From assembly GCA_030264375.1 (NCBI GenBank), contig JASCQW010000001.1, positions 93,473,182 through 93,537,181 of the forward strand: a DNA stretch of 64,000 nucleotides. Direction: 5' to 3'. The position numbers were made by a program, and so were the translations under genes. This DNA is from Carcharhinus longimanus. Taxonomy: Eukaryota. Of the stretch, positions 1 through 64,000 are shown piece after piece. A model generated the notes under the pieces. It ran no database searches, was not told where the DNA came from, and worked only from the letters and a program-made list of their open reading frames with translations. Each line of letters opens with the position of its first letter. The first letter of the stretch is position 1.

Positions 1-129
1 TGAGAGGGGTGTGGAGGGATATGGTCCAAGTGCAGGTCAGTGGGACTAGGCAAAAAATGGTTTGGCACAGACAAGAAAGGCCAAAAGGCCTGTTTCTGTG
101 CTGTAATTTTTTATGTTTCTATATCTATG
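1..129 (+). mobile_element. CR1/HER1-like LINE 3' end
   Basis: gagggatatggtccaagtgcagg...ggccaaaaggcctgtttctgtgctgtaa followed by a (tctatg)-type tail, the typical shark CR1 3' UTR. Confidence 0.75.
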
Positions 130-1107
130 ACATCTCCTTCTGCAGTATGGCATGGTGACTTTACTCGATGCCACTGACTGACACAAAAAGGAGTTATTTA
201 GATACAGCTCTTATACTTAATTAAGCGCACTCTGATGCATTCTATTGCATTTAACCATGCTCGCACTGCACTAATGTTGCAAACCGATCATTGTAATCCC
301 TTTCCTGCCAGTGTCGCCTTGTGCTCAATGAAGAGAACCGCCTTCATCATCTTCTACAATGATTCGCCATCACCTGTTTGGGAAGATTCTCCTATCTCTG
401 CATCTAAAGTTCAAATCAGAGAACTGACAATTGTTTGTTTATCTTTGTCAACCCATATTTGTGCTTTTTGCAGTGAACTAGGGGACAAAGTCATCCAGCT
501 CCTGACCAGCTGTTTGCCCAGTCCTTGAGGGAAAGGCGCAAATGGGGGCTGCATATGGCTGCACAAAGAATTTGCAGTTTTATCTGTGTGTAATACTGGG
601 CTACAGTTTGAATCATGATGAGTTCATGTCCTATCATATTCCTCATGTGATTACATCTTTACATCTGTCATATGTTATACCGTGAGGTTTGACTGATAAA
701 AAACAAACTGATTTGTGAAATATCAACCCAAAAAGCTAATAAAGATTCTGACATCCAATGCAATAAAAGAAATCTTAATTTATGCCGTTTTTTTGAAGCA
801 GTGGCCTTGATCATAAGCATTCGGGCTTGCTATCGTTTTGTTTAAAGTTGCCAGCATTTTTCTTAAGTTTTGTCAGATTTCTTTGAGTTTTGTGCCTTTG
901 AGAAGGCTAATTAGCATAGCTTCATTTAGTCAAATTATTTAATAATTTTACCTGTTAAACGTACAAATGACCAAGTATGCATATTGGGAAAAACTCGTTG
1001 GAAAAACATCAGACTTCCTGTTTTGATTCACCCCTCTCATTTTGGTCACAATTTTTATATTGCAAAGATAAATGGTGAGAACATCTAAAACACAACCTGG
1101 GTTATTT

Positions 1108-1881
1108 TCACAGTGGCTAGCGCTGCTGCCTCAGTGCCAGGGACCCGGGTTTGATTCCCAGCCTGGTGTGGAGTTTGCATCTTCTCCCCTGGTGCTCCAG
1201 TTGCCTCCCACAGTCTGAAAGTTCTGGTCACCTTATTCCAGAAAAGATATTATTAAACTAGAAAGAGTGCCGAAAAGATTTACGAGGATGCTACCAGGAG
1301 TTGATGGCTTGAGTTATGTTGAGAGGCTGGACAGACTGGAACTTTTTTCCCTGTAGCGTAGGAAGCTTAGAGGTGATCTTATAAAATAATGAGGAACATA
1401 GAGTGGATAGATAGTCAACATCATTTCCCATCGGTAGGGGAGTCTAAAACTAGAGGGGATAGGTTTAAAGTGAGAGGGAAGAGACACATAAGGGTCCAGA
1501 GGGTAAATTTTTTCACAAAGGATGGTGAGTATCTCGAACAAGCTGCCAGATGTAGTAGTGGAGGCAGGTACATTTTGTCTTTTAAAAAGAACTCAGACAG
1601 TTACATGGGTAAGGTGTGTTTAGAGGGATATGGGCCAGGCATGGGCTGTTCAAACTAGTTTAGTGGTAAAAACTGGACGGAATGGACAAGTTGGGCTGAA
1701 GGGCCTATTTCCACACTGTAAGCCTCTATGTGCTGGTTAGGTGTATTGGCCATGCGAAATTCTCCCTCAGTGTACCCAAACAGGTGCCGGAGTATGACGA
1801 CTAGGGGATTTTCACACTAACTTCATTGAAGTGTTAATGTAAGCCTACTTGTGATACTAATAAATAAAACTTTAAAACTTT
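1108..1881 (+). mobile_element. HE1-like V-SINE (alternative-tail variant) interrupted by a CR1 fragment
   Basis: tRNA-like head cacagtggctagcgctgctgcctca..gggtttgattccc and V-core up to cccacagtctgaaag (1221). Resumes at about 1728 atgtgctggttagg...gtgttaatgtaagcctacttgtgatactaataaataaaac. Confidence 0.8.
1222..1730 (+). mobile_element. 5'-truncated CR1/HER1 LINE nested in the SINE
   Basis: FWSPYSRKDIIKLERVPKRFTRMLPG-like C-terminal ORF2 remnant, followed by a 3' UTR ending gggctgaagggcctatttccacactgtaagcctctatg. Confidence 0.85.
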
Positions 1882-2277
1882 CAACTTTGCTGATTGGGCA
1901 GTAAACAGCTGGCAGCCGGAGTGAAAACTGGATGAATTCTATCAGGGTTTGTGGTCAAGTCAGCTCCATCACTTTTGCTAAACCTGTTCAATTTTCATCC
2001 CATTCACTAGGTCACTGTTCAAGGGGCAAAGCCAAAAATTAACCCTCAAAGTATATTGATAAATACATGGTTCTTCTACAAACTGATGCCAGCTACAACT
2101 GCTCTCAGTTATCTGTCCATGGTTTTCCTGGCCTATGCATCCGATTGAATGTTTTGCTCCAAAATGCAACTACAGAGAACTTTACAAACAAAAGGGCAGG
2201 AACTGTTCTGAGAGAGTTGAACAACTAGCTACTGAGGAGACCCATACTTTTCCTCTCTGCTAATTTTCACCGGTATA

Positions 2278-2603
2278 GGGGCAGCACGGTGGCAAGCACC
2301 ACTGCTGCCTCACACCTTCAGGGACCAGGGTTTGATTCCCAGCTTGGGTCACTGTCTGTGTGGAGTTTGCACGTTCTCCCTGTATCTTTGTGGGTTTCCT
2401 CCAGTTGCTTCAACTTCCTCCCACAGTCCATAGATGTGCATGTTAGGTGTGTTGACCATGCTAAATTGCCCCTTAGTGTCCTAAGATGTGTAAGTTTGAG
2501 AGATTAGCATGGTAAATATACAGGGATAAGGCCTAGGTGCCATTGTTGTCATTGCACACTCAATGGGCCAAATGCCTCCTTCTGCACTGTATGATTTCTA
2601 TGA
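2278..2603 (+). mobile_element. HE1 V-SINE, near full length
   Basis: gggcagcacggtggc head, B-box-like gggtttgattccc, V-core gtgggtttcctcc..cctcccacagtcca, CR1/HER1-derived tail gggccaaatgcctccttctgcactgtatgatttctatga. Confidence 0.9.
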
Positions 2604-5039
2604 AATGGAGAAACAGAAAAGGCAATTTCTGTTCAATAACAGCAGTTCAGGAAGGTGGCATGATTTCATAGGGCACAAAAAGTCCCAGCATTAGCAAGTT
2701 TCAGTGAGCAGCAGAGGTGTGAATATCGGGGATTGGAGACATCGTCAGAGAAAATGGGATTGTAGAGCAAGATATATGTGTTAAATTGATAGCCACGGAC
2801 CTGTTGCCATGACTATGTGCAGCTCAAGGTATCAGCTGGTCTCCTCCGCCGATCAAAATGCAGTGAATGAAAGACAGATTGGGCTTGAGCTCTGTCACTT
2901 GGTATAAGCCAATTAAAGCAAAATAGAATGAGAAAAGACAATGTTGCAGACTGATACCGAGATTTCATTCTTCATGTTATCCGTTAGGGATTTTTTAATA
3001 CACTCAGTTTCCTCCATTCTGTGCTCTGGCAGCCAGAGGGGATTGTTCCAGAGAAAAAGAAATGGTGAGCAGTTGCCGCGTTCAGAAGAGAGGTAAAAAA
3101 ACGTGAAATGGAAGTTTATTGAGAATGTGTTTCATTCGGAATAAAGAGGATTGAAAGGTCATAGAGACTGAAAACATTAGTGGACGAATTGAAAAATCTG
3201 AGCCTGGCCCCTGATTAAAAGTCTGCTTGATCCTGTCTGTATTACAAGCTTGCACTGCCCCGGAGCCATTCAATCACTCGCTGTGCACAGATTAGACCTG
3301 TCAGGTTGTGCCTGCGAGTTTACAGTGAGTTCTTGCCTGAGTGCCTTTAATCCTGCAAGGTTTTTTCAAATGTCAGAACTATCTTGCGGGAAAGCAGGCT
3401 TCCTGCTGGGTCCCACTGACCATAAATTACTTCATCAGAAGGAGTGAGGACAAAAGACTGGAACAAACAAATATTTAATGAGAATTGTTCTCTTCCAGAA
3501 AATGGACAGAAGCAACATGTAACCCACAACACTGGCCTGAACCTAACTGATGAGGTGGGTGTGGGGGGAGTGTGGAGGGGCACAGAATCAGTAACTGAGG
3601 CACACCTAAATACATGTAGACATGTGGAAAATATGCCAATATAGATTAAGCATAAGGCACTGTTTAATTGCTAGCCTAGCCTCCAGAAAAGTTAAGTGGC
3701 AACACTCGGCACAAGCTGGACTGGATGTTTATGGTCTCCAGGCAATAGAAGAGCAAATGGCCGTGGCCTTGTTTTGTGGCCTGCATAATTTTCTACCCAT
3801 GAGGAACTATCAATCAAATGCACTTATCTCCATGAAGAGCATTTCCTCCTGCATGCCTGATGTGTGAGGTTCTGCACTGGGAGTGTTGAATCATAAAATT
3901 TACCCCCATATGTTCTCATGTATCCTCCACATCACTCCTCCTCCCCTGAATTGCAGGAAACAGGTCAACACACACTGTTCCTCTCACCCCAGTAACAGAA
4001 TACAATAAACAGGTGGTGCCATTACAGTTCATGGGTATACAATAATATAATGCTTATTGCAACAAACCTAACTACCTAATTAAGCTACTGAACTGCAACA
4101 ATCTGCACTCTGAATACATTCATTACATTGTACTTCCACTGTGCCATGGAAGTGGACAGACTGATTACAGGTGAACTCTGTATACTGCAGGCAAGAAAGC
4201 CAATTTATATTTGATCACTTTGCTTGTCAAGAACCAAATAAGTGCATCTCGTAATCAATATTTTTACTGCTCTTCCATTGATTAATGCTGAGCAGACATT
4301 TCTGCATTAGAAAATGGTGTTTAAACATTGTTTAAAAATTGTTTGTTTATTAGCAGGAGCTCACCTGTAATCAGTCTGTCCGCCTCCATGACACGGTGAA
4401 AGTGCAAAGTAATGAATGTGTTTAGAGTGCAGATTGTTGCAGTTCAGTAGCTTTATTGGGTAGATTTGTTTCAATAAGCTTTATATGATTGTATACCATG
4501 AACTGTAATGGCACCATCTGTTTATTGTATCATGGTGAACAGGAAAATTAAGCAATAGCATCTTACATTTTTCCTTCAATTTCTGCATTCTAATGAGGGC
4601 CTCAGCTTGTACAATTCACAGGAAGCAGCAGTCTTCTGTCAGCGCCAGGCAGGTTTTCTGGCAAATGGTGACCTTGATGTTAAACCCCCAGAGAGAGTGG
4701 GAGAGGACCAAGGGGTTAAAAATTAACAAATGAGCAATACATCCTTAATCTACTGCGAATACAACCATCAACGATTTTGTGGCAGCAGATTTTATTTTAC
4801 AGCGTTTCTCTAGCTGTGGAGAGAATGGCCACTGCTTTAACATATTTGAATCCAATTCCCACAGCGCCAAGTGAAGCCTGATTTAACTATAACAGTAACA
4901 GTATAAGTTTCACAGGGCTTTGGAAGCCCAAAGGGAAACAGGATTTGCCAATTTAAAAAGATAAGTAACCTTTACAGCACTCTCTTGTAGTCCAGAATGA
5001 ACACAATAAGAAACCCACTTGGTCCCTCAAAAAAAAGGA

Positions 5040-5335
5040 TTCTGCTTACCCTCCGCTGATTGCAGCCTCTCTCTACACCCTTGCCATGATCAAGCCCTGA
5101 ATTTTCATTCCTGAACCAGGAGTGCAGAGCCAGGGAAATTTGAGCATTTCCAGCTCAGATGCCTCCATAATGAACAGAAGGAAGGACCTGGACTGATGTT
5201 TCTGTTCCTTAGTTTTGGAACAGAGAGGTCAACTCTAGCATGCCTACTGCCAGCCTAGCTTGATCAGGTAATCTGGTACTGGCTCACAATCAAACCTGAG
5301 GCTCCAGATCATATTCTGTGCCTATACCCACAGAA
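5040..5335 (-). repeat. Very old degenerate SINE-like repeat (similar to 18065-18440 and 20330-20620)
   Basis: Weak reverse-complement similarity to the copies at 18065 and 20330; family not named with confidence. Confidence 0.3.
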
Positions 5336-7566
5336 CCATTTAAACAGCTTGTAATTGCACATATGTGGAGAGAATCAATAATACTGCACCCTCCTCCTAT
5401 ATTTCAATACCTTGACTGTCACAGCCAAGGTTCACATGTGAACAATGACCCCCATTGGGGGAGGGACAGGAAGGCAACTTTGCCTTTGGACTTAAGGAGA
5501 GGAGGGGAAACGTCTGGAAGAGAACATGAGAGAAAGGAAAAAAAAACTGCATGAAAACCAAGTTTCCAGTGTAGTCAAACTGCATAACGTAATTTACATC
5601 TTGACAATGATTGGTGTATCACCATGAACACATAAAGCTGATACAGACAGTATAAGGATAACTCTGCTGGTTACTGTGTAGCAATAATGCATGCTACCCT
5701 GCCAACTTTTACCAAGAACGCCCTGAAATGGCTTGCCTGCTGTGGGTCCATCATCTATTGTAGATTGATGGATGTGAACAATTATGCTATCAGCGCTCCT
5801 TAGTGGAAACATTTCTTCAAAGTTCAATGTATATAAACAGAATCTCAACTTCCTCCTCAACTTTAGTCAGGTTTCAGCTTTCAGTATTTTTTAATAGGAT
5901 GGACTTGTTCGGCCTAGTAGTCTTTCCAATTCTTAAAAAAAGGTTAAATTCATGAAGAATTTACAAGTAGTAACCTTTTAAAGCATCAACTCGCAGAATG
6001 TTTCCTTAAAACCTCCTCTAAAAGTAGATACTTAAAACAGAGAAAAAAAGGCAGATTAAGAAAAGCTTCTGCCTCTTCTGTGCAGCTTAGTGGCAGGTGT
6101 CGCAATGACCCACCACCAGAGAGTGCCTGCATTGAGATATGATCTCTTGGATAACTGATAAGTAGTGATGACAGAAACAAGGATATATAAAAATGCTCAT
6201 ATCAGAAATGATAAATGGAGAGCATTACCTAACAAAATATAAGCTCAACTACAGCATCCTCAAAATAAAGAGGACAATGTCAGTTCAATAGGACGTAGCT
6301 CTTTAGCATGACAAATGAAACACTGTCTCAAATTACTCCAATAATTTGATGTTATTTTATCGACTAATTTTATGTTTCACCAAGACATTTAATTGACACA
6401 TTCTAAACCCACCTATAAAATGTATGGGGCTCAATCAGCCATGACCATACTATGGCAGGATTAAGCAAGTTAATTCCCAGATAAATTCAGCTTTAGGTTC
6501 AATAATGCTGCTTGGTTAATATATTGAATCTGTTGGCAATATTAACAAGTAAAAAGTAATGAACAATTTAAAAACAATCAAGATTTCTTGTCTCTTCAAT
6601 GTCAATTTTCCACCTTGCAGAACCCATTGAAAACAGTATTGTGGCTCAAAGCACTGGATTTTTTTTTATTGATTATAAGCAATGTTTGCCTTTATTGCAA
6701 AAACAAAAGTTTATGCATAGAACATTTTGAAATAAGGCTTCATCTCTGGCACAACCCATTTTCAAGTCAATATTTGCATGCAATACCAATCATGCCTGGA
6801 GATGGCAGTGTGACAGGCCTTTTAAATGTTGAAAGATGTACAATCATTGTATAATCTATTACCGGTACTGTCTGTTGACCCTTGAAATTTACAATTGTCC
6901 TCTGAAGATATTAAGCACTATTACAAGAATTCTTTAGCCGCTGGCCATAGAGTATCAGTTCTAGAATTTTTTAAAAATAGTGTTCTGGAACAAACTTTGA
7001 ATGAATTGGGAATTTTCAACTTCGCTTGAAATGAAGCTAAATCCAGCGATCACGTAAAGTTCAACCCAGCTGTTTAGAGATCCTAGAAACCCTTCTTACT
7101 CCCCTAATACATTTTACCTGTTCTAACTGCCACCTCTTCCCTCTACTCAATAATTTTCTTAACTTGCTTTCAGCTATCCTTTTCCATTTTCAGATGATAT
7201 TTGAGCATTCACTATTACTTAACTGTTCTGTTATGAAACATCTGGGCCATTCTGGCCAACTAGACCTGAACGTATCCATCACTCAAACATCCTGACCCCC
7301 AACTCCTCCTCACTGCAAGCCCACATTCTGAACTCGAGCTGCCTAAATCCCCACAATCTTGGCGTTGCCTGGAACATCCTTTAACTCTCTCTCTCCCTCT
7401 CAAACGCTTGATTCCATCTTTGATGTTCCTGTGGCCCATTCTTCAGTCATCCCACCCACCTTCAACACTTTTTCAAATCCCATGTTCCAACAGCCCACAA
7501 GCCCACAACAATCTCCCAGTGGTGTTTTCAGGTGTTCGTCCTATTCCTCTGCTACCAACAATCCAG

Positions 7567-7794
7567 GATGTGGAGACGCCGGCGTTGGACTGGGGTAGAC
7601 ACAGTAAGAAGTCTCACAACACCAGGTTAAAGCCCAACAGGTTTATTTGGTAGCAAAAACCACTAGTTTTCGGAGTACTTGCTGCTCCTTGACTCACCTG
7701 ACGAAGGAGCAGCAAGCACTCGAAAATTAGTGGCTTTTGCTACCAAATAAACCCGTTGGACTTTACCTCGAGGTTGTGAGACTTCTTAGTGTCT
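7567..7794. mobile_element. Penelope-like element terminal repeat arranged as a long palindrome
   Basis: Left arm 7597-7690 (agacacagtaagaagtctcacaac...ttgctgctcctt) and right arm about 7704-7794 (aaggagcagcaa...gttgtgagacttcttagtgtct) are imperfect reverse complements around gactcacctgacg. Confidence 0.75.
7695..7732 (+). ncRNA. Minimal type I hammerhead ribozyme motif (Penelope-associated)
   Basis: cac-CTGACGA-ag-gag(cagcaagca)ctc-GAA-AATT-A-gtg: CUGANGA and GAAA cores, short stem I (cac/gtg), stem II (gag/ctc) and a palindromic 4-nt stem III. Activity untested. Confidence 0.55.
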
Positions 7795-7879
7795 GTATCA
7801 ACAATCCATCCATTCCTCCTAATTTGTCATCCACCTTTCTCTGCCACATACTCCCTGCTATCCCAAATTGCTCTCTCCA

Positions 7880-8060
7880 TCTCCTGCCATCCTATTATCC
7901 TCCTCCCTCCTGTCATCAACTCTGGCCTTCTATCTTTTCCCTCTCTCCCCTTCTTCTCCCCCCTTCCCTCCCTTCTCCTCAATGGTCACCCTCCCTTCCA
8001 CCCTTACCTCCTCTTCTTCCATCTGCTTCTTCCCCGCCCTCCTATCCAGTTATCCCCTGC
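7880..8060 (+). repeat. Pyrimidine-rich (C/T) low-complexity tract
   Basis: ctctctccccttcttctcccccccttccctcccttctcctc...; the source of the Pro/Ser/Leu-rich spurious ORFs. Confidence 0.7.
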
Positions 8061-10188
8061 TGAGTACTTAATTGGGCCATGATTTACTGAACATCAATAA
8101 CATGAAAATATAACAAATGAACTAGAAATGAATCAATCTTACATTTCCGCAGAAAATATTGCGCTGCACAATCAGAATTCTTTCAGGATTGTCATAAATA
8201 AGATCCATAAATGTTATTGCAAGCATTCTCTCATGGCTTGCATTATTTATGCATCTGGCAGTATAATTATGAACATATTTAGAAGCTTCTTCAGTATGTT
8301 TTAATTGGCACAATGTCTAACTTTATTCAGGCCCTTTATTCATTGGCCACTTAGTTACACTGGATATCTGTCAACTATTTCTTATTCTACTTTTCAGAGT
8401 ATTCTGAGTTCATACTTTAGCTGCCTTCTGCTTCTGATCATTACTAAAATCTTGCCAGCATAAATGCAGAGAAACCCCATAGCAAGCAGATAAGACAATC
8501 AGACCCAAGCCTGCATTTGCTATAGCCGTTTTGTTGCTAGATTTAGCAGGCTTATCAGCACCAAATTAGCAGAGGAAATAAAAGTGCTCAGGTCAATATT
8601 CTTAAATATGAACCAGCTTTAAGAGATATCGGCTAGACTAAGGGGTTGTGGGGGTAGGGGGAGGCAGGGGTGGCGCACATCTTGATTCCTATTTTGCATC
8701 TCAGTCGGCGAAGTTCCACCCCTAGGAATGCAAATTCATAAAGTGACTCCTCTAATATGTTGACTTTAATTCTTTGCTTGCAGTGACAGAGTTGTAACCA
8801 CCAATGTTTCATCTTGTTGCTGCATAAATCAAAATACCATCTTCAGCAACAATTTGGGTTTGGTAGGACAGCTGGATTGATGGGGATTTTTCATAGCTGT
8901 AATGGATATTTGTGCAAAATAAAACATCTGAAATGCCATCGACAGCACAATTTGTAATAAGCACCAGCCTTTATATGCTCACAAGCACAAAGGGGGAAAG
9001 AAAAGGCTTCATATATATTAAAACACACATTTCCTGAGAGACAAAAATGGTTGTTATAGGCTTCAGGTAATCATATAGGTATCAAACTGGCAAGCTTCCT
9101 CAAGGATCTGGGAACTAATAATGAGCTGCCCGGGAAAACTAAACTGTCAAGAAGCTCCTTTCATTTCAAGCACACAGCAGCTCTCGGAACCTGTCTGCTG
9201 ACAATGATCATAGTGTTAGCTGAAGGAAACAGATACCTACACACAGTGTCAAGGGAGCAACTAAGCTCTAACTGCAATACTCAAACCATAATTTACAGGA
9301 GAATGATAGAACATAAAGAGACATCAGCTGGAAATTGTTCACCGTCTATAGGTCTTCATTAAAAGCAGTTGAGCTGCCAGATTATTAGCTTGTAAACTAA
9401 AACCTTGTTAAAGAACATCCTGAGTTGGAACAGTGTGTTAAATGTAATGTAAATGAGCTCTGTAGCTATACAAAGCAAATACATCAAATGATGTTACAAC
9501 TGACATTTCTTTCAACAGTCCACTGAAGAAAAAGAGGTCTTGGAATCAGCTTTAGCATTTCCTGTGGGTAGCGAGTTTTGCTTCCCATTAATACTTTGCA
9601 GTACATAGCCTCTGCCCGCCTGCTTCTCAATCCTCAAGATTTAAAGTCCCTGTGGGTGTTTAATGTAAATTGAGGTCAAGTTGGTAACACTCAACCTGTC
9701 TTAACCAGTTCTGGGGTTACCTTAAGGCCAATTCAAAGCAGATCTTAATATCATTCGGAGAGTATAGAGTGAGATTGGCCACTTGCCACTTCAAGCCTGT
9801 TCCTGCCATGTCTACTCCACTTATTTATTTTACCTAAGGAAAGGTTCTGTTAAATTTATTTGCTCCCAGGGAAAACGAACATGACTGCGGAATATCTGCC
9901 GAACTACAGTAATTAACAGTTAGTGTTTTAAATCCAGTATAGCCATCTCACTTTTCTTTCTCTCATCTCTTCACCTAAATACAAAAATCTACAGAGTTAA
10001 CAATTAAAGTTTTAAGTTACTTTGGGGATGGGGAAGATAGGGTTGGATGTGCCATGATCCATATAGTCTGGGAGGGTCTTTGAAAGTTTTGCTTACTGGT
10101 CTGCGCTGTTGCTAGATATGGAGCAGTGATTAGAAGTTACATTAGCCCCGGTTTGATAACTAGGAAGGGGAGAATTTTTTGTTATGCA

Positions 10189-10527
10189 ATCGTTCATGGG
10201 ATCTGGGTGTCACTGGCTGGGCCAGCACTTATTTCCTATCCCTGAGAGAATTTAGCTGTCAATCACATTGCTGTGGATCTGTAGTCACATGTAGGCCAGA
10301 CCAGGAAATGGTGACAGATTGCCTTCCCTAAAAGACATTAGTGAACGAGATGAGTTTTTAGAACATTCAACAATGATTTCATGGTCATCATTACACATTT
10401 AATTCCAGATTTTTATTGAATTCAAATTTCACCATTTGTCATGGTGGGATTGGAAACTAGGTCCACAGAGCTTTACCCTGGGTCACTGAATTACTATTCC
10501 AGCAGCAATACCACCACACCACTACCA
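10189..10527 (-). mobile_element. tRNA-derived shark SINE (non-HE1) whose tail resembles the CR1 at 22140-22462
   Basis: Minus strand reads ggtagtggtgtggtggtattg..ctagtttccaatcccaccatg..gaattcaataaaaaatctggaatt..agggaaggcaatctg..ctggtctggcctacatgtgact..gctggcccagccagtgacacccagatcccatgaa. Confidence 0.7.
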
Positions 10528-10942
10528 CCCCATGCTACCATTCTTGTTGGACATTACTGGTACAGCATGAATAGCAATGAAAAAAACTGTGAACATCAGA
10601 TGAAGCCAGGCTTCAACTTTGCTACCCAACATGATCTAATTTCTCTGTCAAGACATATATTTGTAAAACAATTCATGTGCTGCTGTAACTCATCGAATCC
10701 TATCACAATGTTATGCCGGGGGCTATAGTGGATGCCCTGAGGTTGTGAATGGCACTATATAAAGGCAAACTTCCTTTGCCCCCTTCTTTAGATTTTTCCA
10801 AAAATATATTCTTAAGATTTATAAAAAGTACATTCCAAAACATTTCCAATTGAATATTATAGGGAGTACAGTAGAATTCTACTCTTTTCAGTACAGCATA
10901 TGCTGTTTACTTTAATTTCACAAGAGGATGGTAAAAGGAAAT

Positions 10943-11335
10943 AAAGAACTTGTATTGATACGTCTTTCATGTGCTTAGGATCCCCAAACCACTTCACAGT
11001 CACTTTCAGAGTGGGGACATAGTTGTTTTGTAGGAAAAGATAGCAGCCAATTTTCACCTGGTAAGGTCCCACAAACTGTCATGAGATGAATGTCCAGTAA
11101 TTTGTTTTTAGTGTTGTTGGTTGAGGGAGGAATGTTGGCGAAAGCAGGACCAGAATGTGAGCACAGTCCTCCGCTCTTCCGTGAATAATATCATGGCAGA
11201 CAAGGAATCGATTTAATATTTCATTAAGGTCGCATCTCTAATCACGCTGTATGAAGTTTCAACCTTGATTATGGATAAGAGTTCTGGAGTAAGGTTTGAA
11301 ACCGTGACCTGCTGTCTCAGAAGCGGAAGTCTTGG
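10943..11335 (-). mobile_element. Deu-domain SINE (SacSINE1-like), degenerate
   Basis: Reverse complement of the layout seen at 37242-37803: aaagaacttgtatt tail; gcagccaatttt..aaggtcccacaaac; ttggttgaggg; head ggtttgaaaccgtgacctgctgtctcag. Confidence 0.6.
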
Positions 11336-12676
11336 AAAGCGACTGATTTTGTTTTAAAGGTTAGTTGGCCCCAAGATACTTCCTGTCAGTGTGAAGAACT
11401 CAGTAGATCCTAAAACGTGGTCTTTACTTGCAGGAATGCATCCTCTATGTGGTAAAGACAGTCATAAGGGTTTTCCTTGCAAACTGGGTCCAATTATTCA
11501 CACACATGAAAGGAAAACTCCAAGGCCCTAACAACTTCCATTTGGCACATGGGACACTCCTCTAATATCTGGTTCTGATCACCAGTTCATTTTGGCCTTT
11601 CATCTGGGGGATGGTGTTTCAAAGTGAACCATTTTCCCCTTGCCTGACAACAGCTATTAGCCGCCCTGCAGAGCTTGTTAGCTGTGCTGTTTCTTTAGAA
11701 GGTGGAAGTCAGGATGCCAAGTCAGTGCTTTCATATGTGAAACTGGGAGGTCCAGGATAACACATTTTCTCAAGAAAAAAAGCAAGATGACTGGTAACAT
11801 ACAGAAAATGCCTCTCAATTAGAAAAGAAAAAAGACATTTTTGAGGATATTTCCCAACTATAAAATAGGAAAAAAAAATCATGTTGGTATTTCTAGCTTC
11901 CTGTGTATCTTTGCCAGCTAGGTCAGGGAAACTCTTGGCAACACCATATATGAACACTATTGCATTCAAAAATCATTGATCGCATCTTTTCTGGCACCTG
12001 AAACAAAAATAAACATTGACAGCAGTTACTGAGCAATGGGATCAGGAAAGAAATAAGTAGGCATGGCGGGTATGTCCAATTGAGATCCAACAAGCAACGG
12101 TGAGGTAACAATCTGTTCCAAAATTAACCACATCTGGGACAGGAAATTTTGAGTGCTGATTAATACCAGCATGTGTTGTGGAATGCAGCTTTGCAAAGAG
12201 GTCAGGCAACATGTGGTGAAACTACAGCAAGGCCATCTTCAATTTGCTAACAAAAAACACTGACATTAACCAGTGACTGATGTTATCATCTGTGAAGGGT
12301 GCAATTTGAGATTGTATTGGAACTTAGAAATCTGTTTAAAACAAAAATGCTCAGTCTTATGAAGTAACTTGATTACTGTGGAATTGTAACTGCAGGATTT
12401 TAAATTCATTTCATTTACAAAGATATAAATTTACCAGTAAGATGGGATCTCACAAAGCAGCTAAGAAGTGCAATAAGACCATTATTCTCTTAAATTACAG
12501 GAAAATACTGCTGCTTAAAAATAGGCCTCTTCATATCAGGTTAAAATTTCTCTTGTTTTTTTTCCCTTCTCCCTCTTCTGCCGTATCACCCAATTTATTA
12601 CAGTTTTCCAGTTTCAATCTTATTTTACTTCAGTCCTGGTCATTTCCTTTGATGTTCAGCGTGCCCTGGAATCCAT

Positions 12677-12790
12677 GGGTGGAATTTTCTCGTCCCACCC
12701 ACCACTGGAATTGACACGGACAATGCAAAGATCAGTTGACCTCAGGCGGGATTTTCCGGAGAGGGCGAGCACGCATGGGAGATCCATCCG
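12677..12790. mobile_element. Short MITE-like element (same family as 37310-37438)
   Basis: gggtggaattttctcgtcccacccaccactggaatt and ttgacctcaggcgggattttcc match gggccagaattttaccgtcccgcccaccacgggaatc and ttgacctcgggtgggattttac at 37310. Confidence 0.6.
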
Positions 12791-14688
12791 TATGTGTCAT
12801 TCACTTTGTTGATCTTTATCGGGATTTTACTAGTCATGATCGTGTTCACTTTGATACTGAGATGACTTGTCCTGACCACAATGTTCCTCACCATTTCTAA
12901 TTCCTTCCAATCCACTGTTCCTAATTTATTTCAGTTCTGTCTTTCAGCTCCTGATTTCTCTCATTCCCATGTTGCACATGTGCAGTCAAAATACATCCAT
13001 CCTGTCCCTGCTGGAGCTCTGCTGGGTCATATTTCCTTCATTCCTATCCCTGCTCTTATTGTATTATCCCTAACTTTTCTTCATTCCTGCCCTGCGCAAA
13101 TCTCTGAGTCCACATTGCTTTGGTGCTCCTGAACAGAAATTCAAAGCTTCCAAGCAATATCACTGGCACCCTTCACCCTCAGTGTGCCATCTTTAGCTAT
13201 TTGCTCACACACAATTCCAGATAAATGCTTCAGAATCTAAATGGAGTTTGAGCATGTCAGAAACCATTATAGGATTAGTGTGTAAGTACTGAAACTCTGA
13301 CAAATGGCTTATTGTAAGATAAAGGAAAGGGAGAAAATCTTGCCAACTTTGATGACTAATGTACAGAAAAGGACTCAAACTGCATTCTGGATTAGTGCAA
13401 ATCTAAGAGCAGTGATCTGCAGGAGACAGTAACGTTCTGATCAAAGTAATGGATGCTTTTCATCTGGTACTGTACGGTAGACGTACTGCAGCATATGTGA
13501 TCTGACTTGATGCAAGTTCCTTTACAATGCAAGACTGTCCCCAGATGGCTGTGTGAGCATTCAATCCTCTCGCAAAGGCGAGGCACGCCCTCAAGAATTA
13601 TACACTGACATTTTGCCAGCAGCTACAGAATTCTTGGACTTGATGTCTGGAGCAGGCAAATGTTTACAATTCCCAGAAATGAGACTAAGAGTGAGAAGGC
13701 AGTTACTGACAGCAAACAGGGGTCGTCAATAGTGAGAGCAGAGTGTTGAACCTGTAAGACTGGAGGAATCAAAGTTAATATATGAGGATCAGTGCCGTGC
13801 ACAGAGTAACGGATCAGCTGCAGGCACTGTCAACGAGCACACAAAGTACCACACAAGCTTAAAATAACATCCGTCTTTTTGTTCCTGTATTTTCTGACAT
13901 GCAACACAGAATATGAGTGAATCTATTTCAAATAACACACTCCACATACTGAGGATGGGACTTGGTGAATGGCTTACAAGTTGCTGAGACAACCCAGCTT
14001 GCCCTGTGTTAAGGATCAGATTGAATTCTCTGTTGGCTTTTGCATGTACACAGAAATGCCCAACAATTCTGAGTCAAAATGATTCTGAAAAATGTACTAA
14101 TTGCATTGCCACTGATCTGTTATTCCATCTTTAGGTCTCTTTCTCTCCATACACACAATTGGAAGGATGATGGGGATATCATAAAGAATATGATCTACTC
14201 ATAGATAAATGCCACAAGTGCTCCACTGTCTGCAATTTTACAGCATTTCATTTTCAATTCGGATGGACGGTCATCCCAACTTTGTATAGACACCCAAATA
14301 TTGTCCTTCAAACATTCCAATTCAATTAGATTAGCACTTGACATTAGGTGCTCTACTTCCATAACATTATTCACAGTTTATGAAAATAAAAACCATATTA
14401 GAAGAATTCGTATCAAGAAATGAATTCTGATATTTTCCTTCCCCTTGAATGGATATGTAATTTGAGGCTTGGGTGTCTTAAAGGTGCAGTTTATTTGCTA
14501 AATTAAACAATGTTCACCAAAGATGCAATTCTACATTAAGCATTACATTTCATCCTATGTGACACCCTAACCTTCATCATCCTGCCATTAGCTTTCAATC
14601 TCATCCTCATGTTTACAGCTGGAATTGGACCTTACGCAGTTATTTGCAAGAGTCAACCTGCAAGGAAGATTGATCTCATAAAGACATG

Positions 14689-15545
14689 AGGGGACGATCT
14701 TACTCAAAAAAAAATTCGAAGTGCGGAATGAGTGCAAAAATGGGAGACTTTCAGATTTTTTTTGGACGAGTTTAAAAATGTAATCTTATGCCATCTTGTG
14801 CAAAAAATGATGTATAATCTGTTTCCCACCAGTAGGGGAGGGGAGGAGAGAGGCAGGGCCTAAGATCACAAAAAGCCGGCTGCTCACAACAGAGGGTGCA
14901 GATCTCTATCCTATGCAACAGAACAGAGAGATCTGTCTGTCACCTCCACCTCCTTGGAGGGTGGAGGTGACTGGCCTCCTGGCAGAACAGCCACACATCT
15001 CCCTGCATATTGCCCCACAAATCCCCACACATGGCCCAGCTAAGTGCCAGGCAAATCCCCTACTCCTGGCCCAAACAAGTGCTGCCCAAACCCCCCACTG
15101 CCAGCCTGGCCGATCGCCATTGTGGAGTGCGCAGCTTCCTCACCCTGCTAATCCTCCTTGCAGAGTGTGCAGCTCCCCTCATCATCTGCCTACACTTAGG
15201 CCCTGCCACATAATGGCCCTGCCTTCTCCCCTTAGGCTCCGCCCCCACAACAATCACTGCCTTGGCACTGTTCAGTGCCTGATGGGCAGTGCCAGGGTGT
15301 CCAGTGGGCAGTGCCAGCATGCCAGGCTGGTACTGCCCAAGGGGCATTGCCGCTCCCATCAACCACCTTGCAGAGCCTCAATGGCCTCCAGTCCTACTGG
15401 TGAGGCATCACATCTGGTCGCTGTTGATGGGGACCATACATGATCCTTGCTGGTGAGGGCCTTCACCAGAAAGCCATTAAGAAACTGAGCCCGGATGATA
15501 GTGTCCCAGATCCAATTATATTTAAATCCATATGACCATGGATTT
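14689..15545. mobile_element. GC-rich non-autonomous DNA-transposon-like repeat
   Basis: Starts ggggacgatcttac; has internal ggcactg/cagtgcc/tgccag motifs typical of shark interspersed repeats; no recognisable protein in any of its ORFs. Confidence 0.45.
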
Positions 15546-15574
15546 AAATATTATAATCAGCCTTGCGCCCTTCC

Positions 15575-16806
15575 CATTATAGTACCTTTTCTTCCTGCAT
15601 CCAAGTCATTAATACAGATTGTAATTGGTTGGGAGCCGAGGACTAAATCTTGTGGCATCCACTTGTTAGATCTTGCCAACCAGAAGAGGTCCATTTATTC
15701 CAATCCTCTGCTTTCTGTTGGTTAGCCAGTCCTCCATCCAAGCTAATAAATTATCCCTAAGTGATCTTATCTTGGGTATTAACTTTTTATGTGCCACCTT
15801 ATCAAATGCCTTCTGGAAGTCCAGATATACAACACCTACAGGATCCCAATTATTGGCTATGCTATGATTGGTTATGATAAATTGGCCCTTAATCTCCCAA
15901 AATGTGTAGGTTATATGGATTAACCACGGTAAATGTCTAGGGTTATGGGGACAGGATGGGGGTACTCTGTCAGAGAGAGTCAGTGAAGACTTGATGGGCT
16001 GAATGGCCTCCTTTTGCACTGATTGAATTCTATGATCCACTTTGCTTCTTACATCTTCGAAGAACTCTAGCAAATTAGTCAAACATGATTTATCCTTCTT
16101 AAAACTATGCCGAGTCTGATAGGTTGTGTTTTTATTTTCCAGATGACCTGTTATTTCTTCCTTAATAATGGATTCTAACAATTTCCCAACAACAGATGTC
16201 ACACTAATTGGTCTATAGTTTTCTACTTTCTGCCTCCTCCCTTTTTTGAATAAGGGCATTAGCATTTTTCTAATCCACTGGAACCTTTCCCACATCCTGG
16301 GAATTTGGAATATTATAACCAATGGATCCATTGTCTCCACTGCCACTTCCTTTAAGACCCTAAGATGTAGGCCGACAGGGCCTGGGGACTTGTCTGCTTT
16401 CAATCGCAATAAGTTTACTCAGTACCTTTTTTCTAATGATGATTATTCTAAATTCCTTCCTTTCTATTACCTCTGCATTACTTGTTACTATTCGGATGGT
16501 GGTAGAGTCATCCACCGTGAAAGCTGAGGCAAAATACTGATTTTGTGTTCCCAATTTTTCTGTGTTCCCCACTATTAATTTCCCAGTCTCATCCTCCAAG
16601 GGTCCAACATTCACCTTAGCTACTCTCTTCCCTTTTACATATTTATAAAAACTTCTGCCATCCTTTTTATGTTTTGTGCTAGTTTTCTTTCATAATTTAC
16701 CTTTGCTCTTTTTATTTTTTTAGTAACCCTTTGTTGATTTTTAAAAGTTTCCCTATCTTCCAGCCTGCCACTGACTTTTGCAATATGGTATGTCTTAGCT
16801 TTGTCT
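15575..16806 (-). mobile_element. CR1 LINE ORF2 (reverse transcriptase) fragment, decayed
   Basis: LKADKSPGP..HLRVLKEVA..NYRPISVTSVVGKLLESII..SCLTNLLEFFEDV..VVYLDFQKAFDKV..W.EDWLTNRKQR motifs, with frameshifts. Confidence 0.9.
15854..16034 (+). mobile_element. HE1 SINE 3' half inserted antisense into the CR1 RT
   Basis: gattggttatgataaattggcccttaat...gatgggctgaatggcctccttttgcactgattgaattctatg lies between CR1 codons KVD and NWDP. Confidence 0.8.
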
Positions 16807-16809
16807 TGT

Positions 16810-17130
16810 AACAGGGAGTCAATGTTATGTGAGCAATTATAACAACCCAATTGCTCACTGCAAAGTCCCTCAAACAGCAATGAGATTAGTAGTTAAGTTC
16901 ATCTGTTTTAGCAATGTTGGTTGAGATACAAATATTCGCCAGGGTGCCAGGACAGCTCCTCTGCCAATGTTAAAGCAGCGTTATTGACCTTTAACCTCCA
17001 CTTGAGAGGGCAGACGGAAGTACACTTTTAATTCAATATTTCCTCAATAAGCATCAATCTAGATCGTGTATAGACTTGGGAATGAAACTCAACTCAACTT
17101 TATGACTCAAAGGCAGGGATACTGCCATTA
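16810..17130 (-). mobile_element. Deu-domain SINE (SacSINE1-like), degenerate
   Basis: caaagtccctcaaacagcaatgagat..ttggttgaga..ccaggacagctcctctg..ccacttgagagggcagac..tgactcaaaggcagg. Confidence 0.55.
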
Positions 17131-18064
17131 AACAAAGGCTGGCACCTTTATACTTGTATATGCACATGTGTGAGTGCACACATATGCATATCTGTTTATG
17201 CTTAAGTAAAAGCATATCAGGAGGAAGGAAGAGCTAGCATAACAGACATAGCTGAAAACCATCCAGAGATTGGATACCCTCCGAGCACATTTTGTGATCT
17301 GAAACTGTGCAGATGACACATTCAAGTCTGTAACTGCTGTGATGTCTAATTAGTTCTGAAGTGCTATGCCGAACATAGAGGGCCTCCTAGGTCCACAGCA
17401 ATGTGTAATGCACCTAACGATTCAAAGTTACAATTTGACAACCTGGCTACACTTATCACAAGCACAATCTGACAGATTAAACATTGCTGCTTCAAATGTT
17501 ATTCCATTTTGTGCTGCTAGAAAGCTCTACATTACAAGTGTTCTCTTTGTCAGATGGGCTGCAGTTGTCTTTATAATGAGTAATTGCAGCTTTCTCTAAT
17601 ATCATAAGCAACCTCACAGGATCAGTAACATGGCTCCTTCTCAGGCCAAAACAGCCTCACTTTGAAGCCTTTAAGGGATCTACAGTCTAAAAGGAAAAGT
17701 ATTTCACATCAGCAATTCAATCTAAATTNNNNNNNNNNNNNNNNNNNNNNNNNNNNNNNNNNNNNNNNNNNNNNNNNNNNNNNNNNNNNNNNNNNNNNNN
17801 NNNNNNNNNNNNNNNNNNNNNNNNNNNNAAATTGACAATGTGAAGCCAAACATTTTTTCCAAATTTATATTGACCATGAAAATAATTTAAACTGTTACAT
17901 TTAAATTGAGTATTTGTCCCTGGCTACAATTTTTTTACTCAAAATCTAATTTCTTTCAGAGCTTTCTACTCACCAGAATCCATGAATCATTGCTGTTTTA
18001 TCAAAGTGGTGGATTGGTGATGCCTCTCTAATTTGTATTTTTGAGAACTCAGAAAAAAATCCAA

Positions 18065-18440
18065 TCAGTCCTTGCTCAGTGAAAGCAGTCAAATAAAGCT
18101 AAACAAACCAGGGAGGTCCCAAATTCAAGTCTTAATCTGTGCTGAGTTACCGGATCTTACCCTAGTCATTAGCAGTGCCATACAACAATAGATTTCAGCA
18201 TCTTTGTGCTAAATGGGGCGGAGTGGTGGGGAAGTGGACTCAGATAATATTTCAACGCGAGTGTTAAAACATGAAACTTGGACACTGGCTGAGGATAGAA
18301 TTAGACTCAATTATGATGACCCCCATGGTCAATAAATCACTAAGACACATATACGAATCCTGTATAGGATGTGGCAGGACTACTTTACCCATGGGGACGG
18401 TACCCTAGTATGTAGCATTGCCTTCAAGGAAGGAGAGAAT
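18065..18440 (+). repeat. Old degenerate SINE-like repeat
   Basis: accagggaggtcccaaattcaagt..ctgtgctgagtta..tgaggatagaattagactc..gatgacccccatggtcaata..gccttcaaggaaggag; related copies at about 20330-20620, 21245-21510 and 39420-39600. Confidence 0.4.
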
Positions 18441-20329
18441 ATTCAGAAAATAACACTCATTTTCTCAAAAATATTTGTTCTGTTTTAGAAAAGAAAATTT
18501 CTCCTTAGCCTAAGTACAGATATAGCCATGTCTATTCGAACAAATCTGTTCTAAAATTCGCCAGAAATAGAAAGTGCATTTATATTTGCCATTATGTAGT
18601 ATTTATAAACTCAAATGAAGATCCATTTCACATAGAGCTTACTCTTTCAGACCATTTCCTAAAACAAATTCCTTCTAGTCCTTTGTTTTTCCCCGACAGT
18701 TCAACATCCCTTCAAGTGCTGAAAGCTGCCCACTGAACAGGTGTACAATGTGCCCAGTTTCCCCACAATGGCTGTTAGTGTCAATGTGATACCTCTGAAC
18801 TCAACAGCAATGATTAGTTGAAATAAACTATCCTTAATGAAGGGTAAGCAACGTGCTCCAACTTTTAAGGTACTATCAACCTTACACTTATAGTGTGCTG
18901 TAAACAATGATACACTGTAAAATGGAAGCATTAACAGGGACATCAGAGTACTGTGAAGTCCACAGATGCCTTCATTACTATCATCGAGAGGTGCTAAGCT
19001 TTCTGAAATGCTTTCAAAAAGTGAATATGAGATGTGAACTGCTATTTTCTTCCAAAGAAAGGAAGAGTGAAGGGGGATATAGTCTTAGCATTGTTATTTC
19101 CATCTCAATCTGTCAACACAGTAATAAATCAGTGATGGATTTCATGCAAACTTTGTAGATAAGGTCAAAGAGTTTATACAATGGGTATGTTTCAGATTGG
19201 GATAGACCTAATTATCTCATAATGCTACATATTGTATTTATTTAAAGAATGGTAATTTCCAAATAATTGATCGCTGCTCCAGCATTAAAATAATACTTAA
19301 TCATAAACTTAACTTCATTGTGGTGATAACCTTATTTCCATATGATGCCACTACCCTATTGGATAGCAGTTATCATGAAGATCCTTTTAACATACTTACT
19401 TAATGAAATGTGTCAGAATTACTCAGTTTGTCTCAACTTGCTGAATAATTCATACTGTAGCATTCATTCAGAAAATCAGATCACTGTATTTGATAATTGT
19501 TTCAACTATCTTTTCCCCCACCAAGTGAGATCAGCTTTATTCAGTACATCAGGTAACCTTGAAAAGACGTGACAGCCAGTGAATTATTGATCACGAATGT
19601 CCAGAGCCATGGGGGATTGTGGAGATTTGCAACTTTGTTTTTGATCAATTTAGTTAACGTCAATCTACATAATGTGCTGTTTTGTGCAATACTATCATGA
19701 ATAATTCAGCCATTGAGGACACTGAATATTCCTTAGTTGAGCATACTAAAGTGCTTCATCAACACAACTACTATAAATGATCAATTAAAATTAACTGTCC
19801 TTTTTATGAAGTAATCAAGATTCTTAATAGCTTTCTAAGAAACTAGAAAACCAGATTCTTGACATCAGTTGACATCAAGATTCCAAACCCAATATCATCT
19901 TTGCTTAAAGATACTGTCGGAGTACTGTGGTACAGATACTGTGGTACATTTTGAAACACAAGCTATCTAGTCTTATTTATTCTATCCAGTCTTAAAAATG
20001 GAAAACTGGCTTGTAGAGAACTCCTTTATGCACTTCCCATTCTATTACTTCAGGATGAATTTTAGGAGAGGAAATTTTCTTAGTTCCCTCCTTGTAACCA
20101 TCCACGCTCGAGCTTAAACTGGCTCTTTCACCAAGATTTTAGTGACCCTTCCTAATCTCTTTAGTTTAGTGGCCACACTCATCTGATTACACATCTCTAA
20201 AGCACATTCGGAAATATTTCTATTTCAAATCATTGTTGTTGTTGAGTTTCTGTCGCTAATGTAAAGTCTTCTCCAACAGTTGTGCAATCTCCGCCCTCTA
20301 AAGCCAGACTCGGTGGTCCATCAGATAAC

Positions 20330-20620
20330 TGAGTCACTTGGATCAAAGTCTCCATTTTGCTGAGTTAGTTGAAAGAGTGACAGAGAAAAAAAATCAGCCA
20401 GGTTCTTGTGGCCAGTTACTCCTACAGAAGCTTCCTCGAAAGTGTGTTTAGGGAATGTCAGGTGAGGTCTGGCATGGGCTTGACTATTATAAGAACTGCA
20501 GTCAAACTACCGATACATGCTCAATAATGTTTGCTGGGTTAGACAATAGAGTAACTGACAGTCATGGTGCCATAACCACAATGGAGCCAATGCATTTAGG
20601 AGGGAAGTGGAGGAAAAAAG
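20330..20620 (+). repeat. Old degenerate SINE-like repeat (family of 18065-18440)
   Basis: tgctgagttag..aaaaatcagccaggtt..gaaagtgtgt..gtcaggtgagg. Confidence 0.35.
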
Positions 20621-22139
20621 ATAAGGAAGAAAAAGATGTACACTTTCTTTGACCTTGCAGAGTCTGGGTGTAATAAGTACGAAAATTCAGTTGATCAATC
20701 AATTAAAAGAAAAAAGTGAAAGGGAATAAAGCACATCAAAATAACAAATGACAAAACTGTCCTGTGCAAGACAAGTCATCTGCAATTCTACAATTCACAA
20801 TGAAATATGGTTTTGGTTGTGACACAAAGCCATTTGGAAACCCTTCCCTATGAATCTTGCTCAGACAAAAACACTGTCAATTTATTATCAATGTCAAATC
20901 TCTGCCCTTGTTTTTGGAATCAAGGAATACAGTAAACATTGCAGCACAATCTTGCTGATCTTCAGCATCATTCCCTTTATGTTTTGCATATTCCTAGGCT
21001 TGTAAAAATACTGGTGTAAATTAAATGGCTTAGAAGCTGTTGCTTTGGACGCAGCCAGAAACATTCCAATTGGTAGCAATTCAGTAGTTAGCCCCATCGT
21101 CCCCAGCTGTCCTCACCCAATAGCTCAGAGTACAATGCAGTGCGTTATTGTCAAGCTAATTTTAACCGAAATTAACTGCTTCTCTGTTTTTCAGATTTCC
21201 AGCATTCACCACATTTTACTTTTATTTCAATGTTAATAATTTGCACATGCCTGAAAGACCATGGTCTAGCTTTGGAGTTGGCAGAGACATATCAGCAAAA
21301 GTATCTAATCTTGAGGCCACACACTAACCTGGACTGGTGAGAGCATGTCTATGGATGTTGGTTGCAATCAAGCTCAACATCAGCTGTGAAGTTCCTCCAA
21401 GATAAATATTTTGTTAACTCAAATGATCCAAACCTCCACATGAAGAATTTGAGCCATTTAAGCAGGGGGTCAGGAATTGACTGTCAGTGAGAGACAGGAA
21501 CAGAGGAATGAAAATCCCTCCCCCCAGTTTTTATTGGGTGGGTTGGGGGAGTTTTTTGGTCTTTAAGAAGGGATGATGATTAATTCTTTACTAGCCCAGA
21601 CTCTAATTTTTGCTGACCCTTCTCTGGCCTTCGGTTAGGTTTGTGTCTTTTGTTTATTTGCCTTGGGCAAGGGAGGAGTATTTTCCTTCTGATGTTTTAG
21701 CATAGGGATTCCACATCAACTTTCAACCAGATGTGTGTAAACTGCAGCAGCAACAATAGTTGGCATCCCAGTTACCAGCTGATCCAATTGGACTGTGTTT
21801 TAAAGTTTAAAAAGCCATGTTTAGTTTATGTCATGAAATTATGTAAGATCAGCACTACCACAAATCAGAGCCAGGAAGTCCATTGATAAAAGTGATCCCC
21901 AACTGATCAAACATTAAAAATCTAGCACATCAAGCCCCACTCAGTAATCATGAGGATAAGTTCAAACCAAACTGATGAAATGACCCATTGCTGAGGGCAT
22001 AGACTTCGACCGTAAGAGACAAACTAAAGTAAGAGGAAAATGTCTAGCCAGTTCTAGTTACTTTGCTACATGCTGAGCACACTTGTCTGTTCTTCTGGCT
22101 CAAATACAAAGATCAAAATTCTGAACATTCCTTGTTACT

Positions 22140-22462
22140 GTCTCAGCAATTCACCCAAGGTCCTTAGACAGCACCTTCTAAACCCACAACCATATCAATC
22201 TAGAAGGGCAAGGGCAGCAGATACATGGGAACACCATCATCTGCAAATTTCCCTCCAAGACGCTCACCATCCTAACTTGGAAATATATCACCATTCATAT
22301 GCAGCCAATGGGTCAAAATCATGAAATTCTCTCCCTAATGGCATTGCGGGTCAACTCACAGCAAGTGGACTGCAGCAATTCAGTAAAGTGGCTCATCACC
22401 ACCTTCTCAAGGGCAGTTAGCGATGGACAGTAAATGCCCATGTCCTATGAATGAATAAGAAA
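22140..22462 (+). mobile_element. CR1-like LINE 3' fragment (second lineage)
   Basis: SNSPKVLRQHLLNPQP..RRARAADTWEHHHLQ ORF2 C-terminal remnant; tail caccttctcaagggcagttagcgatgg..cctatgaatgaataag. Confidence 0.75.
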
Positions 22463-23058
22463 ACGACTCAGCTTCATCCTCTGCACCACCAATGTCTTCA
22501 AAGTGTCCAAGCTGGTGAAAAGGAATGATCATAACTATAAACTGGTAGGCTAGTTGAGTATGTTTACCTCGGGTAACAGTGAAAATATCATAAAACACNN
22601 NNNNNNNNNNNNNNNNNNNNNNNNNNNNNNNNNNNNNNNNNNNNNNNNNNNNNNNNNNNNNNNNNNNNNNNNNNNNNNNNNNNNNNNNNNNNNNNNNNCT
22701 AGGAAACTTTCATTTAGGAAAACAGTGAAAATATAATAAAACACAATTTGAATCCTAGAATATGGTGGAATCCTGTACATCACCACCGCGCCCCACCCCC
22801 ATCTTAATTTCCACAGTTCCACAGGGGTAGAAACTGGTAAGCAATGTACACCTGTTTCTCAGTCATCAAACTGCCACAAAGTTTATCAATTTAGCAATGA
22901 GCCAGTCTATCAATCTCCAATGGTGTTGCGCCCACTGTTAAATTCATGCAACCTGTCTTTTAGGTTTCCTGTTTTGGTTTATTTCTGTGCAGCACCAAAT
23001 CAGACCCTGAAAATTAGCCCAGACCAATTCCAACATCCAGAACCTTGCGAGAAAAGGA

Positions 23059-23375
23059 TCATAGAATCCTTACAGTGCAGAAGAACGCCATTCAGCCCTT
23101 CGAGTCTGCATTGACAACAATCCCAGCCAGGGTCTATCGCCATAACCCCTCACATTTACCTCACTAATCCCTCTAATCTATCCACCCCAGGACACTAAGG
23201 GGCAATTTAGCAAGGCGAATGCATCTAGCCTGCACATCTTTGGACTGTAAGAAACCCACGCAGACATGAGGAGAACGTGAAAACTCTACACAGATAGTGA
23301 CCCAAGCCAGAAATCGAACCCAGGTCCCTGGAGCTGTGAGGCAGCAGTGCTAACCACTGTGCCACCATGCTGCCC
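23059..23375 (-). mobile_element. HE1 V-SINE
   Basis: atcatagaatccttacagtgcagaag...gcagcagtgctaaccactgtgccaccatgctgccc is the reverse complement of HE1. Confidence 0.9.
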
Positions 23376-24559
23376 TTCTTATCAATGTTATTCATTAAGC
23401 ACAGAACCTTAAGGTAACTCTCCAGAACATTATGGGTGAAAGTACTAACAAGGAGAGTCTTTTGAATCAGTCTTGATATTGGTAATCCTGATTTCTTGTT
23501 CTTGGCCTCCTGAACCAGGCCCCCACTTCATTTATTCCAGTCTCCCTGAGATCCCTAACCTCTACTCCTCACCGCAGTGGGACTGCCTGTAATCTGAAAT
23601 TAACCTGTTCGGGTAACTTTGATCTTTGGATATCATCATGCCAGCATTCTGGTTTAGCTAATCCAGAGAATATTATTCCAAGCAAAATCTTGGTATTGGA
23701 AGAACCAAAGCATAATATTTTGAATGTGCTACACATCCCACTGATTAATAAATCCTGCGGCTCAATGGGTTAAGAGCCAGTCCTACCTCGAAATGAACTG
23801 ATTTAATAAGTGTTATGTTTCTCATGGCTTTTCATTTCAGAAAAGAAGGCCAACGTGGAAGGGACAGCATCCACTGGATCCATTACTCAGAGCTAAAATT
23901 AAAAAGTCCAGATGAGCAGTGCCTATGCAATTAATTACATAAATATTCACACATAAGTCACAGGATTCAACAAACCAATAAAGGCCTAAAGCTCGTTCTG
24001 ATTACAGGATTAGCGTAAGATGTCTCAAACAGGTACACTTCACTTGGACCGTTTGTGCCCAAACTCCCGACAATCTATTACCTATCAGTCTGTGTTCAGT
24101 ATGGTTACTACAGCCTGAGTGCTGCATTCCAGCTGAAATTTCAGGTTTATTTTTAGCCCTAGTAGCTCGAAGGTCACAGGAGTGTGCTACAAAATACGCC
24201 TGATGACAGGCGATTCCGTTCATTAGCCTTCTCCACAGAAACCACAGCTACATCCAAAGAACCAGCTCGCCATATCAAAATTGGTTACAATTTTCCAATT
24301 ATTTCTAAAGCGACATTATGTTGAGAAATGTAATGAGCCATTGCAGCTGTTTAAGGATATTTCATTATCATATACCAGATAAATGTAGAGAGCACTTGAT
24401 TAAAATGTGCATTTAGTGCTCACTGGGAGCTGATAAAATCATTCTTGCAATACATCAGAGTAATGTTTTTTTTCCCCCCAGAAGGAAGTGTTCCCTTTGG
24501 TTGACTGTGCCACTGTGTGATCAGACAAAGTTGGCATACACTTGGCCATTGAGATTCAT

Positions 24560-24990
24560 TAACTGATACCAAAGCTGAGAGGATTTAACTGTCAGAAGAA
24601 TGGGGACATTCTTTTCTCTCTGAAGTCGAGGAATCTTGAACATTATGAAATGGTATGATAGAACAGATATGGGGAAGGTGTTTCACGAAGGAAAGTCCAA
24701 ATCTTGGGGGACATAAATACAAAATAGTTACTAATGAGTTCAATAGCAAATGCAGGAGAACTTCTTTACTCAGAGGGGTCTCAATGTGAAATTTGGTACT
24801 ATTCCAGACTGTTGAGGCAAATAGCAAAGGGTACTTTAAAGGGAAGCCAGGTAAATACATGAGGGAGAAAGGGATAAAAGGGTGCAGTGATAGGGTTCGG
24901 TGAGGTCGGATAGGAGGAGGCTTATGTGGAGCATCAACACCAGTTGGGTTGAATGATCCATTTCTGTGCTATATTCAAGCTCATTCTATG
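24560..24990 (+). mobile_element. Old CR1 3' fragment
   Basis: aggagaacttctttactcagagggg..gttgaggcaaatagc..gggttgaatgatccatttctgtgct. Confidence 0.6.
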
Positions 24991-25632
24991 ATCTGGATTT
25001 CACAGGACACCGCATTCCCCCTCTACCCACCGTCTGCCCCGAATTAAAAAGTCAGGGACAGTCTGCCAAGAATCTGATGGCTGTCCCACAACAATTTAAC
25101 TCTGGGAACATCATTAATCGCTTAAAGGTGCGACTTCTGCCCCTTTCTGAAGAGGAGGTCTTGCCTTGGAGAGCTGTTCACCAATCAGATGGCCAGCAGC
25201 TCTGTCGTGATGGCTAGGAGCATGGTGAGACAGAAAGTAAGTGTGTAAGGGGACAATTCAGATTTGTGCCCAGTGTGTGAGCAATGGGCGGAAGAATGCT
25301 GGGGTCCGTCGGGGGGTACAGTGGGAAGGTCCTGATGCCCCAGTGCTGATGGACTGTGCAAGTGTGGCAGCAAGACAAACATGACAATGTCCCCAATGAA
25401 GGGGGGCAGTGGGAGGGCACCTGATGTCTGTGAGGGTGGTTCGCTGTCAGATCGGGACGCCCTGTGCAATGGCGCTCAAGTGCTCTGCAACTGTGTTCCC
25501 TGGTGCACTTGGGCTTCACCTCTTCCCTGCCGGCACAAAGCTTGAGTGCTGTAAGATTGTGGTGCCGTCATGGAGGACCCTGTTTTCATGCTGTTACAAC
25601 ACTTCGAATTTTTGGGGGAAAATTTCACCATA
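24990..25632. mobile_element. Non-autonomous DNA-transposon-like repeat, degenerate
   Basis: Ends resemble tctggatttc..gaaaatttcacc; internal gaggaggtcttgccttggagagctg..ccaatcagatggccagcagctct motif. Confidence 0.35.
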
Positions 25633-28600
25633 ATCTTTCCATGACACCAGCAACCCTTTCATTTTACTATCCTCACATTTCACTTTGTTCCAGCACATTG
25701 GCAATTTAAAATTCCACCTATTCACTCCAAAACATTTCCTCATTAGTAACAAATCCAAAACAGCACAGCCCTGCAGTGCAAAACATTTGCAAAAGCCAGC
25801 CTTGACACAGTGAAGTGCAAAAATTTTTGGGCTGGAACTGAATGGGCGGCAACTGATTAACCACTGGTCAAAATCTCTGCCATCACATATTGAATGACTG
25901 CTCAATGGTTCCAGGGCTTCCTGGAAACCCGAGCATGTAATTCAGTTAAACAGCTTTTACACCTTCCCTTTTGACTTCAGTGGAGATAAAATGGGAAGAG
26001 ATATAAAAACAGTTGCTGATTTGTGCCCCCCATTTCACAATATTTCACAAAGCCAACATGACACCATCCTGGTGTACAGGAAAATATCCTTTAAGAATTT
26101 GTTTAACAGGGACAACTCAGCCTTCGTAGCCTCTACCATTACACTTTCCCAAAGCTGCTCTCTCTGGGTGCAAATGAATGGTCCTAACTTGGCAGCGATG
26201 GGTGGATGTAGGAACCAAATTGTTTTACTGTGTGAACTAAATTCGAAACACTGTTAACCAGACAGCACCTACTTATCATCAAAACAGGAATGCAAGTGTG
26301 GTGTCAAGATTTTTCAGCTTCGTTTTGACACTGGATAAAAAGATGTCGGAAATCACGTGGCAACACTTTGGTAAACGACAGATCAGAAGCTGGAACCTTT
26401 GGCTAATTCCCATTCCAGTTTTGTTAATTTTATGTATACATATTGCCAGGGCAAGAGGTTACATGCGGGTTTCATACCATAGCAACATGCAAACAATTTG
26501 TTATACAATTGCATAACTAAATTATGCATTGCTATTGTGAAGTGCACATTTTAAGTTTGAAATAATTGTCTCTCTAAAATGATATAAAAAATGAATTTGC
26601 AACTTATATATGTATCTATAACAATCCATAATTTACAGTTACACGATTGTAAAATATTTAGTTATTTATGGAAGCCAAACGTTCAATTAATCTTTGCTCT
26701 CTCAACTCCCACATCAATCCATTCCTCTGGAACTCAAAATTAATTCCCTGCTGTCTTGCTTCAACTAGAACAGAAATAGTGTTTTGACAAATTATGTCAC
26801 TTGGCTAGAATTTTGGGTGTGAAATTTCTTATCGTTGCCAGTCTCTCTGAGATCCAATTGGAAATTACTTCATATATCAACACTCTAACACAGCCACTCG
26901 CTTTCTTTCGAGAGACCTATAAAGTTTACAGGCTCGTGTAAGTCCAAAATTGACACTCTGTTGCCAGAGGGAAAAGGCTTTAAACTTAACACCTGTCACT
27001 GACAACCATCAACAATCCCCCTCTCTCACCCCTCTGACAACCCCCCTAATTGCTGAGGTTTGGTGAGAACAGAGGGAGGGGACAGAAGAAGGAGGCCTCA
27101 CTGCCAAATTACCAACACTTTAAAACAATAAAAAAATCTCAATTTTTCTTGTAACCCATTAGCGACAAGGTCTTAAAATGATGTAATTTCACAACTATAG
27201 CTTCTGCAGCAGCACACTGTTTACAACAGTGGTGGGAAACTACACCAGAGGTTTGTTTTGAAAAGCGAGTATTAAAAAGGAAGGCTTTGAAAGTGGGACG
27301 AAGTTTGTGCGAGTTACACTCCATTCAGGTTGTTTTCATTCACTCCCAGAGTTTTTCCTTTATTCTTTTGGAAGACAGCAATGTTCTCAGCCATTAGTGG
27401 AGCCCAGCTGCAGACAGACTTAGCCATGCTAATCCAGTCAGTTGCCGTCTGACACATCAGTGCAAGACATGGAGTTCCTTATAATAGGTAGAGAGGAGGC
27501 AACCACTCCAAACTAAGAGTGACTAACATTGACGGTTACTTCAGACAAAAAAATAATAATCTGAAAGGAGGGGACTGAACATTTACAGACTTAAAAAAAA
27601 AGTCAATTAACCAAATTGTAGAAGTAGGTCATGATTATCTTTTTTCTAGAGAGGAGAAATACGTTTTCCTATTCAGACAACTTTTTTTGATCTACCATGC
27701 TTGTTAGAGACTTCCTTTCATTTACATTGTCCTAACTAGAGGATATGTATTTTAATGTGGAGTACAAATAACAAAGTTCCTTTAAAAAACATTCAGACAG
27801 TTACAAGGTATTATTAACTCAACATTCTTGTCTTTGTGTAATTCTTGTTTCAAAAGAACACGAAAACTGAAAGTGCGGAAGTTAGTGTGACAAGCTTCCA
27901 TTTCAAAAGCGCAGACATGAACCCAAACTAAGCCAATGAAGAATAGCCAACAAAAATCAAGTCTGATCCTCTCAAAGGATGGAAAGGTTACCTCAAAAAG
28001 AAACCAATTACTTTTGCTGTTACATTGATGGGGCTTTGTTTAGGCTCAGGACATAATCTATTATTGTCCACAGCCAGTGTCAGTCTCACTGGGCCTATTA
28101 GGGGTGCCTTGGGCCGAAAAGAAGCCCAGGCTGTTACCTGTCAAACCCCAAAGTCATTTGCTGGTTTAAGAAATGCCTAGCTCCCATCCAACAGGTAATC
28201 TGTCAAGAAATCTTTGACACAAATTCACTGGAACCTGTAACACTGCATATTTCACCCATCTCAGCATAAGCTACACTGAAACTCTGCCTGCTACGAGCTA
28301 AAGTTACCATCTTCCAAGAGTTAGATGAATGGATAGCACAATTCCCCAAGTTCCATTAACATATTAAGAGAAAGGAAATACCAATCATAAAAGGAAAAAT
28401 TAATCAGCTTTTTCTTCCAAATGAATTCTGTTCAACCTTTGTGACATCTCCAGGAAATGATTTCATTTTGGAGCACATGAATTTAATCAATGTATTTAGG
28501 TTTGATAAGAATACAGCATTTGTGTGGTCCCCCACAGCCATCAGCTACAAAGCAAATAAATGTTAATTGTTACTTAAGACCCAAGGTGTGCTTGCCCCTA

Positions 28601-31600
28601 AGGTGTATACTACATCTGCAAAGTGATTGTTTTAATTGTGAACCGAGAGAAGATTGCAGAGCGGCTCTGCTACTCCAGCAGATGGGAATACTTGAACTAT
28701 CCACCTGCAAATACCAGAGTGCACTTAACACCACTAGGGGTTCTTGCTCCCAACATTTTATTAACTTCAGCATAGCTAAAAGCATACCTGCCAGTCAGGT
28801 CACTGAACAAGTGACCACTTGGGATTGAAGTGATGAATAATGAGACACTTCCCGTGATAAAAAAAATCATAATTTACAAGTAGCTGACAAGCTTGCAGGC
28901 CTGGTAATCTGGGCAACCTGCTGTGCAGCATTCATCACGGCAACTGGGTCACCCATGACTTTTAGCTCGTGGGCTGCCTCTGCGTTGACCCTACAGGTGT
29001 TCACCATTTGTTTCCCTGTCGGGGTGGCTGCTCTCCCGAATGCTTTCTGCGCATCTGCAGCACCCTGTAATCATTCTCCTCTGAAGCAGCTTTCTACCTA
29101 AGAATTGTGACATTAATCTTGTGCTGGTAGTTTGGCTCTCCTGTCACAGGAGTTGAGCAGAGGCACACCGCTCAACAGTAATCACTGTCTACCCACATAT
29201 ACCACTTTCTACAAAGACAGTAACTCAAGTTAAACACTTTCCCAGCCGCTCTTAAAGCGCAAGCTGATTTCTCTGTTTAGTAAAGCCTCATTAGAACAAT
29301 TATTACTGCTTGCTTCTTGGTGTCCATGAAACACACAGAATAAGCTGATCTCCATCAGAGTGAGCTCTAAACAAAGTGAATTAGATCAGAAGTAATGCAT
29401 GAGTGTTCTGAAATGCCAGCATGTTCCTGTCAAATGTTTACACTTTTTATTTTGTTCTAACCATGTTGATTATACCGAAGTACAGTGATCACCCTTTCAC
29501 ATGAAGGATTTCATTAGAGTCTGATGGTTCTTATCCCTGTGAAAACTATGATAGCAATTGCTGAGGTTTTCATTTTGTTTTCTAGTTGTAGGTATTGCCA
29601 GGGTTTTGTTTGGTACATTCGGAGTGATGACCTTGAAAGCAGCATGGCGTGCTGATGCATACAATTTGTGCCTTACACCTGAAAAACAGATACTTGGCCG
29701 ATGTGCCAGAAAGCCCTTTCCACAGCATCAGTGGAACTGTAGACAGGGGTTGCAAGGGTGGAATCTCACTTCTGAAAGGAATCACTTTCCAGGGCACATT
29801 CTCAAGGTTTGTGCACAGTAGGATTTTGCAGACTTGCCAGAAAAGGTTATGCTGCAAAATTATCTCTTGAAAATCAGTGCCCTTGGGCATAGAGGTTTTT
29901 TTTAAAAAACAGAAACAACCATGCCGCAATAAGTATGAAACAGAATGTAAATTCACATCAGAATTTTAATGAACTGGGAACTCAGAATGACCTGCGTGTC
30001 TGTTGATTACTACTTAGAATGTAGCATTCATCAGACCTCCTGGAATTTTACACGTCTTTTACCAAAGTGTAGCTTTAAACATCTTTCCCTGCATTTCTTT
30101 TCTCTGGCTTTCAAAAAAACTAAATACAATTTAAAAGTATGAAAATATTGCCATTGAAATGGGATGAGTTGCCTTCTTCTGCACCGCAAAAACAATTCTG
30201 TGCTTGCAATTCCAATAAACACCAGTATTTATGTAGCTAATGGTTGCACTTAATTGATGTTTAAAATGTTTTGCCACCTCCAACCATTTGTTCCTTCAGA
30301 ATCAGGATCACCTGCTAAAAGAGAATGAAGTTGGATTGATGATGACTAAGCCATGCCCATATATGACAGAGTTTCCGTATCCAAAAACCTGGGAGCTTTG
30401 AAACATCCCCAGAAACTGGGCACTCCTTGAAAAATGCAAATCCTGAAAAATACTGTGGAATTATTTTCAAAGTCTTGTGTGTTTAATCTGGAATGAAGAG
30501 AGCATCACAGCTTAACACAAACAGACCATGCAATTAAAGTCTGGTTGATTTCATCAAAAAAAAGATGATCTGAACAGAGACAAATATACACTAAAATTCC
30601 TGACTCACAAACAAGAGATTTTGATAACAATCTGATCTCATCAGAAATTCTGATAAATTGGCTCTGCGGTTGTTTTATAGAGGAGATAAAGGCACAGAGG
30701 TCATCAGCACGCACAATGCAAGTATTGAGGTTGAAGGATCATTGCGAAACTCTGCAGCACTCAGAGCAGAAAGCCCTACTACCACAAGCTGGACTAACTG
30801 CAGTCCAGATGGTGCAGTACTCCACACTCCAGAGACTGAGCAAAGAACACATCAAAGCAGGCAAAGATTATATTGACATCTGTTCAGACATGTCAATAAC
30901 AGTCACAAAGCATTCAATAATGACCCCTTAGATAGTTGGAGGAGAGTGAATTAGTGCTGCCTATATAGCAATTGCCCTGAGAGGCTTGATTGGGATTGGG
31001 ATAGATAACAGCTACTTGGGATCCACAACTGAATCATTTTCCTTTCACTCTGCTGCCACCTTTTACAAGTCAGCTATTAGAGGCAAAACCTTCTCTGAAC
31101 AAAAACTTGTCGTCAACATGGTCCAGTAGGCAACCTGTTCTAGCAGTATACAACTACAAAAGGAACACCGAGGCCTTTAGTATACAGCCCAGGCATTTTG
31201 CTTTGGCAGGGTGGAGGGGGAGAGAGAGGAGGGAGGTTGAAAAGCATGGGGCGGAGAACTGGCAGTCATGAATTTCAACAACTTACTCTGCTGTCCCCTT
31301 TGCATCTGGTTGATGACTCTGTGCGTGAAAGCGTTTGAAAGAAAGCAATCTCTGTAGTGACTGGTTAAAGAGATGTTAACAGACGAGGCTTTTGTGCAAC
31401 TTGCTAAACACGTGTGATTATCTATCTCCTCTGTGCACTGGTGCTGCTTTGGTAGAACATGCACCCGTGTAGAGGGGGAGGTGGTGGCGGAGCAAACACA
31501 CAAGGTGCCCAAGGGCTGCTAGTTTGAAGCAAAGAAGGAAAGAGACCAATCTGGGCGTGCAACCCTGGCGGACCTGGTGAAGCACATTTTACAGCAATAG

Positions 31601-31821
31601 CTCAAAAACTAGCTACAAAAATTACCAGCTTCCACAGAGCCGATTATCCACAAGGAGGTGCATGCTTCTGGCCGAATCACACAGGTCACATAGGAAAGAA
31701 TTTTCTGTGGGATGAAATGATGTTGTGCAACATTATGTATATGAAGGAATTTACATGAACACGTTAACTATTTGGATGCTGGTATTTGTGATTCCTACCC
31801 CCACCCCCCATACCCCCACCA

Positions 31822-32082
31822 CCCACCAACACAGTCCCCATTCCCCACCCACAGACCCCCAACAACACAGTCCCCCATTCCCCACCCACAGACCCCCACC
31901 AACACAGTCCCCCATTCCCCACCCACAGACGCCCACCAACACAGTCCCCCATTCTCCACCCACAGACCTCCCACCAACACAGTCCCCCATTCCCCACCCA
32001 CAGACCCCCCACCAACACAGTCCCCCATTCCCCACCCACAGACCCCCACCAACACAGTCCCCCATTCCCCACCCACAGACCC
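31822..32082 (+). repeat. About 37-bp C-rich minisatellite, roughly 7 visible copies, running into a gap
   Basis: Unit CCAACACAGTCCCCCATTCCCCACCCACAGACCCCCA repeated with single-base variants. Confidence 0.95.
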
Positions 32083-32559
32083 NNNNNNNNNNNNNNNNNN
32101 NNNNNNNNNNNNNNNNNNNNNNNNNNNNNNNNNNNNNNNNNNNNNNNNNNNNNNNNNNNNNNNNNNNNNNNNNNNNNNNNNNTTCATTGAAAACTTTAGT
32201 GAAAATGTCAGCATGAGTACAGAATGGCAAATTCTGTTTTGTAGCCATGGCAACTTTTTGTTAAATTTCCTTGACAGGACGAAGGTCGACCTTCGCCAGC
32301 ACAACCCTCCCACCTCCCCTTACCCAGGTCAGCATGGAGCTCTCCTTGGGTCATACATTCCATCATTTTGGTAAAAAGAGTTAATAACTCCATTCTTTAG
32401 AGGGCTTAACGACCGCCAATCAAAATGATGCATACGCAAAACTTTCTTACCAACGCTTTTGTGAAATTCAAATTCATCAGCAAGAACAAAAGAGAACCTG
32501 CCAATCACAATGTGCACGCAATCAAGCTACATTCACACCCCTGAAACAGCTCAATAGCC

Positions 32560-33030
32560 ACTTAACAGGTACAAGTGACGGAAAGTTTAATAATCCATCC
32601 ATGGCAGTTGCAAAACTTGTAGGACAAGTGAGCAAATGACAAATAAACTTCAGAATATTCAATAGAAAAGTTGCGCAGTTTGGTCGGAGAAATAATGAGA
32701 CCACATAGCTCTTAAAAAATCAGAACTTAATGGACAGAAGAGCAAGCTCATTGAGGGCTACATATTCACCAATCATCAAAAGTAGCAATGCAGGTTAACA
32801 AGTCTATAAGCAATGCAAATCAAGCACTGGGATTCATTTCTTGAGGAATTCTTCAAAATGCAGGTAATCCCTTAAAACCCTCCACGCAGTCAGAGTTCAG
32901 TAAAGTTGTCTATTCTTCATCATGGTGTGTTTGTTTTTATTACAAAGCACTTGAATTATAAGCATGAAGAAGTTTTATTGCACCTAGGTAGGACCTTGGT
33001 GAGCCTGCAGCGGGAGTGTTGCATAAGCAC
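32560..33030 (+). mobile_element. Old CR1 ORF2 fragments
   Basis: aagtagcaatgcaggttaacaag..gcaaatcaagcactgggattcatt (QV.K..ANQALGFI) and aggaccttggtgag (RTLV) remnants. Confidence 0.5.
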
Positions 33031-34182
33031 TGGGCCCAGATTTTCACCAGAGCCGACAACCTCGCCATCGCAGCACAAATCCCACAAATAGCCAAAATTT
33101 CTAAGCCCGGCACCTGAACCCAGCATTTCCAATCTACGTAGGGGCAGGAGTGGAGTGGTGCAAGGGTTTGCATATGCAAGTTTCATGGAGGTAGCTGGCT
33201 ATTTAATCACCAGCTGCCTCCACTGAAGTGGGATTTTGGTAGGCCAGGATTGTGCAACGCGGACAGTGCAAATTAGAACAGGTAAGATCTAGTCTGATTT
33301 TGGTGGATTCTTATGGATAGCCGAGGTAACCCTTTTGTAGAGATAAGGCACCCCTTTGGATATGGTTACAGGACATCTTTAGGAAAGGTAAGACACCCTT
33401 TGGGATTGTTAAAAGTTAATGTGATTTTCACACAATCTCATTGGAACTGTCTAAGGAAGTATCAAAGCTGTCAAGGAAGTGTCCAAGAATACCAGCTGAA
33501 TCGGCAGGGAATAAAAGCAAAGGTGAGCCTAACATGGGTTGTCGTGAGTTGGCACTAATTTGGCATGGGGGTATGAGTTGCCATAACTGCTGGGTCAGCA
33601 TAGGAAGGCTTGTCAAACCTTTTTGAATTGGGACGGGGGGAATATTTTTCTCACTGAAGTGAGCAGCTTTCGGAAAGATGCATGAATTTAAAAAAAATAT
33701 TGACTATGAAGAAGCAATTTACTGAGCAAAAATGAAGCACTGTCAAAGCAATAAATTGATCTTCAAAAAAGAATAGTTAATCAAAGGACCATTAGCGTCT
33801 AAGAAGGTCAGAGCATATGCGTCTGGCTCACTCCCAGTCTCAAGGTACTTACTCACTCGCTCTCAGTTAGCACCACTGGAAGAGAGTGAAGCTTTGATGC
33901 AGTAATGTTGAGGTGCCTCCCATAGCCTCAGTGTAGGCTACACCTTTCTCTCCCACCCAATAAATTTCAGAGCCTTTTCTTGGACCTATAGATGGATGCA
34001 CTCTGTGAACCTGTGCACAGGCCCTGACTTAAGAAAACATTTTGCTGCTAACATCCTTGCCCATTCTGCTGACAGACAATGCAGGTTACCTGGTCTAATC
34101 AGTCCCTGAATCCAGTGTTAGAAAGTTACTGAGAAGCTGTTTCCCCCACCGTAATGCTACTTACACACACACACTCACCTTC

Positions 34183-34430
34183 TGCAGAAAATGCAGATGT
34201 ATGGGATTGAGGGTGATTTAGTTAATTGGATCAGGAATTGGCTAGCAGATAGGAGNNNNNNNNNNNNNNNNNNNNNNNNNNNNNNNNNNNNNNNNNNNNN
34301 NNNNNNNNNNNNNNNNNNNNNNNNNNNNNNNNNNNNNNNNNNNNNNNNNNNNNNNTTGCTTTTTAACTGGTCGGCGCAACATCGTGGGCCGAAGGGCCTG
34401 TTCTGCGCTGTAATGTTCTATGTTCTATGT
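34183..34430 (+). mobile_element. Young CR1/HER1 copy spanning a gap
   Basis: Left: QKMQMYGIEGDLVNWIRNWLADR (RT). Right: tcgtgggccgaagggcctgttctgcgctgtaatgttctatgttctatg 3' tail with CpGs retained. Confidence 0.8.
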
Positions 34431-37241
34431 ATATGGATAACATATTTCATACCAACTAGTTTGATCTCCAGAGAAAGGAGAGAGAAGGGCAGAAACATGA
34501 ATTGTCAAGCTCAATTCCCATCCATACCAGATCCACAGGATAAACCAATGGAACAGATCTGGAACACTGAATACAACACACACAACAAACATGTGCAGCT
34601 AATATTTGGAGTCTTTTACTGCCCGTGTCTAAATACTAAGTATATTTAGATGCCCATATTGCTTTATGATAGCAATAATAGAGCTGGTCTGGGCAGATTC
34701 CAAAGCCCGGAGGCAATTGCTTAGCTTGGATGAAGGTTACTAGATTTACAGATTCCAGTCCTTACTAGAAAATTGCTAAATTTATAAGAAATCATTGGTA
34801 CACACTTAATGGAATTATGTTTCAGTGCTGCCGGCTAAACAAATAACTTGCAGCCACTTCCGTTTTGGTTTTGATTCATTAAGTGGAGTTGGGATGCTAA
34901 GGTCACCCAGGTCAAGGATCTTTGGCTTAAACCTGGGTTTCTTCTGTTCTGCATGGTTCAATACAACAACATGCCATAAGGTCACTTTGCTCTCACATCC
35001 TACAATGTTCTTTAATACACAGCAGTGTCAAAAATAGCCAGACAAATTATTTATTTTCTCATTCTGCATTTTAAGCAATTCACCTTTTGAGGGTGGGGGT
35101 AAAAAGAGCTTTGAACAACATGGAGTATTAGAAAATAATGAGAAGAAACAGTAATTAGGTATACACAGCTACCCTGCAGATATCTTTAGTTTAGTCAGGG
35201 CCTCTGGTTCTTAGATGCTGGAGTACCTCTTTTGCTCAGTACTTAGCTCTTTTCTATACCCTATACAACAGCCATTGTACCCTAAGCTTGCACCTGTGCC
35301 ATTTTTTTGAAAACATGCATAATGTTGCCGAACTGCGCTGTACATAAGTTATTTTTCTTGTGTCAATGATGAAGTGCATGACATCTCTAAACAATATCAG
35401 AAAGTACCAAGACATGCAGGCAGCAGTAATTCTAGCAAGTGACCACCTTCCTTTTATCACACTCTGCTTCTCACCTGCAGAGCTGTAAAGAGGTCAAATT
35501 GAAGGACAATCGAGATGAGGAATCGACAAAAATGAACACTCACAATCTTACCTCCACTGGGCCACTAACTAATGAAGGCAATGTCAAAAGCCATCCCATC
35601 TCACTCAACAGAATAAAAGAACAAAAATGAGAACAATTCAAAGCAGCTTTTCACAAAAAGGATGCTGATTTGATATACAAATGCCTTGTCTAGCTTTCAA
35701 TTTTCTCCCACATAACTCTTGACTGTTACAACCTGCAAATTAAGAACTGCTCTGCTCGTGTTTCATTACGTTTCTGCACTAAATGTTACTTTCTTTAAAT
35801 CCAAATGCTGAATGCAGCCAAAATAGCATTTTACAGTAAAAAGGCTTTATTAACACTGTAACATGACGNNNNNNNNNNNNNNNNNNNNNNNNNNNNNNNN
35901 NNNNNNNNNNNNNNNNNNNNNNNNNNNNNNNNNNNNNNNNNNNNNNNNNNNNNNNNNNNNNNNNNNNNNNNNNNNNNNNNNNNNNNNNNNNNNNNNNNNN
36001 NNNNNNNNNNNNNNNNNNNNNNNNNNNNNNNNNNNNNNNNNNNNNNNNNNNNNNNNNNNNNNNNNNNNNNNNNNNNNNNNNNNNNNNNNNNNNNNNNNNN
36101 NNNNNNNNNNNNNNNNNNNNNNNNNNNNNNNNNNNNNNNNNNNNNNNNNNNNNNNNNNNNNNNNNNNNNNNNNNNNNNNNNNNNNNNNNNNNNNNNNNNN
36201 NNNNNNNNNNNNNNNNNNNNNNNNNNNNNNNNNNNNNNNNNNNNNNNNNNNNNNNNNNNNNNNNNNNNNNNNNNNNNNNNNNNNNNNNNNNNNNNNNNNN
36301 NNNNNNNNNNNNNNNNNNNNNNNNNNNNNNNNNNNNNNNNNNNATCTGACTGCAGATATAACCCGAGAGTTCACCTCACCCCTGAGAATAGTGATATTCA
36401 ACAATACCACTCTGCTAAATACAGCATAGAATGGACAGGTATTTGGTGCTGAGCATGTAGATTACAGTGACATCTAAACTCCATTATGGAAATGAATATT
36501 AGATATTCCAAGCACTGCTACTTCACAGGTTAAAGAACCATCTTCATTAAACAGGTACATAAAATTCACATGCAAAACAATCTACCCTTTCCCATATCTG
36601 GAGTTTTTTACTCGGCTAATCAGTGTCAAACTCCCCAAATCCAAGTACTGACAAATCATGGAAGAACAGCTGCCGTTTTTTTCGTCAATTTTCCTCAATT
36701 AAGCAATTAAAGATTTTTCTCTCTCTCATAACCTGAGGAGGAAGTAAAATTGTGAATGTCTGCTGTGGTGGATTAACTATGTTATTATCAACTCCCTCTT
36801 CTCCCTTTCTAATAGTCGAGCGTGTTATTAACATCACTCTAAAAAGGCTTTCAGCTATTTCCCAAACAATCAACGGGAGTTCCTGCTGTTAGCTCTCTCA
36901 ACCTTGACAATACAGAATTAGAAAGAGACAGTAACCAGTCTCCCAACTACTACATAACCCCCCACACCCCCACTCCCATTCTTCAAAGAACACAGTAAAC
37001 CCTTTGCTCCTGTTCACTGTCAAATATTCTCAAAGTCTACATTTCCGTTCTTTTACAAGTACGTCAACTGTTCAATGTCTGTTCATGGTCTGCTATTTCT
37101 GCAGTCCCCTGGTGGCTCTGCCAGTAAATAGCCCAGGAATACAGAATAGGAGAATCCTAGATTCAATCTTAATTTGTTCTGACTTACGAAGGCAGGTATG
37201 CTATAACTGTCTCACTATTTATGAGTAAGAGGAAGGGAGTA

Positions 37242-37803
37242 TGTCTGTCAGCTGTGGCTCAGTTGGTAGAACTTTCACCTCTTAAGTCAAAAGTTTAAGT
37301 CTGACTCAAGGGCCAGAATTTTACCGTCCCGCCCACCACGGGAATCAGAGCGGGGTGAGGGGGGGACCATGAAAAGGTCCATTGACCTCGGGTGGGATTT
37401 TACAGTTTTGGGACAAGCGAGGCCATAAAATTCTGCCCGTGGACTTGTGAGAAAAATCTAGACAAACACTCAGTACCGTAGTTAGAGAGTATTGCACTGT
37501 CAAAGATGCTGCCTTTTGGAAGAGATATTATACTGTTTGCTCTCTCAGGTGGATATAAAAGATCCTAGGGCACTATTTCAAGCAGGGGAGATATCATGAT
37601 ATCCTGGACAACATTTATCGCAGTTAACAACTGATGCTTTTGCCTGCAGGCTCTGTGGCCACTATTACATTGCTGCTTGTGAGAGTTTGTGTGTAATTTG
37701 GTTGCTGTGTTTCCTGCATTACAATGACAATATTTCAAAAGCACTTCACTGGCTGTAAATGCTGTGGGATGTCCAGGTGCTACATAACAACCAGTCTCTC
37801 TTT
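37242..37803 (+). mobile_element. Deu-domain SINE (SacSINE1-like) containing a nested MITE
   Basis: tRNA-like head gtcagctgtggctcagttggtag; Deu-like core ctctcaggtggatataaaagatcctagggcactatttcaag..tcctggacaacatttat; tail acattgctgcttgtg..ttggttgctgtgtttcctgcattaca. Confidence 0.7.
37310..37438. mobile_element. About 130-bp MITE with terminal inverted repeats
   Basis: 5' gggccagaatttta ... 3' taaaattctgccc; interrupts the SINE head; a related copy lies at 12677. Confidence 0.75.
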
Positions 37804-39699
37804 ACTGCCAAGTTTGCTGTTTCTGAATATAATGCAGCAGTCCCACATCCAGTGTGGTTGTTTAGTGAAAGCAGGTTTGTTTCTCCTTGTCCCCCCACAC
37901 CCGCACCATCACCCCCAGTCAAATACCCACTGACACAAACTATCAAAGGTCCTACTGAAATAATGTTCATTTAGACGAGATACTAGCGCATGACCAGCAT
38001 TGATTCACTGGCTTCAGAAGAAGTTGGAATGATGGAAAATTAACAAAGAGCTATCAGGGAAATTGGAAGTACATGGATTTAACAGCAGAATATCAATTTC
38101 ATACTTTGTACAATTAACTGACTTCATAATCTGGCTCTTTACAGTACAACCACGTTTTGCTAAACAAAAACACATTTGATACACAATTGGTGGCTCATTT
38201 CTAGTTTCACAGCGGGTTTGTGTTGTTCTATAGTATATTTATCATAATAATTTTGTTAGAAAATCAATAAAAGCCTGCAACAAAGATGATAAAAAACCTG
38301 GTGCCTCTGGAAACAGATGTGAGCACCAGTTCTCCTTCTTCAAGTATGAAAGGAACATCAGAAAATTGGACCATCACACAAGCCTTAGAAACCTTTCATC
38401 CCACTGCGCCCTTCCCAAGAATTACTTTGTGCAACCTTTCCTGTGAAAATGTATTGTTCGGCAACTTACATTCGTTTAGCCAGGAGTAGCATTTCAATGA
38501 AAAGGAAGCAACAAAGCGTGTTCACTGAATATAGATGTGTCAGGCTCATGGAAGGCAAACCCACACAGATTCTATATGCCCCCATTATGCACTGCCAACC
38601 AACAACTCACATTTGCGGTCATTGTAATTTGGCCAGTTGTATGCACTGTATTAGCATCCAAGGGTTAATGCCAAGGGAGAAGATTGTTTAAAAATTCACA
38701 TTACCAAAGAGGATTACATTGCATCTACTGAGAGGATCAACAATGTAAGCCTACACTAAGCCATTATTTCAGAAACAAAGCTTTCATTTTTAAGCCTTTG
38801 GAAACAAGAATAAATTGCACAAAAGAAAAAATTCTTCTGATGTGAGAACAAGGGCAAACACTAAATGCTTTTCATACAAACTTGGATTTACAGGGCGCAA
38901 ATGACCCAGCGGGCCAGATGGCATCCAGGGATATCGGCCCCAGATTCATCCCAGTCAAAGCCCTTAACACGGAATGTTTTAAGTTTCAACAAATAAGCAG
39001 CAAAGCTTAAGAAGTCAGTAGCTACAGTACATTTGCGCTCACATGGACACGCCATCTCTTGGTGACTGCGTCGTACATTTATCGAAGGTAATGAAGCAGC
39101 TCCCTCCATTGTCTTAAACCATGTACTGACTGCAATGCCGGACATGATAAGGATCTTGCAGCTTCATGAACATGGCTTGCCAAGATACTGCCATGTCCAA
39201 AACCCACAACAATTGTCTCATCTGTTCTTCCCCACTGTGAGAACCATGACAAACAAGATAGCCGAGAAAGAGCAAGTAAATACTGTGAAGTCTTTAGGCA
39301 GGAAAAAAGTGGGGTTTCAGGAAAAATGATGGAATCAAATATGCAACACAATATTCTCCTTGGGATTTTCAATTGATGATTCATCACTCAGATGTCGAAT
39401 GAATGGCAAGGTGAGGAAATGCACCGTGTGGTATACTACTTTGATATGCAAACCAGAACGATCCCAATGCTGAATACTTGCAGAAATTCGACCCAGTCTT
39501 AAACTGGCAAATATGGAAGGTCACTTTGGCGAAGTATTTAGTACCCATGGATCTATGCCAAAGTAAGTCACTTCTGTCAGATCAGGAGAATACAAATAGT
39601 GTTTGAAGGAGAGAAATGTAGTTACAAAGATTCCAGGTTTAGGTCAGGTTGATTTTAACACAATTGGACACAAAGTGTCCGCAGTAAACCTGCTATTGG

Positions 39700-40763
39700 G
39701 TAGAACAGAACATCAATGAGAGGTGCTGAAATGTGATTAAGAACAAGTTTATATCAAAGGGCTATGCTTACCAAAAAAAAGCATGGATGACGAGGGAATA
39801 CAGAAAAATATACAAAAGTACAAAAAGGCACATATCCTGGTGATGGAAAAAGGTACAAAGAGAAGCAAAGAGTGACAAAACATTTGGACTGTGCTACAAA
39901 AAAGGGAACAGAAAAGAAGCAAATGAAATCAATAGGAATACGATTTATGCTTATATTAAGAAAAATAGCGTGGACAAATGCAATGTGGGCCTTTGAAAAC
40001 TAATAATACTATTATTGCCTATGATAACAAGGAACTGATAGGCACATTGAATAATTACTTTGCATTAGTATTTACAGTAGACCAGGTGATAGCATAAGGA
40101 CATCCTAAGGAAAGTAAAATTGAATTGGGCGCTTGCCAAATTAACATAAGCAAAGTAACAGGAATTGAGAAAATGAAGGCAATAAAGAGTGTCACATCCC
40201 TAGAACTAAATGGTTTCCATCCTAGGGTTTTAAAGGAAGTAGGCAACAAAATTGCACATGTCACTCAGCTATTTAAAAAGGTCAGAAATTGAAACCAGTG
40301 AACTGCAGACCAGTTATCCAACATCTTTTGTTAGGGACTAGACTATAATTGGGGAACAAGCAACTGACCACCTTGAAAATTTTCAACTGATCATATAGAG
40401 AGCCAGCATGGATTTGTAAAGGGTAAGTCATGCCTAATGAACATGACTGAATTTGTTTGAACAATTAATAAAATAGTGGACAGAGGAGTGCCTATGGATG
40501 TGATTCATATGGTTTTTCAGAAGGCAGTTAGTAAAGTATTAATGAGAGACAATATAGTGAAAGTGAAAGCTCATGGAACTGAAGGCAGCTTAAATACCTA
40601 CTTAGAAAATTGGCTGGAGTGCTGGGAGAAGGCAGCAGGCTAATGGGCAGGACATCTAATTGGCAGGATATGTGCAGTAGTATTTCACAAGTATCTGTGC
40701 TGGGGCCTCAATTAGCCATGGTATTTATGAATGACTTAGTTGATGGGACAGAAATTCATATTA
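39700..40763 (+). mobile_element. Old CR1 ORF2 fragment (left part of an interrupted copy)
   Basis: FHPRVLKEV, SQHGFVKGKSCL, VD.GVPMDVI..FQKA, SVLGPQL..FMNDLVDG remnants. Confidence 0.75.
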
Positions 40764-41985
40764 TAAGAACATAAGAACTAGGAGCATGACTAGGCCATCT
40801 GGCCCCTCAAGCCTGCTTCATAATTCAATAAGACCATGGCTGAGTTTTTCATGGACTCAGCTCCATTTACCCACCCGCTCAACATAACTCTTAATTCCTT
40901 TACTGTCCAAACATTTATCTAACCTTGCCTTAAAAATGAGGTAGCCTCGACTGCTTCACTGGACAAGGAATTCCACAGATTCTCAACCCTTTGGGTGAAG
41001 AAATTCCTCCTCAACTCAGTCCTAACCCTGCTCCCCCTTATTTTGAGGCAATGCCCCCTAGTTCTAGTTTCACCTGCCACTGGAAACAACTTTCCTGCTT
41101 CTTTCTTATTATTCCCTTCATAATTTTATATGTTTCTATAAGATTTCCCTTCATTCTTCTAAATTCCAATGAGTATAGCCCCAGTCTACTCAGTCTCTCC
41201 TCATAAGCCAACACTCTCAACTCTGGAATCAACCTAGTGAATCTCTTCTGCACCCCCTCCAGTGCCGGTATATCCTTTCTCAAGTAAGGAAACCAAAACA
41301 GAACACAGTACTTCAGGTATGGCCTCACCAGCACCTTATAAAGCTACAACATAACCTTGCTGGTTTTAAACTCCATCCAATGAAGGACAAAATTGCATTT
41401 GCCTTCTTAATTACCTACTGCACCTGCAAACCAATTTTTTGTGATTCATGCACAAGGACACCCAGGTCCCTCTGCACAGCTGCATGCTGCAAATTTTTAC
41501 CTTTTAAATCATGGTTCATTTAGCTGTTGTTCCTACCAAAATGGATGACCTCACATTTACCAACATTGTACTCCATCTGCCAGACTCTCGCCCACTCACT
41601 TGGGCTATCTATATCCTTTTGCAGACTTTCAGCATCCTCTGCATGCTTTGCTCTGCCACTCATCTTAGTGTCATCTGTGAATTTTGATATACTACACTTG
41701 GCCCCCAAATCATCTATGTAAATTGTAAACAACTGCAGTCCTAACACTGATCCCTGAGGTGCATCACTCGTCACTGATCACCAACCAGAAAAAAAACCCA
41801 TTTACCTCCACTCTTTGCTTTCTGATAGGTAACCAGTCCTTTATCCATGCTAATATGTTATCCATATCAGCGTGCACCTTTATCTTATGCAGCAGCTTTT
41901 GGTGCAGCACCTTGTCAGATGCCTCTGGAAACCCAGATACACCACATCCACAGGTTCCCCATTGTCCACTGTGCACGTAATGTCC
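40764..41985 (-). mobile_element. Younger 5'-truncated CR1 copy, 3' end at left
   Basis: Tail taagaacataagaactaggagc; ORF remnants VDNGEPVDVVYL, PQGSVLG, FTDDTK, WQMEYNVGKCEVIHFG, LVRPYLKYCVLFW. Confidence 0.9.
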
Positions 41986-42007
41986 CCCGTAATAACTTGC
42001 GGATCAC

Positions 42008-43862
42008 ACAGACAAATGGCTGAGGAATTAAATTTGTACTTTGCTTCAGTCTTCACAAAGGAAGACATGAATAATATACCAGAAGTGCTGAGAGAAACAC
42101 GTTTTTGTGAGGTGCTGAAGGGAATCAGCATTAGTAGAGAAATGGTTTGGGGGTAATTGATGGGATTGCAGGTGGATAAATCCCTAGGTCCTGATAATCT
42201 TCATCCCAGATTACTTAAGAAAGTGGCCCTGGAAATAGTAGATTCATTGGGGGTGATTTTTCAAAATTCTTTGGATTCTGGAATAGTTCCTACAGATTGG
42301 AGGGTAGCTCATCTAAGTCTGCTATTCAAAAAGGAAGGGTGNNNNNNNNNNTTATAGACCAATGAGCTAATGATAATACTGGGGAAGTTGCTAGAGTCTA
42401 TTATCAAGGAGTCCATAACTCGGCATTTGAAATCGTATAATCTGACAAATTCAACATTGATTTACAAAAGGGAAGTCATGTTTGATGAATCTATCGGAAT
42501 TTTTTGAGGATGTAACTAGGGGAGTTGACTGAGGAGAACCAGTGGATGTGGCTTACCTAGACTTTCAGAAGGCTTTTGACAGGTTCTCTCATAATAGACT
42601 ACTATGTAAAGTTAAAGCACAGGAATTGCAGGTAATGTCTTGAGATGGATAGAAAGCCAGTTAGCAGATAGAAAGCAAAGAGTTGGCATAAATGGGTCTT
42701 TGACTGGCAGTAAGTGACAAATGGGGTTCCACAGGCTTCTGTGCTAGGACCCTAACTGTTCACATTTTATATTAATGATTTGGAAGAGGGAACTGAATGT
42801 ATTATCCCCAAATTTACAGACGATACAAAGTTGGGTGTCAGAGTCACCTGTGAGGAGGATGCAGAGATGCTTCAGTGTGATTTGGACAGGCCAAGTGTCT
42901 GGGTATCTGCACGGCAGATGCAGCATAATGTGGATAAAAAAGAGGTTATCCACATTGGTAGCAATAATAGGAAGATAGATTATTACTTGAATGAGTATAA
43001 ATTGAGAGAGGTGGATACTCAACAAGACCTTGGAGTCCTCATGCAACAGTCGCTGAAAGTACGCGCGCAGATGCAGCATGCAGTAAAGAAGGCAAATGGT
43101 ATGTTGGCCTTAATAGCAAGAGAATTTGAGTATTGGGGTAGGGAAGTTTTGATGCAATTGTGTAGGGCATTGGTGAGGCCACACCTGGAGAACTGTGTGC
43201 AGTTCTGGTGTCCTTATCTGAGGAAGGATGTCCTTGCTATAGAGGGAGAACAGCGAAGGTTTATCGGGTTGATTCCTGGGCTGGCAGATCTGCCGTATGA
43301 GGAGAGACCAAGTTGATTAGGANNNNNNNNNNNNNNNNNNNNNNNNNNNNNNNNNNNNNNNNNNNNNNNNNNNNNNNNNNNNNNNNNNNNNNNNNNNNNN
43401 NNNNNNNNNNNNNNNNNNNNNNTGCCGTATGAGGAGAGACCAAGTTGATTAGGATTATATTCACTAGAGTTTAGAAGAACGAGAGGGGACCTCACAGAAA
43501 CATATAAAATTTTAACAGGGTTAGACAAAGTAGATTGAACTCTCCCAATGGTGGGTGAGTTCAGAACTGAGGTCATAGTTTGAGGAAAAAGGGTAAACTT
43601 TTTAGAACTGAGGTGAGGAGAAATTTCTTCATCCAGAGTGTGGGATTCAGAACTACCTCAGAATGTNNNNNNNNNNTCAGAATGTAGTTGATTTCATGAA
43701 GAAATTAGATACAGCTCTTGGGGCTAAAGGGATCAAGGGTTATGGGAGGAAGGGTAGGGGATGAGGATATAGAATTTGGTGATCAGCCATGATCAAGGTG
43801 AATGGCAGGACATGCTCAAAGGGCTGAATGGCCTACTTTTGCTTCTAGTTTCTATGTTTCTA
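42008..43862 (+). mobile_element. Younger 5'-truncated CR1 copy, 3' end at right
   Basis: MAEELNLYFASVFTKED, DKSLGPDNLHPRLLK, FTDDTKLG, LVRPHLENCVQFW; tail gggctgaatggcctacttttgcttctagtttctatgtttcta; contains three gaps. Confidence 0.9.
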
Positions 43863-43864
43863 CA

Positions 43865-44530
43865 TAAATAAATGTAAGCACTGTAGACTACATCTGTGAA
43901 CAAAATTATAGCAAACCGATTTCAATGTAGGCAAATGTAGGGTCATCCATTTTGGATTTATATAAGATAAAACAGAGTACTTCCTGAATGGGATGAAGTT
44001 AAAAATGGCAGTGATTCAGAGATACTTACAGGTCTATTTGCACAGAGCACCACAAATGTAATGCTGGACTTATATCTTGAAGAAGTCAGAAGTTATTTTC
44101 CAGAATGATGCTGGAGCTTCTAGAAATAAACTGCAAAACTAGATTACACAATCTGGGTTGTACTCCTCGAATTTCGAGGGTTGAGGAATAATTTGATCAA
44201 ACTTTTCAAGATATTAAGGGAAACAGATAGAGAGAAACTATTTCCACTGGTTGGGGGGACCAGCACAAGGAGTACTGTTTAAATATTACTGTCAGACCTT
44301 TCAAGGTTAAAATTAGGAACCATTTCTACACACAGAGTGGTAGAAGTTTGGAATTCTCTTCCACAAACAACAATTGATGACAGGTCAATTGTTAATTTTA
44401 AATCTGAAATTGGAATGCTTTTCCCCAGTCATATTAAGACAGGTATACGGGGTTAGGTGGAGATCAGCCATGTTCGCAGAAGGAAAGATCAGGCTCACAG
44501 GGAAAGATGGTCTCCCCTTATTCCTATGCT
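43865..44530 (+). mobile_element. Old CR1 ORF2/3' UTR (right part of the interrupted copy)
   Basis: gatttcaatgtaggcaaatgtagggtcatccattttgg (DFNVGKCRVIHFG) continues the 39700-40763 copy; ends in a CR1-like 3' UTR. Confidence 0.7.
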
Positions 44531-45623
44531 GCATCCTGAGATACTCTGCACCATTCCTTGTCAAATCTGCAATTACTGTTAATGCTACTTTCCATCAACC
44601 AAGAGTCAAAGCAGAAGGACCCGACTTCGTTCACCTCCCACACTTTCAGAATTCCCCCATCCTTTCCTGTCACCCACAATTTTCAGTGGTGTGGGATAAA
44701 GATGCAGGCAGTGAGCCCACAAACAGCATTCCCAACCTTCTTGGCTCCATTACAAGGGTGGGGATTTCAGATCCCCCGGAATTTTGATGTTACAAGCTGA
44801 CTTCTGCAGGTGATATTGAACTCAGTGAGTTACAGCCAGTTAGCCGAACAGCTGGTATCAGGAAACTGGGGTCATGTTGGATGGAATGAGGATACATTGG
44901 GGACATGGTGGTGGAGGGGGTTGGGGGGTAAATAAGAGACTTATACAGGATTGAGGACTGGAATCTACTAGTTATTGTTTCCATGTCTGGTGTGGTTTCA
45001 GAAGCGGTGGCACTAACCCAAGCCCCCATACCTCATCCCTGGCCACTCCACCATGAAAATAACTTCAGGAGATGAGCCCAGCTTGCAAACCCTCACATCT
45101 CAAAAATTAAAATCTGGCCCATAGCAGCTTTGTTCTATGCAACACTCAATCCCATCAGAAAGGGCTTAATTAAAATGAAAGGCAATTCTGGAGCTCAAAT
45201 CAAAGCTTATGGTTTGTAAACTAAGTGCTTCAACAACCAAGACATCTAGTCAAATTCAAGAATAAAAAGACAATTGCAACAATGAATATCACAAGTTGAT
45301 ATTGAATGCAGTATGCAGGGTTTAGGGACACTTGGTTTTGATTATTGTAAATAATCTTTGGTTCTGGCATATTAACGTATATTACATATATAGCAAACAA
45401 TGTATATGATATATATACAGTAAACTTTATTAAGGAAGTGGGATGAAATACAACAATGCTGCCAATTATTAATGGTTATAAATTCATCAGAATTAATTTC
45501 CACTGTTATGAACAGCTTTCTTTAAATAAATACTATAGAGTCCCACTTAATTAAATAATCTCTAAAATAAGCAGTAAAATGAGCATATTGTCACCATCTG
45601 TTGTCAAATGAAAGACAATAAAA

Positions 45624-45765
45624 TCCAAAGATGTGCAGGTTAGGTAGATTGGCCATGGGAAATGTGTGGGGTTCGGGGATAGGCCCAGGGTAAAATACTT
45701 TGTCAGAGAGTCGGTGCAGACTCAATGGGTTGAATGGCTTCTTCTGCACTGTAGAGATTCTATGA
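45624..45765 (+). mobile_element. HE1 SINE 3' half
   Basis: tccaaagatgtgcaggttaggtagattggccatg..tgaatggcttcttctgcactgtagagattctatga. Confidence 0.8.
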
Positions 45766-46954
45766 AATTAAATATGTGCTGATACAGCATCATTTCTTGG
45801 TTTTATTCTTTGGAAATCCAGGTTGAGAAGGTTCTGCGCAATGGCCTGACTTCTCACTGCTAAGAATCTTTCAGCACAATTCCTCTATCTAGGCAAAGAA
45901 TTTCCTTTGCAAAGAATTCCATAGCAATAGACCCCAGAAAGTCTCTGGAATGTCTCTGGCCTAACCACTTGAAAGGTGTCAAGAAATGTTCAGAAGTGTT
46001 TTTTATATAGCAGGAATCTTCACTTTGTTCAGTAAGTACAAGGCAGACCATCCTAATTCAAAACAGTAATTTTGCTAAAACAATAAAGATTCAATAAAAT
46101 ATATGTGGCTGCTGAGAAGAAAAAGGGAATCGGGCCAAGAGGCATTCAAATCCAGCTCACCTCAAGTTACCACCATGGTGTGAGTAAACCACTACTGTGT
46201 AATGCCGCAGTTCTCCCACTTAGCCTCAAAGTATGCAGTGTGGGGAAATGACATGACATGTGCCTACCCACACATACCAAGGTTTAATTTAATGGAGATT
46301 GACTGCTCTTAATTTACAAAAACCTTATCAGCCTACTCTTGTCCGTACTTCTGATCCAAAGGTTTATGTTACTTCAATTACTTTTATTGCTACAATGTAA
46401 AGGAATTATCTTTGCATTCCAAAAGACTGACTCAAATTCAGGAAAACATTCCGTTTTTGCCTAAGACTGTCGGTGAGAGGTAGAATTGCATGTAACATTA
46501 CATTCAATCCGCGAGCGTCAGAAAGCAATGATGTGATTATACCTTCTGATGGCGGATGTCCTCGCTGTAAATTTTCAGGGAAAAGGCTGAGGGGCGTCCC
46601 TGCAATGTCCCACACCAACTACCACTGAATCTACCAACAGGGGGATGCTCACTTTTCTCCATGATGACCTCATCTCAGCAAACTTAGTACTGAAATATAT
46701 GATTCCAACTTGGAGAATTTTAACATAGCTCATATACTGAAATAAACTACGGCAAACTGACTTTAGTTTATGAATAACATAAACAATGTACAGTGGTGAA
46801 AGAAAGATGCTATTCCACCTGAACTTCACTGCACAATGTTTGCAGGTCATGCTTTGAATTATTATGCAGGCTGCAAGTGCCTTCACAGTCTGTCACCATT
46901 TTGGCACTGGCACTCATGGCTGCTAACAGGTTACCCAACACTGATTTAACCATA

Positions 46955-47263
46955 AGGCAGCATGGTGGCACAGTTGTGAACACTGCTACCTCACAGTGCC
47001 AGGGACCTAAGTTCAATTCAGGCCTCGGGTCACTGTCTTTGTGAAGTTTGCACATTCTCCTTGTGTCTGCGTGGGTTTCCTCCAGGTGCTCCAGTTTCCT
47101 CCCACACTCCAAAGATGTGCTGGTTAATTTAATTGGCCACGCTAAATTGCCCCTTAGTGTCAGGGTAAATACTTGGGGTTGTGGGAGTGGGCCTGGGAGG
47201 GATTGTTGTAGGTGTGGACGCGATGGGCCAAATGGCCTCTTTTTGCACTGTAGGAATTCTATA
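46955..47263 (+). mobile_element. HE1 V-SINE
   Basis: aggcagcatggtggcacagttgtgaacactgctacctcacagtgccaggg..gatgggccaaatggcctctttttgcactgtaggaattctat. Confidence 0.9.
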
Positions 47264-49204
47264 ATAACATCAAGGAAGAGAATTTCCACGTGAAAAAAAA
47301 TTGTGATTCACCTGATCCAAATTATTTCGAAGACTACCTTTCTAGATGATGAACAACTACAAAGCACATGCTGAAACTGCTTCCCAGCATAATATTAACA
47401 TTTCCTTTTAAAGCCAAGGAATGGGGACATGTGTCCTGTTCCCATTAAGTTAATATCCATGACAACTTGGGTTTCACATTAAAGGCACAAACATTAAACA
47501 GATTATGTAAGGCTGTCCTTAAAAAAAGTTAGGTGTCACAGACTTGCTTGCACTTCAGCCTCTGTCAAATGTCTGGATTCATGCTGTCCCATGTTCCCAT
47601 TCCAAGGCCTCAGAAATCCAGGATTACCAAATTCAGTGAAGACAATGAAGACAAAACTTTCTTAATAAAGTCTACTTCTGAGTTCCAGACAAAAAGAAAG
47701 CCTCTCCTATCAATAATTTTTGGAAACAAGCCAATTTTATTTAACACCGCTGTCTGAACTTTTAAGTATCCTCCGATTCTTAATTTATGTTTACTTCAAT
47801 CCCATCTAAAATTTGTGGTATTTCTATGTAAAGAGAAGTTCTGTGCCGAAGTGTCTGCATGCCAAAGATAATTAAAGAAGGAACAGTAACATAAAGACAG
47901 ACTAGGAATTGTAAAATAACCATCTATCAGACAGAGTTCTGAGAGCATGCAGCAGTTTCAGGCTTGCTGCCTGGTTTTCCATCTGGGGTTTAGTTCATTT
48001 TTGCTGGTGTTTCTCCAGAATAGACTATTCATTTTACACACTGTGACTGCCAGAAACAGCAGTCAAATCAGAGAACAACATATTCAGGGGTGTTTTTGGT
48101 TAAAGGTTTATTCAACTGCTCCAAAAAAGACAGCTTACCACTCAAAATGGTGGCACATGCCGACACCCCGATTCTAGGAACAACCAAAATACTAAAGGGA
48201 TAATAAAGAGGTGACCAGCTGCTTTCTAACTACTTCTGTAGCTGGCACTTCAAGAGGAATTCCTGTCGTGCTCCCAGAGCAGACATTTGACTGTAGTGTC
48301 ATAGGATTATTTAACTTCATTAGGTCAAGGACACATGCAGTGCAGAAGCTAGACGCTGCTCTGTTGCTAGGTGACAGGTCCAATGCACCCAGCCAGTACC
48401 GCAGGAAGTCACCCATGCTTATTACCTGCAGCTGCCCTGCAATCATCAAGAGTACAATCCAAGCATGTTACCTCGGCAAATTGGGCTTTCCCATTGGCGA
48501 CGTATGCAAAGAAGGTTTACTAGCAGGCAGGGCTGCCTGTGAGAAAGCTGTCAGCCTCTGCAAGACATCTTAAGTAGCTAACATTAATTGTTGAAGGGCA
48601 GTTGACATGGAGCTTTATTATCAAGTGCATTAATTATGGTTCAGTTAAACTGACATGCCTGACAGGGATCTCTCCTGTGAGGAGTGTTAACAACAGTATG
48701 TCATTCTTTGCACCATTATTATAATAGTTTTTGTGTCTAATCTGCAAACATCATCTTTCCTTAGATTTGTTCTATTATTGGTCCATCACATCACAGCATT
48801 ATACTTCTACGAAAATCTCCTTAACTTAATTGTTTTGCAGTTGAGTTGCTTTAGAGCAGCAGATTAGCATTAAATCATAAATACACTTAATTACCCTAGG
48901 AATTGCACCAAAGATTTGGGGAAAGGCAGAATAATAGGACTAAGTGACTAACTCCTTCAGAGACTGCACTCTGCAATGGCCAAATGACTCCCTTTTGCAC
49001 TGTAAAATTCTGCTTGTCTGATGTGGAGAGTTTAAGGCACTTTCTTGTGATTATGCGGATCTAATGAGCCTATTCAACAAAATTCCAATGGACAGAAGGT
49101 TTTGGAATTGCCATTCTTTTGATGTAAATGATACAAATATCTGAAAATAGAAGGTAAAACAATCATGGCTATCAAGTCTGGTCCTTGTGGTCATACAAAC
49201 ATGT

Positions 49205-49789
49205 GAACATACAAATTGGAGCAGCAATAGGCTATTTGAACCCACAAACCTGCTCTGCCGTTTAGTTAGATCTGATTGTAACCACAACCCTACTTCCCTA
49301 TCTAATCTTATAAACTTTGACTCCTATGTCAATCAAAAATCTATGTAACGCAGCCTTAAACATATTCAATTTCCCCTGCTGTCATTGTTCTCTGGAGAGA
49401 GAATTCTACAGACCAACTAACCTGAGAGAAAATATTTCTCTTCACCTCCATGTTTAATGGGACACCCCTCATTTTTAAACTGCATCTGTTAGTTCTCCAA
49501 TCCCATGAGTGGAAACATCCTCTTAGCACCCACCTTGTCAGGTCCCCTTAGGATCTTTCAACAAGCCCATTTCTCAATCTTTTAAATTCCAATGGATACA
49601 GGTCCAACTAATCCAACCTTCCCACATAAGATAGCTCCTTCATCCTAGAAATCAGTCGCATGAACCTTCAATTAACTGTTTCTATTGCAATTATATCCCT
49701 TCTTAAATTAAGAGAATATAAGAACATAAGAAATAGGAGCAGGAGTAGGCCATCTAGCCCTTCGAGCCTGCCCCGCCATTCAATAAGAT
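49205..49789 (-). mobile_element. Old CR1 3' fragment (49205-49710) followed by a young CR1 3' end (49711-49789) running into a gap
   Basis: gaacatacaaattggagcagcaataggc.. old tail; agaacataagaaataggagcaggagtaggccatctagcccttcgagcctgccccgcc young tail. Confidence 0.7.
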
Positions 49790-52700
49790 NNNNNNNNNNN
49801 NNNNNNNNNNNNNNNNNNNNNNNNNNNNNNNNNNNNNNNNNNNNNNNNNNNNNNNNNNNNNNNNNNNNNNNNNNNNNNNNNNNNNNNNNNNNNNNNNNNN
49901 NNNNNNNNNNNNNNNNNNNNNNNNNNNNNNNNNNNNNNNNNNNNNNNNNNNNNNNNNNNNNNNNNNNNNNNNNNNNNNNNNNNNNNNNNNNNNNNNNNNN
50001 NNNNNNNNNNNNNNNNNNNNNNNNNNNNNNNNNNNNNNNNNNNNNNNNNNNNNNNNNNNNNNNNNNNNNNNNNNNNNNNNNNNNNNNNNNNNNNNNNNNN
50101 NNNNNNNNNNNNNNNNNNNNNNNNNNNNNNNNNNNNNNNNNNNNNNNNNNNNNNNNNNNNNNNNNNNNNNNNNNNNNNNNNNNNNNNNNNNNNNNNNNNN
50201 NNNNNNNNNNNNNNNNNNNNNNNNNNNNNNNNNNNNNNNNNNNNNNNNNNNNNNNNNNNNNNNNNNNNNNNNNNNNNNNNNNNNNNNNNNNNNNNNNNNN
50301 NNNNNNNNNNCCATTGGCCGGCTCAATCTTTTTCTGGGGAGTGGGTGCTGTACTCCTCTAGTGATTATCTGGGTTCTCAGCCAAGCATACATAATGATGC
50401 TTGGTGAAGCCCAGACAAATATGTTTGTTGAACCAGCTGCTCCCCACAAGAAACACTGTTTGTTTGACAGCTCAGAACTCTGCTGTCAATTTCACAATTT
50501 GTTTAGACAGGGGTTTCAAGGGTTTGATTTTTACTTTTTTTTACATTTGCCAAAATGCACTATAGGGTTCACTGGTTCTACACAGCACATAGTGGGTCAA
50601 TAGGCATGGACATAGGGGGCATGATGGACAATAAGTGGTGAGTGGAAGGGCATGAGGGTAAACTTTTGAACTTAATTTTTAAAAGGTCCCATGTGCACAC
50701 TAGGGTTCACATCTCTTCTGAGGAGTCACGAACTATGGCTCTTTAAAAACCTGGCCTGATACCATGAAAATTGCAAAGGAGTAGGAAATGCTTATCCCCT
50801 CAATACAGCAGGTCATGTTGGGAGTGCCAGATGCAAGCTTTTTGACAAGAATCAGCCCACACCTTTTTAAGACACTCCAGAAAATCAAACAGCCCAAGAA
50901 TGGGATTGGCAATCCTGGAATCTGAACTTTATGTTCTCTTCACAACTCATTCTCCTGCCTATCTTTGCATTATCAGCAAATTTAGCAACATACGTTCTGT
51001 CCCTTCATCNNNNNNNNNNNNNNNNNNNNNNNNNNNNNNNNNNNNNNNNNNNNNNNNNNNNNNNNNNNNNNNNNNNNNNNNNNNNNNNNNNNNNNNNNNN
51101 NNNNNNNNNNNNNNNNNNNNNNNNNNNNNNNNNNNNNNNNNNNNNNNNNNNNNNNNNNNNNNNNNNNNNNNACACAAACAGCCATGGGATCCATCCCCTC
51201 ACCACAAGTAATCAAGCTATGTGGCTTTTCAGTGCCAATTATTTAAATTGAGAGAAACAAAGCGGAGGGCAAGCTGTCACAACACAATTTATTCCACACA
51301 TGCAGTTATACCAGCAATGATTTACAGGTCCAAATAGCCATTGTTGGAATTGTTTTTCGCATTATGTAGTGCATGCCCAGCCAGCACTCCGTACTGTACC
51401 ACGTTTTTGTGGTTACTTGGCATACTGCAGTATAATTAAACAATTAATAACATTATTTTCTGTAAATAAAACACAAAGCAGGCTTTGTGTGATAAATACT
51501 GATCAGTTTAACAATGAATTGTGACTGTGCCAATGGTTAGTTCCATCTTTTCCTCGTGTGCATCACCTGTTTTATTGCTCTTCGGTAGACTACAATCATT
51601 CAGTTAGTATTTCATTTTTACAGATAAAGAAAATAAAACTAAGGAAACGCAATCTTACTGATTTCAAAGTTTTCTTTCATCTCAGAAATAATTGAGATCC
51701 CTAGGTTTTGCTGCATTCCTTGAGAATTAACCTTGACATCAAGAGTTTTTAATATTTGTTTTTACAACACAAACAGTATCCCAGTTTGAAAAGCCTTTCA
51801 TGATCCTGTTGGTAGCCATTAGCAACCAAAAGTCATTGAGATGACAAAGAATGTGCAGTCTATTTTTTGCCCATCCTTTTGTTTACTGTTAGTTGGTCCA
51901 GCCTTGTCCATATATATGTCTTCTCCATCTCTTAGGTGATATCCCAGTGTAGTTATGGCAACAAGAGAGAATGATCCCAGCACAACATAAAACAGCGTCA
52001 AAGGAAACTGTGTTTGTTTTTGTATTTTTCCATCGAGGAAATTCATGATAATGTACCGAATATTGCCTAAAGCCAATGGCTGCTATTTACTAGCACTGGG
52101 CTTGGGGCCCTTTGACAAATAAAACCACATCTGGGGTAAAAAACTGTTTATTTAGAGGTCAAGATTAGTAAATGTCCACAAACCTCAAAATAACACCTCT
52201 TCTTCAAAACATAACTGACTTGATCAAATAAAACCACAGCTGTGAGCAATGTGCAAGGTTCCTTAAAGGCTACATGGATTGTTAACAATGATTCACAATG
52301 TGGGCAGTGCATTGAAGTCACATGCTCTCTTGCAAAGCGAGAAGAAGAAGACTTTAAAGTATCATCTATTAACTTTCTTTGGTCTGTGCTATTGGATTGT
52401 GAGGAGATAAAGTGTGTATTTGTGTGTATATTTATTTGTGTGTATATTTATACAATTGTCTTTCTCAAATAACTAGGGCATAACAAACGACCAGACTGCC
52501 CTCAGCTAGACAGGCAGTAAATTAAGAAAAACCAGACGCACAAATGGGAAGAGCAGAATGAGAACACTCTGTGGTTCAGACTTTTTTTTATTTAATAAAG
52601 TGAAAGGCACAAAGAGACTGATAGTTAAAGAGGTTAATTCTTTTACGGACGCACAATATAGAGTTAGCAAATAGGTTTCTGCATAATTAAGGCCACATTG

Positions 52701-53938
52701 ATTCAGCCTCCAGTTATTCAATTTGCTTGTTTTATCTGCATGCTACTTTCTCAAGCTACAAAGTCATTTGACTATAAAGCCACAGATAGACAAGTGGAAA
52801 GATATATTTATAACTAAGGCATGGGGCTGATTTTTCCCCTGCTGGCATACTGTGGGATTCTGTGTCATGTCAAGTTTCTGTTGCACAAAATAGTGACAAG
52901 GAGACCCCTCCCCCATCCCCAAACATGCTCCTAGTTCAGACCAGATGGAAAGTCTGAACAGCAGCTATCTATCTGTGTCTGCCTGGTTCCAGGATAAATA
53001 CACAGCCAGAATGGCAATGCATATTGCTGCTTTGTTTAAGATTTTTTATTTATGAGCTCGTGTGGACATATTAAATGAATCTTGAAGTTCTTTGTTAGAC
53101 AGAGATACAAATGATGATATAACATAATACTGCATTCTCTGCATCTCAAACATTAATGGATAATCAAGGTTGGCGTTATGGATGCAAACTCTAATGGTCA
53201 GAACGTGAGACTTTTTTTCAAGCCATTTCTTCAACAAACCAGCTGCAAACAACATAACTTAAAAAATACTAAGAAATGCTAGCATTACACCCAATAGTTC
53301 ACTTTAGACTTTGAAACAAATTGGTCATCCAAACTCCAAAAAGAGTGCTAGGTGTCTTCACAGAACGAGATCTGATGGCCTCTATAGTGGAAGGTAAGAA
53401 TTAGTGTAATTCAGCCACTGATGTTCATGAGCCGGAAGTGGGTGGTAGTGCAGTCAACATGGGAGCTCAGCACTTGCTGCTCAGTAATGGATTAGGCCTT
53501 GGTCAGCTTCCATCAGGCAGCCTTCCATTCAATGAAAGACATTACATGAAAACCCTACCGAGGGAAGCAATCAACTTTCTTCTGGAACATAGCTTGCTTA
53601 CTCCAGGGTGGAATGGAAGCAGCCACCCCCTGCTTCCATTTCTTTTACTACCTGCCCGAGGGGTTCTTATTGCCCTCGAACTTCCAGTGCGTCTTCTGCG
53701 TTTGTCAAAACTGACAGCTCTGTTAAATTCTGAGCGTGTGAAGGGCAGTGCAGAGGCCAGCAGGCTGGACTTTGCCGCTACTGCAAAACAAAAGACCACC
53801 ATGCTAAACTGGCAGTGTGAAGTTCTCCTACCATGTTTGTCAGTGCAGCATTAATGTTTAAAATGGACATGACAGCAAGAACTGTTCACTCGCTAGCTTC
53901 CTAAAAAAAACAAGAAACAAAACTAAATCAACTATCAA

Positions 53939-54041
53939 GAATAAAAACAGAAAATGCTGGAAAAGCTCAGCAGATCTGGCAGCATCTGTGGAGAAAGAAT
54001 AGAGCCAACGTTTATAAGTCTGGGTGACTCTTCATCGGAGC
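53939..54041 (-). mobile_element. Penelope-like short repeat with a decayed hammerhead
   Basis: Minus strand: ctccgatgaagagtcacccagacttataaacgttggctc..tccacagatgctgccagatctgctgagcttttccagcattttctgtttttatt; both cores altered (CCGAUGA, AUAAA). Confidence 0.6.
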
Positions 54042-54044
54042 CAG

Positions 54045-54450
54045 TTAAATGATGGCTGACTTGCATTGTAACTGCAATTATGCACCAAGTTCCATATTAT
54101 TTAATGCTTTTGCCAAATAAAACTTATCAATCTCAGTTCTGAAAGCTTCAATTTATTCTCAGCCTCAATAACTTTGAAGAGACTTCTAGATTTCCACTCC
54201 ACTTTCTATGAGGAATGTTTCCTGATACCCCCAATTGACCCATTTGTAATTTTAAGGTCACTGCTGCTTGTTCTGGACTCCCCCACCAAAGGGAATTGGT
54301 TGTCTATCAATTTGTCCATCGATCATACCCAATGCTTTAATCATTTCCTAAACCTCAATTAGATCACTCATGGGGATATGTGTAGTCCATGCAAATTATC
54401 TTCAGAGTGTAACCTTTTGAGCCCTGGTATCATTCTGATATATCTCCCCC
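54045..54450 (-). mobile_element. Old CR1 3' fragment
   Basis: cttatcaatctcagttctgaaagcttcaatt..ttctagatttccactcc..ttctggactcccccacc..aacctcaattagatcac..gccctggtatcattctg. Confidence 0.55.
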
Positions 54451-54669
54451 TGTCAGCAGGAATCACTGAATCATGATCTGGAATAAAAATCCTGGCAGAG
54501 ACCAAACTGCAACATGACTCGAGCTCCAACCAAGTCAACACGAATTAAGGGATCCAGGAGTTTGAAAGGCTATGATCTGCTATACATTTACTTATGCAAG
54601 CTGTAAAATAAAGAAAAAATTGAGTGACCAAAGATCAAACATGCAATAGCAACATGGTATGCTCACGGA

Positions 54670-54982
54670 ATCAGAGAAGGAGGCTATTTGACCTACTGAG
54701 TCTGCACTGACTTTCTGAAAGAGCATCTTACCCAGGCCCACCCACTATCCCTGAAGCCCCATGCATTTGCCATGGCTAATTCACTTAACCTACATATCTT
54801 TGAACACCAAGAGACAATTGAACATGACCTAAGCTGCACATTTTTGGACACTGGGAGGAAACCGGAGCAAACCCATGCAGACACAGGGAGAAGGTACAAA
54901 CTCCACACAGACAAACTCTACCCAAGGCTGGAATTGAACCAGTGTCCCTGGCACTATGAGGAAGCAGTGCTAACCACTGTGT
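54670..54982 (-). mobile_element. HE1 V-SINE
   Basis: cagagaaggaggctatttgacc...ggaggaaaccggagc..aacccatgcagacacagggagaa..gcagtgctaaccactgtg. Confidence 0.85.
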
Positions 54983-55515
54983 AACACTGGAAAATTTCAT
55001 GTGAAACCGAAATGTGTTGCTGCATTTATGTTCAGCCTGTCTTTTACACCATTAGAAACTGGCCTTGTGCAATGTAGGAGACCTGGAGAATGTAGCTCTA
55101 TATATTTTAGTTGTGTATCCCATTTCCAAAAGCTTACAATAAAAACATAAAACTGCTTTCGAGGCACGCTATTAAGTGTAGTTTAACAGTTCAACATTCT
55201 CTCGCCACTCTCTCTTTAAAAGTTTGTAAACTGGTTTCCTGCTGTGAGGTATGTCTTGAGCCATGTTAATGGTGCTTGAAATTGACATTATTACTAATTA
55301 AATGCCTCATATAACATGCACAAGGTCTTGTAATTGCATTGCAAAATCTTAGTAAGAAAATGGTCTTTGGACTCAAAGAATAAGTATTTCAATGTTTGTT
55401 AATGCAACAAGACAAGTGTCCAAGAAACTCCTCCAGTCATTCTAATGGACTTGACAGTGTGTATCAGAATTATAAATAATCTCAACCTTAATTTCTAGCT
55501 GATACCAAATTTGTT

Positions 55516-55837
55516 CATAGAATCTCTACAATACAGAAAGAGACTATTTGGCCCATCGAGTCTGTACCAATCACAATCCCACCTAGGCCCTACCCCATAT
55601 CCCGACATATTTACCCACCTACACATCTCAGGACACTAAGGGGTAATCTTAGCACGGCCAATCAACCTAACCCGCACATCTTTGGACTGTGGGAGGAAAC
55701 CAGAGCACCCAGAGGAAACCCACGCGGACACGGGGAGAATGTGCACAGAGACAGTGACCCGAGCCGGGAATCGAACCCGGGCCCCTGGGGCTGTGAAGCA
55801 GCAGTGCTAACCCACTGTGCTGGTACCGTGCCACCCA
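55516..55837 (-). mobile_element. HE1 V-SINE about 130 bp downstream of the Nodal exon
   Basis: catagaatctctacaatacagaaag...gggaatcgaacccggg..gcagtgctaacccactgtgct..ccgtgccaccc. Confidence 0.9.
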
Positions 55838-55949
55838 ATAACGTCAGCCTAACTGTGACACTGATAAATAAACTTTAAACCGGTTACAACGAGGCTTTTG
55901 TTACAATGGGCTTTCCCCCAAATCATCGGATGCAAGGGTTGGGTGTAGA

Positions 55950-56800
55950 GCGTGAGGTGGCATTACCTGCATGTAGGCATGGTTGGTAGGTTTGGTGTCC
56001 TCCCCGGATGGCGACGGGCACTCTCCCTCACAGCGGAAAGCGTTAAATATCTTCGGGTAAATGACCCAGGCTCCCCAGCCAATCTTACCGAACTTGACCT
56101 GGAACTTGATCCTCCGGCACTTGGCCGGGCCGTGGCTCTGCTGGTGGTGCCGGGGTCTCCGGTGAAGGGAGGGGGGGCCGCTCCGTTGGCCCCGGCCCCT
56201 CCCCGTGCCGCGCCGGCGAGCGTTCTTCAGCCGCCGTGCCAGCTCCTGCTTTGGGCGGCGGCCCTTCCGCTTCCGGGGCTTGCGCACGTGCTTGGAGCCC
56301 GTGGCGTCGTTCAGGAGCGAGGAGGCCGGCAGGCAGCTCTGCTCGGGCCTCCGGGAGAACACCAGCAACAGCGCCGTCTCCTCGGACTCCGTCTGACCCT
56401 GGACGGCGCCAGCCGAGGGCAGGGACCTCCTCCTCCTCCTCCTACAGGCCGGATTCTCCGGCCAGTGCGGCCTAGCCTCCCCGGCCTCGCCGCTGGGCCC
56501 CCTCCGGTCGACCCAGCGCCTCAGGATGTCCGTGACGTTGTAGACGGCACAGCCAGCGGCGTCCTCCAGCACCGCACCCGGAGGGAAGGAGCCCAGGAAG
56601 AGCTGGTCCCGGCACACAGCCGATCCGCACGGGTACTCTGATTGGTGATGGAGCTCCAGCGGGGAGCAGGACTTGGCAAAGGCCGGCACACTGATCCTCA
56701 ACTCGGCAAACCGCAGTGTCTCACTGGCCACCAGGGTGGACATATCAAATGTCAGAATCCACCGGCTCCCGTTGTGGTGAAAACCTAGGACCGGGAGAAG
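55950..56800. promoter_or_regulatory. CpG-island-like GC-rich segment coinciding with the Nodal exon
   Basis: Abrupt rise in GC and CpG (e.g. ccgtgccgcgccggcgagcg) relative to the AT-rich, CpG-poor rest of the window; judged by eye, not computed. Confidence 0.7.
55967..56784 (-). CDS. nodal: Nodal (TGF-beta superfamily) internal coding exon 2: prodomain, furin site and N-terminal half of the mature cystine-knot domain
   Basis: Translation contains WILTFDMSTL..LRFAELRI (prodomain), VYNVTDILRRW, LLLVFS, RRPR|HH and CRRIKFQVKFGKIGWGAWVIYPKIFNAFRCEGECPSP..KPTNHAYMQ, matching human NODAL RHRR|[47 protein letters not shown] as recalled. Acceptor ccttctcccggtcctag|GT at 56785-56786 (phase 1) and donor CAG|gtaatg at 55966 (phase 0) are the canonical Nodal exon-2 boundaries. 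818 nt = 2 nt + 272 codons, no stops. Paralog identity (Nodal1 vs Nodal2) not proven. Confidence 0.93.
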
Positions 56801-56811
56801 GACATGGAGAT

Positions 56812-56935
56812 GTAGAGTCATTGAGGTTTACAGCATGGAAACAGGCCCTTCGGCCCAACCTGTCCATGCCCCCCCTTTCTTTGTACCACTAAGTTAACCA
56901 ACTACCTGTATTTTGGCCCCTATCCCCTCTATACC
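56812..56935 (-). mobile_element. CR1/HER1 3' end abutting the Nodal splice acceptor
   Basis: tagagtcattgaggtttacagcatggaaacaggcccttcggcccaac is the reverse complement of the same tail type seen at 1690-1730. Confidence 0.75.
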
Positions 56936-57184
56936 CATAGAAACATAGAACCCTACAGTGCAGAAGGAGGCCATTCGGCCCATCAAGCCTGCACCGACCA
57001 CAATCCCATCCAGGCCTTTTCCCCATAGCCCCGTGTATTTACCCTAACTAGTCCCCCTGACGCTGAGGGGCAATTTAGCATGGCCAATCCACCCTTACCC
57101 GCACATCTTTGAACTGTGGGAGGAAACCAGAGCACCCGGAGGAAACCCACGCAGACACGAGGAGAATGTGCAAACTCCACACAG
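56936..57184 (-). mobile_element. HE1 V-SINE (5' part lost in a gap)
   Basis: catagaaacatagaaccctacagtgcagaaggaggccattcggccc...gaaacccacgcagacacgaggagaatgtgcaaactccacacag, then Ns. Confidence 0.9.
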
Positions 57185-57284
57185 NNNNNNNNNNNNNNNN
57201 NNNNNNNNNNNNNNNNNNNNNNNNNNNNNNNNNNNNNNNNNNNNNNNNNNNNNNNNNNNNNNNNNNNNNNNNNNNNNNNNNNNN

Positions 57285-57382
57285 TCTCTCTCTCTGCAGA
57301 TGCTGCCAGACCTGCTGTATTTTTCCAGCATTTTCTATTTTTACTTCAGATCTCCAGCATCTGTGTTGTTTCACTTTTATTT
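57285..57382 (+). mobile_element. Penelope-like short repeat (family of 53939-54041)
   Basis: tctctctgcagatgctgccagacctgctgtatttttccagcattttctatttttacttcagatctccagcatctg. Confidence 0.65.
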
Positions 57383-57650
57383 AAATATTAAGATATTGGT
57401 TGAGGCAAAACCTTAATCAGCTTGAAATCAATGCATGTTGAACTTGCCCAGGTCTTCGTACCAATTTCCAAATGATTTTCTTTCCTCTGCAGCTTCTTCC
57501 ATCTTTCCTAGATTTAAAGGACAAGCAGGCTGGCTGCTCCCACAGCTTTGTTCACTCATTCTGACACCAAGTGGCAAGATGGGTTTAGAGGCAGGCAACT
57601 TAAATTACTTTACTGATTTGCCCTTATTAACCTCCAGGGAAATACCTGGC

Positions 57651-57941
57651 TGGGGTGGCACAGTGGTTAGCACTGCAGCCTCACAGCACCAAAGACCCAC
57701 GTTCGATTCCCAGTTTGGGTCACTGTCTGTGCTGAGTCTGCATGTTTTCCCTGTGTCTGCATGGGTTTCCTCTGGATGCTCTGGTTTCCTCCCACAGTCC
57801 AAAAGATGTGCTGATTAGGTGTACTAGCCATGCTAAATTCTCCCTCCGTGTACCCGAACAGGCACCAGAGTGTGGTGACACGGGGATTTTCACAGTACCT
57901 TCATTGCAACGTTAATGAAAGCCTATTTGTGACAATAATAA
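57651..57941 (+). mobile_element. HE1-like V-SINE, alternative-tail variant
   Basis: HE1 head and V-core, then tgctaaattctccctccgtgtacccgaacaggcaccagag..ggggattttcacagtaccttcattgcaacgttaatgaaagcctatttgtgacaataat; the same tail as 1750-1881. Confidence 0.85.
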
Positions 57942-60900
57942 TTTTTTTCCTTCCCTTTTTGGAACAGCAGAGATCTGAAACCAATCATGTTGGGAAGAGT
58001 TAGCTTGAGCGATGCCACTTCCGGTTTCCCTTGCATTGTGCCAATGCCCTCAAATCTTCATATAAATTATCATATCATCCAAAGTTGATAATCAGGCATA
58101 GCATTCCAATGAAGCAATATCTTTCAGTTCATGCTCAAATGCTGCATTAAATTTTGCAATTTACATTACTATTTCATACTTGTATGTCAATCATCCAAAT
58201 TTTAAATTTGAAGAATCAGAATAGTATCGAAGATTGCTCATTGCACAAAAAAACTTAAGCCATTTCTGCAGTCTAACTCATGTCCATGTCAATAAATCTT
58301 AAATCACAGCAGCCTGTAGCCATCAGTCCAAATTTAGCTCCTGTCTCCTTTTTGTCTTTGTCCTTTGGTAACAGTAATGAGTTGTACTTGTCATCACTTA
58401 AAGGGCAGACTTATTCAAAACTCCTTACCATCATCTCCCCTCTTCTCTCTGACATTTTCATTATTCAGACCTATAGATTCCCTGACACTTCTTCTCTGAC
58501 CTTTGATCCTTCCTTTAGAGGCCACATTCAAACAGAACAACAAAACACGTTTATTGCCAACCCTGGTTTGTCTGTGATCTCTCATAAATGACCAAAGATC
58601 AGAGTTCCTTTTCTCAATCGACTGGCACTAATGAAAGATAAAACCTCCTTTTTCCTTCTAACGACTCCCTTTGCTCAATTTCAATGTAACTATCAGCAGA
58701 GACTCAGGCGCCCATGGCCAGGGCTCTGGCTGTGCTATACATCCACAGCACCAATGAGACGCGTCAGCATTAGGTAGTTCGGTATTTACTCCTGTTAGCT
58801 TTCCTGTTGATTTATATTAAAGGTCTTTCAACTGATCGACAGAATGGCACAGAAAAGGAAGAACACTTGTGCTGTGCAACACAAAAAGCAGAAACTAGTG
58901 TTTAATAGCATTGTGAAAGGTAGGGGCAATTCATGGGAGGACTGATCCATAGAGATCTAACCAAGTGAATTTGTATTTGGTAAATATTCAGCATCTCTGG
59001 ATGTTTTTCCAAGAATCTGTTGATTTAGCCAGAAAAGTCTAGTTTACATTAAATTTATTGACAATACCGTATAGTCAACAAAGATTTGACATGGCACTGA
59101 ACTGCGTGACTGAATTTTGATGCAATGAAGGGGTGTTCAGAAAAAGAAATGCCATGAAGTCATTTGATCATCTCTGCACTGTATAATTTAACCATTGTAC
59201 TTCCAGCATTGAACTGACAAATGCTGAAAAGAACTCCTGATATGAACTAATGGTTTAATAGATCTGCAGACATTGGTTAAGTAGGGAATCTGAACTAATG
59301 AATGTACAATCGGATATTGGATGTTCTTTACATACTATGTTACATTTAATGGGAAAACAAGATGGGATAAGAGAATTTAAAATCAAGCACAAAATAGAAA
59401 ATGAAATCATGCAACAAAATGTTTGTTCTCGAGTTACATTTGTTTATCTGGTCTTCTCCTCATGTGTCTTCAATAATGAAAGAAAACACTGAATTTGTAA
59501 TCCAAAACTTATGGCAGCATTCCCGATTACCCTGCTGAAGATTTGGGGCAATTAAACAGATCTTTTCCAGCAAAGATGCAAAAACTTATAGGCACATTAA
59601 ATGTACAGGCATCATGAATTATTCAGCTCAAGTTCTGTGGATGTGAAACCACAATGCTTTGAACTTCCAGAAGGCATTTTTTTTTGCATTCTGGGGGAAT
59701 ACTCCACAAAGTCTCCAGGTTGAAGCTGATTCACTCTGGGTTTGCTATTGGGGAATTTAGTCCCTTTATCTGTCATCTAATGCTATAATCATAGAGAATT
59801 GTACAGTCATTAACATTATTAAAACTACATTTCAAAATAACTTCGTGGAAATAATGTGTTGTTCACGACACTTTGAAACAAACTTATAGATCGCATAGCA
59901 TAGTGCGTGTTACAAGCAATTCAACATTTTGTAAGCATTAAAAAGTTATTAAATGATGAGTCAATACAACACATTATCGTAATACAACTCATTTTGCAGA
60001 AAAAATACTAACTGTTTGGTTAGACTCTAATTGCTTTTATAGTGGACATAGTGGGGTCATGGGCCACTAGATCCCACCACTCCGGTCTTGTACAAGTGAT
60101 GGCAAGTACAAAGTAAACTTGCCTAAGTTGCAACAAGAAGAATCCCATTGAAACAAACATAAAAGCTGAAGAGAATAGTGAACATCTTCGCAATTTGCAG
60201 TCATTAGAATACATGGCAATATAAAACAATAGGACACTGAGCTTTCTATACACTGTGGGCACAAATTGGCTTTGGATAAACTGCAGAAAAACTGTGCCTC
60301 GCTATATTGCACTTGTTTGGATGAAAGTAAAATACATTGGCAGCATATGTAGAAGTTTTCACACAATCTAATAACCACCAGTTCAAAATCATAATTAGGT
60401 GTATTCTAGAGATTACTTCACATTCAGCAGCATTTGCAGAACAGTTTGGAACATGCTGCAATTAGCATTCAAAAATGATCTTCTGTAAGAATGATCGGTT
60501 GAGACTCATTTAAGTCCCTTTTAATGAGAATGCCCACAGTTTGTTTTGCCATCCTATTTCCATTTAGTGCACAATTCTTTTTACAGACCCTTTCAGCTTC
60601 CATCAGAGAACTACTGCACTATCTGCAAATGAACTGAAAGACTATGGCACTTTTCATCCACTAATTAAAGTGCTGTTTGCACCCATTGATCCAAATAACT
60701 TTTAATAAAAATTGGATTCTGGCTATTTCCTCACGCTTGTGTGATATTCTGCTTCTTTTGAGGCTCACAGCATGCATTATCAGAGCACAGTAGGACTGTT
60801 TACCCTGTCAATCACCTGTCAATCCTCAGAGGGTTCGACAAACACTCCCTGTGGCTAGCCACTGTCTCTCAGAATACTGTAATTATCATTCTGGCATCTT

Positions 60901-62230
60901 CTACTGTCAAGTCCATTTCAGAAACCCTTTCAAATATTTTGAAACCACCTTCTTGCTCCTCAAATTATTTGCGTGACTACTTTGCCTGCTATATTCTGAA
61001 TCTGATATGGTGCTAACTGGAAGTGTTAATGTTTCCACTTGGAAAAAAGCTTATCTTAAACAGCCATGGCTCAAAGTGTTAATGCAGGCTTCAAAGCTGC
61101 CAGATCGCTACACATCCAGCCACTGGGCTCCAAGTTGGGCGAGCGAACTCCCAGGTGCTGGCACTCGGTGCTGAAGCAGCGATTTACAATTAGTGATAAT
61201 GCATGCGTTGTTTAGTCATTAGCAATTGCTACCTCCGCCAATGTTTTCCACGTCAGATTGTGGCACTTGGCACTCTCCTCCGTGCCTCTGGCTCACTCCT
61301 CCAATACATTCATTTATAAACAGAATAACAGTGTGTTTATTTCCCTTCCACAATCTGGCAGGGAAGGAAGTGTTGGTGGAAAATATGCAGCTTCTCACCA
61401 GGAATCCGGAGTGTTCCCTCACTCTCTTGGTTTTTCAATGGCACAGACATCAATCGCCTTTCTCCACAAAAGGCAAAAACTGGCAAACTTACCTACTCTT
61501 GACTATTATGTCTGATTCTTGGCAGAACTAGCTACTTTGGCCAGCTGATAAAACCTACGGTTAAATTATGGCTGGTTATCTGCATGAACTGTCTGACATT
61601 TGCCAAGCTCTGATTAGTACTTCCTGAACCACAATGCTTATGCTTATTGTTATAGACCAAATTGTCCAGGAATCTCCCTGTCACTTTCAGGACAATTTCA
61701 TCCATGTTCTTTAAGCTAAGAGTGTTTCTTGTGTGTGCAGACAAACTAAGGAGCAAGACTGTTATAGGTCTCTATGTTAAAACTAAAAGCAAGCACTTAC
61801 TTATAGTCAGGATAACCTCTAGTTGTTAGACTAACACTGGAGTAAGCCCAGTGATGTAAATGAACCAACACACATGCCACTGAAATTGTTAAATGTCTCG
61901 CTCAGTGCGAGTTGTATTGGGTGCCTCTGATGGAAATTAATCATTGGCAAAGCCAAATTGTCATCAACGCTGCCTGTAACAGTGAAAGACCCTGGCACAG
62001 TTTCACCAAGGAGATTTTGTTCAATTGTGCCACTGCAGTTTGTAACTTCTGAGGAACAGCTTTCACTGGAAAAGGAGCATTAAGAACATGTGTTTCTTCT
62101 TGAGGAGGAGAAGGCAACATTCCTGGCAGAATGACCACCACAAAATTACTCTAGTCAATAAAAATGAACCAATATTTAACAACAACATTCATTTGGCAGC
62201 ATTTGGTCTACTGTTTAGATATATATGAAG

Positions 62231-62486
62231 AATCATAGACTCCCTACAGTGCAAAAGGAGGCCATTTGGCCCATCAGGTCAGCACTGAACACAATCCTAC
62301 CCAGGCCCGATTCCCGTAACCCCACTTATTTACTCTGCTAATCCTCCTGACACCATGGTCAATTTAACATGGCCAATCAACCTAATCCGCACATCTTTCG
62401 ACTGTGGGAGGAAACCAGAGCACCCGGAGGAAACTCACACAGGCAGTCACCTGAAGCAGGAATTGAATCAGGGTCCCTGGCACTGC
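62231..62486 (-). mobile_element. HE1 V-SINE (internally deleted)
   Basis: aatcatagactccctacagtgcaaaaggaggccatttggccc..ggaggaaaccagagcacccggaggaaac..ggaattgaatcagggtccctggcactg. Confidence 0.85.
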
Positions 62487-62849
62487 ATGTGCAAAACAGT
62501 TTCAAATAAAGGGCTTAATGGGCACACAAGTTAGAGATTCATCCATCCTTGAACCTCGTGACTTAGGACATTCTCCCAGTAGTATCATGTGTGTGTGCTG
62601 GAGAGTCAGAGTTACATCCTTTAGGTTAGAATGTTAAACTAAGGCTCCAACTACTACCTGAGTGCTTCAGATGATTGCTGAAGAGCTCATTGGCACTATT
62701 CAAAGCAAGGCAAGGAGTTTTTCCTCAACAAAACTTTATAGAAATATATTAACTAATTACTGGTGGTAAAGTTAATAAAATATATAAAAAGCACCATAAA
62801 TAAGTAAATAATTAAGTAATCAGATTGGCAGTAGCAGCCTGGATGAAGA

Positions 62850-63127
62850 GTTCTCAGAATGCTTTCAAGATAGCTTCATTGAGCAATGCATCCAGGGAGC
62901 AGCTTTTATTAGACTGGGTATTGTGTAATGTGACAGGATTAATTAATGACCTCAGAACAATGGCACCCCTAGGTAGCAGCGACTGCAATATGACTGAGTT
63001 TTACATCCCATTTGAAAGGGAGGAGAGTGGATTTGAAACTTATATTTTAAACTGAAAGGCAACTATGCGGACATGAAAGTTGAGCTAGCAGAAGTGAACT
63101 GGGATTCTAGGCTAGGGGACAGATCAA
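62850..63127 (+). mobile_element. CR1 ORF2 endonuclease/linker fragment
   Basis: REQLLLDWVLCN..LINDL..PLGSSDCNM.EF resembles the C-terminal APE motif (LDL.L.N...LG.SDHN). Confidence 0.7.
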
Positions 63128-63340
63128 TGGGTTGAATTTTCTGGCCCTTCCCGCTGACGGGATCTACCCATTCTGCTGATGGCGACCACCGTAGCGGATT
63201 CCCTGCCAGCGTGACCGACAAACAACAGAAAACGCTATTGACATTGGCGGGACCTAAAGATCCTGCTGCCGGCCAATAGAGAACTGCCTCCGCCACTGGA
63301 AGACATGCCGCTGGAAGCAGCGAAGCTGTGGCAGGCATTT
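63128..63340. mobile_element. MITE-like element with a GGG..GAATTTT terminus
   Basis: gggttgaattttctggcccttcccgctgacgggatct..ctattgacattggcgggacc; CpG-rich relative to its flanks. Confidence 0.5.
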
Positions 63341-64000
63341 AAGGGGATATTCCCCACTATTTTCCAAAGTGTAAAAATTACAGTAGGGGTATAAAGATAC
63401 GCTAACAACATTGTTCATGGAACGTTGTTGCATGCTATTATTTGGCATTGCAGTACACTTTCAACTGAGGTGTTTTGGCATGATAAGATGCTGTCTAAAT
63501 GCAGATATCTTTTATTGATAGAACCTGCACAGGAGGAGGCAACCTTTTCACAAAGGGGATGTGCGTTTGACATTAGCTACATTATCAGTCAGCTTGCCAT
63601 TTTTGGGGAAGGAGCTGCAAGTTTCTGAAATAAAGAGAAAATCCCTTTAAAACAGAATCAAGGGGATAAAATAATGACTGAAGATTGAAACTTAGAAGAA
63701 TGCAGCCCCTTCAAAAGCAAATGTCCAAATTGTAACTGTTTATCTATTAATTGCTCACAGCCAGTGAACAATCGGTATTTAACATTGACAGATTTTTTGT
63801 AAACTTAACATGGTTTTATTCAGCAATCCAAAGCATGAACTGGGTCAGGAATTTTGTGTATTAATATAGTTTAAGAGTTTTCATGTCTACAATAAGTATC
63901 ACCTAAAATTCATCTTACATAAATTATTTTCCTCAAAATGGGTTATAAGCAAGTGATTTGGAAAACTTTTCCACCAGTAGGGAATATGACACCAGGGAGG

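Follow-up and report, generated by a model that had tools for sequence, protein, structure and literature searches.

The stretch of Carcharhinus longimanus DNA analysed here (the window; 64,000 nucleotides of contig JASCQW010000001.1) carries an intact exon 2 of cartilaginous-fish Nodal1 at positions 55967–56784 of its minus strand (Table 1). Nodal is a TGF-β-family dimer signal that acts in mesendoderm and left–right patterning. The exon is likely to belong to a normal three-exon ground-shark Nodal1 gene in a fragmented assembly; with mis-scaffolding included, its source is very probably an ordinary Nodal1 gene in such an assembly. In this gene, exon 1, encoding the signal peptide and ending in phase 1, would be located either past the end of the window or within the neighbouring placeholder gap, and would be spliced to the acceptor of exon 2, completing Ser-Phe-His-His. 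The donor of exon 2 would join exon 3 (SLLKF...ECGCR), a 153-nt last exon that probably falls within one of the ten downstream gaps or outside the window, beyond its start. By analogy with known Nodal proteins, the precursor would be secreted, cut at its RXXR site by a proprotein convertase and signal as a TGF-β-family dimer.

The best homologue of the exon 2 translation is found at an E value of 7e-156, far beyond chance. Over its whole length, the exon shares 87% and 68% identity with Mustelus asterias XP_078062080.1 (P0001) and Chiloscyllium punctatum BEU43112.1 (P0004, labelled Nodal1), respectively. Among the best 120 of 316 matches, the first 12 are shark, ray and chimaera Nodal proteins (53–87% identity), and the bony-fish Nodals rank after the cartilaginous-fish proteins at 39% or less. 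The TGF-β superfamily cystine-knot domain PF00019 is matched at profile positions 1–54 of 104 (45.4 bits against a cut-off of 27), the remaining positions belonging to exon 3, and residues of exon 2 align with the Nodal portion of PDB 4n1d. A tree was built from 34 rows, selected from the fetched matches and holding no shark Nodal2; in it, the exon is sister to Mustelus (100/100) and then groups with Scyliorhinus (99/97), in agreement with the species tree. On this placement the host is most likely a ground shark (Carcharhiniformes). The surrounding clade comprises 18 cartilaginous-fish rows (100/100), P0004 among them, and Nodal2 forms a separate clade, with a weak deep node (79/70). The two exact translations looked up from the locus have no identical entry in the protein collection. 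According to the accessible part of Kuraku 2024 (PMC12344233), all three cartilaginous-fish lineages carry both Nodal paralogues, Nodal1 included, and vertebrate Nodal1 is single-copy except in X. laevis.

The exon holds most of the prodomain, the basic linker, the RXXR site (RRPR, residues 208–211) and the first half of the cystine-knot domain. Its coding frame contains no stop codon, as compared with 5 and 7 in the two other minus-strand frames, and lies in a wider open frame that runs from 56827 to 55901. The acceptor (...GGTCCTAG/GT TTT, with the slash at the junction) has 79% pyrimidines at –30 to –3 and a single TNAY branch candidate, at –34, and no further AG within 63 nt; the donor reads CAG/GTAATG. 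The first two bases of the exon would finish a serine codon. Phase-1 and phase-0 introns bound the exon at conserved positions, and in the alignment with orthologues it starts directly behind the conserved AKS and runs up to HAYMQ. Two read-through proteins, P0148 and P0150, terminate at AKS-K, and the skate read-through protein P0010 departs from homology after HAYMQ, at the same codon as the end of exon 2. Because these whale-shark and skate gene calls break at the same codons, the edges of exon 2 are native intron positions. The GC content of the exon is 0.67, as compared with 0.41 for the window, and its CpG observed/expected ratio is 0.76, as compared with 0.27 for the window and 0.25 for the flanks. 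A preliminary description of the locus had proposed a stop-free Nodal exon 2 with canonical splice sites and phases, forming a GC- and CpG-rich island, and both points are borne out by this analysis.

Table 1. Features of and around Nodal1 exon 2 in the window.
Feature	Position	Strand	Details
Nodal1 exon 2	55967–56784	-	818 nt (2 nt + 272 codons); homology, PF00019, splice sites
3' splice site of intron 1	56785–56820	-	AG, pyrimidine tract, TNAY candidate at –34 inside repeat tail; putative branch
5' splice site of intron 2 (GTAATG)	55961–55966	-	phase 0, after HAYMQ
Interspersed repeat 3' tail	56813–56938	-	presumably a CR1-type LINE; ends about 28 nt before acceptor; 67–71% to copies at 7–141 and 1615–1730
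SINE copy cut by gap	56939–57184	-	presumably HE1-type; 81 nt of head missing
100-N placeholder gap	57185–57284		400 nt upstream of acceptor; repeats at both edges
Second-type SINE	57652–57941	+	inverted relative to SINE downstream of exon 2, 84% over 191 nt
17-bp near-tandem duplication	55883–55914		between donor and repeat tail
41-nt repeat tail	55839–55879	+	88 nt downstream of donor; 83% to 1835–1876
Full SINE copy in intron 2	55514–55835	-	same orientation as cut upstream copy, 84%
162-N gap	51010–51171		low edge begins in LINE reverse-transcriptase relic (weak tblastx match, E 0.002)
521-N gap	49790–50310		low edge is a LINE 3' end
475-N gap	35869–36343		19.6 kb from donor; no self-repeat at either immediate edge

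All nine cysteines of the exon are common to the four orthologues checked, the alignment places an RXXR motif before HH, where convertase cleavage is predicted, and 48 of the 51 residues of the knot region are the same as in Mustelus. The three indels relative to Mustelus are each of whole codons. Stops, frameshifts, lost splice sites and CpG decay, which would be signs of a pseudogene, are all absent. Half of the lineage-specific changes (7/14) are to residues seen in other cartilaginous fish, as compared with 18% expected under neutrality (p = 0.006, a value that mutational hotspots could inflate), and the mean BLOSUM score of these changes is +0.5 versus –0.63. The open frame alone is little proof, since it survives 14 neutral changes in 11–55% of simulation runs. 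The branch leading to the exon is 2–3 times that of Mustelus (14 changes versus 5; p = 0.03–0.13 by outgroup), and 3 of 91 otherwise invariant columns are broken on it. Judged from these substitutions, selection acted over most of the branch, the test being an average over its whole length and compatible with a recent loss of function.

The other two exons are absent from the called bases of the window. tblastn with 12 fetched Nodal1-type proteins matches only exon 2, all other hits having E values of at least 0.026, and profile HMMs of exons 1 and 3 from 16 orthologues give best E values of 15 and 1.6, respectively, on the six frames. As controls, pieces of 15–20 residues, taken from sequence inside the model, score E values of 1e-8 to 2e-6, and a held-out sturgeon exon 3 scores 4e-28; exon 3 has 50 residues in all 16 orthologues. 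The blank that the preliminary description had drawn by eye for both exons is thus confirmed for called bases, and the eif4ebp exon that it had not seen is also missing from our motif scans of the called bases of the 64-kb window. Its search motifs were imprecise, as YMM.LY and LSMLY read HM[IVL].LY and mostly MSMLY in shark Nodal1, but the stronger searches return the same blank. The 7 kb that it counted as searched upstream sequence amount in reality to 400 contiguous bases, which are repeat almost throughout and end at a placeholder gap. In almost all vertebrates Nodal lies between EIF4EBP2 and PALD1, an order better conserved among bony vertebrates (10.1101/483974, in its accessible part); no motif or Pfam match to either gene is found in the window. 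A Pfam search of 300 of the 338 non-repeat ORFs of at least 52 residues reveals no neighbouring gene. The single match above cut-off is to RVT_1, from a 250-residue ORF at 15669–16418 within a reverse-transcriptase relic (15579–16580, minus strand), and six further matches below cut-off were taken as noise. Rfam gives no match on 1–55400 and 55840–64000. A FoxH1-type motif, tried as a mark of Nodal intron 1, was rejected at 17 matches against 17.1 expected.

Given the gaps and the short contiguous flanks, the absence of exons 1 and 3 is weak evidence of orphaning. The window contains 11 N gaps, where the preliminary description had listed three, and six of them are exactly 100 N; the pieces between them span 0.2–17.7 kb. 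The gap-free piece bearing exon 2 is 6,013 bases long and extends for 400 contiguous bases before the acceptor and for 4.8 kb after the donor. A run of 100 N is not a measured size, since the edges of one such gap overlap by 32 nt and another, next to the cut SINE, lacks the 81 nt of the SINE head together with the start of the next repeat. Exon 1 may lie past base 64000, 7.2 kb away. Several points stand against the ordinary reading: the 56 kb downstream are without exon 3, so that a gap or a lost contig has to be assumed; the two nearest sized gaps (162 N and 521 N) adjoin LINE relics; repeats are unusually close to the exon on both sides; the branch shows 14 changes where Mustelus shows 5; and neither eif4ebp2 nor pald1 is seen. 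An intron of more than 56 kb is less likely than an exon 3 lost in a gap or on a misplaced contig, given that all 16 orthologues have an exon 3 of 50 residues and that the whale-shark gene is contained within 25,000 bases. The 162-N gap is of attractive size for a 153-nt exon but a poor fit because its low edge begins in a LINE relic. The 475-N gap is a weak candidate place for exon 3, to be taken as a lead only; its upstream edge is not acceptor-like, and no gap of the window has an acceptor-like edge. An AATAAA at 35846–35851 (minus strand), 18 nt past this gap and followed by a U-rich stretch, could be the end of a hidden last exon or a chance occurrence, the chance being about 2% per gap and about 20% over the ten downstream gaps.

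Elsewhere in the window, nested LINE relics in opposite orientations occupy 40404–43955. This segment contains three small gaps, and the edges of two of them are duplicated (over 32 and 9 nt). A 37-bp minisatellite at 31796–32082 (7 copies at 95%) runs into a 100-N gap. The segments 58480–58790 and 61060–61300 are repeat-free and, by eye, less decayed than their surroundings, and are possible regulatory elements.

The whole Nodal1 gene of the whale shark lies within a 25,000-base contig, and the Mustelus record is on a contig of 123,380 bases; both lengths are upper bounds only on shark gene size. The compact gene assumed in the preliminary description rests on human NODAL, with sharks supplying these two upper bounds. 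The very small contigs in the two shark RefSeq records suggest that the Nodal1 locus is difficult for assemblers. One whale-shark gene set lists exon 1 as a separate gene (P0148), and RefSeq P0124 is the full 417-residue protein. The Nodal1 model of Cetorhinus (basking shark) is without exon 1, and skate Nodal1 lies on 1-kb contigs with one exon each. Eleven homologues are shorter than P0001; two of them are shark or skate exon-1 pieces, and none is named from a ground shark. The seven longer homologues include none from sharks and hence no fused shark form, which is a weak test. The accessible parts of the relevant papers describe skate and whale-shark introns as long and repeat-rich (PMC10115646, 10.1101/443036) and linked-read and short-read assemblies as fragmenting genes (PMC7757076). 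The literature searched, which comprised main text, gives no intron sizes for shark Nodal, and the readable part of the skate supplement has no 'nodal' row. Twenty of the 24 sequencing runs listed for exon 2 words share part of them (best 0.81; 17 at 0.2 or above; 10 studies), and no RNA run is listed among these twenty; these matches were not used as evidence. The option of the preliminary description that fits best is that the missing exons lie in gaps or outside the window.

A scaffolding error, in which the exon 2 contig of an ordinary Nodal1 locus was joined to, or placed between, foreign contigs across placeholder gaps while the remaining exons sit on another scaffold or are unassembled, is unlikely. 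It agrees with the presence of six 100-N joins across 64 kb, of which the nearest ends inside a SINE, with the lack of a neighbouring gene in the 300 of 338 ORFs scanned, with the small Nodal1 contigs of Mustelus (123 kb) and the whale shark (25 kb), and with the gene fragmentation described for linked-read and short-read assemblies in the accessible part of PMC7757076. However, the 6,013 bases around exon 2 are gap-free, and the neighbouring SINE copies differ by 16–22%, so that a join inside one is improbable. The repeat-mediated mis-join put forward in the preliminary description is for this reason unlikely at the nearest SINE, but mis-ordering across the 100-N gaps could have occurred.

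The distance from exon 2 to the closest repeat is under 30 nt on one side and under 90 nt on the other. Equally close bracketing is found in 0 of 31,202 overlapping repeat-free placements, a post hoc count for which self-comparison had identified only 16% of bases as repeat; the preliminary impression of an island is fair on this count. Its retroelements are indeed close on both sides, but the nearest on the downstream side is the 41-nt tail, 88 nt from the donor, and not the SINE at about 130 nt. We regard as quite improbable a displaced or truncated copy, produced either by recombination between same-strand SINEs that moved or duplicated exon 2 or by deletion of exon 3 from a Nodal1 gene now eroding in this lineage. 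The tight repeat brackets, the direct-repeat SINEs, the 17-bp duplication near the donor and the branch 2–3 times longer than that of Mustelus would suit such an event, and the accessible part of Kuraku 2024 (PMC12344233) describes possible Nodal1 erosion in a gecko. The similarity of the flanking same-strand SINEs (84%) does not exceed that of other copies in the window, which argues against recent recombination and against the assembler confusing them. Furthermore, splice signals, cysteines and CpGs are intact, the substitutions are conservative, a fused shark form is absent among the 7 longer homologues (a weak test), and the same part of Kuraku 2024 (PMC12344233) reports a Nodal1 duplicate only in X. 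laevis. For the relocated Nodal fragment considered in the preliminary description, nothing positive emerges beyond the tight repeat bracketing and the modestly faster branch.

The TNAY branch candidate (–34) and an in-frame ATG, at 56813–56822 (minus strand), both fall within the repeat tail before the acceptor, so the repeat may be co-opted into the splice signal. In addition, an inverted SINE pair (55514–55835, minus strand; 57652–57941, plus strand) surrounds exon 2 across a gap. An independent function of exon 2, be it as a single-exon ORF or chiefly as a back-spliced circle, is very improbable: the frame is open from 56827 to 55901, the ATG would give 306 residues ending 21 residues into intron 2, and a circle of human NODAL exon 2 is produced between inverted Alus (10.1101/254409, in its accessible part), but the hydrophobic leader of this ORF is probably a chance product of the pyrimidine tract, promoter evidence is lacking, the product would be without the second half of the knot, and the human circle arises from a complete gene.

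As in cartilaginous-fish Nodal1 generally, the exon has the same intron positions, nine cysteines, a basic linker and the RXXR-HH site. It differs from the Nodal1 genes of Mustelus and Chiloscyllium in that only exon 2 is visible, with 14 lineage-specific changes, a first basic run lengthened to RRRRRR, and Tyr in place of Phe242, as in human Nodal. Human NODAL also has a long middle exon ending at the HAY.Q codon and SINEs in both orientations around exon 2. The human gene has three exons, with an exon 2 of 698 nt as compared with 818 nt here, flanking Alus, a circle and an antisense RNA, and it is flanked by EIF4EBP2 and PALD1, neither of which is seen in the shark window. Nodal2 proteins (squint, southpaw and bird Nodal) belong to the same family and share the PF00019 domain, but show only 30–36% identity to exon 2. 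At 56170–56300 (minus strand) and in P0001–P0012, the shark and ray Nodal1 linker is long and rich in Arg, Lys and Gly, and is longer and more basic than that of sturgeon. We speculate that this linker binds heparan sulphate or carries extra convertase sites.

As read here, the locus itself matters little: it adds an unannotated Nodal1 orthologue and illustrates how an important developmental gene may seem disrupted in a draft assembly. A genuine detachment of Nodal1 exon 2, through SINE recombination or exon 3 loss, with the exon then retained under selection and with functional splice sites in a novel transcript, in a protein of prodomain plus half-knot or in a circle, is very improbable. 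If true, it would have no precedent as Nodal1 erosion or duplication in cartilaginous fish within the literature searched. A real fragment would bear on repeated Nodal1 loss and on left–right asymmetry in sharks, since Nodal1 losses are tied to GC- and repeat-rich surroundings in the accessible part of Kuraku 2024 (PMC12344233).
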